A DNA stretch of 64,000 nucleotides, from contig JBBTWT010000003.1 of NCBI GenBank assembly GCA_038078615.1, positions 2,563 through 66,562 on the forward strand, written 5' to 3'. The position numbers and the translations under genes were made by a program. Each line of letters starts with the position of its first letter. Positions within the stretch are counted from its first letter, which is position 1. This stretch comes from Patescibacteria group bacterium. Lineage in GTDB: Bacteria > Patescibacteriota > Minisyncoccia > Moranbacterales > UBA1568. A model generated the notes under the pieces. The model worked only from the letters and a program-made list of their open reading frames with translations, ran no database searches and was not told the origin of the DNA. This document shows positions 1 to 64,000 of the stretch, one piece after another.

Positions 1-141
1 AAAGTTGATGCCGATACGGCCGAGGCCGCGCGCTTTTCCATCAGCGGCACGCCGGGGACGTTCGTGAACGGGACATTCCTGCCGGGCGCCGTCGGATTCG
101 ACGCCCTGAAGCAGGCGATCGATACGGAACTTGCGAAGTAA
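1..141 (+). CDS. DsbA-like thioredoxin-fold oxidoreductase, C-terminal fragment (start is upstream of the window)
   Basis: Frame 1 reads ...RFSISGTPGTFVNGTFLPGAVGFDALKQAIDTELAK, then TAA at 139-141. The GTP-x-x-FVNG segment is typical of DsbA-family C-termini. Confidence 0.5.
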   Translation, partial: KVDADTAEAARFSISGTPGTFVNGTFLPGAVGFDALKQAIDTELAK

Positions 142-193
142 AGAAAAAGCCCCCTTTGTTTTATACTCGCCGGGGCTTGGAGCGAGGTACGGA

Positions 194-1267
194 TTACAGC
201 ATCAACTGCTTTATTGCTTCCATAGCTTCTTTGACATTCGGATTGTCTTCCTTTACGCCGATCATAATGATGCAACCACCGTCAGGAGTGACCTGGGCGA
301 TGGTCGATGTCATATTGATGCCGCGGTTGCCGAATTCATGAAGAACCTTTTCCAGAAGGCCGATTTGATTCTGCTCTGCGGTAAAATGAAACGTTGCCAC
401 CGTTTGCCGCATATCCGCTTCCAAACGGGCCAGTTGCTTCGTGGAAGCATCCCAAGCTTCGAGATTTTGCGGGTCAATTGAGTTTCTCACCGTTTCCAGT
501 ATTGTTCCCAGCGAAGCTTCATTCTTCTCGGCAATCGCATCCTTAAGTTTTTTCAGAGACTCTTGGAAAAACGCGATCAGGTGAAGGGTAAGCGGGTGAT
601 TGAGCAAGATACCGTTTATAACCTTTCCTGAAGATGCTGTGCGGAGGATCGAACGGACCATAAGCCGACAAGGTGGTCCTCCGATATTGATTCCCTTCGT
701 CACGATTTGCGAAGGAAATTGTTGCCACGAAGTTCCGATCATAAACGCTACAACCATATGCATGAGTTGACTCACGGCAGTAATATGATCGTGTTCACCA
801 GGCTCAAGACGATGGAGAAGCGGCTGGAACGGAACAAGTTCATTTTCAAGCCAATTTCTCCAGACTCCTTGATCTCTTCCGGAAATGGAGACGGATACAT
901 TCTGTCCGAACAAAGTTCTCCTCAGCGGGATTTCCGGACGAAAGTGGAAATGACAATGGCAGACGGTTATGTCCTTTTCCACAGCATGGCTCGTGTTGAT
1001 ATCGTGCGGAAAGGCCGGATTCTCGATAGACGTTCCGTGAATAAGCAACGTGCCAGATCGCATAACATCTACCGCGCGTGAAAAAAGCGAAGCGACATTC
1101 TCAATAGGCAGGGTAACAATAAAAACAGCATCTGCGATACGAGCCGCCTTCTCTAAAGTAAGTTCCGTATTGCGATCTACGCACAGCACAGAATGACCCT
1201 GCGTAGTAAAGTGTTCCACAAGCGCGCTTCCTACCAGACCACCGGAACCGATAATGGCGATGTTCAT
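194..1267 (-). CDS. tyrA: prephenate dehydrogenase with C-terminal ACT-like domain
   Basis: ORF 194..1300. Preferred ATG at 1267 is preceded by GGAG (rc of 1274-1277). Has N-terminal Rossmann IIGSGGLVG, the PDH core GEHDHITAVSQLMH, and a C-terminal ACT-like segment (IGLLEKVLHEFGNRGINMTS). Confidence 0.8.
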   Translation of the reverse strand: MNIAIIGSGGLVGSALVEHFTTQGHSVLCVDRNTELTLEKAARIADAVFIVTLPIENVASLFSRAVDVMRSGTLLIHGTSIENPAFPHDINTSHAVEKDITVCHCHFHFRPEIPLRRTLFGQNVSVSISGRDQGVWRNWLENELVPFQPLLHRLEPGEHDHITAVSQLMHMVVAFMIGTSWQQFPSQIVTKGINIGGPPCRLMVRSILRTASSGKVINGILLNHPLTLHLIAFFQESLKKLKDAIAEKNEASLGTILETVRNSIDPQNLEAWDASTKQLARLEADMRQTVATFHFTAEQNQIGLLEKVLHEFGNRGINMTSTIAQVTPDGGCIIMIGVKEDNPNVKEAMEAIKQLML

Positions 1268-1310
1268 TTTATACTCCTCATTGTTAAAGTACGCTTTCAA
1301 TTGTATGGAT

Positions 1311-1341
1311 ATACAAAAGAACGAGCCTAAAGGCTCGCTCT
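1311..1341 (-). terminator. intrinsic terminator-like hairpin in the tyrA leader (candidate attenuator)
   Basis: Minus-strand RNA reads AGAGCGAGCC-UUUA-GGCUCGUUCU followed by UUUGUAU. The stem is 10 bp with one G-U pair. It lies 44 nt upstream of the tyrA ATG. Confidence 0.5.
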
Positions 1342-1366
1342 TACTTTCTAATCGTTTTCTCGAATA

Positions 1367-1444
1367 TTACAAAGTATCACCAGCCTTTAGGAATAAAAGC
1401 TGATAATAATAAGTGGCAGTGGTATTGTTCCAGATATTTTTCAT
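1367..1444 (-). CDS. candidate 25-codon leader peptide MKNIWNNTTATYYYQLLFLKAGDTL
   Basis: ATG at 1444, TAA at 1369-1367. Three consecutive TAT codons at 1411-1403. No Shine-Dalgarno sequence. The ATG sits about where the predicted promoter would start transcription, so the mRNA may be leaderless. Confidence 0.35.
   Translation of the reverse strand: MKNIWNNTTATYYYQLLFLKAGDTL
1382..1391 (-). promoter_or_regulatory. candidate antiterminator segment
   Basis: RNA CCUAAAGGCU (end of the leader ORF) is perfectly complementary to AGCCUUUAGG (rc of 1326-1335). That target spans the terminator left arm, loop and right arm. Confidence 0.4.
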
Positions 1445-1452
1445 ATACCGAA

Positions 1453-1481
1453 AATGTAGCAAAGATTTGTCGGCGTGTCAA
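1453..1481 (-). promoter_or_regulatory. sigma70-like promoter facing tyrA
   Basis: TTGACA (1481-1476), 17-nt spacer, TACATT (1458-1453). Confidence 0.35.
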
Positions 1482-1557
1482 GAAAATAGAATTGAGTGTC
1501 CGAATTGAGAAAAATAGCGTTTTTAGCGTTTTTTTATTTACTGTTGAGCCACCTTCC

Positions 1558-1583
1558 GGAATCCCCGCCGAAGGCGGGCAGGG
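1558..1583. repeat. GC-rich hairpin element GGAATCCCCGCC-GAA-GGCGGGCAGGG
   Basis: 6-bp GC stem (1564-1569 with 1573-1578). A second small hairpin TCCGCC-TTTG-GCGGA lies at 1609-1624. It resembles the hairpin embedded in the gltX insertion (14811-14840, opposite strand). Confidence 0.4.
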
Positions 1584-1644
1584 AACTGGAGACCTACGCG
1601 TGGAGTTTATCCGCCTTTGGCGGAAGTGCGTCATAATTATTCTG

Positions 1645-1717
1645 AGCCAAGACCGGGATTCGAACCCGGGACCTATGCGTTACGAATGCATTGCTCTACC
1701 AACTGAGCTATCTTGGC
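1645..1717 (-). tRNA. tRNA-Thr (anticodon CGU), CCA not encoded
   Basis: rc reads GCCAAGA TA GCTC AGTTGGTA GAGC A ATGCA TTCGTAA CGCAT AGGTC CCGGG TTCGAAT CCCGG TCTTGGC T. This gives a cloverleaf with the T-loop GGTTCGAATCC. Confidence 0.9.
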
Positions 1718-1827
1718 ATATACCAAAACGTTGTTCAGTCTATAACATATCCGAAAAAACATCAATACCGGTATCGGGGTCGGCACCGGGCTTCTGGGAA
1801 TGGCGGTATTATGATATACTGAAAACC

Positions 1828-2920
1828 ATGAATATGACACGGGAGAAAATAGCGGTTCTTCGACAAAAACTCCTGCAGTTGCAGGACTATCTTTGACTTC
1901 GCCCGAAAGGACATCCGCAGAGCGGAACTCCGCACACAGAGCGAACGGCCGGACTTCTGGAATGATCCGAAGGCCGCCGGACGCGCGATGCAGGAACTGG
2001 AGCTTCTCCAGAGCGAGAAGGATGCCTTCGAACGACTGGAGGAGACCCTGACCGATCTCGAAAGCTTCGCGCTTCTCGAAGACCTGAAACCCGCAGATCT
2101 GAACGAGCTCGAGAGCGAATACGCGGCCGCCGAAACATCGATTAACGAATGGGAATTCAGGACGCTGCTCGGCGGGCAGTACGATGCCAAAGGCGCGCTC
2201 CTCACGGTGAGAAGCGGCGCAGGCGGCGTGGATGCCCAGGACTGGGCGGAAATGCTGCTGCGGATGTACCTGCGCTATGCCGAGAAGCAGGGATGGAAGA
2301 CGCGCCTGCTCGATGAATCGCGCGGCGGCGAAGCCGGCATCAAGAGCGCCACGATAGAGATATCCGGCGCCTACGCGTACGGCTATCTGCGCGGAGAGTC
2401 CGGCATCCATCGGTTGGTGCGCCTGTCGCCGTTCAATGCGAACAGCCTGCGGCAGACATCGTTCGCATCGGTGGAAGCGATGCCGGTCGTCGATGATACG
2501 GAAGCGGAGGCCATCCGGCCGGATGAACTGCGAATCGATACGTATCGCTCGTCGGGCGCCGGCGGCCAGAGCGTCAATACCACGGACAGCGCCGTACGCA
2601 TCACGCATATCCCGACCGGCATCGTCGCGACCTGCCAGAACGAACGTTCGCAGTTCCAGAACAAGGAAGAAGCGATGCGGATACTCCGTTCCAAGCTCAT
2701 ACAGAAACGCATCGAGGAACAGGAAGCGGAGAAACAGCAGCTGCGCGGAAAGCGGAAGAGCGCCGAGTGGGGCAATCAGATCCGTTCCTATGTCCTCCAT
2801 CCCTATACGCTGGTCAAAGATCATCGTACCGGAACCGAAACGAGCGATACGGAAAAAGTCCTGGACGGCGATCTGCAAATGTTCATCGAAAGTGAGCTTC
2901 GCTATCTACAATCGCATTAA
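1828..2920 (+). CDS. prfB: peptide chain release factor 2, programmed +1 frameshift
   Basis: Frame 0 MNMTREKIAVLRQKLLQLQDYL ends at CTT TGA C (1891-1897). The +1 frame continues DFARKDIRRAELRTQSERPDFWNDPKAAGRAMQELE... SPF (RLSPFNA) and GGQ (SGAGGQSVN) motifs are present. Confidence 0.95.
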
Positions 2921-2997
2921 TATTTACCACATCGCTTGTCATTGTCGTTCGAGAACGACGTGATGAACGAGCAACTGTGGCAAAATAAAATAAACAT

Positions 2998-3699
2998 ATG
3001 CCAGACATTCAGCCCATCATCCGTTTCGAAAACGTCACGAAGACTTTTCCGCCCGATCACGCGGTGCTCGAGCATGTCAATCTGTCCATCCAGCCGGGAG
3101 AGTTCCTCTCCATCGTCGGATCGAGCGGCGCCGGCAAATCGACCCTGCTCAAGCTGATCTATGCCGAAGAGCCGCCGACGGAGGGGGAGATCTATTTCAA
3201 CGAACGTCCCCTGGGGCAAATCAGCCGCAAGCACCTGCCTTTTTTCCGCCGCAATATCGGGACGGTATTCCAGGATTTCAAGCTGCTGCCACAGCGGACC
3301 GCCTTCGAGAACGTCGCCTATGCGCTCGAAGTCGATGGCAAAAGTACCGCTGAAATCAATGAGGAAGTGCCGGAAATTCTCGAGATCGTAGGCCTGGGCG
3401 ACAAGATGCACAAGTTCCCCAAGCAGCTCTCGGGAGGGGAACAGCAGCGCGTATCGCTCGCCCGCGCGCTCATCCATCGTCCCAAAGTGATCATCGCCGA
3501 CGAGCCGACCGGCAATCTCGACCCTGTTTCGGCCAATGAGATTATCCAGCTCCTGCTCGAGATCAATTCGTTCGGCACGACCATCCTGCTCGCGACGCAC
3601 AACAAGGGCATCGTCGACAAGCTCGGCAAACGCGTCATCCTTATCAATGGTGGCCAGATCATCCACGATCAGAGTAAGGGAAAATATATGTTACAATGA
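2998..3699 (+). CDS. ftsE: cell division ATP-binding protein FtsE
   Basis: Walker [10 protein letters not shown], signature LSGGEQQR, Walker B VIIADEP. Followed directly by ftsX. Confidence 0.9.
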
Positions 3700-3706
3700 T
3701 GGGTAT

Positions 3707-4621
3707 ATGAAAACACTCAAGCTCTGGCGCACGTTCAAGGAAGGGAAGGAGAACTTCATCCGCAACGGCTGGCTGACGTTCGCCACCGTCAGCATCCTGA
3801 CGCTGTCGCTGTTCATCGTGAGCCTCTCGTTTCTGCTCGGTATGACGACGCGGCTGATACTGGAGAATCTGCGCGACAAGGTGAGCGTGAGCGTGTCGTT
3901 CAATCCGGACGTGACGGAGTCGCGGATACTCGAGATCAGAGACGAACTGTCCAAATACAAGAAAGAGATTGTCTCTGTGGAGTATGTCTCGCGCGATAAT
4001 GCCCTGAAGCAGTTTCTTGCCGACAGCGGCAACGATCCGGTCATCGCCCAAGCCATCGAGGAAATAGGGGAGAATCCTCTTTTGGCATCGCTCGTTATCA
4101 AAGCGGTAACACCGGAAAATTATCCGCTCATCGTGGAGCAGATCCAGAAGTCGACATTTCAGAATGATATCAGCCGCATCAACTACGCCAAGAACAAGAA
4201 GATCTTCGAACGCCTCGACCGTATCAACAAGACGACAGCGAAAACCGGATTGACGCTCGGCGCCATATTCATCTTCGTCGCTATCCTCATCACGTTCAAT
4301 ACCATCCGCATCACGATTTATTCCCACCGCCAGGAATTCGAGATTATGCGTCTGGTGGGCGCTTCGAACATCTACGTACGTATGCCGTTCGTCTTCGAAG
4401 GAGCGCTCTACGGATTGGTGGCGGCGATCATCGCCACAGGATTTCTCTTCGGCATGGCATACTATATCGCTCCGCTCACAGAGGGAGCTATCCCACAAGG
4501 CAACTTCATGGATCTCTATCTCGGTTATTTCTGGGCTATCTTCGGCGGGCTGATACTGCTCGGCATCACACTCGGCGTCGTATCGAGCGCCATCGCCATC
4601 CGCCGCTATCTGAAGGTCTGA
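3707..4621 (+). CDS. ftsX: cell division permease-like protein FtsX
   Basis: In-frame ATG at 3707 (MKTLKLWRTFKEG...). Has an N-terminal TM, a periplasmic domain and three C-terminal TMs. Adjacent to ftsE. Confidence 0.85.
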   Translation: MKTLKLWRTFKEGKENFIRNGWLTFATVSILTLSLFIVSLSFLLGMTTRLILENLRDKVSVSVSFNPDVTESRILEIRDELSKYKKEIVSVEYVSRDNALKQFLADSGNDPVIAQAIEEIGENPLLASLVIKAVTPENYPLIVEQIQKSTFQNDISRINYAKNKKIFERLDRINKTTAKTGLTLGAIFIFVAILITFNTIRITIYSHRQEFEIMRLVGASNIYVRMPFVFEGALYGLVAAIIATGFLFGMAYYIAPLTEGAIPQGNFMDLYLGYFWAIFGGLILLGITLGVVSSAIAIRRYLKV

Positions 4622-4640
4622 TATTTCGTATGTGTTCTGA

Positions 4641-4668
4641 AGCCGCCTTGACAGAGGCGGCTTTTTGC
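4641..4668 (+). terminator. rho-independent terminator after ftsX
   Basis: AGCCGCC-TTGACAGA-GGCGGCT followed by TTTTT. Confidence 0.7.
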
Positions 4669-4730
4669 CTTACTTTCAAGTATCCGGTTATTTAACAATC
4701 CTATCAATTTTTTCAACGGAGGTGCGTGTT

Positions 4731-5390
4731 ATGCAACGTCTCATCAAGCTTCTTCAGTCAGGAAGCGAGAACCGAGAAAGTTTTTTCGGGCGTGTCGAGG
4801 AGATCTTTCCGACGCTTGACCCGCGCTACAAGGCCATTGAAAAGGCCTATAACGATGCCAAGGACGCATTTCGTGAGAAATGGCGGGAAGACGGTCGGCG
4901 CTACTTCGAGCACTTGCGTGCGGTGGCCTTGATTCTCATGGTGCACCTGCGCGTGAAGAATCACCATCTCATCATCGCGGCGCTCCTTCACGACATCGTG
5001 GAAGACTGCCCGGAGTGGACAGTGCAGCGCGTACAGGCCGAGTATGGAGATGGGGTAGCACTCCTCGTGGAGTGGCTTACCAAACCGACACAGGAGAAAA
5101 ACGGGCTCTCGAAAGAAGAGCGCGCATGCAGGTATCACGAGCGCTTTCGGTTCGCTCCGCGCGAGTTTTTCCTGATCAAGCTCGCGGATCGCCTCCACAA
5201 CCTCATCACATTGTGGGCGTGTGATGATGCGAAAAAAAGGCGAAAGATCCGTGAAACCCGCGATCACTATCTCCTCTGGGCCGAGGAGCACTGCATCCTC
5301 ATTCACGAGCTCGAGGAAGCGATCGAGCGGCTCGAAACGAAACAAAAGTCGGCAGACAAGATTGAAGCCGGCTCCGAAGAGCATTTTTGA
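4731..5390 (+). CDS. HD-domain protein, RelA/SpoT-type (p)ppGpp hydrolase-like (small alarmone hydrolase)
   Basis: ATG at 4731 after GGAGGTG. Motifs HLRAVALIL ... LLHDIVEDCPEW ... IKLADRLHNL match the SpoT/Mesh1 HD hydrolase domain. No synthetase domain is present. Confidence 0.7.
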   Translation: MQRLIKLLQSGSENRESFFGRVEEIFPTLDPRYKAIEKAYNDAKDAFREKWREDGRRYFEHLRAVALILMVHLRVKNHHLIIAALLHDIVEDCPEWTVQRVQAEYGDGVALLVEWLTKPTQEKNGLSKEERACRYHERFRFAPREFFLIKLADRLHNLITLWACDDAKKRRKIRETRDHYLLWAEEHCILIHELEEAIERLETKQKSADKIEAGSEEHF

Positions 5391-5399
5391 TCAACACCA

Positions 5400-5438
5400 G
5401 CGCCAACCCCGATTCTTGGGGTTGGCGCACTTTTTTTC
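5400..5438 (+). terminator. rho-independent terminator
   Basis: GCGCCAACCCC-GATTCTT-GGGGTTGGCGC (11-bp stem), then ACTTTTTTTC. Confidence 0.85.
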
Positions 5439-5466
5439 TTGAAAAAAACCTGGATTCATGTAGAAT
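5439..5466 (+). promoter_or_regulatory. sigma70-like promoter for tRNA-Gln
   Basis: TTGAAA (5439-5444), 16-nt spacer, TAGAAT (5461-5466), about 20 nt before the tRNA 5' end. Confidence 0.5.
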
Positions 5467-5485
5467 GGGGGAGTATTCAAAAAAT

Positions 5486-5559
5486 TGGGGTGTGGCCAAG
5501 CGGTAAGGCAATGGGTTCTGGTCCCATGATCCTAGGTTCGAATCCTAGCACCCCAGCCA
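5486..5559 (+). tRNA. tRNA-Gln (anticodon CUG), CCA encoded
   Basis: TGGGGTG TG GCC AAGCGGTAA GGC A ATGGG TTCTGGT CCCAT GATC CTAGG TTCGAAT CCTAG CACCCCA G CCA. Confidence 0.9.
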
Positions 5560-5778
5560 ATTAGTTAGTAACAAACATCAGAAGTTGCCTCATGGTCGCC
5601 CCTCGGCGCGGATTTTTTATTTCCACTTGAAATTGTAAACAAACAAAACACTTTATTTCGCCTAGAAATCGAATTGTTGATTTTCCGGCATTTTTCGGGC
5701 CTCCCGCCCTCCTTGTGAACTGGGGGTTTTTCTTTTATAGTGGGGGAGTAGGGAGGTTTAGCCTGTGATGAGCAACAT

Positions 5779-6993
5779 ATGGAAATCTCGCTTTTCTTTC
5801 GGCACAGATGGGTACGGGTCGTGCTCGTCATTTTTTTCTTGGGTGCCACGGGCTTTGTGATGCTGTTGTGGTGGATGTTTCTCGCAAGCCGTACGCAGCC
5901 GCCGTTACTTGCGCCGACCGATGAGGTACAAGAGGAGGGTAAAGAGGGGAGGGCGGGTAGTGTAGACAGTGCAGACAGCGTGGATTTAGAGCGCCCAGCA
6001 ATCTCGGCGATAGCGCAGGGACTCCGCATCCCCTGGGCGCTTGATTTTCTGCCGGACAAGCGGATACTCTTTACGGAGCGGCCGGGCAGCGTGCGGCTGA
6101 TCGATGTGCGAGGCAAACTTGTCGCAGAGCCGGCACTGACCCTCGGTGACGTGGCGGCAGTAGGCGAAGGGGGATTGCTTGGTATCGCTTTACACCCGCG
6201 ATTTTCTGAAAACAATTTTGTCTATCTGTATTATACGGCGCGGCGCGGAGGCGCAGAGATCGCGAACCGGGTCGTGCGCTACCGTCTGGAAAACAGCCGG
6301 CTCGTAGCGCCCTCGGTCATCCTCGATGATATTCCGGCGGCCGCCAATCATGACGGCGGCAGGATCGCGTTTGGTCCGGACGGGATGCTCTATATCACGA
6401 CCGGCGATGCCGGCGTACAGGCGAATGCGCAAAATACCGGTTCTCTCGCCGGAAAAATCTTGCGGTTGCGAGACGACGGGACCGTGCCAGATGACAATCC
6501 CTTTGCGGGATCGCCCGTCTGGTCCTACGGCCATCGCAATCCGCAGGGGCTGGCGTGGGATGGCTCGGGCCGCCTGTGGGCCACCGAGCACGGCCCTTCT
6601 GCCAAAGACGAAATCAACCTCATAGAGCGGGGGAATAATTACGGCTGGCCGCTCGGGAGCGGCGAGAATGTGCCCGCTGGTACCGTCGCCCCCATCCGAC
6701 AGAGCGGATCTGCGACGTGGGCGCCCTCCGGTGCGGCGATCGCAGGCGATACGCTTTACTTCGTGGGGCTGCGTGGTCAAGAGCTCTATGCCCTCCCGCT
6801 CGCCGAAAAAGACAGAGGAGGGGAGCTACGCTCGTATTTCGGAAAGCAGTTCGGCAGGATCCGTTCGGTCACCGTTGGACCAGACGGTTATTTCTATCTC
6901 CTCACGAACAACCGTGACGGCCGCGGCATTCCGCAGTCGGAGGACGACCAGATCATCCGTGTCCACCCGCGGGCATTGGAAGCCACGCAATGA
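5779..6993 (+). CDS. PQQ-dependent sugar dehydrogenase (soluble glucose/sorbosone dehydrogenase family), membrane-anchored
   Basis: N-terminal TM. Motifs IPWALDFLPD, HDGGRIAFGPDGMLYITTGD, YGHRNPQGLAWD and EHGPSAKDEINLIERGNNYGWP are typical of the GSDH beta-propeller family. Confidence 0.8.
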   Translation: MEISLFFRHRWVRVVLVIFFLGATGFVMLLWWMFLASRTQPPLLAPTDEVQEEGKEGRAGSVDSADSVDLERPAISAIAQGLRIPWALDFLPDKRILFTERPGSVRLIDVRGKLVAEPALTLGDVAAVGEGGLLGIALHPRFSENNFVYLYYTARRGGAEIANRVVRYRLENSRLVAPSVILDDIPAAANHDGGRIAFGPDGMLYITTGDAGVQANAQNTGSLAGKILRLRDDGTVPDDNPFAGSPVWSYGHRNPQGLAWDGSGRLWATEHGPSAKDEINLIERGNNYGWPLGSGENVPAGTVAPIRQSGSATWAPSGAAIAGDTLYFVGLRGQELYALPLAEKDRGGELRSYFGKQFGRIRSVTVGPDGYFYLLTNNRDGRGIPQSEDDQIIRVHPRALEATQ

Positions 6994-7059
6994 TATGACT
7001 GCTTTTTTCAAGGCCAAATCCCAGAAAATACTCGGGCGAGCCGATAAATAAACAAAGGT

Positions 7060-8838
7060 ATGGATAACCCGATTTTTTTTCTGATGCGGAAAATGTGGAA
7101 GTTCTCCGAAGGCAACCGCCCTCGGGTCGTTTTATTTGTTTTCATGCTCATCATAGCCAACGCCATCAGCCTGCTCGAACCGCTCATCGTGGCGAAAATC
7201 CTCAACACCGTCCAGGAAGAGGGGGTCACGCTTGCCAATCTGCACGTCTTTTTCATTCTTTTGGGGTTGTTCATCCTTCAGACGGTGGCTTTTTGGATAT
7301 TTCACGGTCCTGCCCGCGTGCTCGAAACATGCAATAGTTTTCTCGTTCGTGCCAATTACAAAAAATACCTGCTCGACGGCACTATCGGGCTTCCGCTCGA
7401 ATGGCACACGGAACATCACTCGGGGGATACTATCGACAAGATCGAAAAAGGAAGCAAGGCTCTGTACAATTTTTCCGAGAACGGTTTCCAATTTATCCAA
7501 GCGGGGGTGCGGTTTGTCGGTTCCATCATCGCCCTGGCACTTTTCAATCTCGATACTATTTTTATCGCACTGCTCATAACCCTCATCGCCATCCGCATCA
7601 TCATCGAATTCGATAAGACGCTCGTGAAACAGTATCGGGAACTCAACGCGGCAGAGAATAAAGTCTCGGCCAAGGTGTATGATGTCATCAGCAATATCTC
7701 GACGGTTGTCATTTTGCGCGTGGAGCAGCTGCTCTCCAATGATCTGTGGAAAAACATCATGAAGCCGTTTGCGCTGTATGTCCGCAATAGCAAGTTGAAT
7801 GAGTGGAAATGGTTTACCGCCAGCCTGGTGAGCGGCACGATGATATCTCTCGTGCTCGGATTCTACGGGTATACGGCGCTTCTGCATGGAGAGACGATCC
7901 TGGTCGGTACCCTGTTCGCACTGTACAGCTATACCGGGCGCATCAATGACATATTCTACAGTTTTGCCTATCTGTACAGCGACACGGTGCGCTGGCGCAC
8001 ATCCATCCAGAACGCCGAAGAATTGTCCGATAATTTTCGTGACGATACGCCCGAGGGGGGTGTCGTACATGCGTGGGACGTCTGCGATATACGCTCTCTC
8101 ACATTCTCATACCACAGCATAGATGATGCCGATCTGCATCTCGATGATATCTCCTTGTCTATCCGTCGCGGAGAGAAAATCGCTGTTATCGGAGAGAGCG
8201 GCAGCGGCAAGACCACATTTCTCAAGATTATCCGCGGGCTCTATATACCGGCGAAGGTATCGGTGAGCCTGGATGCCCGGGAACTTCCGGATGGGTTCAT
8301 TTCGATGAAAAACGACATCGCGCTTATTCCGCAGGAGCCGGAGATATTCGCGACTACTATCCGGGAAAATATCACGATGGGCATAGACCGCACGGAAGAT
8401 GAGATCCGGAAATATATGGATATCGCTCGTTTCAGTGCCGTGGTAGAGCGTCTGCCGCACGGGCTCGATTCTTCCGTCGTGGAACGGGGAGTGAACTTGA
8501 GCGGCGGAGAGAAACAGCGGCTGGCCTTGGTGCGCGGACTGATGGCATCGGAAGAGAAATCCGTGATCCTCCTCGATGAATCGACGAGCAGCGTCGACGC
8601 GCAGAATGAGATCGCCATCTACGAAAACATTTTTTCCACCTATCAGGACAAGACTATCATCGCATCCATCCACAAGCTCCATCTCCTGCGGATGTTCGAT
8701 ACGATCTATATCTTCGACAGAGGCGTCATCAGCGCTTTCGGGAATTTCAACCATCTGTTGCAATCATCGCCGCTCTTCGCCGAGATGTGGCGCAGGTATA
8801 CGGAAACGCACAAAGAATGGGAGGCGCTAGAGGCTTAG
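7060..8838 (+). CDS. ABC exporter, fused permease/ATPase (MsbA-like type)
   Basis: Six-TM N-terminal half. Walker A GESGSGKTT, signature LSGGEKQR, Walker B ILLDEST. Confidence 0.85.
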   Translation: MDNPIFFLMRKMWKFSEGNRPRVVLFVFMLIIANAISLLEPLIVAKILNTVQEEGVTLANLHVFFILLGLFILQTVAFWIFHGPARVLETCNSFLVRANYKKYLLDGTIGLPLEWHTEHHSGDTIDKIEKGSKALYNFSENGFQFIQAGVRFVGSIIALALFNLDTIFIALLITLIAIRIIIEFDKTLVKQYRELNAAENKVSAKVYDVISNISTVVILRVEQLLSNDLWKNIMKPFALYVRNSKLNEWKWFTASLVSGTMISLVLGFYGYTALLHGETILVGTLFALYSYTGRINDIFYSFAYLYSDTVRWRTSIQNAEELSDNFRDDTPEGGVVHAWDVCDIRSLTFSYHSIDDADLHLDDISLSIRRGEKIAVIGESGSGKTTFLKIIRGLYIPAKVSVSLDARELPDGFISMKNDIALIPQEPEIFATTIRENITMGIDRTEDEIRKYMDIARFSAVVERLPHGLDSSVVERGVNLSGGEKQRLALVRGLMASEEKSVILLDESTSSVDAQNEIAIYENIFSTYQDKTIIASIHKLHLLRMFDTIYIFDRGVISAFGNFNHLLQSSPLFAEMWRRYTETHKEWEALEA

Positions 8839-9984
8839 TGCTTCATCAGCTTCGATCTTGTTTTTCTTGACGGAAAGACTGACACTTTCCTTGTCGAGGG
8901 TCTTGGCTGCCTCTGCCTCTTGGCGAGCCGGGGAGGGGAGGACGGCGAGGATGTTGCGGAGCGCGATGCCGTCCACCTTGAGCACGGACTCCCATTTGTC
9001 GAGCGGCTCGAGAATGGCACGAAGCCTTGCCTCATCGTATTTGTAGGTTTTGCGTAGTGATTTGCCGATAATGCCGTTGTTATCGAACACGCGATCCACG
9101 CCTTCCTGCTCCATATATTGGAGAATCAGCTCCTGGAGTTTCATGAGACGCAGTTTTTCTTCGCCCAGTTTTCCTTTGAGCTCGAGATATTCTCCGATCG
9201 CTTTTTTCACGTCATCAGTCTCGAGTTTTCGTGTGTCGGCGAATTTGTGTTTCCAGAGCGGGCAGATGTTCTGATACCCGCACCAATCGCAGAGAGGGGA
9301 GAGGATGGGGTCGAATTTCTCCTCCTCGATCGATCTGATGACATCGAGGAATGTTTTTTCCAGTGTCACCAGTTGTTCCTTGGTACGCGTGGAAGAAAGC
9401 TTGACGCCGTGTTTCAAGTAGTAGAGACTGACGGTGATTTTGTCGAGGCGATCGATTTCTTTCGGATAGCGGTCGAGGAATGCCTTGAGGTAGATGGAGA
9501 GCTGGATATCGTTATCAACTTTGTCCTGCGAGGGCATCTTGCGCGCCGTCTTGTAGTCGATGATCTCATAGCCGTCGGGAGTCTTGTCGATGCGGTCGAT
9601 GATGCCGGAAACGATATGCCGATTGTCCTCCGAACCTATTTCTATCGCGAAGCGGCTTTCCAGATCGATGATCGTGAAATCAGCCGGTTTGTTGTGCGCG
9701 TAATAATTCTGGAGTATCGTGACGCCTTGGGTGAATGCCGCGCGTTCTTCCATCTCGTTCTTCTCGTAGACTTCGCTGTTCCAGCCCTTGGAGAAATAAT
9801 CAAGCGCCTGCTCAAGAGAGGGGGCGAGTAGGGCGGGCGTATGGATGTATTTCATCACCGAGTGGATGAGCGTACCGAAAACCGCCTCTTTTGATTTTGG
9901 CTCTTTGATCCTGTCTATTTCCCGGAACTTGTATTTCAGGGGACAATTCTGATAGGTGTCGAGCGTGGAATATGATATGCGCAT
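8827..9984 (-). CDS. PD-(D/E)XK nuclease family protein (RecB/AddB/Cas4-like nuclease domain with Cys cluster)
   Basis: N-terminal STLDTYQNCPLKYKF. Core GIIDRIDKTPDGYEIIDYKT. C-terminal CDWCGYQNICPLW together with the N-terminal Cys gives a C...CxxCx5C pattern. Confidence 0.7.
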   Translation of the reverse strand: MRISYSTLDTYQNCPLKYKFREIDRIKEPKSKEAVFGTLIHSVMKYIHTPALLAPSLEQALDYFSKGWNSEVYEKNEMEERAAFTQGVTILQNYYAHNKPADFTIIDLESRFAIEIGSEDNRHIVSGIIDRIDKTPDGYEIIDYKTARKMPSQDKVDNDIQLSIYLKAFLDRYPKEIDRLDKITVSLYYLKHGVKLSSTRTKEQLVTLEKTFLDVIRSIEEEKFDPILSPLCDWCGYQNICPLWKHKFADTRKLETDDVKKAIGEYLELKGKLGEEKLRLMKLQELILQYMEQEGVDRVFDNNGIIGKSLRKTYKYDEARLRAILEPLDKWESVLKVDGIALRNILAVLPSPARQEAEAAKTLDKESVSLSVKKNKIEADEALSL

Positions 9985-10073
9985 ACGGGCGGAGTTTAGC
10001 TTTTTGACTGTAGTGTGATTGATAGCATTGTAGCAGAGACCATGCCATTTTCGCTACCTATGTGGTTCGCAAA

Positions 10074-10101
10074 ATTGACAGTAGGCTATTTTGTGATAAA
10101 A
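10074..10101 (+). promoter_or_regulatory. sigma70-like promoter for the GGDEF gene
   Basis: TTGACA (10074-10079), 16-nt spacer, TAAAAT (10096-10101). Confidence 0.45.
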
Positions 10102-10153
10102 TGGGTGATAAGTTATTTTTACAACTTTAATTCAACCACACAGGAGGTGTCCA

Positions 10154-10831
10154 TTGGACACGATTCACATCCTATTCATAGCAGTCATAATTAGTGGGGT
10201 GGTCTATATACGTCACCTCTTGCAAAAAACCCAGGGATTGGAAGAAGAAAAACAGGAGTTCGAGAGGGCGGCGCTGACGGACCACCTGACCAAGCTTCTG
10301 AATCGTCGGGGATTTGCAAAAGCACTCCAGCGGCAAATGAGTGTCATCCAACGGTATACGCGCGACAACGCTGTACCTTTCCGAACACCATACATGATTC
10401 TCATAGATCTTGACGGGTTCAAGAGTGTCAATGACATCTACGGGCACCAGAAAGGTGATCAAGTCCTGCTCGCAGTGGCGAACATTCTTAAGGACGTTTT
10501 TCACCGTGATACGGATATCGTCTGTAGGACGGGCGGGGATGAATTTCTGATTTTCCTTTCTGGCTCGACGCAAACACAGGCGATTGCATTGGCTGGACTC
10601 CTACAAAAGAAAATCACGAATGAAAAACAGCTCCATTTTGCTACCAAGCACTCCATAACGGCGAGCATCGGAGTTGCCCTCGTCGACATCCACCAAGATA
10701 CAAAGACGGATGCAATGGATAGCGTATGTGAGACGGCCAAAGTGCGAGCGGATCAGGCAATGTATCGGTCCAAGGAACGCGGCAGGAACGTTGTCACCAT
10801 CATCATCGGAGATACATTCCGACAGGTTTAG
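10154..10831 (+). CDS. diguanylate cyclase (GGDEF domain) with N-terminal TM anchor
   Basis: TTG start after AGGAGG. Motifs DHLTKLLNRRGF, DLDGFKSVND, intact GGDEF (CRTGGDEFLIF) and an RxxD I-site (RDTD) five residues upstream. Confidence 0.85.
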   Translation: MDTIHILFIAVIISGVVYIRHLLQKTQGLEEEKQEFERAALTDHLTKLLNRRGFAKALQRQMSVIQRYTRDNAVPFRTPYMILIDLDGFKSVNDIYGHQKGDQVLLAVANILKDVFHRDTDIVCRTGGDEFLIFLSGSTQTQAIALAGLLQKKITNEKQLHFATKHSITASIGVALVDIHQDTKTDAMDSVCETAKVRADQAMYRSKERGRNVVTIIIGDTFRQV

Positions 10832-10861
10832 AGATGTCTGCTTGGAGGGGGAAACTTTTTT

Positions 10862-10905
10862 AAACCAGAGATTTTGCAGAAGTAATGCAACTCTGGTTTT
10901 TTATT
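10862..10905 (+). terminator. rho-independent terminator after the GGDEF gene
   Basis: AAACCAGAG ... CTCTGGTTT with an inner TGCA/TGCA stem, followed by TTTTTATTT. Confidence 0.7.
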
Positions 10906-11349
10906 TCCAAATTTTTTCCTCTCGCTGATGAAATATCGAAGGTGGACTGGGGGAAAGCATGGAAAATGATAAAAAGGAAATTTCATCCACAGTCCATTTT
11001 TCAAACCATTTCTTTCTATGCAACGTCGTACTATGTAACTTATGCGACATTGCAATAATATGAATAAGGCTTGTAATGCGGATGGGCCGTTACAATGCTT
11101 CAAATACTTCTCCAAATGGCTTCGTACAATGCGTTCTCAGGCCTTTGGATATTTTTCGGGTACATCTATGTATCCCATCGTACGATGATTTCCCCTTCGC
11201 TTGCGGCTGTCTACTATGAGTATGTAAATATGATCGCTTGCGGTTATGTATTTTCCGGTTTATTTCTTGATTTTTCATTTCATCGGACTCCCCTGATTTT
11301 CGTGAATATGGCTGGGGGAGTCCGAGATAAAAAATTTGAGGAAAAATAT

Positions 11350-12123
11350 CTACTTCGTTTGCAGGAACTTCCCGATCTTTTTCCAGTAAAATTTGTGTGA
11401 CATATATGCGAAACTACGATGTCCACCTTTCGGTTTCAGGTAATACGTGGCGCCGGTTTTTTGTGCGAATGGAATGACAGGTTCATATGGTACGTTGGTA
11501 TCATCTTTGCTATGAATGATGAATACTTTCCTGCCATCAATCTTTGCCGTATGAGCTATCGGATTATAGAAATCAGTCTTGATAAGCTTCTGCCAGTCTT
11601 TGATATGTCTGGGACGGAAAGCGCCCCCGAATCCTTCGCGGGAATACCGGACAAAAAAATCAAACGGTTCGTCTTTCCCCTCCACGCTCCAATCCAATAC
11701 CGGTGATAAGGCAACCACTTTTTTCACGATCGGGAGATCGGTATTGAGGAGCACGGCCGGTCCGCCGAATGATCCGCCGAACAGGTGTACAACAGAAACT
11801 CGCACGGGTTCTTTCTCATTCGTTGCGAGATTATAAATAGATTTTTTCTTGACGAGATCAATGATCACATCCTCGATATCCTTGGCTGGAGAGTGTTCCA
11901 GGAAATTCCCCTCACTCTCCCAGGTACCGCGATAGCGAGGAAAAATAGCCACGTATCCTTGTGCTGCAAGAAATTGCAGGGTTTCCTTTTTGACCGGCGA
12001 GGAAGGGAGTCCGCTGGCGATGATCGCGATCTTCCCCGTCTGCCTTTCCGGAAACATGACTTCCGCAACGATATCGTTTGCGAAGCGCGTACGGAAAATA
12101 TTCTGGTGCCGTGATTTCCTCAT
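11350..12123 (-). CDS. alpha/beta hydrolase (dienelactone hydrolase / S9-like fold)
   Basis: Nucleophile elbow HLFGGSFGG. Later IIHSKDD and KGGH are consistent with a Ser-Asp-His triad. Confidence 0.65.
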   Translation of the reverse strand: MRKSRHQNIFRTRFANDIVAEVMFPERQTGKIAIIASGLPSSPVKKETLQFLAAQGYVAIFPRYRGTWESEGNFLEHSPAKDIEDVIIDLVKKKSIYNLATNEKEPVRVSVVHLFGGSFGGPAVLLNTDLPIVKKVVALSPVLDWSVEGKDEPFDFFVRYSREGFGGAFRPRHIKDWQKLIKTDFYNPIAHTAKIDGRKVFIIHSKDDTNVPYEPVIPFAQKTGATYYLKPKGGHRSFAYMSHKFYWKKIGKFLQTK

Positions 12124-12134
12124 ACCATTACGAG

Positions 12135-12157
12135 ATTTGGAAGCCTTGCTTCCAAAT
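12135..12157. repeat. intercistronic hairpin, copy 1 (ATTTGGAAGC-CTT-GCTTCCAAAT)
   Basis: 10-bp stem. The 23-nt string TTTGGAAGCCTTGCTTCCAAATG (12136-12158) recurs exactly at 62259-62281. Confidence 0.8.
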
Positions 12158-12173
12158 GATGATAGTTACCGAT

Positions 12174-13442
12174 TTATGGCAGATAGACGGACGGATTGAC
12201 AGTGGCGCCGATGGGAATCAGGAGTCCTTTGACCGTCTTGGACTGAACCAATTCATAGGAATTTGCCGAGAAAACCGTAAAATGCACGTGTGAACCGGTC
12301 GAGTAGCCGGTGCTTCCTACAGCGCCGATCTTCTCTCCCTGATCGACTTTCTCTCCGCGGCTTACGGAAATCGAACTCATGTGTCCATACAGAGTGATCA
12401 TACCATTACCGTGATCGATAGCCACCCACTTGCCATAGGCGTATCTGCCGAGGTTGCCGGTGCCGATGACTTTGCCGCTGCCAGCCGCGTAGAGAGCCGT
12501 ACCGCTCGGTGCGGCGAAATCGATACCATTATGTTTGCCTGATTTATAAGCTCTTTTGGAAAAACTCGTTTTGCCGTAGCCCTGACTGATGGTGAATTTT
12601 TTCAGTGGGTATGCCAGTAACCCTTTTTTAAATGAGGGCATACCGGAGATCTGTCCGACTTTCCCCGCCTCCAATTCCTCGATCTCGCTCTCGATCTCTT
12701 CGCGCTGTCGCTGCAGATCGTCGACGAGATTGTCATATTTTTTCACTTCCGCCTGCGTTTTCGAGAGAAGGTAGGCCTTGTTGTCCTTGGTGCTTTCGAG
12801 ATAGTCGTTGCGCTCGGTGAGTTGCATCTGGAGCGCGTCAATCTCCTGCTTTTTTGCTTCGAGTGCCGAGCGCTCCCCTGCCAGGCTTTCGCGGAGCGTC
12901 TTGACCGAATCGAGCAGATCGCTGATTTTTCCGTTCACTTCCGTCGTCCAGTTTTCCTGATTCAGGTATGCAAGTGTTTCATCGGAGGAAAAAATCAGCG
13001 TGGCCGCGCCGCCGGAATAATCATCATAATATGAGCGCATCAGTTCCGAAAGTATCTGCCGCTGGCGGCCGATGAGAGATTCCTTTTCTGTGATGCGTGA
13101 GGAAAGGGATGTTATGTCTCCTTCCAGATCATCGACTTTCTGCTTGTTGAGACTTATCTCGAGCTCCAGTTTATCTGCCTGGGCTTGGAGGGATTGGATC
13201 TGGTCGGCGAGCGTCGATCCCTGGCGTTGCTTGAGATTGATGATCTGATTGTAAGCCTTTATTTTCGCGTTGATAGCATCAAGCTGATCCTGTTTATTGT
13301 CGAGTGCTTTTTTCGCTTCTTTGCTGAGTTCCGTAACCTGTGCGTTCACAAAAGAAGCCACAACAACACCAACGCAGAAAAAAACTGCCAAGAATAATCG
13401 TATCGTATATTTTTTATTTTGTCTTCTCATGGTACCTTTCAT
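12174..13442 (-). CDS. M23 family metallopeptidase with N-terminal coiled-coil (EnvC-like)
   Basis: Signal/TM, then a long coiled-coil. M23 motifs HNGIDFAAPSGT and GSTGYSTGSHVHF. Confidence 0.85.
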   Translation of the reverse strand: MKGTMRRQNKKYTIRLFLAVFFCVGVVVASFVNAQVTELSKEAKKALDNKQDQLDAINAKIKAYNQIINLKQRQGSTLADQIQSLQAQADKLELEISLNKQKVDDLEGDITSLSSRITEKESLIGRQRQILSELMRSYYDDYSGGAATLIFSSDETLAYLNQENWTTEVNGKISDLLDSVKTLRESLAGERSALEAKKQEIDALQMQLTERNDYLESTKDNKAYLLSKTQAEVKKYDNLVDDLQRQREEIESEIEELEAGKVGQISGMPSFKKGLLAYPLKKFTISQGYGKTSFSKRAYKSGKHNGIDFAAPSGTALYAAGSGKVIGTGNLGRYAYGKWVAIDHGNGMITLYGHMSSISVSRGEKVDQGEKIGAVGSTGYSTGSHVHFTVFSANSYELVQSKTVKGLLIPIGATVNPSVYLP

Positions 13443-13450
13443 TATACCAT

Positions 13451-13477
13451 AAGAAAAAAAGCCTTATGTAAGGCTTT
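13451..13477 (-). terminator. rho-independent terminator of gltX (overlaps its stop codon)
   Basis: Minus RNA AAAGCCUUA-CA-UAAGGCUUU followed by UUUUUUU. Confidence 0.7.
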
Positions 13478-15080
13478 GGATAGCGGTTTTTATGCGTTTC
13501 AGACTCCGGTCTTTCCCCAAAACCCAAGCGACCTCGAAAGGCGAAGGTGAGCGCTGTGCTCCCGTGAGGGCGACACGCAAAGGCCAAAGGAAATCTCCCC
13601 TGCCTTTTCCCGCCTCAATGCCGCCCAGACTTTGGGCATGATCCTCTGCCGCCTCCATGAGGATTTTTTCGATACCCTCCTTGCTTTCCCATGTCGTATC
13701 ACCGAGAGCGATCAGGAGAGCCTGTGCTTTGACAAGAGCATCAAGCGTCATCGCTTTGGTATTCTGTTTCCAGACAAGAAGCGCGGGATCATAAGAAATC
13801 TCATCGGCGAAGAAGAATGGGTTGTTCTCGCCGACATCCGAGAGTTTCATGAGACGATCTTGCTCGACAACAAGCACGCGCTTCAGGTATGCTTCCGTCT
13901 GCATTTCCTGCGGTGTATTTCTGATCGCATCTTTTTCAAGAAAACCACCTGACTTGATTCTCCTATAAAGCTCGTCGATCGGAAGCTTTTTGATATATTC
14001 GGCGTTCATCCAATCCAGTTTTTTCAGATCGAACACGGCGCCGGACTTGTGGACATTTGCAAGATCGAATGTCTGTATCAATTCGTCAAGTGAGAAAATC
14101 TCCTGCGTGCTGCCGGCTCCGGGATTCCAGCCGAGCAGTGCCACGAAATTAATCAGTGCCTCTTTCAGATAGCCTTTCTTCAGATAGTCTTCGACAGCGA
14201 CGTCACCCTGACGTTTGGAAAGTTTGCTTTTGTCCGGATTGAGAAGGAGCGGGATATGGGCGAACTGCGGCATCTCCCAGGCGAACGCTTCATAGAGCAG
14301 GATATGTTTGGGCGTGCTGGAGAGCCACTCTTCGGCGCGGATGACGTGTGTGATCTGCATCAGGTGATCATCGACGACGTTCGCCAGATGATACGTCGGA
14401 AAACCATCCGACTTCATCAGCACCTGATCATCGATGTCTTGGACATTGATTTTCACTTGTCCTCGTACCATATCATCGAACGCCACATCGCCCCTCTCGG
14501 ACGGAATATTGAGACGGAGAACGTGCGGTTCGCCGGCTGTCAGTCTCTTCATCACTTCGTCAGGTGCGAGCGCGAGGCAATGTTTGTCGTATTTCGGCGC
14601 CTGCTTGTTGCGAGCTTGTTCCTCACGTACCGACGTCAGTCGTTCAGCCGTACAAAAACAATGATAGGCTTTGCCGCTTGTTACCAGTTCATCGGCATAC
14701 TTCTTGTAAATATCGAGACGCTCTGATTGGATATATGGCCCAGAGTTACCAATTTCAATGACATCAGGATAATTCTTTGACTCTTTGGTTTCTTTCTCTT
14801 GATTCGTGATTCCTCCCGCCTGCCGGACGGGCAGGGATTCCTGATTCTTCTTCAAAAAAACGCCTTCATCAGGGATCAGCCCTGTCTCATTGAGGCTTGT
14901 GACAAGACTCTCGATTGTTCCCGGGACAAAACGTTTCTGATCCGTATCTTCGATGCGCAGGATGAACGTGCCGCCGTTTTTCTTGGCGAAGAGATAGTTA
15001 TAGAGCGCGGTGCGCAGACCGCCGACATGGAGGTACCCCGTCGGTGATGGCGCGAAGCGGAGCCGAATATTATTTTTCAT
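13464..15080 (-). CDS. gltX: glutamate--tRNA ligase
   Basis: HIGH-type APSPTGYLHVGG, RIEDTD, KLSKR. Carries a ~30-codon insertion (see repeat at 14769-14858). Confidence 0.95.
   Translation of the reverse strand: MKNNIRLRFAPSPTGYLHVGGLRTALYNYLFAKKNGGTFILRIEDTDQKRFVPGTIESLVTSLNETGLIPDEGVFLKKNQESLPVRQAGGITNQEKETKESKNYPDVIEIGNSGPYIQSERLDIYKKYADELVTSGKAYHCFCTAERLTSVREEQARNKQAPKYDKHCLALAPDEVMKRLTAGEPHVLRLNIPSERGDVAFDDMVRGQVKINVQDIDDQVLMKSDGFPTYHLANVVDDHLMQITHVIRAEEWLSSTPKHILLYEAFAWEMPQFAHIPLLLNPDKSKLSKRQGDVAVEDYLKKGYLKEALINFVALLGWNPGAGSTQEIFSLDELIQTFDLANVHKSGAVFDLKKLDWMNAEYIKKLPIDELYRRIKSGGFLEKDAIRNTPQEMQTEAYLKRVLVVEQDRLMKLSDVGENNPFFFADEISYDPALLVWKQNTKAMTLDALVKAQALLIALGDTTWESKEGIEKILMEAAEDHAQSLGGIEAGKGRGDFLWPLRVALTGAQRSPSPFEVAWVLGKDRSLKRIKTAIQSLT
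14769..14858 (-). repeat. in-frame insertion in gltX: GC hairpin plus heptamer-phased A-rich tract
   Basis: Encodes FLKKNQESLPVRQAGGITNQEKETKESKNY between the conserved DEG and GPYxQSER blocks. Canonical GluRS sequences as I recall them (e.g. Thermus) have only about 7 residues there. Contains hairpin CCTGCC-GGACG-GGCAGG (14819-14835). Confidence 0.6.
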
Positions 15081-15139
15081 ACTAGTACGTCACTGAATGA
15101 CATCCTCATTATGCCTTTTTCTAAGCCAAAAGACAAGGA

Positions 15140-15168
15140 TTGACAAAATCATCAGAAAGGTGTATACT
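15140..15168 (+). promoter_or_regulatory. strong sigma70-like promoter with no downstream plus-strand CDS
   Basis: TTGACA (15140-15145), 17-nt spacer, TATACT (15163-15168). Confidence 0.45.
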
Positions 15169-15174
15169 GTACGG

Positions 15175-15337
15175 TTGCATAAAATAGCAACAGTGGAGGG
15201 AAACATGAGTCGATGACATAAATTAGGAGCAGGGTTTCGCGCAACCCGTGGTTGAGACTCCTGGGGTGTCCCAAAGGTCACAAAAAGACCAACTCAACCG
15301 ACTGCCGCCCCGATAGACTCTTATCTGGGCGGCTTTA
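15175..15337 (+). ncRNA. candidate small RNA (unknown family)
   Basis: Bounded by the promoter above and by a hairpin GCCGCCCCGATA-GACTCT-TATCTGGGCGGC + TTT (15304-15336). Interior has nested stems GGGTT/AACCC, GGTTGAG/CTCAACC, TGGG/CCCA and GGTC/GACC. Confidence 0.25.
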
Positions 15338-16034
15338 CATTGCCTATGATCTTCAGTGGGAAAACGATTGTGGCGTTCCAGATTCTTCGCCACCTTTTCG
15401 GCTGGAGGATGAGGCGCCAGAGCCATTCGAGGCCAAGAGTGCGGAGCAGCTTCGGGGCGCGCTTCTGTCTGCCAGTGAGATAGTCGAGACTGCCGCCGAC
15501 ACCCATCGCGAGCCTGATGCCATCCTGATCCTTGAGGCCATCGAGAAAGATTTCCTGTTCCGGAGCGCCGAAGTTGCACAGAACGAGCTTGTAGCTTGTA
15601 GCTTGTAGCTTGTAGCTTTCTGAATACTTTGGATCTATATCAGCACCGTCGATAATAAGACGAGAATATTCTTTTTGTAGTACTGCTTTTATTTCTTCGT
15701 ACGAACTCAAACCGTCTTTTCGGATAGCGAGATAGACACCGAGATTATTTTTCTCAGCAATGTGCAGGACTTCATCTATCAGATCGGCACCAGGAAAGCG
15801 GTGAATGAATTTTCCTTGAAATAGTCCGGCGAGCACGATACCGAAACCATCAGCGATACGGAGATCCGCATCGAGCAGAGCTCGGCGGAAAGCCCCATCT
15901 TTTTCTGCTCGGAGCAGAAATTCCGGATTGACCGTCGCGATCCGATGAAACCGCGATTCTTCCAAAAATTCCCGAATGCGGCTTATAATATCCTCACGAG
16001 AAAGATCATCGATCTCTATTCCGAAAATTTTCAT
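15321..16034 (-). CDS. WecG/TagA/CpsF family glycosyltransferase
   Basis: MKIFGIEIDD..., NPEFLL, GAPEQE, and the C-terminal LEWLWRLILQPKRWRR motif typical of the family. ATG at 16034; an upstream TTG at 16046 is an alternative. Confidence 0.85.
   Translation of the reverse strand: MKIFGIEIDDLSREDIISRIREFLEESRFHRIATVNPEFLLRAEKDGAFRRALLDADLRIADGFGIVLAGLFQGKFIHRFPGADLIDEVLHIAEKNNLGVYLAIRKDGLSSYEEIKAVLQKEYSRLIIDGADIDPKYSESYKLQATSYKLVLCNFGAPEQEIFLDGLKDQDGIRLAMGVGGSLDYLTGRQKRAPKLLRTLGLEWLWRLILQPKRWRRIWNATIVFPLKIIGNVKPPR
15586..15618. repeat. heptanucleotide tandem repeat (AGCTTGT) x4.7 inside the TagA-like CDS
   Basis: Direct reading. Encodes SYKLQAT-SYKL on the minus strand. Confidence 0.95.
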
Positions 16035-16037
16035 CCC

Positions 16038-16065
16038 AGTTACCAATTACGGATTACCGGTTACT
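16038..16065. repeat. heptamer-phased tract AGTTACC AATTACG GATTACC GGTTACT at the thpR stop / TagA-like start junction
   Basis: Direct reading. Spans the spacer 16035-16060 plus the thpR stop codon. Confidence 0.7.
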
Positions 16066-16609
16066 GTAGCGGGAACGCATCGATCTCTACGTAGCGGCGC
16101 TTGCCGTCGAGCGAGAGGCTCTCGAACACGGCGACCGTATCCACCGGCTCGATGACGGAGAGCGCTTCTTTCAGTTTCGGTTTCTCTCCGAGCTTCAGCC
16201 ACTTGGATTTCTTGATTTTCGCCAGCGTCACGTGGGGACGATAGACTTTCTTTTCCGTGATGAATGAGGAGAATTCCTTCTCTATCGCTTCGATGAGCCT
16301 GCGGAGATCGTCATTCGCTTCGCCGGCAAGCCAGATCATTTTCGGCGATTCCTCATTATCCGCGAATCGCATGCCGTTAAATACGAGCTCGAAAGACTCG
16401 ATACGTTTGCACACCTCCCCTACTTTGGCGCACATTTCCGGTATCTGCTCCTCCTGGACGAATCCCAGGAAAAACAGCGTCACGTGCAGATTTTCTTCCG
16501 CAGTACGAAGCACGGCCTCCTTGGGCCAGCCTTGCATTTCCTGTGTCAACCGCTTGCGCAGTGGCGCGGAAAGCGGGATACCGACGAAGAGTCTCCGTGT
16601 CTTGTTCAT
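16061..16609 (-). CDS. thpR: RNA 2',3'-cyclic phosphodiesterase (2H phosphoesterase, LigT/ThpR)
   Basis: Two H-x-T motifs (HVTLFFLG and HVTLAKI) with appropriate spacing. 182 aa. Confidence 0.85.
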   Translation of the reverse strand: MNKTRRLFVGIPLSAPLRKRLTQEMQGWPKEAVLRTAEENLHVTLFFLGFVQEEQIPEMCAKVGEVCKRIESFELVFNGMRFADNEESPKMIWLAGEANDDLRRLIEAIEKEFSSFITEKKVYRPHVTLAKIKKSKWLKLGEKPKLKEALSVIEPVDTVAVFESLSLDGKRRYVEIDAFPLQ

Positions 16610-16654
16610 AGGGCTAGTCTAGCTTGAATGAGCCAAAAAATCAACCTTTGACCG

Positions 16655-16835
16655 CTTTCCATGAAACTTCCATTTTCTTCCCATGCCCTCCGCCGAACAT
16701 ACTCGACGGAAGTCGCCGAGGAAAGCGCTGTCCGGCTAACTAAGCCACGCGTCACGCGCATTTCCTAGCGGCACTTCCGCCGCCTATGTGACCGGCGTAG
16801 GCCAAAAGGAAAGAAAATGGAAGTTTCAGGGAAAA
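16655..16835. repeat. ~180-nt imperfect foldback (rod-like hairpin) in the thpR-priA divergent spacer
   Basis: Outer arms TTTCCATGAAACTTCCATTTTCTT (16655-16678) and AAGAAAATGGAAGTTTCAGGGAAA (16811-16834) pair over 24 bp with one mismatch. Inner GC-rich arms remain partly complementary (CGCCG, CGGAAGT, GCCG, AGG, GCGC) down to an apical GGCT-AACTA-AGCC hairpin. Confidence 0.8.
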
Positions 16836-16875
16836 TCTACGAAAAATAAATCCGCTTCTATGTTAGAATGGATAT

Positions 16876-18858
16876 ATGAAACCCTCAGGACTGTATCGCT
16901 TGGAAATCGCACCTCTGGTCATCCTGCCACTCGGAAGATCGCCGTTTTTCAGTTATCTCTCCTCCGAACCGGTAGCCAGCGGGTCATATATGTCGATACC
17001 GTTCGGGAAACGCTCCATAGAAGGGGTGGTGTTCGGTTGCGCTCCCCTGCCCGGACGCGCGCCGACCTGGATGAAATTCGCCGGAGCGAGCATCGAAAAC
17101 GCCTTCCTCACGAAAGAGCAGCGAGAACTCGCCGAACACATAAGCCGAAAGTACTTCACGCCGCTCGGCAAAACACTCAGGCATTTCCTTCCGAAGCGCG
17201 CCAAGGCGAGACAACGGAAAGAAAAGTCTTTTGCAGAAACCCTCGAAAAACCGCGGGCGACGAAAGAAGAGACAGGCGCGCTCAAAAAATTCGCAGCGTT
17301 GAAAGATGGTGTTCCGGGATATGTCGATACATCTTCCGTAGAGGATCCTCGGCGGCTCTTCGCGCATCTCGCGAAAAACATCGCTTCCAAAAAACAACAG
17401 GCGCTGTTTCTGGTTCCGGAAACGACGCTCCTGCCGGAATGGGAAGCGGCATTGCTGCGGTATTTTCCCCGTGAAAAGATCATCGCGCTTTCCAGCCAAT
17501 TGGCGGATGGCCCGTATTTCGAAGCGTGGGAAAGGATCCGCTCCGGCACCGCAAGCATCATCCTCTCCACGCGTCAGGGACTCTTCGCACCATTCAGGAA
17601 TCTCGGCCTCGTGACGCTCCTCGAGGAACAGGATGAGAGCTACAAACAATGGGATATGAGTCCCCGCTACGATGGCAAGCGCGTGGCGGAACATCTCGCC
17701 GCGATACACGGCGCGAACTTCCTCCTCGCCTCGGGAACACCGGGCATCGAGAGCCGCTATCATCTTGGAAAAAAACAATATGTTCCTCTCTCTCCGATCA
17801 CCGAGACTCCCCCGCTTGCCGGAGCATTCGAGATCGTCAATCTGCGGCTGGAGCGTTTCAGGAAAAATTATTCCCCCCTCTCGCGGGCGCTCGCGGGCGC
17901 CATACGCGAGGCGCTTTCCGGACAGAAACAGGTTCTCCTCTACATCCATCGCCAGGGAATGAACGCCTTTTCCGTCTGCGAACACTGCAAGAATATCTTC
18001 CGCTGCCCGCAGTCCGGGCACGCCCTGACCGGCGACAAGGACGGGACATTCCGTTGTCTCGCCTGCAGTTACCGGTCCGGCTCTTTCCCGAGCTGCCCCT
18101 CCTGCGGCCATCTCTCTTTCCGTCATGTCGGATTCGGTACCGATCGCGTCGAGCGCGAAGTGATGGGGATGTTTCCCGGCGCGCGTACCTTTCGCGCGGA
18201 CGGATCGACGATGCGCGCGCCGGAAAGCGCCCGAAAACTGTATGAAAAAATCTCCGAAAACGATATCGATATCCTCATCGGAACCCAGATGATACTCAAA
18301 GGCCCCGTCTTGCCGAAACTCGCTTTGATTGGTATGATTGATGCGGACAGCCTGCTTTCCTTCCCCGATTTCCGAGCTGATGAGAAGCTCTTTCAGATTC
18401 TTGAGAGAGCCGTCAAACAGACGGGTGCTTTGGAGAAAAGCCGCAAAGGCAAGGTCATCATCCAGACATTCCATCCGGAAAGCACTTTTTTCCAAAGAAT
18501 AACCGCTCTCGATTCCGAAGCATTCTCAAACCAGATACTGACAGAACGCGAAGAGCTCGCCTATCCTCCGTTTTCCCGGCTGATCTCCATCATCTGTCAA
18601 GGGCATACGAAAAAAGAAACTGATGTTTCGGCACAAACATTGGAAGTCTCCCTCAGGGGACTGCTTCCGAAAGGAGATTCCCGATATCGCCTGAGCGCCC
18701 CGCAATCCGCCAAAAGGAAATTCTCCCGAAAAGCATTCGAGAGTACCCTCCTCCTGCGGATTCCCGATGACCGGCCGATTGCTGAAAATATCGATGCCTT
18801 TCTCCGAAAAAACAACACTGCATACATCATCGACGTCGATCCGCTCTCATTTTCCTGA
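16876..18858 (+). CDS. priA: primosomal protein N' (PriA) homolog with degenerate ATPase motifs
   Basis: Colinear with PriA: QALFLVPE, STRQGLFAPF, ESYKQ, ASGTPGIES, and the Cys-rich zinc region CEHCKNIFRCPQSGH...CLAC...CPSCGH. The Walker A position reads DTSSVEDPRRL and DEEH reads LEEQ. Confidence 0.8.
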   Translation: MKPSGLYRLEIAPLVILPLGRSPFFSYLSSEPVASGSYMSIPFGKRSIEGVVFGCAPLPGRAPTWMKFAGASIENAFLTKEQRELAEHISRKYFTPLGKTLRHFLPKRAKARQRKEKSFAETLEKPRATKEETGALKKFAALKDGVPGYVDTSSVEDPRRLFAHLAKNIASKKQQALFLVPETTLLPEWEAALLRYFPREKIIALSSQLADGPYFEAWERIRSGTASIILSTRQGLFAPFRNLGLVTLLEEQDESYKQWDMSPRYDGKRVAEHLAAIHGANFLLASGTPGIESRYHLGKKQYVPLSPITETPPLAGAFEIVNLRLERFRKNYSPLSRALAGAIREALSGQKQVLLYIHRQGMNAFSVCEHCKNIFRCPQSGHALTGDKDGTFRCLACSYRSGSFPSCPSCGHLSFRHVGFGTDRVEREVMGMFPGARTFRADGSTMRAPESARKLYEKISENDIDILIGTQMILKGPVLPKLALIGMIDADSLLSFPDFRADEKLFQILERAVKQTGALEKSRKGKVIIQTFHPESTFFQRITALDSEAFSNQILTEREELAYPPFSRLISIICQGHTKKETDVSAQTLEVSLRGLLPKGDSRYRLSAPQSAKRKFSRKAFESTLLLRIPDDRPIAENIDAFLRKNNTAYIIDVDPLSFS

Positions 18859-18863
18859 AACCT

Positions 18864-19361
18864 ATGCTGTCACTCGTTACCGGCGCTACAACCAAGATAC
18901 TGCTCAATAAAACCGAACGCGTGAAGGATCCCTTGGCCAAGGAGATCCGAGAATTGCTGCCCGAGATGATCGAAACGATGCGCAGGGAAAACGGCGTCGG
19001 CTTGGCGGCGCCGCAGATCGGACGGTCTCTCCGTCTCGCGGTGGCCGAGGTGGACGACACAGTGTATGTCCTCATCAATCCGGAGATCACCTCGTTTGCG
19101 CAGGAGAAGATAGTGTTCGAGGAGGGCTGTCTCAGTCTGCCAGGAGAATTCTTCCCCATCATCCGTTCGGAAGAAGTTGCCGTCCGCTATCAGAACGAGA
19201 AAGGCCTGCCGAAGAAGATGCGGGCGACCGGACTGCTCGCTATCGTCATCCAGCACGAAGTGGATCATCTCGAAGGCATCCTTATTATTGATCGTTACAA
19301 AAAACAACAACGTAAACGTACATCCTTGAGCAAAGAAAAAAAATATGTCCGCCTTGCTTGA
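18864..19361 (+). CDS. def: peptide deformylase
   Basis: Motifs GVGLAAPQIG, EGCLSLPG, HEVDHLEG. Confidence 0.95.
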   Translation: MLSLVTGATTKILLNKTERVKDPLAKEIRELLPEMIETMRRENGVGLAAPQIGRSLRLAVAEVDDTVYVLINPEITSFAQEKIVFEEGCLSLPGEFFPIIRSEEVAVRYQNEKGLPKKMRATGLLAIVIQHEVDHLEGILIIDRYKKQQRKRTSLSKEKKYVRLA

Positions 19362-20394
19362 TTTCGCCAGTTTTTCTACAAACAATAGTTCCAGGAAACA
19401 AAGCGCTCCCTCGTCAAAGAAAAGGGGTGCTGTCTGGTCCGATGCGCCGAAGATCCGCACGATATTCATGGGAACGTCGGAGTTGGCCGCATCTATTCTT
19501 TCGGGATTGGTGGCGGAAAAATACAATATCGTCTGTGTAGTGACCAAGCCGGACAAACCGGTTGGGCGCAGCCAGAAAATGACGGAAAGCGCTGTCAAAA
19601 AAAAGGCGCTCGAATACGGCTTGCCGATCGAACAGCCGCAGAAATTGGATCAAGAGGCGATTGAAAAAATAAAAACCATAAAACCCGATCTCATCATCGT
19701 TGCCGCTTATGGGAAGCTGCTGCCCAAGGCATTGCTCGAGATACCCGGTTTCGGCTGCGTCAATGTGCATGTTTCACTGTTGCCGGCGTGGCGCGGCGCG
19801 TCTCCGATCCAAAACGTCCTGCTCTCAGGCGCGAGTATCACGGGCGTCACGCTGATGCTGATGGACGAAGGCATGGATACGGGCGATATTCTGGCACAGA
19901 AAAAAGTCGAGATCGCTCCTGATGATACGACGGAATCCCTCAGCAAGCGTCTGACTGAGACCGGCCGCGACCTCCTGCTCGAAACGCTGCCGCTCTGGAT
20001 CAGACGAACGCTGTCACCCGTGCCACAGGACGGTTCCAAAGCCACCCTCTGCCAGCTCATCGAACGGGAAGACGGACATATCATATGGACGGATAGCGCC
20101 GAGAGCATCTACAATCGCTATCGAGCTCTTTTCCCCTGGCCTGGCATATTCTCTTTCTGGAAGAAAGACGGCGAGCTCTTGCGCTTGAAACTGCATCATA
20201 TCTCGTATCAGAGACAATCTCCGCAGACCGCGCATCCTATCGGTCAGGTATTCGAGGTGGGAGAGAAAGTCGGCATCCAGACGGGAGAAGGAGTGATCTT
20301 CCTCGAGGAAGTCCAATTGGAGGGAAAAACAAAGCTTCCAATCGCTGAATTTTTGTTGGGAAGCAAAGAAATCATCGGCAGTCTGCTACAATAA
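19345..20394 (+). CDS. fmt: methionyl-tRNA formyltransferase
   Basis: IFMGTSELA, HVSLLPAWRGASPIQ, C-terminal Fmt domain. The only in-frame start upstream of the conserved N-terminus is the ATG at 19345, giving a ~37-aa extension that overlaps the def end. Confidence 0.85.
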   Translation: MSALLDFASFSTNNSSRKQSAPSSKKRGAVWSDAPKIRTIFMGTSELAASILSGLVAEKYNIVCVVTKPDKPVGRSQKMTESAVKKKALEYGLPIEQPQKLDQEAIEKIKTIKPDLIIVAAYGKLLPKALLEIPGFGCVNVHVSLLPAWRGASPIQNVLLSGASITGVTLMLMDEGMDTGDILAQKKVEIAPDDTTESLSKRLTETGRDLLLETLPLWIRRTLSPVPQDGSKATLCQLIEREDGHIIWTDSAESIYNRYRALFPWPGIFSFWKKDGELLRLKLHHISYQRQSPQTAHPIGQVFEVGEKVGIQTGEGVIFLEEVQLEGKTKLPIAEFLLGSKEIIGSLLQ

Positions 20395-20409
20395 CCAATA
20401 GAGATACCT

Positions 20410-21231
20410 ATGGCATCTTCATACCGAAAGAATACGCGCGACAAACAGGTGCTCCTCATCGGCGCAATGCTCATCATTTCTGTGGGCGTTTATTTCATCA
20501 GCAAAAACCTTTTTTTTGATACTCCAAACATACAGCCTTCTGCATCCGGAACAATCGCCGATAAGCAAAAAGGCGTTCCTACCATAGCACCGGATATTTT
20601 GCTGCAAAAAATCCAAAGTGGCGAGAAAATAGCTATGGTAGATATACGGTCCGAAACATCTTTCAAAGGCGAGCATATCAAGAACGCGTTTTCTCTGTCG
20701 ATAAGCTCTTTGGGAAACTTCACCCCAGCCAAAGATGAGACAGTTGTCATCGTTTTTTCTGAAAATGATCCGGAGGTGTTCGATACGGCCAAAAACATAA
20801 TGCGCGAAAAATCGTTCGCGTACTTTTTCCTCGCCGGCGGATTTGAAGGATGGAAAGCGCAGAGCGCCCCGACGGTTTCTGTCGGCGACCCGAACTCCTT
20901 CCTTGATCAATCCAAGATAACATATATCAAGAGTGAGGAATACAAGAAGCTGGCTTCCGAAAGTGCCGCTCCCATTTTCATTCTCGATGTGCAGACAGAG
21001 GACAGTTTCAAGAAAAAACACCTGAAGGGCGCCGTGAATATCCCCCTCAACCTGCTGGAGAAACGGGTCGGAGAAATTCCGGCCGGCCGGCAGATCGTCG
21101 TCTACGGCGAGAACAGCCTCGCGTCGTTCCGAGGCGGCGTCCGTCTCTCCGATCTCGGCATCTTCACCGCGCGTACGCTCGAAGGTGATACTCATCTTTC
21201 TCCTGAATCAGGTCTGCCGCTGGAACCGTAG
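20410..21231 (+). CDS. membrane-anchored tandem rhodanese-domain protein
   Basis: N-terminal TM, then two rhodanese-like modules (MVDIRSETSFKGEHIKNA...; ILDVQTEDSFKKKHLKGAVNIP...). Confidence 0.65.
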   Translation: MASSYRKNTRDKQVLLIGAMLIISVGVYFISKNLFFDTPNIQPSASGTIADKQKGVPTIAPDILLQKIQSGEKIAMVDIRSETSFKGEHIKNAFSLSISSLGNFTPAKDETVVIVFSENDPEVFDTAKNIMREKSFAYFFLAGGFEGWKAQSAPTVSVGDPNSFLDQSKITYIKSEEYKKLASESAAPIFILDVQTEDSFKKKHLKGAVNIPLNLLEKRVGEIPAGRQIVVYGENSLASFRGGVRLSDLGIFTARTLEGDTHLSPESGLPLEP

Positions 21232-21259
21232 GAAATAATTTCAACGTATAATTGTCAGC

Positions 21260-21286
21260 AAAAACACGCTTATGAGGCGTGTTTTG
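21260..21286. terminator. bidirectional terminator between the rhodanese gene and groES
   Basis: AAAACACGC-TTATGAG-GCGTGTTTT, with an A-run before and a T-run after the stem. Confidence 0.7.
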
Positions 21287-21299
21287 TAACATTCAAAAA

Positions 21300-21575
21300 C
21301 TAGCTGATGACAGCCAAAATGTCCTTGTAGCTGGCGATGAGATATTCTTCTCCGCCGATCTTGATCTCTTCCCCGCCATAGCGCCTGAAAACGACTTTCT
21401 GACCGGCCTTGACCTTGATCTTGTCGCTTTCCCCCACTGCTATCACAGAGCCGAGCTGGGAACGCTCCTGGCTGGCCGTATCTGGCAGATAGATTCCGGC
21501 AGCGGTCTTCTGCTCCGGCTTTTCCGGATGAATCAGCACATTCTCTCCGAGCGGCCTGACATTCGTTTTTTTCAT
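21300..21575 (-). CDS. groES: co-chaperonin GroES
   Basis: 91 aa. VRPLGENVLI...AAGIYLPDTA...GSVIAVG...YGGEEIKIGGEEYLI. No groEL follows it in this window. Confidence 0.9.
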   Translation of the reverse strand: MKKTNVRPLGENVLIHPEKPEQKTAAGIYLPDTASQERSQLGSVIAVGESDKIKVKAGQKVVFRRYGGEEIKIGGEEYLIASYKDILAVIS

Positions 21576-21606
21576 AGGTGTTTCAGATTATCTTTTTATA
21601 CCTCCT

Positions 21607-21635
21607 AGTATAGAGAATATAAGCACTCACGTCAA
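21607..21635 (-). promoter_or_regulatory. groES promoter overlapping CIRCE
   Basis: Minus strand TTGACG (21635-21630), 17-nt spacer, TATACT (21612-21607). Confidence 0.5.
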
Positions 21636-21646
21636 TAGAGTGCCAA
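21620..21646. promoter_or_regulatory. CIRCE operator (HrcA binding site)
   Basis: TAAGCACTC-N9-GAGTGCCAA versus consensus TTAGCACTC-N9-GAGTGCTAA. Lies 45 nt upstream of the groES ATG. Confidence 0.85.
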
Positions 21647-21690
21647 CCACAGAAGGTTCCTTGCGGGCGAGAGGCTGACTCTAGAAGAGG

Positions 21691-22998
21691 TCAGATCTTC
21701 TGCTTGAGAATCTCCAGCGCCTTGTCGAGCTGCGGGTCGCGGCTATTGTCCAGATCGTCACGCGTGAGACTGACCTCGATATCCGGCGTGATGCCAACAT
21801 CGTTGATCTGATCTCCGGAGGGCGTCAGCCAGCGCGCCACGGTGATCTTGACGGAGGTGTCGCGGCCTACGGGAATGAGCTCCTGCACCGATCCCTTGCC
21901 GAATGATTTCTTGCCGACGAGCGTCACGTTGTCGCGGTTGTCCTTCAGGGCTCCGGCGAGGATCTCGGACGCGCTCGCGCTGCCTTCGTTGATGAGTACG
22001 ACAGTCTGTAGACTGGAGAGCATATCGCCTCCGCGCGTTTTCAGCTCTTTGCGTTCGCCCGCGGCATTTTCTTCCATCACCACTATCTTTCCTGCCGGTA
22101 ACATCAGGCTCGCAAGCTCAATGGATGTTTCGAGAAAACCACCCGGATTATTGCGCATATCAAGAATAAGTCTGGTAGCTTTCTTGTTGAGTACCTGTCT
22201 GACAGCTGCCTGAAATTCCCTTTCCGTATCTTCGCCGAAACGATTGACACGGATGTAGGCGATATCGTCTTCTAGCATCTCGAAGCGCACACTCTTTACA
22301 AGAATAACGTCCCGCTTGATAACAACCTCCCTCGACTCTTCATCGCCATTGTGAAAAATGGTCAACTTCACTTCCGTTCCCTTTGGCCCGCGGATTTTAC
22401 TGACCGCTTCCTCAAGCGACATATTCACCGTATTTTGTCCGTCTATCTTGAGTATCTTGTCCCCTGCCATCAGTCCGGCTTTTTCCGCCGGCATGCCTTC
22501 GAGCGGTGCGATAATGGTCAAAATGTCATTTTTGATACCCATTTCCGCGCCGATGCCCTCGAATGTGCCGGAGATGTCTTCCTGGAACGCCTTGTTCTCC
22601 TGCGGATCGAAGAAAGTCGTGTACGGGTCGCCGGTCGCGGCGAGCATGCCGTCGATAGCGCCATAGAACAGCTTGTGCGCGTCCAGCGCTCCCCGGTCGA
22701 CATATCTGTCCTTGAGCAGTCCCCAGACTTTCCAGAACAGCGCGAAATCGATGGTCTTGTCCTGGCTGTCCTTGTTGATGATGAAGGCTTCTTCCGGCGA
22801 GAGCGCGTTCTCGGATCGCGTGGCGGAAACGGGAGCGTCTTTGCCGCGCTCATACCCCGACCAGAACGCCGCTCCGATCAGGAAAATAACCAGAAAAAAA
22901 ACGAATGCTTTCTTGAAAAGCCTGTGTCCGCGCTCGTAGCGGAGCGTCTGTTCCGGCGCGCTGTCCGGTTGGGACGGCATCAGCGAAGGAGTATCCAT
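21691..22998 (-). CDS. S41 family C-terminal processing peptidase with PDZ domain
   Basis: N-terminal TM, PDZ (GMPAEKAGLMAGDKILKIDG), catalytic region GSASASEILAGAL and GKKSFGKGSVQ. Confidence 0.9.
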   Translation of the reverse strand: MDTPSLMPSQPDSAPEQTLRYERGHRLFKKAFVFFLVIFLIGAAFWSGYERGKDAPVSATRSENALSPEEAFIINKDSQDKTIDFALFWKVWGLLKDRYVDRGALDAHKLFYGAIDGMLAATGDPYTTFFDPQENKAFQEDISGTFEGIGAEMGIKNDILTIIAPLEGMPAEKAGLMAGDKILKIDGQNTVNMSLEEAVSKIRGPKGTEVKLTIFHNGDEESREVVIKRDVILVKSVRFEMLEDDIAYIRVNRFGEDTEREFQAAVRQVLNKKATRLILDMRNNPGGFLETSIELASLMLPAGKIVVMEENAAGERKELKTRGGDMLSSLQTVVLINEGSASASEILAGALKDNRDNVTLVGKKSFGKGSVQELIPVGRDTSVKITVARWLTPSGDQINDVGITPDIEVSLTRDDLDNSRDPQLDKALEILKQKI

Positions 22999-23010
22999 AG
23001 AGGTGCGTAT

Positions 23011-23847
23011 TTATTCCACGTGCGGCAGCGGCTTGCCCCAATACTTCCAGAAGTACTGCACAGCGCTCTTGATATGATACCAAGTGAGACGGTTGAAAAA
23101 AAGAGAACCAAAAAAGCCGCCCTTGGCGCTGCCCTTCCCATGATAGTGGTAAACGGATACTTTCGGATAATAGACGACTTTGTAGCCATTCTCCCAGAAA
23201 CGCCGGCACCAATCGACGTCTTCCATATACATATAGAAACGCTTGTCCATCGGCCCGACTCGCTCTACGGCCATTCGCGAAACCAATATCGCGGAGCCCA
23301 TCACCCAATCGACGCTTTTCGGCATTTGTTTGTCATATTTCGCCATCGTGAACCAGTCCAGGTGGCGTTTCGCGGACGGCAGCGTGCCAAGCCAGGTGCG
23401 CCGATACAGGATGGTGAGCAATCGATAGAAGCGGAAACAGCTCGGCTGCAGCGTCTCGTTGAAATTCAATTGTTTCGGACTCACCATTCCGATATCCGGA
23501 TGAGCCTTCAGATACTCGAGCATCTGAGGCACAGCGTCGGCCGTCAGGATGATATCGCTATTGATGAGAAAGATATATCTTCCGTACGCCTCCTCGAGAG
23601 ATTTGTTGACCATCGTCTTGAAGCCGACATTCTTTGCGAACGGAAAGAACCGCACGTGCGGAAATTCCTCCCGCATCAGCATCTCGGTATCTTCCTCAGT
23701 CGCGCTGTCGGTGACGATGGTCTCGTACGCTATGCCCGAGCCGGGCATATGCTCCGCGATCGATTGCAAACAAAGCCGGAGCAGTTCCGGACTTCTGTAC
23801 CCGTTGATGGCGATGGTAAGTTCTTTGGTTTCCATATTCCCCGCCAT
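23011..23847 (-). CDS. glycosyltransferase family 2
   Basis: GT-A signature: TIAINGYRS..., VTDSATEDT, FLINSDI, WVMGSAILVSR. The start overlaps the LCP stop (TAATG). Confidence 0.8.
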   Translation of the reverse strand: MAGNMETKELTIAINGYRSPELLRLCLQSIAEHMPGSGIAYETIVTDSATEEDTEMLMREEFPHVRFFPFAKNVGFKTMVNKSLEEAYGRYIFLINSDIILTADAVPQMLEYLKAHPDIGMVSPKQLNFNETLQPSCFRFYRLLTILYRRTWLGTLPSAKRHLDWFTMAKYDKQMPKSVDWVMGSAILVSRMAVERVGPMDKRFYMYMEDVDWCRRFWENGYKVVYYPKVSVYHYHGKGSAKGGFFGSLFFNRLTWYHIKSAVQYFWKYWGKPLPHVE

Positions 23848-25151
23848 TACGGATTGAGCGAGTTTCTGAAAAGTTCATGTATGCGATCGTAGTTGTCGCC
23901 GACAGGAAGAATGATGGAGCCGGCGCCCGGATATCTGTCTCTCTCAGGGAAATACAGCAGTCCGTTCTCTGAAGTATCGAGCACCTTCTGATTGATGTTG
24001 CCCGTATCTCCAGCCTTCTGATACAGATCGAACAGGCGCTTCATCTCCCAGGCTTCCATATTCGTACTCACATTGTTGCCGAGGCTGTCCATCATGGCGC
24101 TGACTTTGGAAAAATCGGTCAGTGTTCCGAGGCTGAGCGCTTTTTCCTTTATCAGCTTGATGATTTCCTGCTGGCGCTCGGCGCGGGCAAAATCGCTGGA
24201 AGTTTCTCGGGCGCGGGCATAGCAGAGCGCCTTGTCGCCATCAAGGAGATTTTCCCCGGCTGGCAGCTTGAAATTTCCGCTACACTCGAGCTCCGCAATG
24301 GCTTCCTGGGTCATCTTTTCGAAACAGAGCGGGTAGCGTTTCGGATTGGCGTAATAGGTGCCGTTTTTCCGCTGGATGCGCTTTTCTTCATATTCTCCTG
24401 AAAACACCGTATACTTTATGCCATCGCAACGCTTCTTCAAGCCGCGGAATTGCAGGCCTTCTTCGAATGGCTGATTGAGATTCACGGTCACTCCGCCGAT
24501 GGCATTCACGAGATCCTTGAACCCCTGAAAATTGATAGTGATCGCGTAAGGGATATCGAGACCGGTTATTTCTCCGACAATGGCCCGCATATCTTCCATA
24601 CCGCCCTTGTGCAGTTCCCGCTTTTCGCCTTCCGCATAGACCGCATTGATCTTGCTCTGCCAATCCTGCCTTGGAACCTTCACATAGAAATCACGAGGAA
24701 TGGATATGAGCGATGCGCGCGTCATGTCCTGATCATCCTGTTTCGGATGGAGAGAGAGCACTATGATCGTGTCCGCGAGCGATCCGCCTCCGACGACGCC
24801 TTCTCCGCGCATACCGAGAAGGAGGATATTGATGCGTCCCTCATCTTCACCGTCCAATTTCTTTTCCACGCCCGGCAAAGACTTCACGAGACTCTTGAAA
24901 ATATTCGCGTTGCCTCCGGAAATCTTGTTGAGGGTGACGCCCGTTTTCCACGCGAATACCGTGCCGGCGATGAGGAGAAGCGCCAGAAAAAAACCGGCTA
25001 TGCGCCAGGCGCGATGTTTTTTCGGCACTGTCGCTGCCTGAGAAAACTGTCCGTTATCCGTCTTTTTAAAAAAAAGCATAATGAAAACAAAAAAAAAATT
25101 ACCCGGAACTACGGTGCTATTTTGAGCTTGGTCAACGAATGACACTGTCAT
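23847..25151 (-). CDS. LCP (LytR-CpsA-Psr) family glycopolymer ligase
   Basis: TM, then INILLLGMRGEG, LADTIIVLS, ISIPRDFYVKVP. Alternative start at 25079 (MLFFKK). Confidence 0.85.
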   Translation of the reverse strand: MTVSFVDQAQNSTVVPGNFFFVFIMLFFKKTDNGQFSQAATVPKKHRAWRIAGFFLALLLIAGTVFAWKTGVTLNKISGGNANIFKSLVKSLPGVEKKLDGEDEGRINILLLGMRGEGVVGGGSLADTIIVLSLHPKQDDQDMTRASLISIPRDFYVKVPRQDWQSKINAVYAEGEKRELHKGGMEDMRAIVGEITGLDIPYAITINFQGFKDLVNAIGGVTVNLNQPFEEGLQFRGLKKRCDGIKYTVFSGEYEEKRIQRKNGTYYANPKRYPLCFEKMTQEAIAELECSGNFKLPAGENLLDGDKALCYARARETSSDFARAERQQEIIKLIKEKALSLGTLTDFSKVSAMMDSLGNNVSTNMEAWEMKRLFDLYQKAGDTGNINQKVLDTSENGLLYFPERDRYPGAGSIILPVGDNYDRIHELFRNSLNP

Positions 25152-26307
25152 ATGCGCTCAGCAGATGTGTCGCGCTTGCCTTCCAAGAATAGCGCTCTAC
25201 CCGCCCCTTTCCCGCTGATCGCAGCATCTGTCTCTGTTTTTGGTCAATACAAAGAGTATACAATTTTTCTTCGCAGCTGGCAAGGCTCGGGAGATCGGAA
25301 CGGACGTCGAAATAGAGCGCCGCATCCCCGCCGACCTCTCTCAGACTGGGGATATCCGCGGCCGCCACCGGCACTCCCTGACTCATCGCTTCCAGCATCG
25401 GGATGCCGAATCCCTCATAGAGCGACGGGAGCGCGAATATCGTGGCAAGGCGTATCACGTGAGGCAAGTCCTCCTGATCGATGAACCCGGGGAAGAGCAC
25501 CGCGTCTCCGAGACCGTGCGCGGCGATGGCCCGATCGATGGCCTGGTCGGTATGGCGGGCAGCGCGATTTCCGACGAGTACCAGCCCCATATCCGGCAGC
25601 CGCTTGCGAAGCGACGCGAACGCCTCGATGAGAAACGGGATATTCTTGCGCGGCTGCAGCGTCCCGACGGCGATGATGAACCGTTCCGGCAGGCGGTATT
25701 TCTCCCTGGTCGCGCGATCTCTCGCCTGGTCTTCCGGAACCGTCTCGAGGAACTCCTCCCCTATCGCGTTCGGGACGACGGCGATCTTGTCCGGATCGAT
25801 GCCGTAATACCTGACGATCTCGTCTCCGGTGAACCGCGATGGAACGATGACGCACGCGGCCCGCCTGAGCGAACGCGGAATGAAGAGCGACAAGAAGAGG
25901 CGGTCGGACCAACCGATCAGCTCCGGATGCGCCCGGAAAGAGACGTCATGGATATGCACGGCTATCTTGGTCCGGCGCGGCACGCACAGCGGCAGGATAT
26001 ACTGCGTGTGGAAGACGTCGATATGATTCTGAAAGAGATACTTCGGCAACACGAAGAGATTCCAGACGAAACGGTTTTTCGCGGGAAGCGAGACTATCCC
26101 GACGTTTTCCTGTCCGGCGCATCCGAGCCGGAGAGAGAGCGTCCGCAGCTTCTCGGCCACGGTTTCATCCGTCAGCAGGACATACCGGCTCTCTCTGTCT
26201 TGTTTCAGCGCTTCTTTCGTCAGATGGAAAAACACCATCTCGTCTCCGGTACGTTTTTTCCCCAACAGGCGGATGTCGATGGCGATCGTTTTTTCAGCTT
26301 TTATCAT
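25132..26307 (-). CDS. glycosyltransferase family 4
   Basis: GT-B C-terminal motif PSLYEGFGIPMLEAMSQGVPVAAADIPSLREVGGDAALYFD. Confidence 0.85.
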   Translation of the reverse strand: MIKAEKTIAIDIRLLGKKRTGDEMVFFHLTKEALKQDRESRYVLLTDETVAEKLRTLSLRLGCAGQENVGIVSLPAKNRFVWNLFVLPKYLFQNHIDVFHTQYILPLCVPRRTKIAVHIHDVSFRAHPELIGWSDRLFLSLFIPRSLRRAACVIVPSRFTGDEIVRYYGIDPDKIAVVPNAIGEEFLETVPEDQARDRATREKYRLPERFIIAVGTLQPRKNIPFLIEAFASLRKRLPDMGLVLVGNRAARHTDQAIDRAIAAHGLGDAVLFPGFIDQEDLPHVIRLATIFALPSLYEGFGIPMLEAMSQGVPVAAADIPSLREVGGDAALYFDVRSDLPSLASCEEKLYTLCIDQKQRQMLRSAGKGRVERYSWKASATHLLSAYDSVIR

Positions 26308-27937
26308 AGGAGGTTTCAGGAGTGATCAGCAGAAACGCCAGAAAGACGAAGAGCCAGCCGAGAAACAGTCCGGAATTGAAAAGATTGAAGACGGTCGCGG
26401 AAATGACCGTGGAAAAAAGTATGAGCGCAAGCGAGGATCGCTTTCTTAAGCCGAGGTACAGCCATTTGCCAGCCAAGCCGACCCAGAACGCGACAAAAGC
26501 GAGCGCTCCGATGACACCGGCGCCAAGCCAGACCTCAAGAAAGATATTGCTGGCATTCAGTCCCGCTCCCCCGCCCGCATCGTTACGCGAGTCCGCTGAC
26601 GAAGCGTTTCGGGCAGGCCGCCCGTCTGTCCCGAGATACTCCGAAATGACGCCGAATCCGACACCGGCGAACCAGTGTGCCCGTATGATACCGACGACCT
26701 TCCCATATATGCCCTGACGGATATCCACATTCGGATCGTTTCGGGATATTTCCGTCACATACGCTCCTGCCGCCCGTTTCGCCGCGATGTCTTCGAGACG
26801 GATATGCTCACAGCCATACCCGGCCAACGCTTCCAGGGAATCTATCCTGTCCGGAAGAGAGACTGCTTGTCCGCACGCGATGGTTATTTTCTGATCTCCG
26901 GAAACGACACTCTTGCTACGATCGAGCAAATCGAATGGAGTCAAGCCCGATATATATACCAGAAGAAGCGCCGCACAGAACGGGAGACTGATGAAGAGTT
27001 TCACGAAAAAAGCTCTTTTCAGGATCTGCGTGTTCCGCCAGTAGAGCGCGTCGAAAATCCCTCTCTGCCAGCCGAATATGAGGAGCGCCGATGCCAGTCC
27101 CGCAAGCGCCGCGAGCCATGCGCTCCGGCTGACACTCAGGATGAGCGCCGTAAAACCGAAGAAGAGCAGCACGGAAAAAATGACCCGGGCCGTTCTGAGA
27201 GGAGCGTATCTCGAGACGAGCGCTGGAGAGACGATGAGCGCGCCAAGCGCCGTGATGATCGCCGCGAGATAGCCGCCGAGCCAATCCGCCTCCGAAAATG
27301 TCGCATTGGGCCGTCCCGCCATCACTTCCAGGCTTTCTCTGCCGGAGAGAAAGAGGATATTCTGCAGTATGGCATAGCAGGAAACGACCAGGAAAGAAGA
27401 GAAAAGGAACGGCAGAAGCATCCGCGCGTCATCGGTCGAGCGTACGAAGAGACGGCAGACGAAGTACAGGCAGATGAAGGAAGCCAGGATGACGCTCAAT
27501 GCGAGAGCCGCAGCTTGGTCATCGCTCATGAGTGCGGAAAAAAATGAGCTCACTCCGAAAACTATCAGGAGGACGTCCCAGATATTCGGAACGAATTTTT
27601 CCAGAGGAAAACGTCCGAGCGCCAGACGGACGGCGAGCGCGAGTACGATCAGCGCCAAAAGCCACTGGTACGGACGTATCATAATGCCGAAGCCTGCCGG
27701 CGCGATACTGATGATCTCATACGGCAGCATCCCGATAAGGAGGAGAAACGCCCAGCCCGGCCGGTACAGGGCGCAGAGGAATCCGATGAAGGAGAAAAAA
27801 GCGAAATTGACCGGATCGAGCGGCAGCGTCGCCGTGAAAGAAAGCGCGATCAGAGCGGCTCCGGCGAGCGTATTGAAGAGCACCAGCGACAGCTTGTTCA
27901 TGCTCCATCCGAATGGCAGGCGGAAATCAGGTGACAT
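26294..27937 (-). CDS. O-antigen ligase / Wzy_C-domain polytopic membrane protein
   Basis: At least 10 predicted TM helices. Has a LSVSRSAWLAALAGL segment and a large external loop, as in WaaL/Wzy-like proteins. Confidence 0.6.
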   Translation of the reverse strand: MSPDFRLPFGWSMNKLSLVLFNTLAGAALIALSFTATLPLDPVNFAFFSFIGFLCALYRPGWAFLLLIGMLPYEIISIAPAGFGIMIRPYQWLLALIVLALAVRLALGRFPLEKFVPNIWDVLLIVFGVSSFFSALMSDDQAAALALSVILASFICLYFVCRLFVRSTDDARMLLPFLFSSFLVVSCYAILQNILFLSGRESLEVMAGRPNATFSEADWLGGYLAAIITALGALIVSPALVSRYAPLRTARVIFSVLLFFGFTALILSVSRSAWLAALAGLASALLIFGWQRGIFDALYWRNTQILKRAFFVKLFISLPFCAALLLVYISGLTPFDLLDRSKSVVSGDQKITIACGQAVSLPDRIDSLEALAGYGCEHIRLEDIAAKRAAGAYVTEISRNDPNVDIRQGIYGKVVGIIRAHWFAGVGFGVISEYLGTDGRPARNASSADSRNDAGGGAGLNASNIFLEVWLGAGVIGALAFVAFWVGLAGKWLYLGLRKRSSLALILFSTVISATVFNLFNSGLFLGWLFVFLAFLLITPETSYDKS

Positions 27938-27941
27938 ACGT

Positions 27942-29144
27942 TTATTCCAATGTGGCTAATGTTTTTTCCGTGAAGCTCTTCCAGCTGAATTGTACCGCTT
28001 GAGGGGCGCTTCGGGCAATGAGCGATCCGCGCAGCGTCTCGTCTGTCAGCAGCCGCTCCATCTGCGCCGCCATCTCTTCGGCATTCTCCGGATCGACGTA
28101 GAGAACGGCGTCCCCGCCCACTTCCGGCAGCGACGATGTCCCGGAAACGAGAGCCGGCACGCTCATCCGAAGCGCCTCGAGCACCGGCAGGCCGAATCCC
28201 TCATACAGCGACGGGTAGACGAAAAACAGCGCGCCATGATAGAGGGCAGGCAGATCTTCATCCGGTACGAATCCGAGCAGCTTCACTTTTTCTTGCAATC
28301 CCAACTCTTCCACTAGGCCTCGTACATCCGTTGCCAGCTTATTATTTTTATCAAAAACCTTCCCACTGATCACAAGCGGCGGAACTTCTTTCCTTGACTG
28401 CTGACCGGCATTCGTTGTCTGTTGTCTGTTAACGGTTAACTGTTGATACGCCCGTAACAGCGTCTCCGCGTTCTTGCGGATCTCGAGTCCCCCGCCATGA
28501 TAGATATAGCCGGAATGCAGATCATATTTCTTCAGAACATCAGCGGCCGCTTCCGCAGTGATGACTCGGGAAAACCGCGGCGCGACATCGAGAAAGGCGA
28601 CCGATATCTTTTCGACGGGGATATCCAGCGCGCGCATCAGATCGCTTTTCGTGTGTTCCGATATCGCCACGATATGATCGGCCGCGCGGATGCCCCGTTC
28701 CACCGCCTTCCAGTGCCATGTCTGCCGCATGTTCCCGAGATACTGCGGAAACAGCCGCGGAATGATATCGTGGACTACCATCGTGTGCCGTATCGTTTTT
28801 TGCTGACCGCTGACCGTTGACTGAAAAATGGTCGATGACTGATAGAGGCTGAGGAAAGCGTCGCAGCCGTCTTTCGCCGCTTCGCGCGCCGCCTGTTTCT
28901 CCCAAAGCATCTTCCTGATCAGATCGTCGCGCTTCCAGAACGGCAGGAAGACGCGCATATGGAAATTCTCCGGCAACGAAAAGTCAAGTCCCGGCTCCTC
29001 CTCGCAATACAAAAAGAATTCCGAGTTTTGACATTTGGAATTTGAATTTTGACATTCCGCTAACTTTTGTAAAAAGTTAGCGGTCACCTGCCCGATCCCG
29101 GTTCCCGGCTTGCGCAGAAATGAGGCGTTGATTCCGATTTTCAT
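27942..29144 (-). CDS. glycosyltransferase family 4 carrying three in-frame low-complexity tracts
   Basis: MKIGINASFLRKPGTGIGQ... and PSLYEGFGLPVLEALRMSVPALVSGTSSLPEVGGDAVLYVDP. ATG at 29144 preferred over 29225. Confidence 0.85.
   Translation of the reverse strand: MKIGINASFLRKPGTGIGQVTANFLQKLAECQNSNSKCQNSEFFLYCEEEPGLDFSLPENFHMRVFLPFWKRDDLIRKMLWEKQAAREAAKDGCDAFLSLYQSSTIFQSTVSGQQKTIRHTMVVHDIIPRLFPQYLGNMRQTWHWKAVERGIRAADHIVAISEHTKSDLMRALDIPVEKISVAFLDVAPRFSRVITAEAAADVLKKYDLHSGYIYHGGGLEIRKNAETLLRAYQQLTVNRQQTTNAGQQSRKEVPPLVISGKVFDKNNKLATDVRGLVEELGLQEKVKLLGFVPDEDLPALYHGALFFVYPSLYEGFGLPVLEALRMSVPALVSGTSSLPEVGGDAVLYVDPENAEEMAAQMERLLTDETLRGSLIARSAPQAVQFSWKSFTEKTLATLE
28393..28448. repeat. heptamer-phased tract (..GTTGTCT GTTGTCT GTTAACG GTTAACT GTTGATA) inside the GT4 CDS
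   Basis: Direct reading. Encodes QQLTVNRQQTTNAGQQSRKE on the minus strand. Confidence 0.85.
28802..28843. repeat. heptamer-phased tract (GCTGACC GCTGACC GTTGACT ...) inside the GT4 CDS
   Basis: Direct reading. Encodes QSTVSGQQKT on the minus strand. Confidence 0.8.
29025..29082. repeat. heptamer-phased tract (GTTTTGA CATTTGG AATTTGA ATTTTGA CATTCCG) abutting an 11-bp-stem palindrome, inside the GT4 CDS
   Basis: Encodes ECQNSNSKCQNSE. The palindrome CGCTAACTTTT-GTA-AAAAGTTAGCG (29058-29082) encodes TANFLQKLA. Confidence 0.75.
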
Positions 29145-29264
29145 AATGCTTCCATTATACCAAGGAATGAAAAAACTACGAACCCGCGGGTTCCTGATTG
29201 CCAATGTCCCCCGTTTTTTGTACAATGGTACGTATCAACCGCATATTGTCCTAAAGGCCTCACT

Positions 29265-30548
29265 ATGAGTCAGAAAGCAAAGACGGTCGCTGTCGTCGGG
29301 CTCGGGTATGTCGGATTGCCGCTTGCCATACGCGCCAAAGAACGGGGCTATGATGTCATCGGTTTCGATACGGATGCGAAGAAAATCGCCCTTTTGCAAA
29401 GCGGCAGAAGCCCCATCAAGGACGAGTTTCTCGAAAAAAACCTCCCCGAGCATCCTTTCGATGCGACTACCAATCCAGCGAAGCTCTCATCGGCCGATAT
29501 CATCCTCATCTGTGTGCCGACTCCGGTCGACGAGAAATTCTATCCGGATCTCATGCCGGTCATCTCCGCTTCCGCGCTGATCGCCAAGCATGCCAAGAAA
29601 GGCGCGCTCGTCGTGCTCGAATCCACCGTCAACCCGGGCGTCAGCGAAGAAGTCGTCAGGCCGATCTTCGAAAAAGCCGGGTTCACCGTAGGCTCGGACA
29701 TCTACCTCGCCCACTGTCCCGAACGCATCAACCCCGGCGATCCGAAATGGAACGTCACCAACATCCCGCGCGTCGTCGGGTCATTCGACGAGACCGGGCT
29801 CGGCATGGCGTACGATTTCTACGTTTCGATCGTCGACGGTGAGATCCGCAAGATGCGCTCCATCCGCGAAGCCGAAGCCGTCAAGATCGTGGAGAATTCC
29901 TTCCGCGATATCAATATCGCGTTCGTCAACGAGCTCGCCCGCTCTTTCGACGTGCTCGGCATCGATGTGAAAGACGTGATACTCGGTGCCGCGACCAAGC
30001 CGTTCGCCTTCATGGCGCACTTTCCTTCGTGCGGCGTCGGCGGCCACTGCATCCCGGTCGATCCCTACTATCTCATCGAGCGCGCCAAGCAGTCGGGCTT
30101 CGATCACAAGTTCCTGAAAATCGCGAGAGAGATCAACAACAGCATGCCGGCATATACCGTGGAGCTCCTGCAGGACGCGCTGAATACCGCCAAGCTGCCG
30201 CTCAATGGCACGAGAATCGGCGTTCTCGGGCTGGCGTACAAGGCGAATATCGACGACCTGCGCGAATCTCCCGCTTTCAAGGTCATAGAACACCTGAAAA
30301 AGCATCACGCCGAGGTGGAAGTCTTCGACCCGCACGTCACCAGCCGCTCGACGACGCAGTCTCTCGAGGATCTGCTCGGCAAATCCCAGGCGCTCGTACT
30401 CGTGACCGATCACAAGGAATTCAAGGAATCTATCACACCGGAGCTTCTGAAGAAACACGGCATCAGGGTCATCATCGACGGCAAAAACTGTCTCGACAAG
30501 CAATTATTCGAAAAATCAGGTATCATCTATAAAGGCATCGGCCGATAA
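29265..30548 (+). CDS. nucleotide-sugar dehydrogenase (UDP-N-acetylhexosamine 6-dehydrogenase type, WecC/WbpA-like)
   Basis: VAVVGLGYVGLPLA Rossmann fold. Catalytic Cys context GVGGHCIPVDPYY. C-terminal UDP-binding domain LGLAYKANIDDLRESP. Confidence 0.85.
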   Translation: MSQKAKTVAVVGLGYVGLPLAIRAKERGYDVIGFDTDAKKIALLQSGRSPIKDEFLEKNLPEHPFDATTNPAKLSSADIILICVPTPVDEKFYPDLMPVISASALIAKHAKKGALVVLESTVNPGVSEEVVRPIFEKAGFTVGSDIYLAHCPERINPGDPKWNVTNIPRVVGSFDETGLGMAYDFYVSIVDGEIRKMRSIREAEAVKIVENSFRDINIAFVNELARSFDVLGIDVKDVILGAATKPFAFMAHFPSCGVGGHCIPVDPYYLIERAKQSGFDHKFLKIAREINNSMPAYTVELLQDALNTAKLPLNGTRIGVLGLAYKANIDDLRESPAFKVIEHLKKHHAEVEVFDPHVTSRSTTQSLEDLLGKSQALVLVTDHKEFKESITPELLKKHGIRVIIDGKNCLDKQLFEKSGIIYKGIGR

Positions 30549-30551
30549 CAT

Positions 30552-30791
30552 ATGATCTTCTCCCTCCTCAAGCTCGTCGTCTGGCTCGCGGGCATCGCGG
30601 TGATCGCCTATTTCGCCCTGCCCTATGTCGGCTACGAGGTCAATCTGAATTACTGGAACGAGCGCAAGGACGTCTGCCAGGAGAAACTGACCCAATGCCG
30701 GAAAAATCTGCTTATGGGCGGTCTCGACGGAGCGAAAGAACAATGCGATTTCCAGTGTATCGACCCGTCCATATTAATCAGGAAAAAATGA
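30552..30791 (+). CDS. small membrane protein with four Cys (hypothetical)
   Basis: One N-terminal TM (LVVWLAGIAVIAYFALP), then a CQEKLTQC...CDFQC tail. Tight spacing within the operon. Confidence 0.45.
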   Translation: MIFSLLKLVVWLAGIAVIAYFALPYVGYEVNLNYWNERKDVCQEKLTQCRKNLLMGGLDGAKEQCDFQCIDPSILIRKK

Positions 30792-30798
30792 CACGCGT

Positions 30799-31752
30799 AT
30801 GAGGCTTATCGTCAATCTCCCGGCTTTCAACGAAGAGGAGAAAATCAGCGGCACCATTCAAAAAATTCCGCGTCACATCGATGGCATCGACGAAGTGCTC
30901 ACACAGGTGATCGATGACGGATCGCAGGACAAGACGGTCGCTGTCGCCAAGGCTGCCGGCGCGGATTTCGTGTATTCGAACGGCGTCAATCGTGGTGTCG
31001 GCAAGACATTCCGCGTCGCCGTGGAGCGCGCGCTCGAGAACGGCGCCGACATCATGGTGAATATCGATGCCGACGGGCAGTTCGATCCTCTCGACATCGG
31101 AAAACTCATCCGTCCGATCCTCGACGGGCAGGCCGATATGGTGAGCGCCGACCGTTTCTCCCTGCGTACGGCGAAAAATATCCCGTGGATCAAGGACGTG
31201 CTCAACCGGTTCGCCGCGAACATCATCGGCCGCTTCATGAACGCGTCGATTTCCGATCTCACCTGCGGTTTCCGCGCCTACAACCGTGAGACGATGCTGC
31301 GTCTCAATCTCCCTGGCGACTACACCTACACGCAGGAAGTGATCATCGACGCGCTCGGAAAAAACCTGAAAGTATCGTGGATACCGGTCGCGGTGACGTA
31401 TTTCGAAGGCCGCAAATCGCGCGTCGTCAAAAGCATCGCGAGCTACGTCAACAACAGTTTCCGCATCATCCTGAAAGCGGTGCGCGATGTCCGTCCGATG
31501 AAGTTTTTCGGCATTCCGGGACTCTGCCTGATACTGCTCGCCCTCATAGTCTTCATCGGCTTCCTCTGCTTCTACTTCCAGGATTTCAAGATCTCCCCGT
31601 ATCGCAATTACCTCCTGTTTTCGGCGGTGACATTCCTCATCGGCCTGCAGTTTGTCGTCTTCGCGCTCATCGCCGATATGATCAAGTCCAACCGCAAGCT
31701 CACCGAGGATCTGATGTATCTCGTGAAAAAGGAGAAATATTCTAAAAAATAA
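30799..31752 (+). CDS. GT2 polyprenyl-phosphate glycosyltransferase (DPM1/GtrB/ArnC-like) with C-terminal TMs
   Basis: VNLPAFNEEEKI, VIDDGSQDKT, NIDADGQ, plus two C-terminal TM helices. Confidence 0.8.
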   Translation: MRLIVNLPAFNEEEKISGTIQKIPRHIDGIDEVLTQVIDDGSQDKTVAVAKAAGADFVYSNGVNRGVGKTFRVAVERALENGADIMVNIDADGQFDPLDIGKLIRPILDGQADMVSADRFSLRTAKNIPWIKDVLNRFAANIIGRFMNASISDLTCGFRAYNRETMLRLNLPGDYTYTQEVIIDALGKNLKVSWIPVAVTYFEGRKSRVVKSIASYVNNSFRIILKAVRDVRPMKFFGIPGLCLILLALIVFIGFLCFYFQDFKISPYRNYLLFSAVTFLIGLQFVVFALIADMIKSNRKLTEDLMYLVKKEKYSKK

Positions 31753-31883
31753 CCAATCACCAAATTCCAAGATACAAGGAATAATCAATGACCAATTTCC
31801 GAATAGTTAATTCATGCTTGACTTTTGGTGATTGGAAATTGAAATTTCTTGGTGATTGGCACTTGGTTATTGGTACTTATTTT
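31751..31883. repeat. intercistronic inverted heptamer-motif array (CCAATCACC ... GGTGATTGG x2, GGTTATTGG)
   Basis: CCAATCACCAAA (31753-31764) is the exact complement of TTTGGTGATTGG (31824-31835). The A/C-rich form follows the stop codon and the G/T-rich form precedes the next ATG. Confidence 0.8.
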
Positions 31884-32963
31884 ATGCGCATCTTGTTTAT
31901 ATCTAGGGCTTACCCACCGATCATAGGCGGCATCGAGAACCAGAATCGCGCGCTGTCCGTGTGGCTCGGACGACTCGCTTCCGTCACGACGATCGCCAAC
32001 CGTCACGGCAAGAAGATGCTGCCGCTGTTTCTTCCGTACGCGACGGCAAGGGCTCTGGTTACCGCCTATCGCTATGATGTCGTACTGCTCGGCGACGGGG
32101 TGCTCGCCATCGTCGGATTTCTCATCAAGCTCCTCTACCCGAAAAAACCGGTGGTGGCAGTCGTGCATGGACTCGATCTGATGTACGGGAATGCCCTCTA
32201 TCAGGCATTCTGGATGAAGCGCTTTCTCCCTTCGCTCGATATGCTGATCGCCGTAAGCGGCGAAACCCGTGCCGCCGCCATCGCGCAAAATATCCCGGAA
32301 TGGAAGATCGCCGTCATCAGGAACGGCGTCGAAACGGAGGCGTTCCGAGGAGAGTATGAGAGGACGGATCTGGAAAAGCTACTCCATGAAAACCTTGCCG
32401 GGAAGTGCGTGCTTCTGACCACCGGACGCCTCGCCAGACGCAAGGGAGCCGCCTGGTTCATCCGCGCCGTGCTGCCGCGGTTGCCGCAGACGATAGTCTA
32501 TGTTCTCGCCGGCGCCGGACCGGAAGAAGAGAATATCAGAACCGCCGTGCAGAAGACAGGAGTCAACAACCAGGTAAGAATACTTGGCCATGTCACTGAC
32601 GCAGAACGCAATCTCCTCTTGCATACGGCAGATATTTTCATCCAACCGAACATCCGTGTCCCCGGAGACATGGAGGGGTTCGGCATCGCGGTCATCGAAG
32701 CCGCCGCCTGCAAACGGCCGGTCGTCGCCTCGAATCTGGAGGGACTGAAGGAAGCCATCTGCCATGATGAGAACGGCGTCCTCGTCGAGCCGGAAAATCC
32801 CGAGGCTTTTGCAAAAGCCATCCTCTCGCTCATCGAAAATGCGGATGAACGTTGGGCATTGGGAGAACGGGCGCTCCGATATACCGAAGAACATTATCAT
32901 TGGAATATCATCGCGCGACTCTATATCGAGACCCTGAACAGACTCATCGAGAAAACCAGATAA
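31884..32963 (+). CDS. glycosyltransferase family 4
   Basis: MRILFISRAYPP... and DMEGFGIAVIEAAACKRPVVASNLEGLKEAI. The 32 upstream codons of ORF 31788 are translated repeat sequence and are excluded. Confidence 0.8.
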   Translation: MRILFISRAYPPIIGGIENQNRALSVWLGRLASVTTIANRHGKKMLPLFLPYATARALVTAYRYDVVLLGDGVLAIVGFLIKLLYPKKPVVAVVHGLDLMYGNALYQAFWMKRFLPSLDMLIAVSGETRAAAIAQNIPEWKIAVIRNGVETEAFRGEYERTDLEKLLHENLAGKCVLLTTGRLARRKGAAWFIRAVLPRLPQTIVYVLAGAGPEEENIRTAVQKTGVNNQVRILGHVTDAERNLLLHTADIFIQPNIRVPGDMEGFGIAVIEAAACKRPVVASNLEGLKEAICHDENGVLVEPENPEAFAKAILSLIENADERWALGERALRYTEEHYHWNIIARLYIETLNRLIEKTR

Positions 32964-32966
32964 ACT

Positions 32967-34940
32967 ATGCATCCGCTCATCAGCACATCTCTTTTCTTCA
33001 TCGCTTCCGGGATCCTCCTGTTCCTGCCGGGATGGGTGATACTTCGCGCATTTTTCGGCAAGCACGGTCCGCTCGCCGCTTTCGAGACGTTTCTCTTTTC
33101 TTTCGGTCTGAGCATCGGGCTCATCGATTTTCTGATGATCGTCATCGGGAAATCCGACATGGCGCTCGACATGTTCTCGCTGGCCGCGGGGATGGCCGTA
33201 TCTCTCGTCGCGCTCTCGGCGATGGCGTCCGTGATACGCCTGCTGAGAAAGAACGCGGCCGGACCAGGCATAGAGAACCGCGATCAGGCGTTCATGTTCA
33301 GCAAAAGACAGGGATGGCTCTTCATCATTCTCATCGCGCTCACCATACTGATCAAGGTCATCTATCTCACGCATGCGGTGCTGCCGACCGCGACCGATCT
33401 CGGCCACCATATGTACTGGTCCAAGCTCATCGCGACGACCGGGACGCTCCCCTCCTATGCCAAACAGGAGATCATCACCGCGGCCGATGACACTTACCGG
33501 ATCACCACCCCGGAACCGATCGCTGATTTCATCATCGGCGAACACCTGCCGTTCGCAGCTCTCAATATCTTCACCGGTCTGGATTTCCTCTCCGCGTTTC
33601 CGGTGCTCTTGCTGTGGCTTGTCAATATGCTCGGCCTGTTCGCGATGTTCGCGCTCGCGCTGCGACTCGCATCGGACATACGGAGTCCGCTCTTCTCCGG
33701 ACATATCTTCACCCCGCAGAATATCGCGCTGTCCGTATTGTTTTTCTTCGGTCCGCTCTATACGCTCGCCTCGCCGCAGGCCAAATTCGTCTCCGGCGGC
33801 GTCGTCGGCAACACGTTCGGCAACTTCTTCATCCCGCTCATCATTCTCGCCTACTACCGCGCGTTCAAGGAAAAGAGCTCTGCCTTTCTCGCTCTCGGAT
33901 TCTTTCTGACGTTCACTCTCGCCTACACCCATCATCTGAGCGTATTCATACTCCTGTTCGCGCTCATAGCCTCGGCATTCGCCTACCTTCTCTTCCGCTA
34001 CGATGCTTTGGGAGAAACGCTCCGCTCGTGGTGGAAAATCCTCTTCTCTCCCGCACCGCTCCTGACCGTCATCTTCGCCTGTATCTTCTTTTTCGCTATC
34101 GCGATGCCCGCCTATATCGAGACGAATGCCGTCGGGACCGCTATCGGAACGCCGACCAAGACGACGCGCACCGGACTCACATTCCTGCAGATCACCTTCT
34201 CCTCCGGCGAATCCCGCGTCGCCTTGGGTCTGGCCGGTCTTGCCGGGCTTCTCGCTTGCGTATCGCGCAGACGCTATGCGATGGCGTTTCTCTCCGGCTG
34301 GAGCATCGTCCTGCTCATCATGACGCTCGAACCGGGATGGCTCTTCATCGATATCCCGTCCAATCGCATCGGCGCATATCTCTCATTCCCGCTCGGTATG
34401 CTCGCCGCTTTCGCCGCTATCGCGTTCTTCGCCTCTCTTCGTACGGTATCATCCGGACTGCGCCTGCCGCATCTCCTGTTCCTCGCCACCAGCTTCTCGC
34501 TGTTCGTGTTTTCCATAGGCAGCGGGTCATTCGACAACAGCCAGACGCTCTTGCCGAAAAGCAAAGCCTTCGATACGGTGCAGACATTCGCGGCATCACG
34601 CTATCTCAAAGAGCAGAGCTCGCCGGAAGATATCATCCTCAAAGATCACAACTACATCGTCGCCGATGCATGGATGAAGCTCTTTTTCCTGCGCGACTAC
34701 GCCTACCCTCTCTCGCGCGGATTCTTCAAGCGCTATGAGGACAATCCCTCACGCGAACAGTGCACGCTCCTGATGATTTCCGTGCCCAATACCCCCCGCG
34801 GAGAAAAATGCTACAATGAGCTCGGCGTCGATCTCATCGTCGTCAATCCGCATTTCGACGCGACACAGTTCGAGAAGTCGCAGAAATTCTCCCGCATCTA
34901 TGTTTCCGACAATATCCACATATATGAACGCAAGAAATAA
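32967..34940 (+). CDS. large polytopic membrane protein, putative GT-C-type transferase or polymerase
   Basis: About 13 hydrophobic helices followed by a ~130-aa soluble C-terminal domain. No named motif recognised. Assignment rests on context among glycan genes. Confidence 0.45.
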   Translation: MHPLISTSLFFIASGILLFLPGWVILRAFFGKHGPLAAFETFLFSFGLSIGLIDFLMIVIGKSDMALDMFSLAAGMAVSLVALSAMASVIRLLRKNAAGPGIENRDQAFMFSKRQGWLFIILIALTILIKVIYLTHAVLPTATDLGHHMYWSKLIATTGTLPSYAKQEIITAADDTYRITTPEPIADFIIGEHLPFAALNIFTGLDFLSAFPVLLLWLVNMLGLFAMFALALRLASDIRSPLFSGHIFTPQNIALSVLFFFGPLYTLASPQAKFVSGGVVGNTFGNFFIPLIILAYYRAFKEKSSAFLALGFFLTFTLAYTHHLSVFILLFALIASAFAYLLFRYDALGETLRSWWKILFSPAPLLTVIFACIFFFAIAMPAYIETNAVGTAIGTPTKTTRTGLTFLQITFSSGESRVALGLAGLAGLLACVSRRRYAMAFLSGWSIVLLIMTLEPGWLFIDIPSNRIGAYLSFPLGMLAAFAAIAFFASLRTVSSGLRLPHLLFLATSFSLFVFSIGSGSFDNSQTLLPKSKAFDTVQTFAASRYLKEQSSPEDIILKDHNYIVADAWMKLFFLRDYAYPLSRGFFKRYEDNPSREQCTLLMISVPNTPRGEKCYNELGVDLIVVNPHFDATQFEKSQKFSRIYVSDNIHIYERKK

Positions 34941-34957
34941 CCTCATATCACACACAT

Positions 34958-34987
34958 ACACTTTTTACGCAATTGCGTAAAAAGTGT
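34958..34987. promoter_or_regulatory. 30-nt perfect palindrome, copy 1 (core CACTTTTTACGCAATTGCGTAAAAAGTG)
   Basis: Perfect dyad. The identical 28-nt core recurs at 52537-52564. Ends 24 nt before the ATG at 35011. Confidence 0.8.
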
Positions 34988-35010
34988 TGTCTGACAAATG
35001 GCAGAATTTT

Positions 35011-35364
35011 ATGACACAGAAACGTCTCATTTTTATTTCCTCGGCACTGTTCGTCGCCGGTTCGGCATTCCTTTTCTGGCAGAATGAGCGCGAACTGGAT
35101 CCCGACAGAGGGAAAAACTGGTGGGTCGTTTCTTTCGCTTCACCGCAAGATCCGGCCGATCTCTCCTTTACGATAGAGAATCACAGCGATCAGGAGGAGT
35201 TCCGCTATGAGATCATCGCGGGCAAAACCGTTCTCACGCGCGATATTTTTTCCGTACGGCGGGGAGAAACGCTAACCATCAACCCGCCGCTTTCAGCGAA
35301 AACCGCCGAACGCACAACTGTCACAACCAGCGCAGGAAAAGAAAAGAAGGAAATATACAGATAA
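35011..35364 (+). CDS. small membrane-anchored protein (hypothetical)
   Basis: MTQKRLIFISSALFVAGSAFLFW TM, then a ~90-aa beta-rich domain. ATG at 35011 preferred over GTG at 34984, which lies inside the palindrome. Confidence 0.5.
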   Translation: MTQKRLIFISSALFVAGSAFLFWQNERELDPDRGKNWWVVSFASPQDPADLSFTIENHSDQEEFRYEIIAGKTVLTRDIFSVRRGETLTINPPLSAKTAERTTVTTSAGKEKKEIYR

Positions 35365-35396
35365 GCAATTTATTTGCTGATACAGAGCATACTCAT

Positions 35397-36650
35397 ATGC
35401 TAGAAAAAATACAGGGTATTGTGAAAGATCATAATATTGGATTGGATCAGTTGGCAATTCACATAGCCAAAGAGATCAGAAACGAAAAACAGATCTCTAC
35501 TGACGAAAAGCGGAAACTCTTCGGGTTGGTGCGTTCATGGAAAGAATACGCCAGCGACAACGCCATAGATCATAATGACCTTCTGCAAGTCAGGTATCAC
35601 CTTCTTCGTTTTTCCAAAAAATACTTCACGCCGTTGCATGAGCTTGCCGACGAAAAGAAACCGGAGATACTGTGCGCGGATATAAGGAATCTGTCGTTAC
35701 CAGACAATACGCCGCTCGTTGATCATCTCGAAAGCTCCATTGGGCGCGGAGTATGCGAGGATACGCATATCGCGATATACGGCGGTATCGCTCGGTTGGC
35801 TTTGAAGCTGCATGTCGCGAACCAAAATGATAATTTTAACGGCGCGCTCATAGAGTCCGAACTCCCGATAAATGACGTAGACATAGTGGCAGACGATATC
35901 GATGCCGCCCATAAATACAGATCGGGCATATCTGGAACGCGCGTTATCGATGATATCGAAGAATACAAAGATACTTACTTTTCTACCGTCGATTACACTA
36001 TGAATCAGGCACTGATCCATGGCAGAGAGCTGCTTTTTTCAGCACAGGCATATTCGGATGTCAAACAAGGCGTGCTGCATATTTCCGAAAAAAACGAGAC
36101 TCTATTCAATCCAGATTCGGTGAGGTTAAAAGATGGTAAGATATTTATCACGTCAAAGGGATTCTATCGTGCGTTATGCTATCTTTTGCGAGATAAAGCG
36201 AGAGTGATGGATATACACACCGATAACCTCATTGCGCTGAATAAGAATAACTACCAGTGGGCAGGCCCATTACTAAAATTGTTAAATATAAAAGAAAAAG
36301 AACGGAGGGATACCGCTATCAGCAGATGGCTGGCGCTCGCACAATCTCTCAGTGCAACACAGGCCAGCCACCCAGCAGAGTTTTTGCAAGAAATTATAGA
36401 ACACAACCCACATATAGTTAATTTTGATTTCGCGACAGAAAAAGATGATGAGGCGGAAATAAGATGGATAATAAACCAATTTCTCAATTCAGGACTGAGA
36501 ACCGTCTTTTCTCATAAGCAAAATTATCCCGACAGCATGAGTGATGATACGCAAAGAATTGATATCGCCACACTGCATTATCAAAAACACGATCTTCGAG
36601 AGTTTTTTACATTGATAAACAATACGTTTAAAAACGCCCCAACCATGTGA
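35397..36650 (+). CDS. divergent Pol-beta nucleotidyltransferase, poly(A) polymerase/CCA-adding (PolyA_pol) family-like, with ~140-aa N-terminal extension
   Basis: IYGGIARLAL...INDVDIV (compare GGxVRD...DxD), VDYTMNQALI (compare RDFTINA), SDVKQGVLHI, FNPDSVRL (compare EDPLRxLR). The gene is visibly AT-richer than its neighbours. Confidence 0.5.
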   Translation: MLEKIQGIVKDHNIGLDQLAIHIAKEIRNEKQISTDEKRKLFGLVRSWKEYASDNAIDHNDLLQVRYHLLRFSKKYFTPLHELADEKKPEILCADIRNLSLPDNTPLVDHLESSIGRGVCEDTHIAIYGGIARLALKLHVANQNDNFNGALIESELPINDVDIVADDIDAAHKYRSGISGTRVIDDIEEYKDTYFSTVDYTMNQALIHGRELLFSAQAYSDVKQGVLHISEKNETLFNPDSVRLKDGKIFITSKGFYRALCYLLRDKARVMDIHTDNLIALNKNNYQWAGPLLKLLNIKEKERRDTAISRWLALAQSLSATQASHPAEFLQEIIEHNPHIVNFDFATEKDDEAEIRWIINQFLNSGLRTVFSHKQNYPDSMSDDTQRIDIATLHYQKHDLREFFTLINNTFKNAPTM

Positions 36651-36663
36651 CTTCAATGTAATA

Positions 36664-37800
36664 TTGAAAATTCCTTTTATGTTACACAAGAACATCCTCC
36701 TGGCAACCAGACCGCTCGTACCGCCCTGGGATGAAGCCTCCAAAAACTTCGCTTATTTTTTGGGCAAAGAGATCAGAGATAATGAGCTGACACTTCTGAC
36801 GACGAAAGAATCGCTCACGGGACTGCCGGCAAGCGTCCGCCAAGAATCTATCTTTTCGAGCGGTCATTTTTCGCTCAAAGCGAAATACGAGCTTCTGCGG
36901 TACCTCCGCAAAGCGCGCGGACAATTCGATGTGACCCACTATCTCTTCACGCCGACGAAACAAAATACCGGCCTGATCCGCTGGCTTGCAAGACCGACAC
37001 ATGGAAAAACCGTCCAGACCGTCGCCACGCTCCGCGATGACCTCTACTCGCCTGAAGAGTTGAGACAGCTCCTCTTTGCCGACCGGATCGTCACCTACAC
37101 CGACCGCTCCAAACAGACATTGGAACACTTGGGATTTCGCAATGTTACCCGAATTTATCCCGGCGTCGACCTCGAACGCTACCAGCCGCAGCCGAAAAAT
37201 CAGGAAATCCTGACACGCCTCGGATTCGCAGCAGAACACTTCATCGTCGTCTATCCCGGAGAATACGTGCGTCTCGGGGCGACTGATATGCTGACGGAGG
37301 CATTCGTGGATTTCTTCAAGAAACACCCCGGTACCGATATCCGCTTCGTCTTCGCCTGCCGCGTGAAGAACGACGCTGATGCGAAGAAAAAAGAAGAGGT
37401 CCGCAAACGTTTCGCCGATGCCGATCTTCTCGGATACGTCGCCTTCTCGGACACCATTTCCGATATGCCGGCGCTCTACAACTCATCTGATCTCGTCGTT
37501 TTTCCGGTCGAGAATCTTAGGGGGAAATTCGATGTGCCCCTCGTCATCATCGAAGCCTACGCATGCGGAAAGCCCGTCATCCTCTCTGATTTACCGCAGT
37601 TCGCAGAGTTTTCAAATTCCAACATTTGTGTTACCATCCCCAGAGGTTCAAGTGAAAAATTAATCGAATCAGTGGCTCATCTGAAGCAAAATGTATCAGA
37701 ACGGCATCATCTCGGCGGAAACGCCCGCCACTTCGTCGAAAACCATTTCGATCTCAAAAACACCGCAAAGCAGTACGAGGAAATATATGCCTCGCTCTAA
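36664..37800 (+). CDS. glycosyltransferase family 4
   Basis: GT-B C-terminal region NLRGKFDVPLVIIEAYACGKPVILSDLPQFAEF. Start is TTG at 36664 or ATG at 36679. Confidence 0.75.
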   Translation: MKIPFMLHKNILLATRPLVPPWDEASKNFAYFLGKEIRDNELTLLTTKESLTGLPASVRQESIFSSGHFSLKAKYELLRYLRKARGQFDVTHYLFTPTKQNTGLIRWLARPTHGKTVQTVATLRDDLYSPEELRQLLFADRIVTYTDRSKQTLEHLGFRNVTRIYPGVDLERYQPQPKNQEILTRLGFAAEHFIVVYPGEYVRLGATDMLTEAFVDFFKKHPGTDIRFVFACRVKNDADAKKKEEVRKRFADADLLGYVAFSDTISDMPALYNSSDLVVFPVENLRGKFDVPLVIIEAYACGKPVILSDLPQFAEFSNSNICVTIPRGSSEKLIESVAHLKQNVSERHHLGGNARHFVENHFDLKNTAKQYEEIYASL

Positions 37801-38008
37801 AATTCCAAATATCCTGTAGGTTTTCTGAAACTTTCCTTTTTTCTTCCTCTGGTCTCTGGCGGTAACATTTTTGACGAGTGAGTCGGTAACGGTCGAGCGT
37901 GACGGATGGTCTCGACAGGACAGCTCCCTGTTCGACAGAACGAGTCAGAAATGTTCGACGGAGACCATGGAATGAAAAAAGGAACTTCAGAAAACTCAAC
38001 GAAAAACT

Positions 38009-39511
38009 ATGTCCGACAATATAACCAGACTTTCCTCGCACAAAAGCGAATGGAAGACCGACAAAATGAACGTGCCGGTCGTTTTTCATATCCAAGAAAC
38101 GCTGATGCCGGTACAGGCGACAATGGATCAGCTGGAGAGCGTCGCTTCCAGTGATGCTGTGTTCCATCATATCGCCGCTATGGCCGACGTGCATTCGAAA
38201 CCCGGACGCAAGAACGCCACCGGCACCACCGTCACCTCGGAAAAATACATCCTTCCACAGGTGAACGACTCCGATCCGGCCTGCGGTATGCGGCTCGTGA
38301 AAACCGATCTCGACGATACCAATACTACGCCGGAGGACATCGAGAAACTTTTCCAGGCGCTCATCCCGCGCATCCCGACCAAAGCCTATGTCGGCACCTA
38401 TCTCCCCTTCCGCGTCATCGTCGATATCTGCCGCAAAGGCATCCAGCCGCTCATCGACCATCTCGGCATCAAGACCAAAAACGAGACGACAAACTGCCTC
38501 GAGCGCGGGAACTTCTTCGATACCGAACAATCCCGCACAGATATCTTCAATGTCATACCGAAACTTTTTCTCTTCTTCGCACAGTTCCGATCCGGCATCC
38601 TCGGCGCGGCCGGCAATCATTTCCTCGACCTGATGAAGGTGACCGATATCATCGACGAAGAAACCGCCACAAAATTCGGCCTCCGCAAAGGACAGTATCT
38701 CTTCATGGTGCACTGCGGCTCCGGCATCCTCGGCCAGTACACGATGTATATGTACACCGCCAAAAAACGCGAGCATCTCTCGCAGGCCATCATGGTCACT
38801 CTGGGACGATTGTTCTTCTTCACGCCGTTCAAAAAAACTATCAATGCCATCGCGGCCAAGATCCGCGCCTATGATTTCGGCCGCAAGGAAGAACTCTTCA
38901 CGTATGATGGCGATGGCGAGGACGGCAAACTCTATATGGCGGCGCGCAATGCCTGTTCGAACTTCGCCCATGCCAACCGTGCCGTCATTACCCACAATGT
39001 CGGCGAGACAATCAAGAAAGTCCTCGGCCGCGACCCAGAGATGGAACTCCTCTACGATATGCCTCACATCCTCGTTTCGAAAGAGCGACACTACGATAAG
39101 GATATCTGGGTGCACCGAAACGGCACTAGCCGAGCTTACGGGCCATCGCGGATGGCCGATCATCCGATTTTTCGCGAAACCGGCGAACCGGCATTCATCC
39201 CGTCTTCGATGAGCACCGAGGCCTATCTCTGCGTCGGAACCGATGGCAATGAATCGAGTTTCTATTCCTGCAATCATGGCGCCGGCAAATCTACCGGGGA
39301 TACCGATACGGTTGTTCCGCACAATAAAGCTGAACTCGACAAAAAACTCAAAGCAAAGGGCGTCACGCTCTACAATGGCCGCTCATCCAAGGTGATCGAG
39401 CAGGATTCTTCGCACTACAAACGCATCGAAGATGTCATCGAAAGCGTCACCGAAAACAATATCGTCAAACCAGTCGCTACAATGCAACCGATCTCGGTGA
39501 TCATGTATTAA
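38009..39511 (+). CDS. rtcB: RtcB family RNA 3'-phosphate ligase
   Basis: MADVHSKPG, NDSDPACGM, AAGNHFLDL, HCGSGILG, HANRAV, HRNGTSRA, CNHGAGKS match the conserved RtcB metal/GMP-binding blocks. Confidence 0.85.
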   Translation: MSDNITRLSSHKSEWKTDKMNVPVVFHIQETLMPVQATMDQLESVASSDAVFHHIAAMADVHSKPGRKNATGTTVTSEKYILPQVNDSDPACGMRLVKTDLDDTNTTPEDIEKLFQALIPRIPTKAYVGTYLPFRVIVDICRKGIQPLIDHLGIKTKNETTNCLERGNFFDTEQSRTDIFNVIPKLFLFFAQFRSGILGAAGNHFLDLMKVTDIIDEETATKFGLRKGQYLFMVHCGSGILGQYTMYMYTAKKREHLSQAIMVTLGRLFFFTPFKKTINAIAAKIRAYDFGRKEELFTYDGDGEDGKLYMAARNACSNFAHANRAVITHNVGETIKKVLGRDPEMELLYDMPHILVSKERHYDKDIWVHRNGTSRAYGPSRMADHPIFRETGEPAFIPSSMSTEAYLCVGTDGNESSFYSCNHGAGKSTGDTDTVVPHNKAELDKKLKAKGVTLYNGRSSKVIEQDSSHYKRIEDVIESVTENNIVKPVATMQPISVIMY

Positions 39512-39687
39512 GTATTGTATTCTCTTCTGCCTGCACATTACTATCGCTGATAGTCACTACTTCACATTGACCTATTGGAATATCATATTCTCTGGTTTTT
39601 TGGTTGAACCTGTTCCCACAAACAGTCATTACAGCCCCAGTTATGGCTTTCCTGCCTCAAAAACATTCTCCACCTCGACAATCTCCC

Positions 39688-39707
39688 AAAAATGGAGCTC
39701 CATTTTT
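39688..39707. repeat. 20-nt perfect palindrome AAAAATGGAGCTCCATTTTT just downstream of the 39717 gene
   Basis: Direct reading. AT-rich, so only marginally significant on its own. Confidence 0.4.
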
Positions 39708-39716
39708 TGAAAATTA

Positions 39717-40031
39717 TCAAATACCACCAAATTTTTTTCCTTTTTTTGCTTCCCATTCAGCATCAGCAGCCACTATTTCTTCCTGCGTTATGCCTAAATC
39801 TAAACATTTTTGCCTAAGTGTCAGAACACGTTCCCTTACGCTCCTTTGTAATTCTTCTTTCGCCTCCCCAATTTTTTCTCGAGGTATGTCAGCTGATATT
39901 CGAACATTTCTGACTCCTCCGAGCACTTTTTCTTCAAACTGAAGAGCAAGATCTTCATCTCCAGCTATCATTAGCTGTTCTAACGCCGTCCGTTTTAACT
40001 CCTCCTGTGAAGGCCATTCGAATCGATTCAT
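39717..40031 (-). CDS. hypothetical protein (104 aa, helical, acidic)
   Basis: ATG at 40031 (MNRFEWPSQEELKRTALEQL...). Lies in an AT-rich islet. No family recognised. Confidence 0.4.
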   Translation of the reverse strand: MNRFEWPSQEELKRTALEQLMIAGDEDLALQFEEKVLGGVRNVRISADIPREKIGEAKEELQRSVRERVLTLRQKCLDLGITQEEIVAADAEWEAKKGKKFGGI

Positions 40032-40156
40032 AAATTTTTTTATTAAGTTATTATCATAACGTAATAGCCTATTTATACACGAATTAATTGTAAAAGTACC
40101 TATAATATCCCAACACAATAGCATTATACCCAAAAAACGCTTTAAATGCTAGTATT

Positions 40157-40783
40157 ATGAGTATGAAATTCATCACTTTTTCCGGAGTCGACGGGTCGGG
40201 AAAGTCAACTCAACTCGCGCTCTTGCGGGAAAAACTGGAACGCGAGAACTGGAACGTCGCGTATTTTCACGCGATCGATTTCTCGCTGGTAAACCAGCTC
40301 GCAAGAACCAAGAACCAAAATCCAATCACCAAAAATACTCAGGATCAGGATACTGGAAAATCGAAAACATCGGCATCATGGTGTACTATCTTCCTACGGA
40401 AAATGTTCCTCCTCATCGATCTGATACGGTTTCGTTTTTATTTGAAACGGCTGAAACGCGAGAATTGCGACTATCTCCTCTCCGATCGCTATTTCTACGA
40501 CTCCATCGTCAACATCGAGTACCTCCAATCCGCCGATTTCGCTTTCATCACTCATCACTCATCACTCATCACTCATCCGGACACGGCCCTGTATCTCGAT
40601 ATTTCCCCGGACACTATCATGTCGCGCGAGCGCGCCCCGGAACAAGGCATCGAGTACCTCCGTGCCAAACAGGGACTCTTTCAACAGAAAATCAAAGACT
40701 GGAATATGATCGTCATCGACGCACACGGAAAAAAAGAAGATATTTTCAATTCCATCCTGAAAGCTATAAGCCAAAAGCTGTAA
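40157..40783 (+). CDS. thymidylate kinase-like P-loop kinase with two in-frame repeat tracts
   Basis: P-loop FSGVDGSGKST, SDRYFYDS, PDTALYLDISPDTIMSR are colinear with the dTMP kinase family. The NMP-binding REPGG block is not recognisable. Confidence 0.6.
   Translation: MSMKFITFSGVDGSGKSTQLALLREKLERENWNVAYFHAIDFSLVNQLARTKNQNPITKNTQDQDTGKSKTSASWCTIFLRKMFLLIDLIRFRFYLKRLKRENCDYLLSDRYFYDSIVNIEYLQSADFAFITHHSSLITHPDTALYLDISPDTIMSRERAPEQGIEYLRAKQGLFQQKIKDWNMIVIDAHGKKEDIFNSILKAISQKL
40304..40366. repeat. heptamer-phased tract AGAACCA AGAACCA AAATCCA ATCACCA AAAATAC TCAGGAT CAGGATA ... inside the Tmk-like CDS
   Basis: Direct reading. Encodes TKNQNPITKNTQDQDTGKSK and contains the CCAATCACC motif. 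Confidence 0.8.
40545..40577. repeat. heptanucleotide tandem repeat (TCATCAC) x4.7 inside the Tmk-like CDS
   Basis: Direct reading. Encodes ITHHSSL-ITH. Confidence 0.95.
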
Positions 40784-40796
40784 GCTGTTTTTATTT

Positions 40797-42275
40797 ATGA
40801 AAAACTTCTCTTCCGCGCTCGTGTGGCTTACGGTCTCCGAGATCATCTACAATATTTCCGGCTATGTCATCCATTCGGCTGCCGGACGCATCTTAGGACC
40901 CGAAGAATACGGCCGGTTCGGACTCACCGTGACCTTGACCACGATGATCATCATTCTCATCGGCAACGGCATCCCGACCGCCATGTCGAAGTATCTGAGC
41001 GAGGTGTTCGAGAGCGCCCCGGAAAAGATATACGGCATCAAGCGTTCCGCTGCGAAACTCCAACTCATCCTGATGAGCTCTGTGACGATAGCATTTTTCC
41101 TCCTGGCACCGGTATTTGCCGCACTCCTCCGCGATCCGAGCCTGACCCCCTTGTTCCGGCTTTCTTCGCTCATCATCCCCGCGTTCGCAGCGGCATCGTT
41201 TTATTTCTATTATTTCACCGGCCTGCACTTTTTCCGGATGCAAGCGATACTGAAAACGTTCCGCGCATTCGCGCGCGTCGGTTTCATCGTGATACTCGCA
41301 TACCTCTTCAGCACAGAAGGCGCTATCAGCGGCTACATCCTCGCGCCGCTTCTGATATTCGTCATCGGCTTCGTCTGCGACGGCATCCTCACTAGAAAGT
41401 ATTTCCCTGCCGCGCATGAGAACAAGGCTGATTCCGCATTCTCGATGAGAACCATCCTCCAGTACGCCGGGCCGCTCACCCTGTTCCTTCTGTTCTATGA
41501 ATTCATCCTCACTCTCGACCTCTACTTCGTGAAAAGCCTCCTCCAAAGCGACTACCTCACCGGCATCTACAACGCCGCTATCACCGTCGGCCGCATTCCC
41601 TACTATCTTTTCTACGCGCTCGCCATCATCCTGCTCCCGGCCATTTCCAAATCAACATCGGAAAACGATTCTCTCGCGACAAAAAACCTCGTCGAGAAAT
41701 CCCTGCGCCTCCTGATATTCCTTCTCTTCCCGATGGTCACGCTGCTCATCGCCTATGCGCCGCAAATCCTCCATATCTTCTACGGTGCCAGGTACGCGGC
41801 CGCGGCTCTGCCGATGCAGGTCTTCGCCATCGGAGTCGGCTTCCTCACGGTTTTTTATGTCTTGAGTTTCACCCTCAATGGCGCCAACCTCGTCAAAATC
41901 CCACTGAAACTCGCGTTTTTCGGATTTCTCGGTATGATCGCGCTCAACTTCATCCTCATACCTCGGTGGGAACTGGTGGGCGCCGCCCTCGCGACAACCA
42001 TCGTCTCTTGTATTCTGATGATACGTATCCTCATCTACGTGAAGATGCATTTTCACACCCACATCTCGCTCAAGACACTCATCTTCGCTTCTCTCGGCGC
42101 CGTGATCATAGGGATAGCCGCGCGCTATTTGCCTCACGGGACATATGACTTCATGCTTTTCGGAACTATCCTCTTCTTCGCCTATTTCGGACTTCTCAAG
42201 CTTTTCGGCGAGCTGACTGAAGAAGATTTAAAACCGTTCAAAAAGATTTTTCGGAAACAAACCTCGACTGATTGA
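40797..42275 (+). CDS. Wzx-type oligosaccharide flippase (MOP superfamily)
   Basis: About 14 TM helices. N-terminal GYVIHSAAGRILGPEEYGRFGL is typical of polysaccharide biosynthesis (Wzx/PST) proteins. Confidence 0.75.
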   Translation: MKNFSSALVWLTVSEIIYNISGYVIHSAAGRILGPEEYGRFGLTVTLTTMIIILIGNGIPTAMSKYLSEVFESAPEKIYGIKRSAAKLQLILMSSVTIAFFLLAPVFAALLRDPSLTPLFRLSSLIIPAFAAASFYFYYFTGLHFFRMQAILKTFRAFARVGFIVILAYLFSTEGAISGYILAPLLIFVIGFVCDGILTRKYFPAAHENKADSAFSMRTILQYAGPLTLFLLFYEFILTLDLYFVKSLLQSDYLTGIYNAAITVGRIPYYLFYALAIILLPAISKSTSENDSLATKNLVEKSLRLLIFLLFPMVTLLIAYAPQILHIFYGARYAAAALPMQVFAIGVGFLTVFYVLSFTLNGANLVKIPLKLAFFGFLGMIALNFILIPRWELVGAALATTIVSCILMIRILIYVKMHFHTHISLKTLIFASLGAVIIGIAARYLPHGTYDFMLFGTILFFAYFGLLKLFGELTEEDLKPFKKIFRKQTSTD

Positions 42276-42362
42276 CATTTCTTCGGGAATCCTCTAGATT
42301 GACCCCATCAAGCCTGATAGGTTTGTTTGTTGTATCCACCTCAACGTATAGGAGATTCATCA

Positions 42363-43845
42363 ATGAGTACGTTTACATCCAAAGTATTTCCAACTAAGGT
42401 CATCCAGTTGGCTGGTACCAAAGAAACCATCGTTTGTGGCGGTCGCGATCAATTTCCTCTCCTGGTCAAGGGATTCCATGGAAAGAACAATATAGGTGTC
42501 ATCGGCTGGGGCTCGCAAGGTCCCGCCCAAGCCATGAACCTACGTGACTCGCTTCGCGGCACCAACATCAGGGTGAGAGTCGGCTTGCAAGCAAGACGGT
42601 AGCCCTTCGCGGGACAAGGCAAGGGCAGCCGGTTTCAACACGGAAAATGGTACGCTGGGTGAGATGTACAGCGTCATCAGTCAATCAGACATCGTCCTGT
42701 TGCTCATTTCCGATGCCGCCCAGGCCGAAAACTGCCAAGCTATTTTCTCTGCCATGAAAAGCGGCAGCGTACTCGGGCTCTCACATGGTTTTCTCATAGG
42801 TCACCTGAAAAACATCGGCGTAGCCTTGCCTAGCCACATCAATGTGATCGGGGTATGTCCAAAAGGTATGGGGGTGTCAGTCCGACGGCTCTATGAACAG
42901 GGCACGGAAATAAACGGCGCCGGCATCAATTGCAGCTTCGCGGTAGAGCAAGATATCGAAGGTGCCGGAAAAATGACTGACATCGCTCTCGCATGGGCCA
43001 TCGCTATTGGTGCCCCCTACGTTTTTCAGACGACGCTCAAGGATGAATACATCAGCGATCTTTTCGGGGAGCGCGGCATCCTTCTCGGTGGCCTCCATGG
43101 CATCGTCGAAGCACTGTATCGCCGTTTTTCTGAAAAAGACCCCTTCCACAGCTGTAGCCTTGCATTTCACCAGTCGGTGGAAAATATCACCGGTGTAATC
43201 AGCCACCATATTTCGCAAGCCGGACTCATCGACCTCTACGATAAGCTGGATGAGCAAGGTAAGAGAGTGTTCGAGAGGATATACGCCAGCGCCTATGGGC
43301 CAGCGTACGTTCTCCTCGAGGAGATCTATGACGAGGTCAGTAGCGGAAACGAAATCCGCAGTGTCATCATGGCCGGTCAAAGATTGAAGCAATACCCCAT
43401 GAGCGAAATTGGCAACACAGCCATGTGGCGAATCGGTGAGAGGGTACGAGCCGATAGATCATCTGTGGTACCCGTTGTCAACAAGTTCACTGCCGGCTTG
43501 TACTGTGCTGTCATGATGGCGCAGGTCGACGTGTTAATAAAAAACGGCCATTGCATGAGCGAGGTGTGCAATGAATCCATCATCGAGGCGACGGATTCGC
43601 TCAACCCATACATGCATGCCAGGGGCATCGCGTATCTGGTGGACAACTGCTCCACCACGGCACGACTTGGGGCACGCAAATGGGCACCGCGTTTCGAAGC
43701 GATGATAAACCAGGAAGTTTTTGTCGCGTACGACAGTCATGTAGACCGAAAGCCTATCGAGGCTTTCCACAGTCATCCGGTACATGAAGCGCTCGCCGTA
43801 TGCGCAGAGCTTCGTCCGCCGGTAAACATCTCGGTCGGTGTGTAA
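42363..43845 (+). pseudogene. ilvC: ketol-acid reductoisomerase, long plant-type class II form, interrupted by a +4 frameshift
   Basis: The N-terminal part (GWGSQGPAQAMNLRDSL...VRVGLQ) stops at 42600-42602. The +1 frame continues QDGSPSRDKARAAGFNTENGTLGEMYSVISQSDIVLLLISDAAQ...LGLSHGFL...CPKGMGVSVRRLY...NCSTTARLGARKWAPRF...VHEALAVCAELRPPV. The break coincides with the tandem CAAGCAAG at 42588-42595. Confidence 0.8.
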
Positions 43846-43871
43846 ACCAAATATTCCGCACATGCGGAAAA

Positions 43872-43930
43872 GGGCAGGTAAAAGGAAGTAACATCTCCTT
43901 CTCCTGCCCGATTTTTTTTATAAATATACT
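43872..43930 (+). terminator. rho-independent terminator after ilvC
   Basis: GGGCAGG ... CCTGCCC stem followed by GATTTTTTTTA. Confidence 0.65.
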
Positions 43931-43938
43931 GCTACCGC

Positions 43939-45465
43939 CTACTGCTCCCAGCGATAGACATCGATAGCGCCGCGCACCTGATCGTTGCTCACCTTGGTCA
44001 AATTTTTCGTCAGAAATTCTTTCGCATCCTTGCCGACATAATCATAATCATTGTCGGAGAGTATCACCCAGCCGGTCTGATATTCCGTCATCAGCTTCTC
44101 GAGATCAGCCTGCGAGAGCCGGGTCCTGGAAATCTCATCACCGAGATCGTATACCGGCACATTCGCGCCGCTAAAGTAATAATTGCGCACATTGCGTGTC
44201 ACAAGCACATCGGTCGCTACGTGATTTTTCTTGAAATATGCAAATACTTTCCGATAGTTCGGGTTGCTGCCGGAAGAGGTCTCATGGTAGGTATTGTTCT
44301 CCTCCGCGAAGTAGCCGAGATTCGGCACCAGAACGAAGAGCAGGCCCAGCACGGCGAGGGATTTCTTCGTCGTAACGATGCCGAACTTTTCACACGCGAG
44401 TTTCCAAACGCCGAAGACGCCGGCCGCGACGAGTATCATCGCGAACGTCTGGATGAAAAAGATGTACTGCGCGCCGATATTTCTCCGCCACAGCCATATC
44501 GCCATCGCGAGCGGTACGAGAAACGACAAAGAGAGCCACAGCGATTCTTTCGGCAGATTCTCGCGCTTGGCGATCCACCATCCGCCGAGTAACATAAGCA
44601 AAACAGCTAGGAGAGGATGGTAGTAATCGCGGAGCACATAGCTCACATACCCATAATGATCATCGAAGAAAATAAGCCCGCCGGCGAAAGAGCGAAAAAT
44701 TTTCGGAAAAAACATCGCGACAGCGATCGCTCCGACAAGACCGAGAATGAAAATAATGGAGTATTTGTGCCGCCATTCCCCATTCCGGCGGTATTCCTGG
44801 AACGCTCGCGCCACAAGGTAGATGGCTACGGAAAAAACTAGCGTTCCGGCCAATTGATGCGTCAGAAGCGAAAACGCGAAAAAGAATATGGCGGCAAGAG
44901 CAAAATGCACGTGAATACCGAATTTCTCTCCGATCAAACGGCACCAGCGCATACGACCGGTATAGGCCTTTTCCAAAGCGAGAAAAGCGAAAGTGGCAGC
45001 AGCGAGATAGAGAGGAAAAAACATCGCGTACATCCGGAGTGTCCGGTCGAAAACGATACCACTGACGGAAACCGCGAAAAACGCCGCCGCGAGAAGCGCA
45101 ATTTCCCGGCGCTTCGTCATCACAGACGCCGCCCAAAAAACCGCCAGTATCGAAATGATGCCCCACAGCACGCTCACGGATCGGGCCGCCGTCTCGGTCG
45201 GCGGCAGAAAGCGGAACAGCTGCGCCACCTGCCATTTGTACACGACCGCCCGCTCATCGCGCGGCACGTTGATATTCACTTCGGACAGACGGCCGAAATT
45301 GAAATCCCACGCCCGCCACTCTCCCGTCTGCGAGTATCCGTACGACGAATTCATATCGAGAAACTCATCCGACACGAAAGAATTGTTGCCAAGCCCGGAA
45401 AACCGCAGTCCCGTTCCGAAAATGACGATGGCTGCAAGCGCGATGATTGTTTGTTTCCAGCTCAT
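43939..45465 (-). CDS. GT-C fold glycosyltransferase (ArnT/PMT_2-like, family 39/83 type)
   Basis: At least 10 TMs. First external loop GLGNNSFVSDEFLD carries the acidic DE motif. Soluble C-terminal domain. Confidence 0.7.
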   Translation of the reverse strand: MSWKQTIIALAAIVIFGTGLRFSGLGNNSFVSDEFLDMNSSYGYSQTGEWRAWDFNFGRLSEVNINVPRDERAVVYKWQVAQLFRFLPPTETAARSVSVLWGIISILAVFWAASVMTKRREIALLAAAFFAVSVSGIVFDRTLRMYAMFFPLYLAAATFAFLALEKAYTGRMRWCRLIGEKFGIHVHFALAAIFFFAFSLLTHQLAGTLVFSVAIYLVARAFQEYRRNGEWRHKYSIIFILGLVGAIAVAMFFPKIFRSFAGGLIFFDDHYGYVSYVLRDYYHPLLAVLLMLLGGWWIAKRENLPKESLWLSLSFLVPLAMAIWLWRRNIGAQYIFFIQTFAMILVAAGVFGVWKLACEKFGIVTTKKSLAVLGLLFVLVPNLGYFAEENNTYHETSSGSNPNYRKVFAYFKKNHVATDVLVTRNVRNYYFSGANVPVYDLGDEISRTRLSQADLEKLMTEYQTGWVILSDNDYDYVGKDAKEFLTKNLTKVSNDQVRGAIDVYRWEQ

Positions 45466-45476
45466 AATATTGCATG

Positions 45477-47288
45477 TTAATTATTACCGATTCCGTTATT
45501 TTGCGCGTCTTCCATCTGATCCAATAAAGTCTCTTTTTCCTGTTGACTGGCCGCATTGCGATTGAAAAATTCTCTCCACGTATAGCGCGGCGGCGCCAAT
45601 GAATCGCTCGGTTTCGGCTTGGTAAAATCCTGCCGCACGCCGATGATCGCTTCCGCTTTCGGCAGAAGTTCGATCACGACCAGCGTACCGAACGCGATCG
45701 TTTCGCCGACGGTGTAACTCGCGCGATATTTCTTCAAAGCGTCCTCAAGATCGGATTGCGCCCGCAGGATGAGATAGTATATGCCTTCCCGATAGATCCC
45801 GTCGAAGCCCAAGACGGCATTCTCGATGCCGCGCTGTTCCAGGAGATACTTGAGCGCACGGCGATGCTGCGGCTCGCTCCACATATACACGGGATAGCCG
45901 GTTACCACGGAGCGTTTCTCGAGAAAATCGACGATGGCGTTCTGCTGCGCGAGCGTGACGCGGATGCGCTCCTTGAGTATCCTGTCCGGCGCGCTGTCTA
46001 TCGCGTCCGTTCCCGCACGCGACAACTCGTCGAAACGGTGATTCAGGGAATACAGATTGGATACGGCAAGCAAAAGAATGATACTGCCTACAATTTGTCT
46101 TCCGATCTTTCGCTCACCGAAAAACTTCCAGACAGCCTGCAACAACAGACCGATGAGAATCAGAAACAACGGTCCGGAAAGAAGGAAAAATCTCGGCGCG
46201 ATGTCGTATGCGAGCGGCAGGAACAATCCGAACGTCACGGCGAACCAGATCCCAGAAAGCCACAAAAAGTCCCTGTGTTTGCGCTCCCCCTCTTTCCAGA
46301 AAAACCACACGAGTGTAAACAAACTCATTCCAAAAATTACTACCGCCGCCACACCATACCATTTCCCCTTATCACAGCGGCTATCGCACGCCCAGCCTAC
46401 CGATTCCTGTTCTCCTCCGATGACGATAGCCGGAAACGTCCCGCTCTCGTTACCGGTCGCGATAACCATGCCGGCGAGCGCGTGTTCGGATACGTTGCGG
46501 ATAGCCTTTTCTGCGAGAGAGTGGTCGCTCTTGTTCGATTTGCTTGTAATCGCCTCAAAAAATTCTTTCGTATTCAACCAGCCAGTCTCTTTCTCATTGA
46601 GAACCATCGGCAGGTAGAGCGCGAGGGCGATCACCAGCGCACCAAGCCAGACTTTCAGGGAAAACCTCGGGTGGCGGATGATGAGAAACAAAGCAAAAAT
46701 GACCGGCAACGCAAGGAACGCGAGAAAATGAAAGTGCGTCGCCAAAATGAGAGAAAAAACCGATACGAGAAACCACAGTCCTTTCCTCGCTTCATTGTGA
46801 TCGACCGCGCGGAGCAGCGCGTAGAAGCCGAGCAGCACAAAAAACGGCAGGAGATTCGGATTCCATGCAAATCGCCCGTACATCACAAAATATGCCGATG
46901 CCGAAAACAGGAGCGTGAGTCCGAGCGACAGCCTCTGCGCGAAATACCGCCTCAGCAGGAGATAGAAGAGCGGTATGGCAAGTATGGACAAGACAGCCAC
47001 GAATCCGGCCATACCCGCAGGCGATCCGCCGAATACGAGCGCGCTCAGATATTCCAGATAATAAAATCCCGGCGCCAGACGGAGAAACGTCCCGCCGGCC
47101 TTCGGTCCGAGGAGCGGCAGATCAGTCGCGCCTCCCTCGAGCGCCGTATCGATGACGCGGGCATCGCGCGCCTGATCCAGCTCGAAATGCAGCCAATCGG
47201 AAAAATGATACGTACGCAGGAAAAACCCGAGTCCGATAATGATCACAAGTCCGAATATCACGAGTTGTTTCGAGGAAAATCTCATCAC
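45477..47288 (-). CDS. GT-C fold glycosyltransferase (ArnT/PMT_2-like)
   Basis: At least 11 TMs. First loop YHFSDWLHFELDQARDA. Soluble C-terminal domain. The tail NNGIGNN* is encoded by heptamer-like sequence. Confidence 0.7.
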   Translation of the reverse strand: MMRFSSKQLVIFGLVIIIGLGFFLRTYHFSDWLHFELDQARDARVIDTALEGGATDLPLLGPKAGGTFLRLAPGFYYLEYLSALVFGGSPAGMAGFVAVLSILAIPLFYLLLRRYFAQRLSLGLTLLFSASAYFVMYGRFAWNPNLLPFFVLLGFYALLRAVDHNEARKGLWFLVSVFSLILATHFHFLAFLALPVIFALFLIIRHPRFSLKVWLGALVIALALYLPMVLNEKETGWLNTKEFFEAITSKSNKSDHSLAEKAIRNVSEHALAGMVIATGNESGTFPAIVIGGEQESVGWACDSRCDKGKWYGVAAVVIFGMSLFTLVWFFWKEGERKHRDFLWLSGIWFAVTFGLFLPLAYDIAPRFFLLSGPLFLILIGLLLQAVWKFFGERKIGRQIVGSIILLLAVSNLYSLNHRFDELSRAGTDAIDSAPDRILKERIRVTLAQQNAIVDFLEKRSVVTGYPVYMWSEPQHRRALKYLLEQRGIENAVLGFDGIYREGIYYLILRAQSDLEDALKKYRASYTVGETIAFGTLVVIELLPKAEAIIGVRQDFTKPKPSDSLAPPRYTWREFFNRNAASQQEKETLLDQMEDAQNNGIGNN

Positions 47289-47389
47289 ATGGAAATGCTT
47301 TCTTTTTTTGCTTATTTGCGCTAGGATACGAGAGAACTTTTCTTCATCTTAAACCATTTGCAAGCGCAGGGCAAACCGCGCGAACCTCT

Positions 47390-49657
47390 ATGCAAGCCTT
47401 TTTCGCAAGCCTGGAAAACCGCGTCTACAGCCTCTTGGCCGTACTCATAGCGCTCAACACTCTTTTGTTCATCGCTCTCCAAGTCCCTGCGCTCACCCTT
47501 TTTCATTTTGCTTCCGACAATTCCATATTTTATCTCGGATTCGCCGGCCTGGCCGTCCTGACCCTTGGCAGCATCGCCTATTTCTCGCAAACGTTCGATT
47601 GGAAAAAACAGCTCTCAACTCTCCTCCTCGTCTGGCTGCCTGGAAGCATCATCCTCGCGTACGGCCTGAGTGAATCGAATAATTTCCACTATATTTTCAA
47701 AATGGCCATCGGAGGGTATGTCATCCTCACAGGAATACTCGTCTCGGCATTTTACATCGGCACGGCGCACGCCAACACAGAGGCGGACGCGGAAGCACTC
47801 ACCTGCAAGCAGTGGTTCGTCGCCCAAGGACTGCCGACGCTGCTTTTGCTGATTTTTGTCACGGGACTCTTCTTCGTCTTCGGCCTTTCTCGTCTTACAG
47901 AGTACGCCGCCGTAGACGAGCCGCTCTGGTTCGACGGCCGCATCGCGAAATACTGGAAAAACATCGGAGAACGTGATTGGAAAGGCACCAATATCAGCGA
48001 CAAACCCGGCATCACCGTCGCACTCGCCGCCGGTCCTGGGCTGTGGTTCAAGGGCCTCAAAGACTATCGCACCACCCACTACAAAGGCGAAGTCCTCAGC
48101 CTGAGAAACGATGTCGAGAGCTTCTATCTCGCGTACCGCCTGCCGATCCTCATCGTCATCACGCTGCTCCTGCCGCTCTTCTATTTCTTTCTCGAGCGCC
48201 TCGTGGGACGACGGCACGCGCTCTTCGGCTACGTCTTCATCGCGACCTCGCCGATCCTCATCGGTATGAGCAAGATCATCAATCCTGACTCCCTCCTCTG
48301 GCTCTTCGCCCCGCTTTCACTGCTTGCATACCTCGTCTTCCTGCGGCGCGGAGCTTTCCGCTATCTCATTTTCTCCGGCGTTCTCCTCGGACTGGCGTTA
48401 CTCACCAAATACGTTTCCAATATCCTCTTCATCTTTTTTATCGGGCTTATTTTCCTGGAATATCTGTTCCATCCGAAACAAGCCGCTCTCTCGTTCGTCG
48501 AACACCTGAAAAAATCCCTCAAGCACCTGGCACTCCTCACTTTTTCCGCGCTCACCACGTTCTATATCCTCTTTCCCGCCGTCTGGATAAAGCCGTCCAA
48601 GCTCCTCAAAGGCACGATCTTCAGCCAGGCTTTCGAGAAAGTAGCACCACTCTTCCTCATTCTGATCGCCTTCATCCTCATCGATCAGTGGCTGAACAAA
48701 GCCCGTGTCACATCCGCGCTTCTCGCACTTCTCGCAAGAGCCAAGCATGGCATCGCCGTGCTTGCAGGTTTGGTATTTTTCTCGGCCGCTCTTTTCACCA
48801 TTCTCAACACATGGCTCGATATGACACCGTACGACTTCATGCAGCTTCTCGCATCGCCGAAAACCATCGCCGGCAAAAGCGATTTCATCGGCGTGTTTCT
48901 CGCCAATTTCTACCCGCTTTTCTTCGGCGTCACGCCGCTCATCTTCCTCTCGCTTTTGGCCGCGCCGTTCTTTTTTCTGAAAAAGAATTTCAGTGAATCA
49001 GCCGCTCTGCGCGCCTCATTCTATCTGACCATTTTCATCCTCCTCTACTACCTCGGCACGACGGTCAACAATATCGGCGCCATCGTCCGCTATCAGATCA
49101 TCCTGTTTCCGATAGCCGCCATCGTCGCCGGTATTACGCTCGAGCATCTCTTCGTCGCGATCCACAAGAAGCTTTTCGTGCGAGAGATGCCAACGCCCGT
49201 ATTCGCGGCATCAGCCGTCGCGCTCATAGGCGCTGTCACGCTTCTGTTCACGCCCTTCCCGCTCAGTTACGCTTCTTCTTTTCTCCCGGCCAAATATCAC
49301 ATCGATGTCAAGGATATGGGCGCGGGGAGCTATGAGGTATCACGGTACTTGAACACGCTCCCCGATGCTGAAACATTGATCGTCTGGACCGACAAAGACG
49401 GCGTCTGCAAATTTTTCGTCGGCCGCTGTATGGGGAGTCTCAATTATGAACGACTCCGCGAAGAAGGTTTGGATTATATCGTCGTTTCTTCCGGACGCCA
49501 AAGCCGTACGACAAAGATGATGAGTGGGGATATCGTCAATAACAAGCCGGGACTCATCCGCTTTGACGAGTATTATACGAACACAGGCCCCGCTTTTCAG
49601 ATGTTCATCAATAATCGTCCGTCACACTACGTCAAAGTGTTCCGTTTCGAACCATAG
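47390..49657 (+). CDS. GT-C fold glycosyltransferase, paralog A of a tandem pair
   Basis: EYAAVDEPLWFDGRIAKYWKNIGERDWKGTNISDKPGITVAL, many TMs, C-terminal ...GVCKFFVGRC...YVKVFRFEP. Confidence 0.7.
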   Translation: MQAFFASLENRVYSLLAVLIALNTLLFIALQVPALTLFHFASDNSIFYLGFAGLAVLTLGSIAYFSQTFDWKKQLSTLLLVWLPGSIILAYGLSESNNFHYIFKMAIGGYVILTGILVSAFYIGTAHANTEADAEALTCKQWFVAQGLPTLLLLIFVTGLFFVFGLSRLTEYAAVDEPLWFDGRIAKYWKNIGERDWKGTNISDKPGITVALAAGPGLWFKGLKDYRTTHYKGEVLSLRNDVESFYLAYRLPILIVITLLLPLFYFFLERLVGRRHALFGYVFIATSPILIGMSKIINPDSLLWLFAPLSLLAYLVFLRRGAFRYLIFSGVLLGLALLTKYVSNILFIFFIGLIFLEYLFHPKQAALSFVEHLKKSLKHLALLTFSALTTFYILFPAVWIKPSKLLKGTIFSQAFEKVAPLFLILIAFILIDQWLNKARVTSALLALLARAKHGIAVLAGLVFFSAALFTILNTWLDMTPYDFMQLLASPKTIAGKSDFIGVFLANFYPLFFGVTPLIFLSLLAAPFFFLKKNFSESAALRASFYLTIFILLYYLGTTVNNIGAIVRYQIILFPIAAIVAGITLEHLFVAIHKKLFVREMPTPVFAASAVALIGAVTLLFTPFPLSYASSFLPAKYHIDVKDMGAGSYEVSRYLNTLPDAETLIVWTDKDGVCKFFVGRCMGSLNYERLREEGLDYIVVSSGRQSRTTKMMSGDIVNNKPGLIRFDEYYTNTGPAFQMFINNRPSHYVKVFRFEP

Positions 49658-49716
49658 CGCAAAAACCGCTCTGCCAGGTGGGACAACGTAATATATTCAA
49701 AGCGGTGCCAGCGGGT

Positions 49717-51543
49717 ATGACAAGTTTTCTGAAAAGATATTTTTCTCACATTTCGCTTGCCTTCATTCTTTCTTTGTATTTTTTCTTCGGTTTCCAGCAC
49801 CTCGAAAAATTTATCACCGCGGATGAACACTATTGGATCGAGGAACGCATTCCACAATATTGGCACGCGGTAACGAATGGCAAATGGAAGAAAACACTCA
49901 TCAATGACAAGCCCGGCGTAGCGCTCGCCCTCATCTCAGGGCCAGCGCTTCTCTTCCATAACGATACGACACTCGGCTGTCAGGAACAGGATGGGTGGTT
50001 CCGTCATTGTGATCCGGAGATGACATCTCGGCTGTACGCGTCGTTCCGTCTCCCGATCCTCTTGGTAAACGCTGCTTTCCTCATACTCATTTTTTTCTCG
50101 ATACGGGCGTTCTCCGATCGCTTCGTCGCGATGGCCGCCACAGGACTCATGGCGCTTTCCCCAAACCTCGTTGGAATGTCACAGATTGTCAATCCGGATT
50201 CCCTGCTCTGGTCGTCTGGCTCAGCCGCGCTCTTCGCCTTCCTGGCCTTCCTCAAAACAGGAAAACGATCCTTCGCCCTTTGGGCAATCGTTGCCCTGAC
50301 GCTCGCGCTCCTTTCAAAATACACCGCTCTCATCATCATATTTTTTCTCCCGTTTTTCGTGCTTGCAACACTCTTCCTCGATCCGTCTTTCTCACCGCTT
50401 TCGCCACGAAAAAAGTTTTCGGCTCTGACAGGAATATCCGCTATACCGTTTTTCCTCTTCCTGGCCATCGTCCCCGGCGTCCTTTCGTCCAAGGAACGGA
50501 TAACCACATTCCTCACTGCGGGAACCGGATCCTTCCTCCCGTGGATCGGTTATGCTATCCTCATTTCGCTTCTCGTTGCGGTCTCGTTTTTCCGTATCCC
50601 AAAAAAACTTGAACCAGTGATCCTGTTCTCGACTCGCTTTGCGCTCCGGATGATCGCGATCGGTTTTTTCGCGCTTTCCGTCTCACTCGTTCTGGAAAGG
50701 GCGATCTTTCCTTTGTGGGACATCTGGAACGTCATCCCGTTTGACATCAAAAACCTCACAAACGCGCGGTACTATCTCGCGACACCACTCTCCTGGCTCG
50801 ATATCACCTTTCTTGAGCTTTCGCCACTCATATACGGACTCCCGATGGCGACACTTTTCTTCGCGCTCTTCGTGATCGGTTTCTCGGTTCTCTCGAAAAC
50901 GAAGAAGAATTTTTCCATCGTTCTCATCTTCACTTTTTTCATTGTCATTCACCTTGCCACGCTTGGAGTCTCAAATGTCCTGGCGATACCGCGCTACATC
51001 ATCCTCATTTTCCCCATATTCGCGCTTCTCGCCGCGATCGGTATGAAAGAACTATGGGGACTTCTTCCAAAAAAATTCCAAACAAAAAAATACCTCGCTA
51101 TCGGAGGAACCGCCCTGGTACTGGTTTCTCTCGGGAGCTTGCTTGCAAGCAAGCCGTACTACACCAATTTCGCGAACAGCCTTCTCCCCGAAAAATCCCT
51201 CATTTCACATTCCTGGGGCTATGGCGGATATGAGGCCGCACAATACCTGAATGCCCTCCCCGAAGCGAAGGATCTCACTATCTGGTCCGATTATTACGGT
51301 GTCTGTGAATTCTTCGTCGGCCGCTGTCTTACTGTCTATACCTTCGACCCAAAAATCACTCCGGACTACTATGTTCTCACCAGACGCGGACAGATCCGCT
51401 ATATATCAAAATATGACCGATGGGAGGAAAAATCCGGCCTGACGGCATACCGGTACTACAACCGGATCGATCCGGTATTCGGCATCAGTATCAATGGAAA
51501 AGAATCGAACTTCGTGAAAGTTTTCAGGGTTGACAAGCCCTAG
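49717..51543 (+). CDS. GT-C fold glycosyltransferase, paralog B of a tandem pair
   Basis: FITADEHYWIEERIPQYWHAVTNGKWKKTLINDKPGVALAL and ...GVCEFFVGRC...FVKVFRVDKP are colinear with the upstream gene. ATG at 49717 preferred. Confidence 0.7.
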   Translation: MTSFLKRYFSHISLAFILSLYFFFGFQHLEKFITADEHYWIEERIPQYWHAVTNGKWKKTLINDKPGVALALISGPALLFHNDTTLGCQEQDGWFRHCDPEMTSRLYASFRLPILLVNAAFLILIFFSIRAFSDRFVAMAATGLMALSPNLVGMSQIVNPDSLLWSSGSAALFAFLAFLKTGKRSFALWAIVALTLALLSKYTALIIIFFLPFFVLATLFLDPSFSPLSPRKKFSALTGISAIPFFLFLAIVPGVLSSKERITTFLTAGTGSFLPWIGYAILISLLVAVSFFRIPKKLEPVILFSTRFALRMIAIGFFALSVSLVLERAIFPLWDIWNVIPFDIKNLTNARYYLATPLSWLDITFLELSPLIYGLPMATLFFALFVIGFSVLSKTKKNFSIVLIFTFFIVIHLATLGVSNVLAIPRYIILIFPIFALLAAIGMKELWGLLPKKFQTKKYLAIGGTALVLVSLGSLLASKPYYTNFANSLLPEKSLISHSWGYGGYEAAQYLNALPEAKDLTIWSDYYGVCEFFVGRCLTVYTFDPKITPDYYVLTRRGQIRYISKYDRWEEKSGLTAYRYYNRIDPVFGISINGKESNFVKVFRVDKP

Positions 51544-52487
51544 GGAGTAATCCGAACCATTGGTTTTTTCCGTTCGCGAAGATAATATGGTAAAGCGCCG
51601 AACGAGATGAACATCTGGATGAAGCGCGAAAGGAGTGCCACCGTCACCGCTGTCTCGATACTCACCCCGACGAGGCCGAAAAACGTGATGTAGGCCCACT
51701 CCTTGATGCCGATGTTGTTGATCGAGAGCGGTACGGCCGATATGATCGTCACGAGAAAGATCACGGAGAGAAACGCGATGAATCCGATATCGCTCCCGAG
51801 CGCGTGAAACAGCGTGAAATTGGATAGCGCCACGCCGACCAGCATAAAAAATGCCGACCAGAGGCTGGTGCGCCACCAGATATATTTCTTCGTGTAGAAG
51901 ATTATTTCTTCAAACAGCCTGCGGATTTTCTGAAACGGAATGGCTGCGACAAACCGATGAAACCACGGCTGGCAGTACGCGTACGTGACGATGAGATCCA
52001 GAATGAAAAAAACGGCGAGTACGGCAAGCGTCAGAGCGAGCGGAATACTCGTCTTTATGAACGGAAAAAGAAGCGGGCTGAAAGCGAGTGCCAGAAGCGC
52101 CATCGTCCAGAGTCCGATGAAACGATCGAAAACGACGGTCGACAGGGCGGCCGCTTTCGCGCCGGTATGTTTGGCGAGCCACAGGCTGCGATAGGCATCT
52201 CCGCCGATCGTCGAGGGCAGGAAATTGTTGATGAACGCTCCGGTCAGATACGTGAAGAATCCCTCTTTCACCGTGAAACGCAGTTCCTTGAAGCTCGCGA
52301 TGATCTGCCACTTCCTCGCCGAGATGAGATTGCCGAGAAGTTGAAAAAAAATATACAGAAAAAGGAGCGGTATCGAGACATCATAGAGTCGCGCGCCGAC
52401 CGTCGCCCAATCGACGCGCTCGATGAGCCACAGGATAAGTCCGCCACTTATGATCACCTTGATGCTGAAGAAAACCGCCTTTTTCAT
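51540..52487 (-). CDS. flippase-like membrane protein (UPF0104 / LPG_synthase_TM family)
   Basis: Eight TM helices. Conserved FINNFLPSTIGGDAYR motif. Confidence 0.7.
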   Translation of the reverse strand: MKKAVFFSIKVIISGGLILWLIERVDWATVGARLYDVSIPLLFLYIFFQLLGNLISARKWQIIASFKELRFTVKEGFFTYLTGAFINNFLPSTIGGDAYRSLWLAKHTGAKAAALSTVVFDRFIGLWTMALLALAFSPLLFPFIKTSIPLALTLAVLAVFFILDLIVTYAYCQPWFHRFVAAIPFQKIRRLFEEIIFYTKKYIWWRTSLWSAFFMLVGVALSNFTLFHALGSDIGFIAFLSVIFLVTIISAVPLSINNIGIKEWAYITFFGLVGVSIETAVTVALLSRFIQMFISFGALPYYLRERKKPMVRITP

Positions 52488-52532
52488 ATACCGTTCATAA
52501 TACGTGTTGTATGTGTCGGATCGTGTTGCCTG

Positions 52533-52568
52533 ATATCACTTTTTACGCAATTGCGTAAAAAGTGATAT
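52533..52568. promoter_or_regulatory. 36-nt perfect palindrome, copy 2 (same 28-nt core as 34959-34986)
   Basis: ATATCACTTTTTACGCAATTGCGTAAAAAGTGATAT. Ends 46 nt upstream of the minus-strand ATG at 52487. Confidence 0.8.
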
Positions 52569-52612
52569 TTCATAAGCGAGATGAATACCAATTTATTTTT
52601 TACTGTCTCTTC

Positions 52613-52658
52613 ATAAAAAAATATATCATAATTCCACGGTCGTGGAATTATGATATAT
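52613..52658 (-). terminator. terminator with an 18-bp perfect AT-rich stem overlapping the GT4 stop codon
   Basis: ATATATCATAATTCCACG-GT-CGTGGAATTATGATATAT (52621-52658). On the minus RNA it is followed by UUUUUU. Confidence 0.7.
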
Positions 52659-53796
52659 TCCTGTATACCTCTACATATTGTCTGGCGATGTTTTTCCAGC
52701 TCATCTTCTCGGCGCGTGTGCGGCTCGCCTCGCCGAAGCGCTGTCGCAGTGCCGGATCAGCGATAAGCCGTGCCAGCTTTTCCGCGATATCCTCGGCCGA
52801 TCTCATCTTCACGATAAATCCATTCTCCCCGTCCGCGACCAATTCTTTGCTTCCGCCGGTATCAGTCGCGATGATCGGCAAACCTGACGCGAGCGCCTCG
52901 AGCAGAGCGTTGCTCATCCCCTCGTTCTGCGATGGCAAAACGAACACGCTCGCTTCCTGATAATACGGAGCGGTCTCTTCGCGCGGGATGCGCCCGAGAA
53001 ACATCACGTGACTTTCGAGTTTCATTACCTTGACCATATTTTCCAGCCGCTCCTTGTCATCGCCATCTCCGAGAATTTTCAATCGTATCTGAGGAGATTT
53101 CGCGACGAGCATAGAGACAGCTTCGATGAGATATTGGACTCCCTTCCGCATGGTGACGCGCGAGGCGCCGAGCGTGATGATGAATGCATCCTCCGGACGC
53201 GCTTCCGGCCGAGGACTGAAGTGATTGCTATCGATACCGTTGTGGATGACATCGATCGGCTGCTCCCGATTCGTCCGCAGAGCCAGCTCCCTCAGTCCCT
53301 CGCTGTTCGCAACCACGAACGCCGAATGCTTCCAGACGAACCTGATGATCGGTTTCAAAAAAATATATAAGAAAGAAAACCGCTCGCTGTATCCGGGCAC
53401 GTCCGCCCCGCGCAAAGAGACGATATACGGAATTTTGAACCGGCGGCCGAGAAGATAGGCTTGGACACCGCAGGGAACGCTGAAAAACGCGTGGATAGCG
53501 TCAAAATCGCCTGGAGAGAGGAGTTTCCTGGCAAAACGGTATCCTGCCCAGGAATACCGCAAAACGTCAAAAATAGACTGAAAATGAAGCGTCTGGGGGC
53601 TCTTGCCGATCGGCAGGCTATGGACGAAGACTTGGTCCCCTACCGTGGCCTCATGCGCCTTGTCATCCGCGGACGATGTCACCAGATGCACCTCGAGATC
53701 GGGCACCTGCGCATACTCCTTGAGCAGGTATTCCGTCGCATTCCCCGCTCCGCCCCCGAGCGGCGGATATTCATAATTGAGAAACAGGATTTTCAT
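52648..53796 (-). CDS. glycosyltransferase family 4
   Basis: MKILFLNYEYPPLGGGAGN and PSQNEGMSNALLEALASGLPIIATDTGGSKELV. Confidence 0.85.
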   Translation of the reverse strand: MKILFLNYEYPPLGGGAGNATEYLLKEYAQVPDLEVHLVTSSADDKAHEATVGDQVFVHSLPIGKSPQTLHFQSIFDVLRYSWAGYRFARKLLSPGDFDAIHAFFSVPCGVQAYLLGRRFKIPYIVSLRGADVPGYSERFSFLYIFLKPIIRFVWKHSAFVVANSEGLRELALRTNREQPIDVIHNGIDSNHFSPRPEARPEDAFIITLGASRVTMRKGVQYLIEAVSMLVAKSPQIRLKILGDGDDKERLENMVKVMKLESHVMFLGRIPREETAPYYQEASVFVLPSQNEGMSNALLEALASGLPIIATDTGGSKELVADGENGFIVKMRSAEDIAEKLARLIADPALRQRFGEASRTRAEKMSWKNIARQYVEVYRNIS

Positions 53797-54218
53797 ATGC
53801 CTCGCTTTGATCGCCTATAGGCAAGGATGATTCTAGCAAAAGAAACAATAATAAAAATAACGTAGAGAAGAAAAAGTATCAGGAATTCAAATGCTCCTTG
53901 TGCTACTCCACCAAAGCCACTCTGCTGGTGACTGGAATTGATGAGATATGTGATGACAATAATTATTGGTACAAACCAGCGAGCAATATTCCACCAAGCA
54001 CGGAACATTTCTTCCCGCATTTTGTAGGTTATGAGAGAGAGGAGAAAAACTAGCAAGAGAGGTAACAGGGTAACCAATATGATACCCAGAGGCTCATCTT
54101 CTTGAATTCTACAAAAAGGTGCGTTACATAAAATACTCAAGCTAAGTATTCCTAAGAAGTAAATAAAGTAAACTGCTGATACCAAAAACGCTATCTTTTT
54201 CATAATTTTAATTCTCAC
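53793..54218 (-). CDS. small four-TM membrane protein (hypothetical)
   Basis: Four hydrophobic helices. AT-rich. Its 3' end overlaps the downstream GT4 gene start by 4 nt, and its start lies only 4 nt below the stop of the upstream giant gene. Confidence 0.45.
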   Translation of the reverse strand: MRIKIMKKIAFLVSAVYFIYFLGILSLSILCNAPFCRIQEDEPLGIILVTLLPLLLVFLLSLITYKMREEMFRAWWNIARWFVPIIIVITYLINSSHQQSGFGGVAQGAFEFLILFLLYVIFIIVSFARIILAYRRSKRGI

Positions 54219-54222
54219 AAGT

Positions 54223-57200
54223 TTAGTATGTAATATTCACCTGCCCACTCTCCGTCACAATCCCAGGAACGACCATCCCCGGAAGTTTCGCTTTGGTTGG
54301 ACGAGTATCGACATCATCGTCTTCATCACTGTCGTTCAGATCCCTCGGTTTCTCCATAATGACCGTAATGTTCTTCTTTGGCCGATAGTGTGATTCGAGC
54401 ACTTTGATATCGGTTCTGATATGCGAAACAAAAAACCGGTATCCTCCTTTCTTCTCATTATATACCCATTTGTATCTGAGCGTGGCGGCAAGAGGAGTGG
54501 TTATGCCGTCATAGGCGATAGACTCCAGGGTACGGACGATGCGCCGCTGTTTATCCTGAACCTTGGAAAAGGTGAGTGTCAGCGTATGTCCAGCTTCATC
54601 GGTGACGGTGCTTACTGTCTCCGTATTCGTAACAACGACACCGGAAACAACATCTATCCCGATAACATCAAGTTTCTGGGTTGCTGGATTGAACTGGATT
54701 TTCGCTTCAGGAGCAGTTTTGTCTATTTTGATCGCTTTTGTCTTCACCTCTCCCTTGTTCCCCTGCTTGTCAGTTGAGAAATATCGGACATCCGTCACAC
54801 CTTCCTTGGAAATGATAAATGGCTCAGCATACATACTCCACATTGCACTGCTATCAATCGAATATTCTATTTTTTCAACGCCACTACCGCCCTCATTGTC
54901 TGCTGCGGAAAGCGTAACTGTGACATCGCTCGTGTACCAATCATTGCTACCTACAGTACCGGAAAGTGTCGCGGTGGTAGTAGGAGCAAGAGTATCAATC
55001 GTCACTGTTTCGCCGGGTTTCGGCGCGAGCGAGAAATCAGTTGTTCCATCGCCATCGTAATCAACCGTAAGCGGTGAGGCGTTTTCTATCGTACCGTCGG
55101 AAAAATTCATAGTGACCTCGGTATCGGGAGAAGCGGGAATAGCGGAAAATGTCGTCGTTTCTGTCACCTCTCCCCCACTCACTTCCTGAACTTCGAGAGT
55201 GAACGATCCGGTGTCGAGACCATCGAGCACCAACGTGGGGGAACTGTCCGCCGGGACGGAAATATACTGTACCTCACCGAAACGGCGATATGTGGCGCCG
55301 GGATACGCATCTTCAGTAGCGCTGATCATATTGCCACTACTATCGCGAGCTGAGAGAGTCAGTGGTGAATGCAAGAAATAACGCAATCGCCGCATATCAT
55401 TTGTGGTTGGTTTAACATTTGAAATATAATCAGGAAAAATAGAAGATGATTGAGTGAGGATATTTTCTTTAATAAAGTTACGTAGCTCGGAAACCTCTAA
55501 AATATTAGCGTGTTCACCATCAAACCTGGCCAAACTTCCCGGGAGTTCATTATTATACTTATGTAGATCCACCCACCACCGCGAAACATTCGCCGCACTC
55601 GTACTCATCGCTAAGGCACTCGACGCAACGACCGTCCCATCGCCATCCACGACCAATTCCGGAGTATACTCCAGCTTCGGCACACGAGACGAGCAGATCT
55701 TCCCTCCTTCATGGAGACACTCCTGTCCCGTCCAATATTTGATCGTGCCGAGCGTCTCCTCGCCGAATCCGGCGATCTGATACACGGAAACCCCTGCTGG
55801 AGCAGACCAGTTATCGTCCAGCGCCTGGTGCGTATTTTCGCCGTACGCAAGCAGTCCGGAATTCACACTGCTGGGGCTCCCGATATTAGCGGAGTCAGCG
55901 GATACTTTTCCCTCGTTATCCGAAAGAAAGTCACGCAGTTCAGATGAACTGTCGATTTTCTTGCCATATTTTCCAATAAAAGAATCAGTCGACGCTCCAT
56001 CTTCAAAAGTAATGACCGGGGTATCGATGCCACTCCCCTCGCCTGAGAAATATGCATCCGATGGCAGAAGATTGTACGCGCTTGGCATATTCTGCGCCAA
56101 CGTACGGGCTGTTTTCGGTGTGAGGGTAAAGGGAAACCAGCTCACAGGCAGCCCCTGATCATACCCATGAAGTATCGCCCCGATAGCCTGCGGCGTTCCC
56201 GATTGTGGTACCGCCACGAAAACGATCTTGTCGATAAGATCCGCCGCTTCCGCTCCCAGTTTGTCGGTCAGTGCTTTGGCTACCAGGCCGCCATTAGAAT
56301 GAGCAATAAGGGTAATCTTGCCTGATTTCGAAGTACTCGCAAGACGACGCAATTCTTGGATGATATAGGGAGACGCGGTCGGCTCCGTGTACGAAATATT
56401 CTCCCCTGTCTTCTTGCCGCTGTTCAGTATGTCATCCAAAGAGAGGCGCCAATCGTATGGAGCAACGACATAATCTGCGATAAGATTATCGGTGTTTTTC
56501 CACTCATCCAGGTCAGAAAGAAATGATTTGTAGATATTTCCTTTGATCGGAACGTACGCGTTGTCAATAACATCTCTCGTAATGATATCATTTCGGATGC
56601 TTTTCCCATCTTCATCAAGATACAGCTTTTCAACATCAGCATCGCCATAAGGTTCCCAGAGTTTGTCGTCGCCTGCGTACAGTCGGCTCGCTTCCAGACC
56701 AGGCAGAAACAACACATTCGAGTAACAGTTCACGATGCAGCCGAGCAATGGATCGTTGCCGAGCCAGGGGTCAAAGAACACATAATTCGTCACGGCGTCT
56801 CCAATGCCCTGCGGATTGCTCGGATGTCGCGGTCCGGACGCATCGCCCCACCAGTTATTGGTCGCGTCTATCACCGTACGGACGGGCGACAAATTATACA
56901 CGCCGTAACCGGTATTGCCATGAATGCTGTTGTCACGCATGACGACGCTCCCGCCATGAAACCCGAGACCGTATTCCGAAGCGGTAAGCTCGGACGATGT
57001 CAGTGTCAGCTGTCCGCTCACATTGCGGATATGATACTGATTGCTTTCAGAAAATTGGGAACCGGTAATGGTGACATCCGCTCCGTAATTGGTGATCTGT
57101 CCGGCAGACGGACACCCGCCATAACGGACCACTGTATTGACGATCGTCGTGACACCGCCGGCGATATTGATACTGCACCAGTTTCCCTTCGCAGGTATCG

Positions 57201-58173
57201 TGGCAGCGCCATCGTTATTCGTATCTCCGCCTACCGTGTCATCCGCGAGAGAGGTAATGGTGACTTTTTCCGCATCAGCGGCTCCCACTGTCAGCGTCCC
57301 GTACACATACAGTGCCCAGTTGGTGTTCGCTGCTTTGACTGTCGCCCCCGGCTCTATGACCAGGGAAGAGCCGGCGGGAACAGTGATGTTGTTCACGACG
57401 TAGGGCAGCGTGTCTTTGGAAAAAACGGTGGCGCCGGACAGCGTTCTGTTTCTCAAATATATGCCGCTTTCCCCGCTATTGTTCCCGTCGTTTTGAAACA
57501 TTCCTCCGGACAAGAGGATCGCGATAGTGTTATTCGTGAATATATTGTTTCCAAAACGGAGTATTCCTCCCTTTTGCCAGAGCGCATATTCATCATTGTC
57601 ACGGATGGTACTCGCGTATATTTCTGTCGTACTGCCATCAAGAAGGATGAAGCTGTGATTCGAACGCGAAAACTCCGAATGTGACACGGACACAATGCCT
57701 CCCTGATTATATACCGTGGCGGAGACATTGTAGCCACCGTAATACAGCGCGGTATTTGCGATATTCGTCGTACCACCTATCACCTGGATGCCATTCCAAT
57801 CGCCTATCGAAGACGGGAGAGTGAGAGAGCCGTCGGCATTGGTGTCACCGCTGATCGCGTCATCCAGGAGAGAAGTCATAACGGTTTTCTCGGAACCAAG
57901 GGTGCCAATCGTGAGCGTACCGTACACAGTGAATGCCCAAGAACCTTTGGGTACTTTCACTACCACACCGGGTTCTACGACAAGAGAAGAACCGGCAGGA
58001 ACAATGACATTGTTCGCTATATACGGACTGTTCGCCGTGGTCCACGTGACATGACCGACAATAGTGCCGGTCACGGTCGTAGCGGCGGATGCCGAAGAAA
58101 TCGCGATGAGAAAACAAAAAAACGCGGACAATGATATGACAGAAAATCTCGCGACAATCATCGTTGTTCGCAT
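54223..58173 (-). CDS. 1316-aa secreted multidomain protein: duplicated beta-helix cap modules, right-handed beta-helix repeats, LCAT-like alpha/beta-hydrolase (lipase/acyltransferase) domain, Ig-like C-terminal domains
   Basis: Signal peptide ...AISSASAAT. Modules at aa 36-147 and 244-353 are clear duplicates. NxxGxxG beta-helix style repeats. APYDWRLS (aa 571-578), nucleophile ITLIAHSNGG (Ser626), VVDGDGTVV and GEHANIL match the lecithin:cholesterol acyltransferase family pattern. GGSGVEKIEYSID...W..Y Ig-like module. Confidence 0.75.
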   Translation of the reverse strand: MRTTMIVARFSVISLSAFFCFLIAISSASAATTVTGTIVGHVTWTTANSPYIANNVIVPAGSSLVVEPGVVVKVPKGSWAFTVYGTLTIGTLGSEKTVMTSLLDDAISGDTNADGSLTLPSSIGDWNGIQVIGGTTNIANTALYYGGYNVSATVYNQGGIVSVSHSEFSRSNHSFILLDGSTTEIYASTIRDNDEYALWQKGGILRFGNNIFTNNTIAILLSGGMFQNDGNNSGESGIYLRNRTLSGATVFSKDTLPYVVNNITVPAGSSLVIEPGATVKAANTNWALYVYGTLTVGAADAEKVTITSLADDTVGGDTNNDGAATIPAKGNWCSINIAGGVTTIVNTVVRYGGCPSAGQITNYGADVTITGSQFSESNQYHIRNVSGQLTLTSSELTASEYGLGFHGGSVVMRDNSIHGNTGYGVYNLSPVRTVIDATNNWWGDASGPRHPSNPQGIGDAVTNYVFFDPWLGNDPLLGCIVNCYSNVLFLPGLEASRLYAGDDKLWEPYGDADVEKLYLDEDGKSIRNDIITRDVIDNAYVPIKGNIYKSFLSDLDEWKNTDNLIADYVVAPYDWRLSLDDILNSGKKTGENISYTEPTASPYIIQELRRLASTSKSGKITLIAHSNGGLVAKALTDKLGAEAADLIDKIVFVAVPQSGTPQAIGAILHGYDQGLPVSWFPFTLTPKTARTLAQNMPSAYNLLPSDAYFSGEGSGIDTPVITFEDGASTDSFIGKYGKKIDSSSELRDFLSDNEGKVSADSANIGSPSSVNSGLLAYGENTHQALDDNWSAPAGVSVYQIAGFGEETLGTIKYWTGQECLHEGGKICSSRVPKLEYTPELVVDGDGTVVASSALAMSTSAANVSRWWVDLHKYNNELPGSLARFDGEHANILEVSELRNFIKENILTQSSSIFPDYISNVKPTTNDMRRLRYFLHSPLTLSARDSSGNMISATEDAYPGATYRRFGEVQYISVPADSSPTLVLDGLDTGSFTLEVQEVSGGEVTETTTFSAIPASPDTEVTMNFSDGTIENASPLTVDYDGDGTTDFSLAPKPGETVTIDTLAPTTTATLSGTVGSNDWYTSDVTVTLSAADNEGGSGVEKIEYSIDSSAMWSMYAEPFIISKEGVTDVRYFSTDKQGNKGEVKTKAIKIDKTAPEAKIQFNPATQKLDVIGIDVVSGVVVTNTETVSTVTDEAGHTLTLTFSKVQDKQRRIVRTLESIAYDGITTPLAATLRYKWVYNEKKGGYRFFVSHIRTDIKVLESHYRPKKNITVIMEKPRDLNDSDEDDDVDTRPTKAKLPGMVVPGIVTESGQVNITY

Positions 58174-58234
58174 AAATGGTCAAAAGGGAAATTGTATTGT
58201 CTCCAGTATATCCAAAACGTGAGAAAAAACAACG

Positions 58235-59614
58235 CTATACTCCTATCCCGAAATAGGTGAATCCTTCTTTTTCCGCTTCCTGGCGGTCGAAGATGTTGCG
58301 GCCGTCGACGATGACGCGCTGCTTCATCCGCGCGGCAAGCTCCGGATACTCCGTCGTACGGAATTCATCCCACTCGGTCATAATCAAAAGCGCATCCGCG
58401 CCTTTCACGGCATCATACGCATTGAGAGCATACTTCACCCGCTTGTCCGGGAACATCGCTTTGAAGCTCTCAATCGCCACCGGATCGAAGGCTCGCACCG
58501 AGGCCCCCGCCTTGAGCAGCGCTTCGATGACATAGAACGCCGGCGCCTCGCGTACATCGTCGGTGCGCGGTTTGAACGACAGTCCCCAGACCGCTATCGT
58601 CTTGCCCTTCAGGCTCTTGAAATGTTTCTTGAGAAAGGCGATGGGACGGAGCTTCTGCATATCATTCACCTTGTCGGCCGCTTCGACGATACTGAACTTC
58701 GAACCGTATTCCTTGCCCGTCTGCATCAGCGCCTGCACGTCCTTGGGGAAGCACGATCCGCCGTACCCGATACCGGCATAGAGGAAGCGCGAGCCGATAC
58801 GGCTGTCCGCGCCCATACCGCGCGCCACTTCTTTCACGTTGGCGCCGGACTTCTCGCAGAAATTCGCGATCTCGTTGATGAAGGTGATCTTGGTCGCGAG
58901 AAAGGCATTGGCCGCGTACTTGATGAGCTCCGCGCTGCGCACGTCCGTGATGATCACCGGTCGTCCCGCGCGGGCGATGGGACGATAGATCTTTTCCATC
59001 AGTTCCTTGGCGCGATCCGACGACACGCCCAAGACGACACGGTCCGGATTGAGGAAGTCCTTGATCGCCGCGCCCTCGCGCAGGAATTCCGGATTGGAAA
59101 CAATATCGAATTCGCCCCCGCCCAAATCACTCTGTGAACCGTGGCGGGCAAGTTTCCCCTTACTCGCGTGCATGATGATATCGCGGCACTTGTCAGCCGT
59201 CCCGACCGGTACCGTCGATTTATTGACGAGAATCTTGTAGTTTACCCCATGAACCGCCTTGCCAGGTTCCGCGGGGCCGTTCAAATTTTTGCCGAACGTC
59301 TCCGCTACCGCATACACATACTGCATATCCGCCTTGCCGGTCTTCTTGTCCTCCGGCGTGCCGACCGCGCTGAACACGACATCGGCCTCGCGGATAGCCT
59401 GCCCCACGGACGCCGTGAACGACAGACGTCCCTCTTTCACATTCTTCTCCACCAGTTCATCTAAGCCCAGCTCGTAGATCGGCATGATACCTTTCTTCAG
59501 TTTGGCTATCTTCTGTTTGTCGATATCCGCGCAGATGACCGTATGTCCGAGTTCCGCCATACACGTCCCCGTCACGAGCCCGACATACCCCGTCCCAATA
59601 AAAGTTAATTTCAT
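58235..59614 (-). CDS. ugd: UDP-glucose 6-dehydrogenase
   Basis: MKLTFIGTGYVGLVTG, GIGYGGSCFPKDV catalytic Cys, WGLSFKPRTDDVREAP. ATG at 59614 preferred; the 8 upstream codons are repeat sequence. Confidence 0.9.
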   Translation of the reverse strand: MKLTFIGTGYVGLVTGTCMAELGHTVICADIDKQKIAKLKKGIMPIYELGLDELVEKNVKEGRLSFTASVGQAIREADVVFSAVGTPEDKKTGKADMQYVYAVAETFGKNLNGPAEPGKAVHGVNYKILVNKSTVPVGTADKCRDIIMHASKGKLARHGSQSDLGGGEFDIVSNPEFLREGAAIKDFLNPDRVVLGVSSDRAKELMEKIYRPIARAGRPVIITDVRSAELIKYAANAFLATKITFINEIANFCEKSGANVKEVARGMGADSRIGSRFLYAGIGYGGSCFPKDVQALMQTGKEYGSKFSIVEAADKVNDMQKLRPIAFLKKHFKSLKGKTIAVWGLSFKPRTDDVREAPAFYVIEALLKAGASVRAFDPVAIESFKAMFPDKRVKYALNAYDAVKGADALLIMTEWDEFRTTEYPELAARMKQRVIVDGRNIFDRQEAEKEGFTYFGIGV

Positions 59615-59640
59615 ACTTTTATAATCATCAATTATCAAAA

Positions 59641-59780
59641 TCCAATAACCAGAAAATTACCAATCACTAAATCATTTATTTTGAAGTTTCGTGATTATCG
59701 ACGAAAGAATCTTTTTTAATTCAAGTGTCCTATCCTCAAGATCGAATTTCTTTTTTGGTAATTGATCACTGGTCATTGGA
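59641..59780. mobile_element. MITE-like cassette: imperfect terminal inverted repeats built from CCAATnACC motifs enclosing a truncated ORF
   Basis: Left TCCAATAACCAGAAAATTACCAA (59641-59663) versus the rc of right TTGGTAATTGATCACTGGTCATTGGA (59755-59780): 9 + 12 nt match with one mismatch and a 3-nt indel. Further GGTCATTGG/GATGATTGG units extend to 59812. Confidence 0.6.
59672..59758 (-). pseudogene. 28-codon remnant resembling the N-terminus of four-helix-bundle (23S rRNA intervening-sequence type) proteins
   Basis: Minus-strand frame reads PKKKFDLEDRTLELKKILSSIITKLQNK*. The FDLE-[ED]-RT-x-x-[FL] opening matches my recollection of that family. No start codon and far too short to be intact. 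Confidence 0.4.
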
Positions 59781-59804
59781 ATTTCCTTGATGATTGGAGT
59801 TTGG

Positions 59805-60746
59805 TCATTGGTTCCTTACCGTTCGTACGGAGTAATTCATCCGGCCGCGCTGACGATAGTATGTCTTCACCGCGATATCCACGAGGATGCCGAAGATGAA
59901 CAGCTGCACCCCGACGAGTATGAAGAGCGTCCCGACGAGCGGCCAGATGCGTTCGGCGAGCGACGCGCCGTAGAATATCTTCTCCACGAACATCCACACG
60001 AGAATCGACGAGCCGACCAGACCGAGGAGCAGTCCCGTCCCGCCGAAAAGATGTATCGCACGATACGAGTACTTGCGCCAGAACCAGATGAAGAGCATAT
60101 CGACGAATCCCTTGATGGCGCGTTTCCAGTTGTATTTCGTCTGGCCGTGGATGCGCGGGTGATGAGATACCTTGACCTCCGCCACGCGGAAACCGTCGAG
60201 CGCGAGCAAGGCCGGCATGAAGCGGTGCATCTCGCCGAAGAGATCCATATCCCGGAAACATTCCCTGCGATACGCCTTCAGGCTGCAGCCGGAATCATGG
60301 ATGCCGTCCTTCACGAGCAGCTTGCGAAGCAGATTCGCCCCGCGCGAGAAGAAACGCTTCATCAGCGAATCCTGACGCTTGTGCCGCCAGCCGGACACCA
60401 CGTCGTAGCCCTCGTTCATTTTTTCGAGCAAGAGCGGGATATCAGCCGGATCGTTCTGCAGATCACCGTCGAGCGTCACGACGATCTCGCCTCGCGCCGC
60501 CTTGATCCCCGCGTCGAATGCCGCCGTCTGGCCGAAATTCTTACGGAACCTGATCAATGTGAGCGGCGACAGGCCGACAGTCTCTTCGACCGTCTTGTCA
60601 CCCGAGCCATCATCCACGAAAACAATTTCAAAAGACCTACCGATCTTCATGACAGCCTCGTGAATCCTCCGATGCAATTCCTTCACATTCCCCTCCTCGT
60701 TGTACAGCGGGACAACGACGGATAAATAAGGTTGATTTTCCAGCAT
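59805..60746 (-). CDS. GT2 polyprenyl-phosphate glycosyltransferase (ArnC/GtrB-like) with two C-terminal TMs
   Basis: LSVVVPLYNEEGN, VFVDDGSGDKT, TLDGDLQNDP, plus two C-terminal TM helices. Confidence 0.85.
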   Translation of the reverse strand: MLENQPYLSVVVPLYNEEGNVKELHRRIHEAVMKIGRSFEIVFVDDGSGDKTVEETVGLSPLTLIRFRKNFGQTAAFDAGIKAARGEIVVTLDGDLQNDPADIPLLLEKMNEGYDVVSGWRHKRQDSLMKRFFSRGANLLRKLLVKDGIHDSGCSLKAYRRECFRDMDLFGEMHRFMPALLALDGFRVAEVKVSHHPRIHGQTKYNWKRAIKGFVDMLFIWFWRKYSYRAIHLFGGTGLLLGLVGSSILVWMFVEKIFYGASLAERIWPLVGTLFILVGVQLFIFGILVDIAVKTYYRQRGRMNYSVRTVRNQ

Positions 60747-60821
60747 AGCTTTATCTTAGCGTAAGATCGGTAAAACGGCAAAGTCACCTGCCCGGCAATT
60801 CATTGCAAAACGAAGGGGGAA

Positions 60822-62234
60822 CTAGTAGCGGTATCGATCCCCTTTGTACGGGCCATTCACATCGACATCGATATACTCGGCTTGTTCCGGAGTCAGTCTG
60901 GTAAGTGACACGCCGAGCTTGGCAAGATGCAGACGAGCCACTTCTTCGTCGAGCGCTTTGGGCAACGTATACACGCCGAGCGCGTGCTCTTCGGTCCACA
61001 GCTTGAGCTGCGCCAAAACCTGATTGGTAAACGATGTACTCATCACAAAACTCGGATGACCGGTGGCATTGCCGAGATTTACCAAACGCCCGCGCGAAAG
61101 AAGAATGATGGAATGTCCGTCCGGAAAAATGAACTTATCCACCTGCGGCTTGATGGCAATTTCCTTGATACCGGGATACTGTTCCAATTTTTCTACCTGG
61201 ATCTCATTGTCGAAATGGCCGATATTGCACACGATAGCATCGTCTTTCATTTTCTCCATATGCCCGATCGTGATGATGTCGCGATTGCCGGTGGTGGTGA
61301 CGAAAATATCCGCCCCTTCCACGACTTCTTCGAGCGTACGCACTTCATACCCCGCCATAGCCGCCTGCAGAGCGCAGATGGGATCGACCTCGGTCACGAT
61401 GACACGCGCTCCGAGTCCGGCCATGCTCTCTGTGCAGCCCTTCCCCACATCACCGTAACCGCACACCACGACAGTCTTTCCCGCGATCATCACATCGGTA
61501 CCGCGCTTGATGCCGTCGGCCAAACTCTCACGGCAGCCATAAAGGTTATCGAACTTGCTTTTCGTCACGGAATCATTCACATTGATCGCCGGAAACAGGA
61601 GCTTGCCATCCTGCATCATCTGGTAGAGACGGTGCACACCGGTCGTCGTCTCCTCAGAGACGCCCTTCACAGCCGACAATCTTTTGCTCCAGAACTTCGG
61701 ATCATCCGTATACACCGCTTGCAGTCTTTTCATCAGCTCCTGCACGTCTTCGGGATCCTTTGAATAATCCTTATCCAAAACAGAGGGGTTATGCTCGCAC
61801 TCGACACCCTTGTGCAGCATCAGTGTCGCATCTCCGCCGTCATCCACGATCAGTCGCGGTCCCTCTCCACCGCCGAATTCGAATATCTTCCAGGTACACC
61901 ACCAGTACTCCGCGAGCGTCTCGCCCTTCCAGGCGAACACCGGGACACCGCTCTTCGCTATGGCGGCGGCGGCGTGGTCCTGGGTGGAATAAATGTTGCA
62001 GGATGCCCAGCGTACATCGGCTCCCAGCGTGGTCAGTGTCTCTATAAGCACCGCCGTCTGGATGGTCATATGGAGACTCCCCGCGATACGAGCCCCTTGG
62101 AAGGGTTTTTTCTTCCCGTACTTCTCCCGGAGCGCCATCAGTCCCGGCATTTCTTTTTCCGCCATCTCGATCTCCTTGCGCCCGAATCCGTACAGGGAGA
62201 TGTCGGCTACTTTGCAGTTTTCTGTCTCGTTCAT
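60822..62234 (-). CDS. ahcY: adenosylhomocysteinase
   Basis: 470 aa, colinear with SAH hydrolases: [29 protein letters not shown] site, GHFDNEI. Confidence 0.95.
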
Positions 62235-62258
62235 GATAGTGAATGTTATGTATTGAAT

Positions 62259-62281
62259 TTTGGAAGCCTTGCTTCCAAATG
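62259..62281. repeat. intercistronic hairpin, copy 2 (TTTGGAAGC-CTT-GCTTCCAAA)
   Basis: Exact 23-nt match to 12136-12158. Abuts the stop codon of the kinase gene, 24 nt before the ahcY ATG. Confidence 0.8.
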
Positions 62282-63298
62282 CTATATCGGGATATTCAAA
62301 TGGTACGTTTCCAATATGTCTTGCAATTTTTTATAGTGCGTTTCGTGCATCCTCGCCCCGGGACTGCTGACTACGAGCGCGGCGACGTGACTGCCGACTT
62401 TCCCCGCTGATTCGATGCTGTGTCCACGGGCTATCCCGTAGAGGAATCCTGCGGCATACATATCCCCCGCGCCGTTCAGATTCACTACCTCCACGATATG
62501 CGGATCGATCATATACGCCTGTCCTCCTGCTCGCACCAGACTGCCGCGGCTCCCGAGTTTCACCACGGCTATATCGCACAGATCGCCTATTTCCCGCAGA
62601 GCCTCTCTTTCTTTTTTTCCGGTAAAAGCAAACGCTTCATCCTCGTTGACGAAAACGATGTCCGCGTACTTTTTCACGATATCCCGCATCACCTCAATAT
62701 GGTTCGTTATGAGCCATGCCGCTGAAAGATCGACAGAAACCAGTGTACCATGCCTGAGAGCGAAATCCATCGCGGCCACGGCTGCCTCACGGGTACGCTC
62801 GTCTTCCAAAAGGTAGCCTTCAATGTGCAGTATCTTGCTCTTCCGTATATCCGTTTCGGAAACGTGCTGCTTGTCCAAATGTTTGGCGGCGCCCAGACAA
62901 GTGGCAAACGTCCTCTCCCCATCAGAGGTCACAAAAGTGATGGCACAGCCGGTTGCCGCGTCCTCGTGCCGCAAGAGACTCGCAGTCACGCCGCTTTTCT
63001 GCATCTCTTCCTCGTATACGTTGCCATACTCGTCATTGCCGATAACGCCTAAGAATAATCCTTTGCCGCCGAGGAGCGAGGCTCCGGAAACCGTGTTGGC
63101 GGCACTCCCCCCGGAGATATATGTTTTCGCATACTCCTTCAGTCCTTCCAAGATGCTCTCGCTTCGCGCGCTGTCCACGAGGTGCATCTCGCCTTTTTTC
63201 AGCCCGTGCGAAAACAAAACGATCTCTTCCACCTCGATGATGATATCTAGCAGCGGGCTGCCGATACCGATGATGTCATATTCCTTTTCCGTGGCCAT
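62282..63298 (-). CDS. PfkB-family kinase, probable adenosine kinase
   Basis: [18 protein letters not shown]-terminal [16 protein letters not shown] (PfkB signature 2). Adenosine assignment rests on co-directional adjacency to ahcY. ATG at 63298 preferred. Confidence 0.65.
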
Positions 63299-63457
63299 GT
63301 ACTTCGTTTGCTGGATTACTGCATCCCATAATACACCAAAAACGCCCGACATTCAAAAGCAATGAGGTAAAAATGCTCTTTCACAATAGCTCGTCTTCTG
63401 ATACAATGCGTTGGAAAAGCGGGAAATCACAGAAGAAACGGCAGGCAAAAAAAAATT

Positions 63458-64000
63458 ATGAAAACTCTTGTTACCGGCGGAGCCGGGTTTATCGGCTCGC
63501 ACGCCGTCGTCGAGCTCGCCCAAGCCGGGCATACGCCGGTTATTCTCGACAATTTCTGCAACTCCCAAGAATCCGTTCTCGATGGCATCGAAAAAATACT
63601 CGGCTATCGCCCCAAGACGTATGTCGGCGACTGTGCCGATCCGTCGTTTCTCGAATCGGTTTTTTCCCGGGAATCCGTCGATGGCATCATCCACTTCACG
63701 GCGCTCAAATCCGTCGGCGAATCGCTAGAAAAACCTCTCTTGTATTACAGAAACAACATCGATTCCCTGTTGGCGATTCTTGATGCGGCTCTGCGGCACA
63801 ATATCAAAGCCCTCGTTTTCTCATCGTCTGCGGTCGTCTACGGTGAGCCGGATATGCTGCCCATCCCGGAAACCGCTCCGCGCAAACAAGCCACCTCGCC
63901 CTACGGCAATACCAAGCAGATATGCGAAGATATTCTCCGCGATGTGACACAGTCGGTTCATGGATCGCTCAGGTCTCTTTCGCTCCGTTATTTCAATCCT
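63458..64000 (+). CDS. galE: UDP-glucose 4-epimerase, N-terminal part (3' end is beyond the window)
   Basis: MKTLVTGGAGFIGSH, FSSSAVVYG, SPYGNTKQICEDIL (YxxxK). Confidence 0.9.
   Translation, partial: MKTLVTGGAGFIGSHAVVELAQAGHTPVILDNFCNSQESVLDGIEKILGYRPKTYVGDCADPSFLESVFSRESVDGIIHFTALKSVGESLEKPLLYYRNNIDSLLAILDAALRHNIKALVFSSSAVVYGEPDMLPIPETAPRKQATSPYGNTKQICEDILRDVTQSVHGSLRSLSLRYFNP

Follow-up and report, generated by a model that had tools for sequence, protein, structure and literature searches.

A stand-alone plant-type class II ketol-acid reductoisomerase gene, probably acquired horizontally and recently inactivated, in a groundwater CPR bacterium

At positions 42363 to 43845 of the window, that is, the whole stretch of 64,000 nucleotides analysed here, a gene for a ketol-acid reductoisomerase (KARI) lies broken into two reading frames. 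It is flanked upstream by an oligosaccharide flippase gene (Polysacc_synt/MurJ-like; 40797..42275, + strand) and downstream by the convergent gene of a conserved 508-aa protein (p508; 43939..45465, − strand), which mark the two sides of the insertion site. The host is a CPR/Patescibacteria bacterium represented by a metagenome-assembled genome (MAG), as indicated by exact protein matches (NCBI MEK91510xx-MEK91511xx, locus tags AAB547_), and a match to the flippase at ≥90 % identity is annotated as Candidatus Moraniibacteriota. The contig is ENA ERZ1292636 Hain_PNK108_H32_02um_77_length_71431_cov_18 and originates from groundwater of the Hainich Critical Zone Exploratory (well H32, 0.2-µm fraction), with the reads deposited in PRJEB36505 and the assemblies in PRJEB36523 (PMC8672522).

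The first open reading frame (ORF1, 79 aa; 42363..42602, + strand, with ATG at 42363 and TAG at 42600-42602) ends in ...VGLQARR and comprises 76 native KARI residues up to ...GWGSQGPAQAMNLRDSLRGTNIRVRVGLQ, followed by the out-of-frame codons for A-R-R and the stop codon. It carries the GWGSQG nucleotide-binding motif, and its match to Pfam KARI_N is weak. The second (+1) frame stays open between 42575 and the stop codon at 43843-43845. After the break it continues with DGSPSRDKARAAGF..., so that 42596..43845 on the + strand holds the rest of the KARI gene, from residue 77 to residue 492 (numbered in the repaired protein) and the stop. The first start codon of this frame is the ATG at 42664, with no ATG, GTG or TTG before it, and the resulting 393-aa ORF2 therefore contains neither the GxGxxG motif nor the cofactor loop. 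The two frames part at CAAGCAAG (42588-42595), located within the period-4 run GCAAGCAAG (42587-42595), which by comparison with the gene of a sister species and with homologues represents a 4-bp tandem duplication on the + strand, i. e., one unit too many and hence a +1 shift. According to an alignment with the spinach enzyme and the published loop assignment (PMC5940873), the duplication falls between the codons of Gln76 and Asp77 and thus inside the β2-αB cofactor-specificity loop; that it landed there is regarded as a coincidence. Deletion of one 4-mer gives a single 492-aa ORF reading ...VGLQDGSPSRDKARAAGF..., without any gap at the junction relative to plant KARI. The site and nature of the break as well as the restoration of the frame by removal of one CAAG, both put forward in the original prediction, can therefore be read directly from the sequence.

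In the sister species the break site reads CTGCAA----AACGGTAGC, which identifies the 4 bp as an insertion in the window lineage; they are likewise absent from all aligned homologues. Since tandem 4-mer doublets are frequent by chance (235 observed in the window versus ~250 expected), the doublet is no evidence by itself, and it gains significance because its position is precisely that of the frame break and of the gap that appears against every homologue. The duplication is present in four assemblies (the ENA contig, the NCBI MAG, and the Logan assemblies of two runs), which may, however, stem from one aquifer population. The exact 393-aa ORF2 is found on the 71,431-bp ENA contig and on both Logan contigs, the latter two also carrying the 79-aa ORF1; the Logan contig of ERR3858122 is identical over 11.6 kb, that of ERR3858126 differs by 2 SNPs over 12 kb. 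Among 5.8 billion protein clusters, no match falls into the range from 87 % to 100 % identity where an intact allele would be expected, and a pattern scan of JGI metagenomes accepting both forms gave no match to either allele. The lesion is thus real and concordant across the four assemblies, although at this assembly level of comparison a minority intact allele may possibly exist beside the duplicated one. In the NCBI MAG, the region is covered by the tags AAB547_00590 to AAB547_00600, comprising a 79-aa “hypothetical protein” (MEK9151111.1), a tag without protein, and a 96-aa “hypothetical protein”. The latter, which the contig index does not list among its called genes, is a C-terminal annotation fragment of the broken KARI, and because the annotation splits the gene in this way, its identity is hidden in public protein names.

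The repaired protein matches both Pfam domains of the family, KARI_N (PF07991, 107.5 bits versus a cutoff of 20.6) and KARI_C (PF01450, 112.3 bits versus a cutoff of 29.1), the latter in two stretches, which identifies the long class II architecture. In this class (PMC5940873), a single chain of ~490 aa contains the knotted domain twice, and both the length (492 aa) and the duplication are found here. In phmmer searches, residues 4-490 align without a junction gap to the KARIs of rice (3fr7, E = 5e-179) and spinach (1qmg, E = 3e-176), whereas E. coli class II KARI (1yrl) is matched with E = 2e-19 only. With an identity of ~57-60 % to the rice and spinach enzymes compared to 26 % to E. coli IlvC, the repaired protein is nearer to the plant than to the enterobacterial class II enzymes, and the proposed colinearity with plant-type long KARI holds from end to end. 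The NCBIfam ilvC equivalog model TIGR00465 yields 211.9 bits, just under its trusted cutoff of 226.15, which affects automatic naming only and not the fold or active site; the model of the enterobacterial long form (PRK05225) yields 87 bits versus a cutoff of 713. In the phmmer alignment to 1qmg, the residues corresponding to spinach His226, Lys252, Asp315, Glu319, Glu492, Glu496, and Ser518 (precursor numbering, i. e., 1qmg chain index + 71) are all kept, which we take from the KARI literature to be Mg-binding or catalytic. Both domains and the active-site residues are hence present, but the window copy lacks an intact ORF and, judged by its sequence, is a pseudogene of the KARI family (EC 1.1.1.86).

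The gene is accompanied by putative expression signals of its own. The spacer between the flippase stop codon and KARI measures 87 bp and holds a promoter-like site on the + strand (TTGACA, 17 nt, TAGATT; 42272..42300), a candidate promoter by virtue of 10 out of 12 consensus matches, which is conserved in the corresponding locus of the sister species (L001). A Shine-Dalgarno sequence AGGAG (42350..42354, + strand) is located 8 nt 5′ of the ATG, and a GC-rich hairpin (GGGCAGG...CCTGCCC) followed by T8 (43872..43919) sits between the convergent KARI and 508-aa genes; both are conserved in L001 as well. The hairpin was not flagged by a simple scanner and is probably a bidirectional terminator. 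As had been suggested, the gene resides within a glycan locus, which includes the flippase, GT39/PMT_2 (three genes), GT4, GT2, Wzy_C, LytR, two UDP-glucose dehydrogenases, and LPG_synthase_TM. The 508-aa protein has no Pfam match but is conserved at 31-78 % identity in over 60 metagenomic loci, where its gene again neighbours those of a flippase and GT39, and is probably an uncharacterised membrane component of the glycan system. Elsewhere the window encodes housekeeping functions typical of CPR bacteria, such as RF1, FtsEX, GluRS, PriA, Def, Fmt, GroES, RtcB, and AdoHcyase. A search for branched-chain amino-acid genes (ilvB/H/D/E, leu) found none in the 64 kb or in an extra 2.9 kb of the contig, in agreement with the earlier claim that there are none nearby; the orphan status accordingly holds for the contig, which covers ~71 kb of the genome.

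A search of the 5.8 billion protein clusters with the repaired protein gave more than 5,000 matches, the best 120 of which are nearly all 488-521 aa long and 62-66 % identical, with named entries from Desulfobulbaceae, Desulfobulbus, Desulfobacterales, or Thermodesulfobacteriota. The plant-type subfamily is thus common in bacteria, with thousands of proteins of 491-492 aa, mostly from Desulfobulbia. A scan of the GTDB species genomes, a set that contains neither the window genome nor its sister, gave members from Desulfobulbia at 62-67 % identity, further members from Spirochaetes, Planctomycetota, Latescibacterota, Nannocystaceae, and Streptomyces, and, within the CPR, from a Saccharibacteria MAG (59 %) and the Parcubacteria genome M6-OD1-1 (57 %). 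In a bootstrapped neighbour-joining tree (computed from a distance matrix and rooted on E. coli IlvC), the window protein and its sister pair at 100 % bootstrap and are placed among bacterial sequences, while the deeper nodes are weak and a grouping of all CPR sequences reaches 34.5 % bootstrap. As the subfamily is large in bacteria and the window protein is nearer to these sequences (Desulfobulbia, 62-67 %) than to plants (57 %), the plant-like oddity that had initially attracted attention falls away by the criterion that the original prediction itself had set: “plant-type” long KARI is a widespread bacterial family rather than a plant marker. As an aside, a contig binned as Promethearchaeota (Asgard archaea) carries a long KARI (L012, 1622-3085) that pairs with the KARI of a Thermodesulfobacteriota MAG at 100 % bootstrap and, the branch length being near zero, is almost the same sequence; it is probably a binning contaminant rather than an archaeal gene.

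Compared to the plant enzymes (spinach 1qmg/1yve, rice 3fr7), the window gene is collinear over 487 residues and shares the duplicated knotted C-terminal domain, but it lacks a transit peptide, belongs to a bacterial host, and is frameshifted; furthermore, it encodes Gln in place of Arg162, with Asp as the next residue. The long KARIs of Desulfobulbia/Thermodesulfobacteriota are the nearest relatives outside the CPR and have the length of 491-492 aa and the architecture in common with the repaired protein. Their hosts are presumably free-living bacteria that make their own amino acids, whereas the window gene is broken and resides in a reduced CPR genome. In Desulfolithobacter dissulfuricans, the one genome of this group whose context was examined, the KARI gene (GF1_05570, P0019) likewise lies apart from ilv genes, so that at least one free-living bacterium with a KARI of this subfamily also has it outside an ilv operon. 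The two KARIs from other CPR lineages, that of the Saccharibacteria MAG (L038) and that of Parcubacteria M6-OD1-1 (L042), belong to the same subfamily with 57-59 % identity and also stand alone, but in contrast to the window copy they are intact, retain Arg162, and occupy different genomic locations. These genes (L038, 6001-7500; L042, 5995-7455) are found amid genes for ParAB, LeuRS, MetRS, Sua5, TsaD, and thymidylate kinase, and no ilv genes occur within ~6 kb on either side. E. coli IlvC (1yrl) shares the enzyme family and the long architecture despite its identity of merely 26 %, and its gene adjoins that of its regulator ilvY, unlike the window KARI. A search of one literature collection revealed no work meaningfully linking KARI or ilvC with CPR/Patescibacteria; a paper on a “class II KARI from M. 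tuberculosis” was set aside as not relevant, as it concerns an E. coli-type enzyme.

In the sister species (locus L001, from Logan SRR22388219), an uninterrupted KARI of 494 aa with 88 % amino-acid identity is encoded at 1823-3307, and the gene order corresponds to that of the window, the flippase gene preceding KARI and the genes for the 508-aa and GT39 proteins following it. The dN/dS ratio between the two species amounts to 0.155 for KARI and to 0.10-0.14 for four neighbouring genes, and 16 versus 9 derived changes do not represent a significant rate excess in the window lineage (p = 0.23). The dS value of KARI (0.43), in contrast, is about half of that of the four neighbours (0.86-1.0), which does not fit simple vertical co-inheritance and could reflect either later exchange between the two lineages or constraint on synonymous sites. 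A search for a recombination tract as a cause of the low dS showed that the sliding identity to L001 is somewhat raised across KARI and the upstream spacer, without sharp boundaries.

With the 508-aa protein as probe, 67 related metagenomic loci were found (31-78 % identity), which keep the order GT39/PMT_2, p508, and flippase, the flippase gene converging directly on p508. None of the 67 contains a KARI. Because these loci share the gene order without it, the KARI gene was inserted in an ancestor of just the two species. The acquisition, in turn, was not recent, since the GC content is host-like (0.531 for KARI versus 0.52 for the window) and the insertion is older than the split of the two species. 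The convergent spacer measures 25-180 bp in L058, L062, L092, and L053. Other loci have 0.4-3.7 kb at this place, occupied by unrelated ORFs such as those for proteins of 316-353 aa in L063, L065, and L110 or by four genes as in L084. Overall, the flippase-p508 spacer (window 42276-43938; related loci L052-L118) looks like a variable insertion spot in CPR relatives. A comparison of the spacers flanking KARI with those of KARI-less relatives revealed neither similarity nor an obvious target duplication as scars of the insertion. A functional tie of KARI to glycan synthesis was considered and rejected, as more than 60 loci keep the glycan genes without KARI and some harbour unrelated genes in the same spacer; its position within the glycan locus therefore appears incidental.

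The inherited enzyme carried an unusual cofactor loop. In spinach KARI, Arg162, Ser165, and Ser167 bind the 2′-phosphate of NADPH, and the loop that contains them sets the cofactor preference (PMC5940873). Instead of the canonical G-L-R-x-G-S-x-S, the repaired window sequence reads GLQDGSPS and that of the sister GLQNGSPS, i. e., Arg162 is replaced by Gln while Ser165 and Ser167 are both kept, so that neither sequence matches the canonical NADPH loop. Arg162 is present in all 26 other aligned members and in 119 of the best 120 of more than 5,000 matches, and, the sister set aside, all 119 of these best homologues keep the RxxSxS loop, unlike the window protein. The substitution is older than the split of the two species. 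Attempts to engineer KARIs for the use of NADH act on this same β2-αB loop. Given that the loss of Arg162 predates the split and that purifying selection went on afterwards, it is reasonable to infer that the cofactor preference of the ancestral enzyme may have been altered (NADH or dual).

Taken together, we regard the gene, with a probability of roughly 80 %, as a pseudogene that arose recently in a groundwater CPR bacterium from a stand-alone plant-type class II KARI acquired by horizontal transfer. The common ancestor of the window species and one sister species gained KARI between the convergent flippase and 508-aa genes, where it is equipped with a promoter-like site, a ribosome-binding site, and a terminator-like hairpin of its own, and the gene was then maintained by purifying selection. 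In the window lineage, the ancestral TTGCAAGACGG was converted to TTGCAAGCAAGACGG by the 4-bp tandem duplication with its +1 shift, a kind of change that replication slippage produces. Translation from the native start now stops after 79 residues, within the Rossmann fold, and the window copy presumably yields no active enzyme. As the remainder of the gene is free of other lesions, the inactivation appears to be recent, and it is confined to the window population. Before the lesion, the enzyme probably still performed a KARI-type Mg-dependent keto-acid reduction or isomerisation, its role probably being something other than that in a complete branched-chain amino-acid pathway. Of the explanations listed in the original prediction, that of an inactivated acquired gene is hence favoured by the four assemblies, the intact sister gene, the dN/dS of 0.155, and the absence of KARI from the 67 related loci. 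It has to be amended, however, not only with regard to the plant-like oddity but also in its timing: the intact sister copy and the low dN/dS agree with a recent inactivation, but the acquisition is old.

A more far-reaching and rather unlikely scenario is that the stand-alone KARI of this CPR lineage was a repurposed NADH-using or dual-cofactor keto-acid or acetolactate reductase that has just been lost here, as suggested by the loss of Arg162 followed by continued purifying selection. If so, the enzyme may have played a role in redox balance or in the salvage of host-derived intermediates where little NADPH is supplied, and the similar stand-alone copies in Saccharibacteria and Parcubacteria would suggest that the CPR have repeatedly put KARI to a use that is as yet undescribed.

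Among the alternatives to a recently disabled functional gene, one holds that the transfer was a dead end and that KARI drifted as useless cargo long before the frameshift. In line with this, no pathway partner is found in the 64 kb, the lineage departs at 10-11 of 141 otherwise invariant positions, and CPR bacteria generally lack amino-acid biosynthesis (PMC12455944). A drifting gene is nonetheless hard to reconcile with a dN/dS that is as low across both species as that of the neighbouring genes, with the retention of all catalytic and metal-binding residues, and with an intact sister copy whose expression signals are conserved; two other CPR lineages moreover hold intact stand-alone copies, and we consider prolonged drift quite improbable. 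The chances are similarly slim for a reversible slip, in which the doublet would let cells of the population alternate between an intact and a broken gene. A tandem repeat can shrink by the same slippage that made it, and the undamaged remainder of the gene would suit such phase variation. Known contingency loci, however, use long repeat tracts, whereas only two units are present here; the “off” state is found in every assembly without any length variation among the four, the sister species has no repeat at this site, and ~235 similar doublets occur in the window by chance. This third option of the original prediction is accordingly disfavoured.

Its second option, a sequencing or assembly error that added the extra CAAG to a gene intact in the cell, is very improbable. 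The coverage of the contig is modest (~18x, judged from its name) and the comparison rests on assemblies rather than reads, but the identical 4 bp recur in all four assemblies, which draw on at least two runs and on different assemblers and one of which has 2 SNPs elsewhere, and the protein database holds no intact version. Illumina errors, moreover, do not typically take the form of 4-bp tandem duplications in non-repetitive sequence. Programmed +1 ribosomal frameshifting or transcript slippage, which would give a full-length enzyme one residue longer (...GLQARR-SPSRDK...), is hardly worth entertaining, for although the required shift is indeed +1 and the overlap ends with AGA and CGG codons before the UAG stop, superficially like the stop-codon-stimulated frameshift of prfB, the sister gene, a single uninterrupted ORF, does not share the break, there is neither a slippery codon for +1 re-pairing of the P-site tRNA nor a homopolymer run, and all 120 of the best 120 homologues (out of more than 5,000) are encoded by single ORFs.

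The recent loss of the acquired gene is an ordinary event of a known kind, devoid of any plant-related oddity, and provides a clean example of how a streamlined CPR genome gains a metabolic gene by transfer and later loses it. Beyond this, the repeated occurrence of intact stand-alone long KARIs in CPR bacteria, presumed to be without branched-chain amino-acid synthesis, and the natural Arg162-to-Gln variant in the cofactor-specificity loop may be of specialist interest.

The surrounding glycan locus shows some further features. A third GT39/PMT_2 paralogue (621-aa ORF, 49678-51543) is absent from the sister locus, where the LPG_synthase_TM gene directly follows that of a 757-aa GT39 protein. 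The two UDP-glucose/GDP-mannose dehydrogenase genes (29265-30548 and 58235-59638) are distributed one per glycosyltransferase cluster. Finally, a protein of 1316 aa, unusually large for a CPR genome, is encoded at 54223-58173 on the − strand and contains an LCAT (lecithin:cholesterol acyltransferase-like) domain as well as a weak match to DUF7379.

Follow-up and report, generated by a model that had tools for sequence, protein, structure and literature searches.

A probable decayed, hairpin-flanked four-helix-bundle gene cassette in an operon spacer of a Patescibacteria genome

Until now, most known cassettes with a four-helix-bundle gene came from within ribosomal RNA genes. The protein family that they encode, PF05635/TIGR02436, ranks with the most abundant uncharacterised families of small proteins in uncultivated bacteria (one PF05635 subfamily alone comprises 1303 clusters). 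In Coxiella, a decaying S23p ORF lies between the terminal inverted repeats of an intervening sequence (IVS); the 28-bp stem is cut by RNase III, and the element has been called selfish (PMC4990558). PF05635 ORFs are found as well in insertions of CPR 16S and 23S rRNA, which sit at helix tips or bases (PMC11270868), and PF05635 genes also occur between the genes of cas operons (PMC3936711). The 7-bp STRR repeats of cyanobacteria form intergenic hairpins, for example at hupS-hupL, and their function is unknown (PMC2670836). The evidence assembled here joins three separate puzzles: the rRNA intervening sequences with S23p ORFs, the stray four-helix-bundle genes that sit inside cas, DISARM/BREX and polysaccharide operons, and the heptamer (STRR) hairpins. 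By the title of a 1997 paper by Vioque, STRR reportedly lie inside the RNase P RNA gene as well; there, they are within one of its helices. One STRR unit, reported by Mazel et al. in 1990 to be TTGGTCA, is a heptamer also found in the window, the whole 64,000-nt stretch of Patescibacteria DNA analysed here.

Two odd AT-rich spacers of this window carry such heptamer arrays. We propose, with a probability of about 0.8, that one of them (copy B) is a decayed, promoter-less, hairpin-flanked four-helix-bundle cassette, originally of ~0.5 kb, which was inserted and then internally deleted. If so, both spacers are filled with defunct mobile DNA and do not serve to regulate polysaccharide genes.

Hairpin arms in the GT2-ugd spacer

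Copy B fills a 190-nt spacer (59615..59804, minus strand) where 13 related loci have 4-29 nt. Upstream is a gene for a family 2 glycosyltransferase (GT2; MEK9151122, 59805..60746, minus strand) and downstream one for a UDP-glucose/GDP-mannose dehydrogenase (ugd; MEK9151121, 58235..59614, minus strand), in an order kept in 35 related loci. NCBI annotates no gene in the spacer, so that MEK9151121 and MEK9151122 are adjacent. An assembly artefact is ruled out, as run ERR3858122, assembled independently by Logan, contains the sequence of copy B without a single difference.

The left arm, 5′ in the sense of transcription (59755..59813, minus strand), was delimited by repeat search, by autocorrelation at lag 7 and with an arm HMM, which matched copy B at 59775-59812 (E = 1.7e-4). 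It consists of about eight degenerate heptamers (CCAATGA CCAAACT CCAATCA TCAAGGA(AAT) TCCAATGA CCAGTGA TCAATTA CCAA), the first of which contains the GT2 stop codon TGA (59805-59807), and shows ~75% identity over ~110 nt to the left end of L070, an intact cassette from another genome. The right arm (59623..59671, minus strand) is an inverted heptamer array, reading ttagTGATTGG TAATTTT CTGGTTA TTGGATT TTGATAA TTGATGA TT on the minus strand; it was defined from inverted pairs (I1-I6), the minimum free energy (MFE) structure and lag 7, pairs with the left arm, and stops 8 nt short of the ugd ATG (59614).

The sequence-only reading had described imperfect inverted ends here, and 59641-59663 (TCCAATAACCAGAAAATTACCAA) is indeed an imperfect reverse complement of 59755-59780 (TTGGTAATTGATCACTGGTCATTGGA). 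Repeat search gave arm pairs at 59637-59652/59769-59784 (16 nt, 88%), 59655-59672/59746-59763 (18 nt, 78%) and 59627-59640/59753-59766 (14 nt, 93%), as well as an overall pair at 59629-59667/59772-59810 (39 nt, 72%). The predicted RNA of the spacer has an MFE of -46.1 kcal/mol (z = -3.2), with 59623-59631 paired to 59787-59795 and 59641-59652 to 59769-59780; none of 200 shuffles was equally stable. The same reading had taken CCAATnACC as the repeated motif. That motif proved to be one heptamer plus the start of the next, the true unit being 7 nt long (CCAATGA CCAAACT CCAATCA and so on). Lag 7 gave the best autocorrelation in all four arms of copies A and B (0.57 and 0.52 for the left and right arms of copy B, 0.64 and 0.55 for copy A, a range of 0.52-0.64), a value reached by 0/500 shuffles for three arms, the left arm of copy B included, and by 20/500 for the fourth. 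The arrays are thus built on a degenerate heptamer, CCAATNA / TNATTGG, and the predicted fold is a long hairpin with a 34-codon ORF inside it.

Copy A (31750..31876, plus strand), which belongs to the same hairpin family but has no gene, was recognised by its alignment with copy B and by a match to the arm HMM (E = 6e-4). It has a left arm (31750-31800), a loop (31801-31822) and a right arm (31823-31876), and is preceded by a GT2 gene (30799-31752), at whose stop codon it begins, as copy B does, and followed by a GT4-type gene (ATG at 31885); its RNA has an MFE of -44.7 kcal/mol (z = -6.0). The motif CCAATNACC occurs eight times in the window, compared with 1.5 expected and a maximum of five in 100 shuffles, and seven of these eight occurrences fall in two spacers, 31753-31873 and 59642-59811. 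The guess that phased tracts elsewhere in the window might be scars or solo ends is supported by its other tract, 31750-31876, which is this gene-less copy.

Several known kinds of element were considered for copy B and rejected: a CRISPR array (spacers are lacking, and a unit has just 7 nt), an integron attC site (the inverted repeats flank the ORF instead of following it), a riboswitch or attenuator (the sequence is missing from orthologous loci), and an intrinsic terminator or promoter, as no promoter-like or terminator-like site was found in the spacer. In Rfam 15, no family passed the gathering or E-value threshold; the only matches were to microRNAs and sRNAs, at chance level.

The orthologous junction was compared in 35 related metagenome loci. 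In 13 of them it is empty, with a spacer of 4-29 nt; in six it is occupied by other hairpin-bounded cassettes. Each of these has a single small, co-directional gene flanked by inverted arrays with a unit sequence of their own; four of these genes belong to TIGR02436 (four-helix-bundle) and two to TIGR04256 (GxxExxY). That the junction occurs both empty and filled supports a mobile origin, as had been suggested. The empty sites also bring close to refutation the idea of a native regulatory spacer, with the inverted CCAAT-type arrays as a ugd operator or attenuator bound by a host regulator and the ORF as a chance frame. Such an idea would suit the position directly upstream of ugd, the occurrence of copies A and B each after a GT2 gene in polysaccharide loci, and the phasing of the motifs, which is typical of multimeric regulator sites. 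However, besides the 13 loci with next to no spacer, the motif is found in 0/80 loci, the same hairpin stands beside unrelated genes in at least eight phyla, no promoter-like site was seen, and both ends of the ORF fit a four-helix-bundle profile with scores well beyond those of shuffles; we consider a regulatory origin highly improbable.

With CCAATNA arms at the GT2-ugd junction of 0/80 orthologous loci, the ancestral intact state at this site is one that we infer. No direct repeat was evident at the ends of copies A and B, of the solo hairpins L054 and L066 (see below) or of the six junction cassettes, and the empty-site relatives have diverged too far (GT2 at most 74% identity) for the junction to be placed to the base. 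The label "MITE-like" given to the spacer in the sequence-only reading is therefore best kept as an analogy: inverted repeats and small size are there, while a target-site duplication and a transposase-bearing master copy were not found.

The remnant gene inside the hairpin

The 34-codon ORF, with its stop (59672..59776, minus strand; MTSDQLPKKKFDLEDRTLE / LKKILSSIITKLQNK and stop), is the sole ORF of the two window copies. Read on the minus strand from its ATG, it gives ...IPMTSDQLPKKKFDLEDRTLELKKILSSIITKLQNK and stop, and the ATG (59776-59774) lies within a CCAATGACC unit at 59771-59779. It was assigned with a subfamily profile HMM made from 120 close homologues, all PF05635, of one intact cassette gene. 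The first 19 residues match the start of the profile, positions 1-19, with 15.0 bits, and residues 19-34 match its last stretch, positions 108-123, with 13.1 bits; the ORF can be divided accordingly into an N-terminal piece (59720-59776), a C-terminal piece (59675-59719) and the stop codon (59672-59674). The whole 34-residue peptide scored 22.1 bits, compared with 8.5 bits for the best of 5000 shuffles. Of 20,618 six-frame fragments, no other from outside the family had E < 1 (3.9e-4 for the peptide; the runner-up scored 7.9 bits). The N-terminal score comes in part from residues (MT..Q) that the arm repeats themselves encode.

The check first envisaged for this peptide, a comparison with the PF05635/TIGR02436 profiles, gave no match: versions of 28, 34 and 43 residues were not only below the curated cut-offs but unmatched at E <= 10 in Pfam and NCBIfam. 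At 19 + 15 residues, the fragment falls short of what these generic profiles, made for a domain of ~105 residues, can detect. A word-indexed protein search with the 43-residue frame likewise gave no candidate and no homologous 34-residue protein; since neither approach saw the ORF, the homology rests on the subfamily profile. There is no intact PF05635 gene elsewhere in the 64-kb window.

Judged by sequence comparison, the ORF is an internally deleted PF05635/TIGR02436 gene, with codons 1-19, the last 15-16 codons and the stop kept and ~88 codons missing. Its collinear similarity to the subfamily profile is what descent predicts, and nothing is left of the family's conserved core motifs (GANYxEA, RKEAKET). 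It is a pseudogene remnant, descended from the PF05635 family but not a member of it. The original suggestion of a four-helix-bundle N-terminal helix was largely right: it named the right family, while missing that N and C termini are joined.

Reading frame, original ATG and original stop have all survived the deletion, and two other remnants, L120 and L116, break the gene at places similar to those in copy B. One could imagine from this that the ORF is a living small-protein or leader-peptide gene retained after deletion. We give this very little credence: the core motifs are gone, the predicted stem sequesters the ATG, which no Shine-Dalgarno sequence precedes, the two pieces in L116 are in different frames, and no homologous 34-residue protein or NCBI annotation was found.

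We favor a history of decay, reconstructed from comparison with relatives. A cassette would have inserted, in the orientation of the operon, into an originally very short GT2-ugd spacer; loss of ~88 internal codons (profile positions ~20-107) would have left the 34-codon ORF without its conserved core; and further deletion of this sort could yield gene-less hairpins such as copy A (31750-31876). By analogy, copy B may now be cotranscribed with GT2 and ugd, its arms forming a long imperfect stem in the polycistronic mRNA. Like the stems of rRNA intervening sequences and hairpin MITEs, this stem is likely to be cut by RNase III or to influence mRNA stability, and its effect on the host, again by analogy, is probably close to neutral.

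Intact cassettes and solo hairpins in other genomes

If the decayed-cassette reading is right, intact members of the family flanked by the same motifs might be expected, and they exist in other genomes (L070, L029, L122, L126, L128 and L132), including cassettes with arms of the copy B type in other Patescibacteria. In all six, the arms are the same and the ATG lies inside the innermost CCAATGACC unit. The genes of L029 and L070 were scanned and are above the Pfam and NCBIfam cut-offs; those of L122, L126, L128 and L132 have precomputed PF05635 matches. In this CCAATNA subfamily, the arm array extends over the ATG and the codons that follow it, so that arm and gene form one unit. The flanking inverted repeats are specific to these genes, with z >= 3.9 in 12 of 14 related cassettes, compared with a mean z of 0.35 in control windows, 1% of which exceed 4. 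Further remnants, with N- and C-terminal gene pieces inside CCAATNA hairpins, were found in a member of the Aminicenantia (L120) and in a deltaproteobacterium (L116, with its two pieces in different frames); in these and in copy B, the gene is broken at similar places.

Flanking arrays of this type extend to cultured organisms. In six cultured strains, which represent four phyla (genera Nostoc, Dolichospermum, Planktothrix, Treponema, Chlorohelix and Bernardetia), PF05635 genes have inverted heptamer arrays of the STRR type on both sides, and the arrays are perfect in Nostoc, Dolichospermum and Planktothrix. In the Nostoc plasmids C057 and UHCC 0926, the four-helix-bundle gene upstream of xisH is absent; ~230 nt of other sequence stand there, so that the segment is replaced and the site is not cleanly empty.

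Without a gene, CCAATNA hairpins are dispersed repeats found beside unrelated genes in at least eight phyla. In a genome-wide motif scan, 37 of 125 matches had an inverted GGTNATTGG within 300 nt, with ~2 expected by chance. Two hairpins of one complete chromosome, L054 and L066, have only 214 nt in common, at 94% identity, and unrelated flanks; such near-identical solo copies at unrelated loci are in keeping with the mobile origin first suggested for the repeat family. Mean identity between solo hairpins is 0.82 within genomes and 0.63 between genomes, and one Planctomycetia MAG of 60-66% GC has at least nine copies. Many near-identical copies at unrelated sites, as expected of a MITE, are thus seen in other genomes, and the window itself holds two copies.

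Phages were considered as vectors. On viral contigs, a fold-based "partner" criterion gave ~20% false positives, and the stricter inverted-motif count was used instead: an inverted GGTNATTGG lay within 300 nt in 0 of 42 matches, and none of the 43 pattern matches was a true hairpin. The CCAATNA hairpin had no match in a plasmid collection. Solo hairpins lie between neighbor genes that are both on the minus strand (18), both on the plus strand (17), convergent (16) or divergent (7), a pattern that is uninformative, as the element is quasi-palindromic and either arm can match. RNAalifold gave 18 pairs, almost all of them invariant CCAA/TTGG, with a covariation term of +1.1; with the paired blocks nearly invariant, covariation speaks neither for nor against an RNA structure.

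About 70 of the ~75 verified CCAATNA hairpins, 60-150 nt long, have no trace of a gene, and many may have spread as hairpins in which a gene was never present. This raises the question of which came first. The heptamer hairpin, comparable to STRR or REP, could be primary, spreading independently or maintained by hosts as an mRNA stabiliser or processing site, with four-helix-bundle genes as passengers that prefer loops; in the window, copy B would once have received a gene and copy A would never have had one. In addition to the gene-less majority, nested hairpins (L054/L066), GC-rich palindromes in loops or arms, and the location of rRNA insertions at helix tips or bases (PMC11270868) fit this order of events, as does a deltaproteobacterial MAG (VGRY01) with at least four solo CCAATNA hairpins, yet with other arms on its four-helix-bundle gene (L106). 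Against it, the empty GT2-ugd junctions (4-29 nt) are without any hairpin, and filled ones always have arms plus gene, with their own unit sequence; the start and first codons of the CCAATNA-subfamily genes lie within the arm array, making gene and arm one unit; and the three hairpins of intermediate length (copy B, L116 and L120) keep both gene ends, as loop deletion predicts. We therefore regard a hairpin-first origin as unlikely, although less so than either a regulatory spacer or a functional micro-protein.

For the decayed cassette that we prefer, the spreading unit would be arms plus gene, and also arms alone. There is no recognisable transposase or recombinase in the cassette, and no cognate transposase-bearing element with the same ends was found; same-armed, gene-bearing relatives encode only the PF05635 protein. 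Our best guess is that the cassette is mobilised in trans and copied by way of an intermediate that is a hairpin or single-stranded, and that a nucleic-acid-binding, Avd-like four-helix-bundle protein could serve as the element's own cofactor. Two cassette proteins match NF033474 (DivGenRetAVD) weakly, under its cut-off; no reverse transcriptase, template repeat or variable repeat was found near the cassettes examined.

Relation to described elements

One can envision a broader picture, which we offer tentatively and at somewhat less than even odds. A single class of cassettes, without a transposase and bounded by inverted short-unit arrays, might be widespread, with PF05635 and TIGR04256 (GxxExxY nuclease-fold) genes as its cargo or as its mobility factor. 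In most bacterial phyla, such cassettes would settle in any spacer that is transcribed and any RNA helix, of mRNA operons and rRNA alike, and would decay into solo AT-rich hairpins. STRR, for which there has been no explanation since 1990, would then be one face of this element and the classical rRNA intervening sequences the other, and the constant 7-nt unit would hint at a way of building or recognising the arms that is possibly RNA-templated or slippage-based. Annotators could recognise and mask such an element, which may shape operon structure and mRNA processing in CPR bacteria and cyanobacteria. The question of what the protein does would become testable, as binding or mobilising of its own heptamer arms, and Nostoc punctiforme and Dolichospermum are tractable hosts with perfect copies.

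The accessory protein of diversity-generating retroelements, bAvd, belongs to the same four-helix-bundle superfamily and, according to Alayyoubi et al. in 2013, is reportedly a nucleic-acid-binding pentamer working with a reverse transcriptase. Unlike bAvd, the cassette genes stand alone, with no reverse transcriptase and no template or variable repeat near those examined. REP/BIME elements with RAYT (IS200/IS605-like) transposases are likewise intergenic, palindromic gene-end repeats that form hairpins in many copies, and are mobilised in trans. REPs, however, are palindromes of 20-40 nt with a conserved tetranucleotide and a cognate RAYT, whereas the arms in the window are arrays of ~50 nt with no REP consensus. 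On reading through the window and the other loci, no IS200/IS605-like gene was noticed.

Hairpin MITEs (Correia/NEMIS of Neisseria, ERIC/IRU, RUP and cyanobacterial Nezha) resemble the cassette in being short, non-autonomous, multi-copy and intergenic, with terminal inverted repeats, cotranscription, folding in mRNA and an origin by internal deletion of longer elements; Correia elements are reportedly RNase III substrates, according to De Gregorio et al. The window copies, too, are small (190 nt for copy B and 127 nt for copy A) and have terminal inverted repeats and no transposase. They differ from these MITEs in that no target-site duplication was seen, in that the gene-bearing relative encodes a four-helix-bundle protein and not a transposase, and in their arms, which are tandem heptamers, with one arm sequence across phyla.

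With the STRR of heterocystous cyanobacteria, the window arrays share 7-bp tandem repeats and intergenic hairpins; both copies consist of tandem 7-nt non-coding units able to form a hairpin. The arrays of copies A and B are set apart by their Patescibacteria genome and their degenerate units. In the literature found, STRR are described as repeats only, not as paired arms of a PF05635 gene nor outside cyanobacteria.

The 23S rRNA intervening sequences of Leptospira, Coxiella burnetii and CPR bacteria differ from copy B in setting: copy B lies in the intercistronic spacer of a protein-coding operon, between GT2 and ugd, not in an rRNA helix, and Rfam found no rRNA in the window. Its arms are heptamer arrays, whereas the rRNA stem is a unique 28-bp sequence, cut by RNase III as the stem of copy B likely would be by analogy; and unlike rRNA sites, the GT2-ugd junction of relatives also takes cassettes with unrelated cargo (GxxExxY). 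What is shared is the same family of loop gene, enclosed by complementary ends that form a long and stable stem (z = -3.2 for copy B, and found in 12 of the 14 related cassettes), an AT-rich composition relative to the host, and a sporadic distribution suggesting horizontal transfer. In the rRNA elements, too, the ORF has been seen decaying, versions with no ORF exist, and the element has been described as selfish (PMC4990558, PMC11270868).

The GT2-ugd spacer and its remnant ORF

The spacer of interest (copy B, 59615-59804) lies between minus-strand genes for a family 2 glycosyltransferase (GT2; MEK9151122, 59805-60746) and a UDP-glucose/GDP-mannose dehydrogenase (ugd; MEK9151121, 58235-59614), whose accessions are consecutive and which therefore have no annotated gene between them. 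It is 190 nt long, AT-rich in a host genome of about 52% GC, and identical in an independent Logan assembly (run ERR3858122). The imperfect inverted repeats that a sequence-only reading had seen at its ends are real; their units contain CCAAT, and for the RNA a long, imperfectly paired hairpin is predicted (-46.1 kcal/mol, z = -3.2). The motif CCAATNACC occurs eight times in the window, compared to 1.5 expected, with seven of the eight confined to two spacers. The arm unit is a heptamer (CCAATGA CCAAACT CCAATCA ...), and autocorrelation peaks at lag 7 in all four arms of copy B and of copy A, a second hairpin considered below. No promoter-like or terminator-like signals were found in the spacer. 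The eighth CCAATNACC match (CCAATCACC, 40322-40330) falls in a low-complexity coding stretch (aaccaagaaccaaaatccaatcaccaaaaatactcagg; 40300-40350) of the ORF at 40157-40783, and could be a piece of arm that a gene has taken up.

The minus strand of the spacer carries a 34-codon ORF, MTSDQLPKKKFDLEDRTLELKKILSSIITKLQNK plus stop, previously read as the N-terminal helix of a four-helix-bundle protein. The check proposed at that time, PF05635/TIGR02436, failed: generic family profiles did not match the peptide, and a word-indexed protein search found no homologue. Only a subfamily profile recognizes it, made from the best 120 of 1303 homologue clusters of an intact protein from comparison locus L070 (60-72% identical, 120 of 120 with PF05635; consensus MTNKQKKKKKFDLEDRTLEFAKKIIRLCKELPNN...ECTQLRNILSAIIKKVEKK). 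The whole peptide scores 22.1 bits, versus 8.5 bits for the best of 5000 shuffles. Six-frame translation of the window and 121 loci gave 20,618 fragments; outside the family, this peptide alone had E < 1 (3.9e-4), and the runner-up reaches 7.9 bits. Residues 1-19 align with profile positions 1-19 (15.0 bits) and residues 19-34 with positions 108-123, the profile end (13.1 bits), with the original stop codon next. The family assignment thus holds, but not the restriction to the N terminus, since the C terminus is also present. About 88 internal codons are missing, every conserved core motif included. On this alignment, the ORF is best described as a gutted four-helix-bundle gene, N terminus joined to C terminus, and copy B is a dead IVS-type cassette with an internal deletion, probably inert at this locus. 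The earlier reading was essentially correct.

The orthologous junction in other genomes

Scanning metagenomes with the GT2 protein yielded 80 orthologous loci (53-74% identity); in 35, ugd comes after GT2. The spacer is empty (4-29 nt) at 13 loci, the closest relatives among them; at another 13 it is 51-127 nt of unrelated AT-rich sequence, several examples of which resemble ordinary promoters. One spacer is 203 nt, and two exceed 900 nt and hold other sequence (L179 and L208, the latter with an epimerase-like ORF). The remaining six (425-519 nt) each contain a single small gene that runs in the direction of the operon. Among these 35 loci there are thus both empty and filled sites, which the sequence-only reading had proposed to seek in related genomes.

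Of these six genes, four are of the TIGR02436 four-helix-bundle type and represent three subtypes; the other two are TIGR04256 GxxExxY genes (PD-(D/E)XK fold), a second type of cargo in cassettes built the same way. Inverted arrays bracket each gene, and the unit differs by locus, e.g., CTAAATM, GCATGGG/CATAAAA, AATCCACTAAT, and ATTCGAATCTACGAAT; CCAATNA units are seen at this junction in none of the 80 loci. Inheritance can hardly account for such differing cargo and arms at a single junction; they point to insertions that occurred repeatedly and independently. When each flank was compared with the reverse complement of the opposite flank, z was at least 3.9 in 12 of 14 cassettes; control windows of the same geometry had a mean z of 0.35, with 1% above 4. 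The GxxExxY genes lie at L151:3442-3928 and L168:3433-3911, within inverted arrays of ~8-nt units. PADLOC assigns the four-helix-bundle proteins to no defence system, and the likeness of GxxExxY to Cas4 is only weak.

Intact relatives, solo hairpins, and cultured hosts

Scanning one genome per species with the left-arm pattern CCAATNACCAAANTCCAA returned at least 120 stretches. At two Patescibacteria loci (L070 and L029), the same arms enclose a full ORF of 118-124 residues that starts M..KF(D/N)LEDRTL(E/D)F and exceeds the PF05635 and TIGR02436 cut-offs; five further intact subfamily genes, found by exact protein look-up, all have the same kind of arms. These intact subfamily members from other genomes are thus flanked by the same motifs. 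The start codon (ATG) falls within the innermost CCAATGACC unit both in copy B and in the intact cassettes, and gene and arm therefore make up a single unit. Intermediate-length hairpins in an Aminicenantia genome (L120) and a deltaproteobacterium (L116) keep both gene ends, as copy B does. At L132:965-2709, on a contig attributed to a Helarchaeota MAG, a CCAATNA-type four-helix-bundle gene has as neighbours an N-terminal phage-type integrase fragment and an ORF of 198 residues that matches PF05635 weakly.

Copy A (31750-31876) starts at the stop codon of another GT2 gene and precedes a GT4-type gene. Its left arm aligns with that of copy B, and it has the stronger folding score (z = -6.0), with a loop of only 22 nt. 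It belongs to the same hairpin family and contains no gene, in keeping with the suggestion that tracts elsewhere in the window may be scars or solo ends of a cassette; the arm profile found no further copies there.

Other palindromes were noted in the window. A 180-nt rod-like hairpin in a divergent spacer (16656-16834; 27-nt arms 93% complementary, GC-rich interior, predicted MFE -91.8 kcal/mol, z = -8.9) matches no Rfam family, either at the gathering threshold or at E <= 1; it may represent a structured RNA not described before, conceivably a rod of the 6S type. The perfect 28-nt palindrome CACTTTTTACGCAATTGCGTAAAAAGTG occurs at two gene ends (~34958-34985 and ~52537-52564) and could be a bidirectional terminator or a putative protein-binding site common to both loci. 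About 50 nt past the latter is an AT-rich palindrome (52613-52666; ATATATCATAATTCCACG/CGTGGAATTATGATATAT; 26-nt arms, 88% complementary). A small minus-strand ORF (MNRFEWPSQEELKRTALEQL..., 39700-40030) sits inside an AT-rich island between 39511 and 40157.

With 16 specified pattern bases, ~280 chance matches are expected in 596 Gb, so the genome matches needed a control. An exact inverted GGTNATTGG within 300 nt accompanies 37 of 125 genome matches, compared to ~2 expected by chance, and none of 42 in viral contigs. Under less strict criteria, true hairpins (60-230 nt) make up about half of the genome matches; they are AT-rich even within contigs of 60-66% GC. Hosts are Patescibacteria, Desulfobacterota (Deltaproteobacteria), Planctomycetota, Nitrospirota, Omnitrophota, Verrucomicrobiota, Bacteroidota, Elusimicrobiota, Aminicenantia, and two archaeal MAGs. 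Identity is 0.82 within and 0.63 between genomes, a contrast that is understated, as several "between" pairs come from one Planctomycetia MAG with at least nine copies. In a complete deltaproteobacterial chromosome (CP070770), L054:3150-3363 and L066:6156-6366, 2 Mb apart, have only 214 nt in common (94% identical) and unrelated flanks. Given this repeat and the within-genome likeness, the hairpins are dispersed repeats.

Some solo hairpins are nested in arms of another unit type; the L054/L066 repeat is a CCAATNA hairpin within outer arms of AAATCCTAA-type units. At L013 (~560-700), L056, L057, L113, and L115, small GC-rich palindromes (e.g., GCCTGCCTGC...GCAGGCAGG and GTCATTCCTGCGGAAGCAGGAATCC) interrupt the loop or the right arm of the CCAATNA hairpin, a pattern suggesting that other small elements land preferentially in hairpins.

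In a plasmid collection, tblastn matched 31 records with genes annotated as "four helix bundle protein", and all six inspected are flanked by inverted heptamer arrays: (GTCGGAG/A)n ... (CTCCGAC)n in Nostoc punctiforme pNPUN01, (GTAATTC)4(GGAATTT)6 ... (ACGAATT)4 in Dolichospermum, AATCCCC/AATCGTA in Planktothrix, GGAAAGN/CTCTCCG in Treponema saccharophilum, GATGAAG/TTCATCA in Chlorohelix, and (TAGTGAT)16 ... ATCACTA in Bernardetia. The 7-nt unit is constant across unrelated arm sequences. The Dolichospermum, Chlorohelix, and Planktothrix cassettes (L259, L261, and L262) lie between helicase and DNA methylase genes of defence-type operons; one hypothetical gene intervenes in L259, and the Planktothrix pair is annotated DISARM DrmD and BREX PglX.

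Expression and known systems

These comparisons establish cassette anatomy, homology, empty and filled sites, and solo-copy dispersal. Because cassettes are co-directional with their neighbours (all six at the junction and most others; L128 is an exception), we infer transcription by read-through. The arms would then pair in the mRNA, and the stem may be processed or stabilising, by analogy with the rRNA IVS. No transposase, reverse transcriptase, or target duplication was seen near cassettes.

The broader pattern exposed by copy B is the interesting part of the finding. Full-text literature, mostly outside subscription journals, yielded no paper joining rRNA IVS, stray PF05635 genes, and STRR (cyanobacterial short tandemly repeated repetitive sequences); an earlier description is possible. 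The cassette arms correspond to STRR. One classical STRR unit, TTGGTCA, is the heptamer of this window. STRR are 7-bp repeats forming intergenic hairpins of unknown function (PMC2670836). PF05635 ORFs have been seen between cas operon genes, with no explanation given (PMC3936711), and in CPR 16S and 23S rRNA insertions (PMC11270868). Among described elements, the 23S rRNA intervening sequence comes closest. In Coxiella, this selfish element lies in helix 45, measures 428 nt, and contains an S23p ORF in decay; RNase III cuts the 28-bp stem that its inverted repeats make, and earlier authors proposed that it is, or once was, mobile (PMC4990558).
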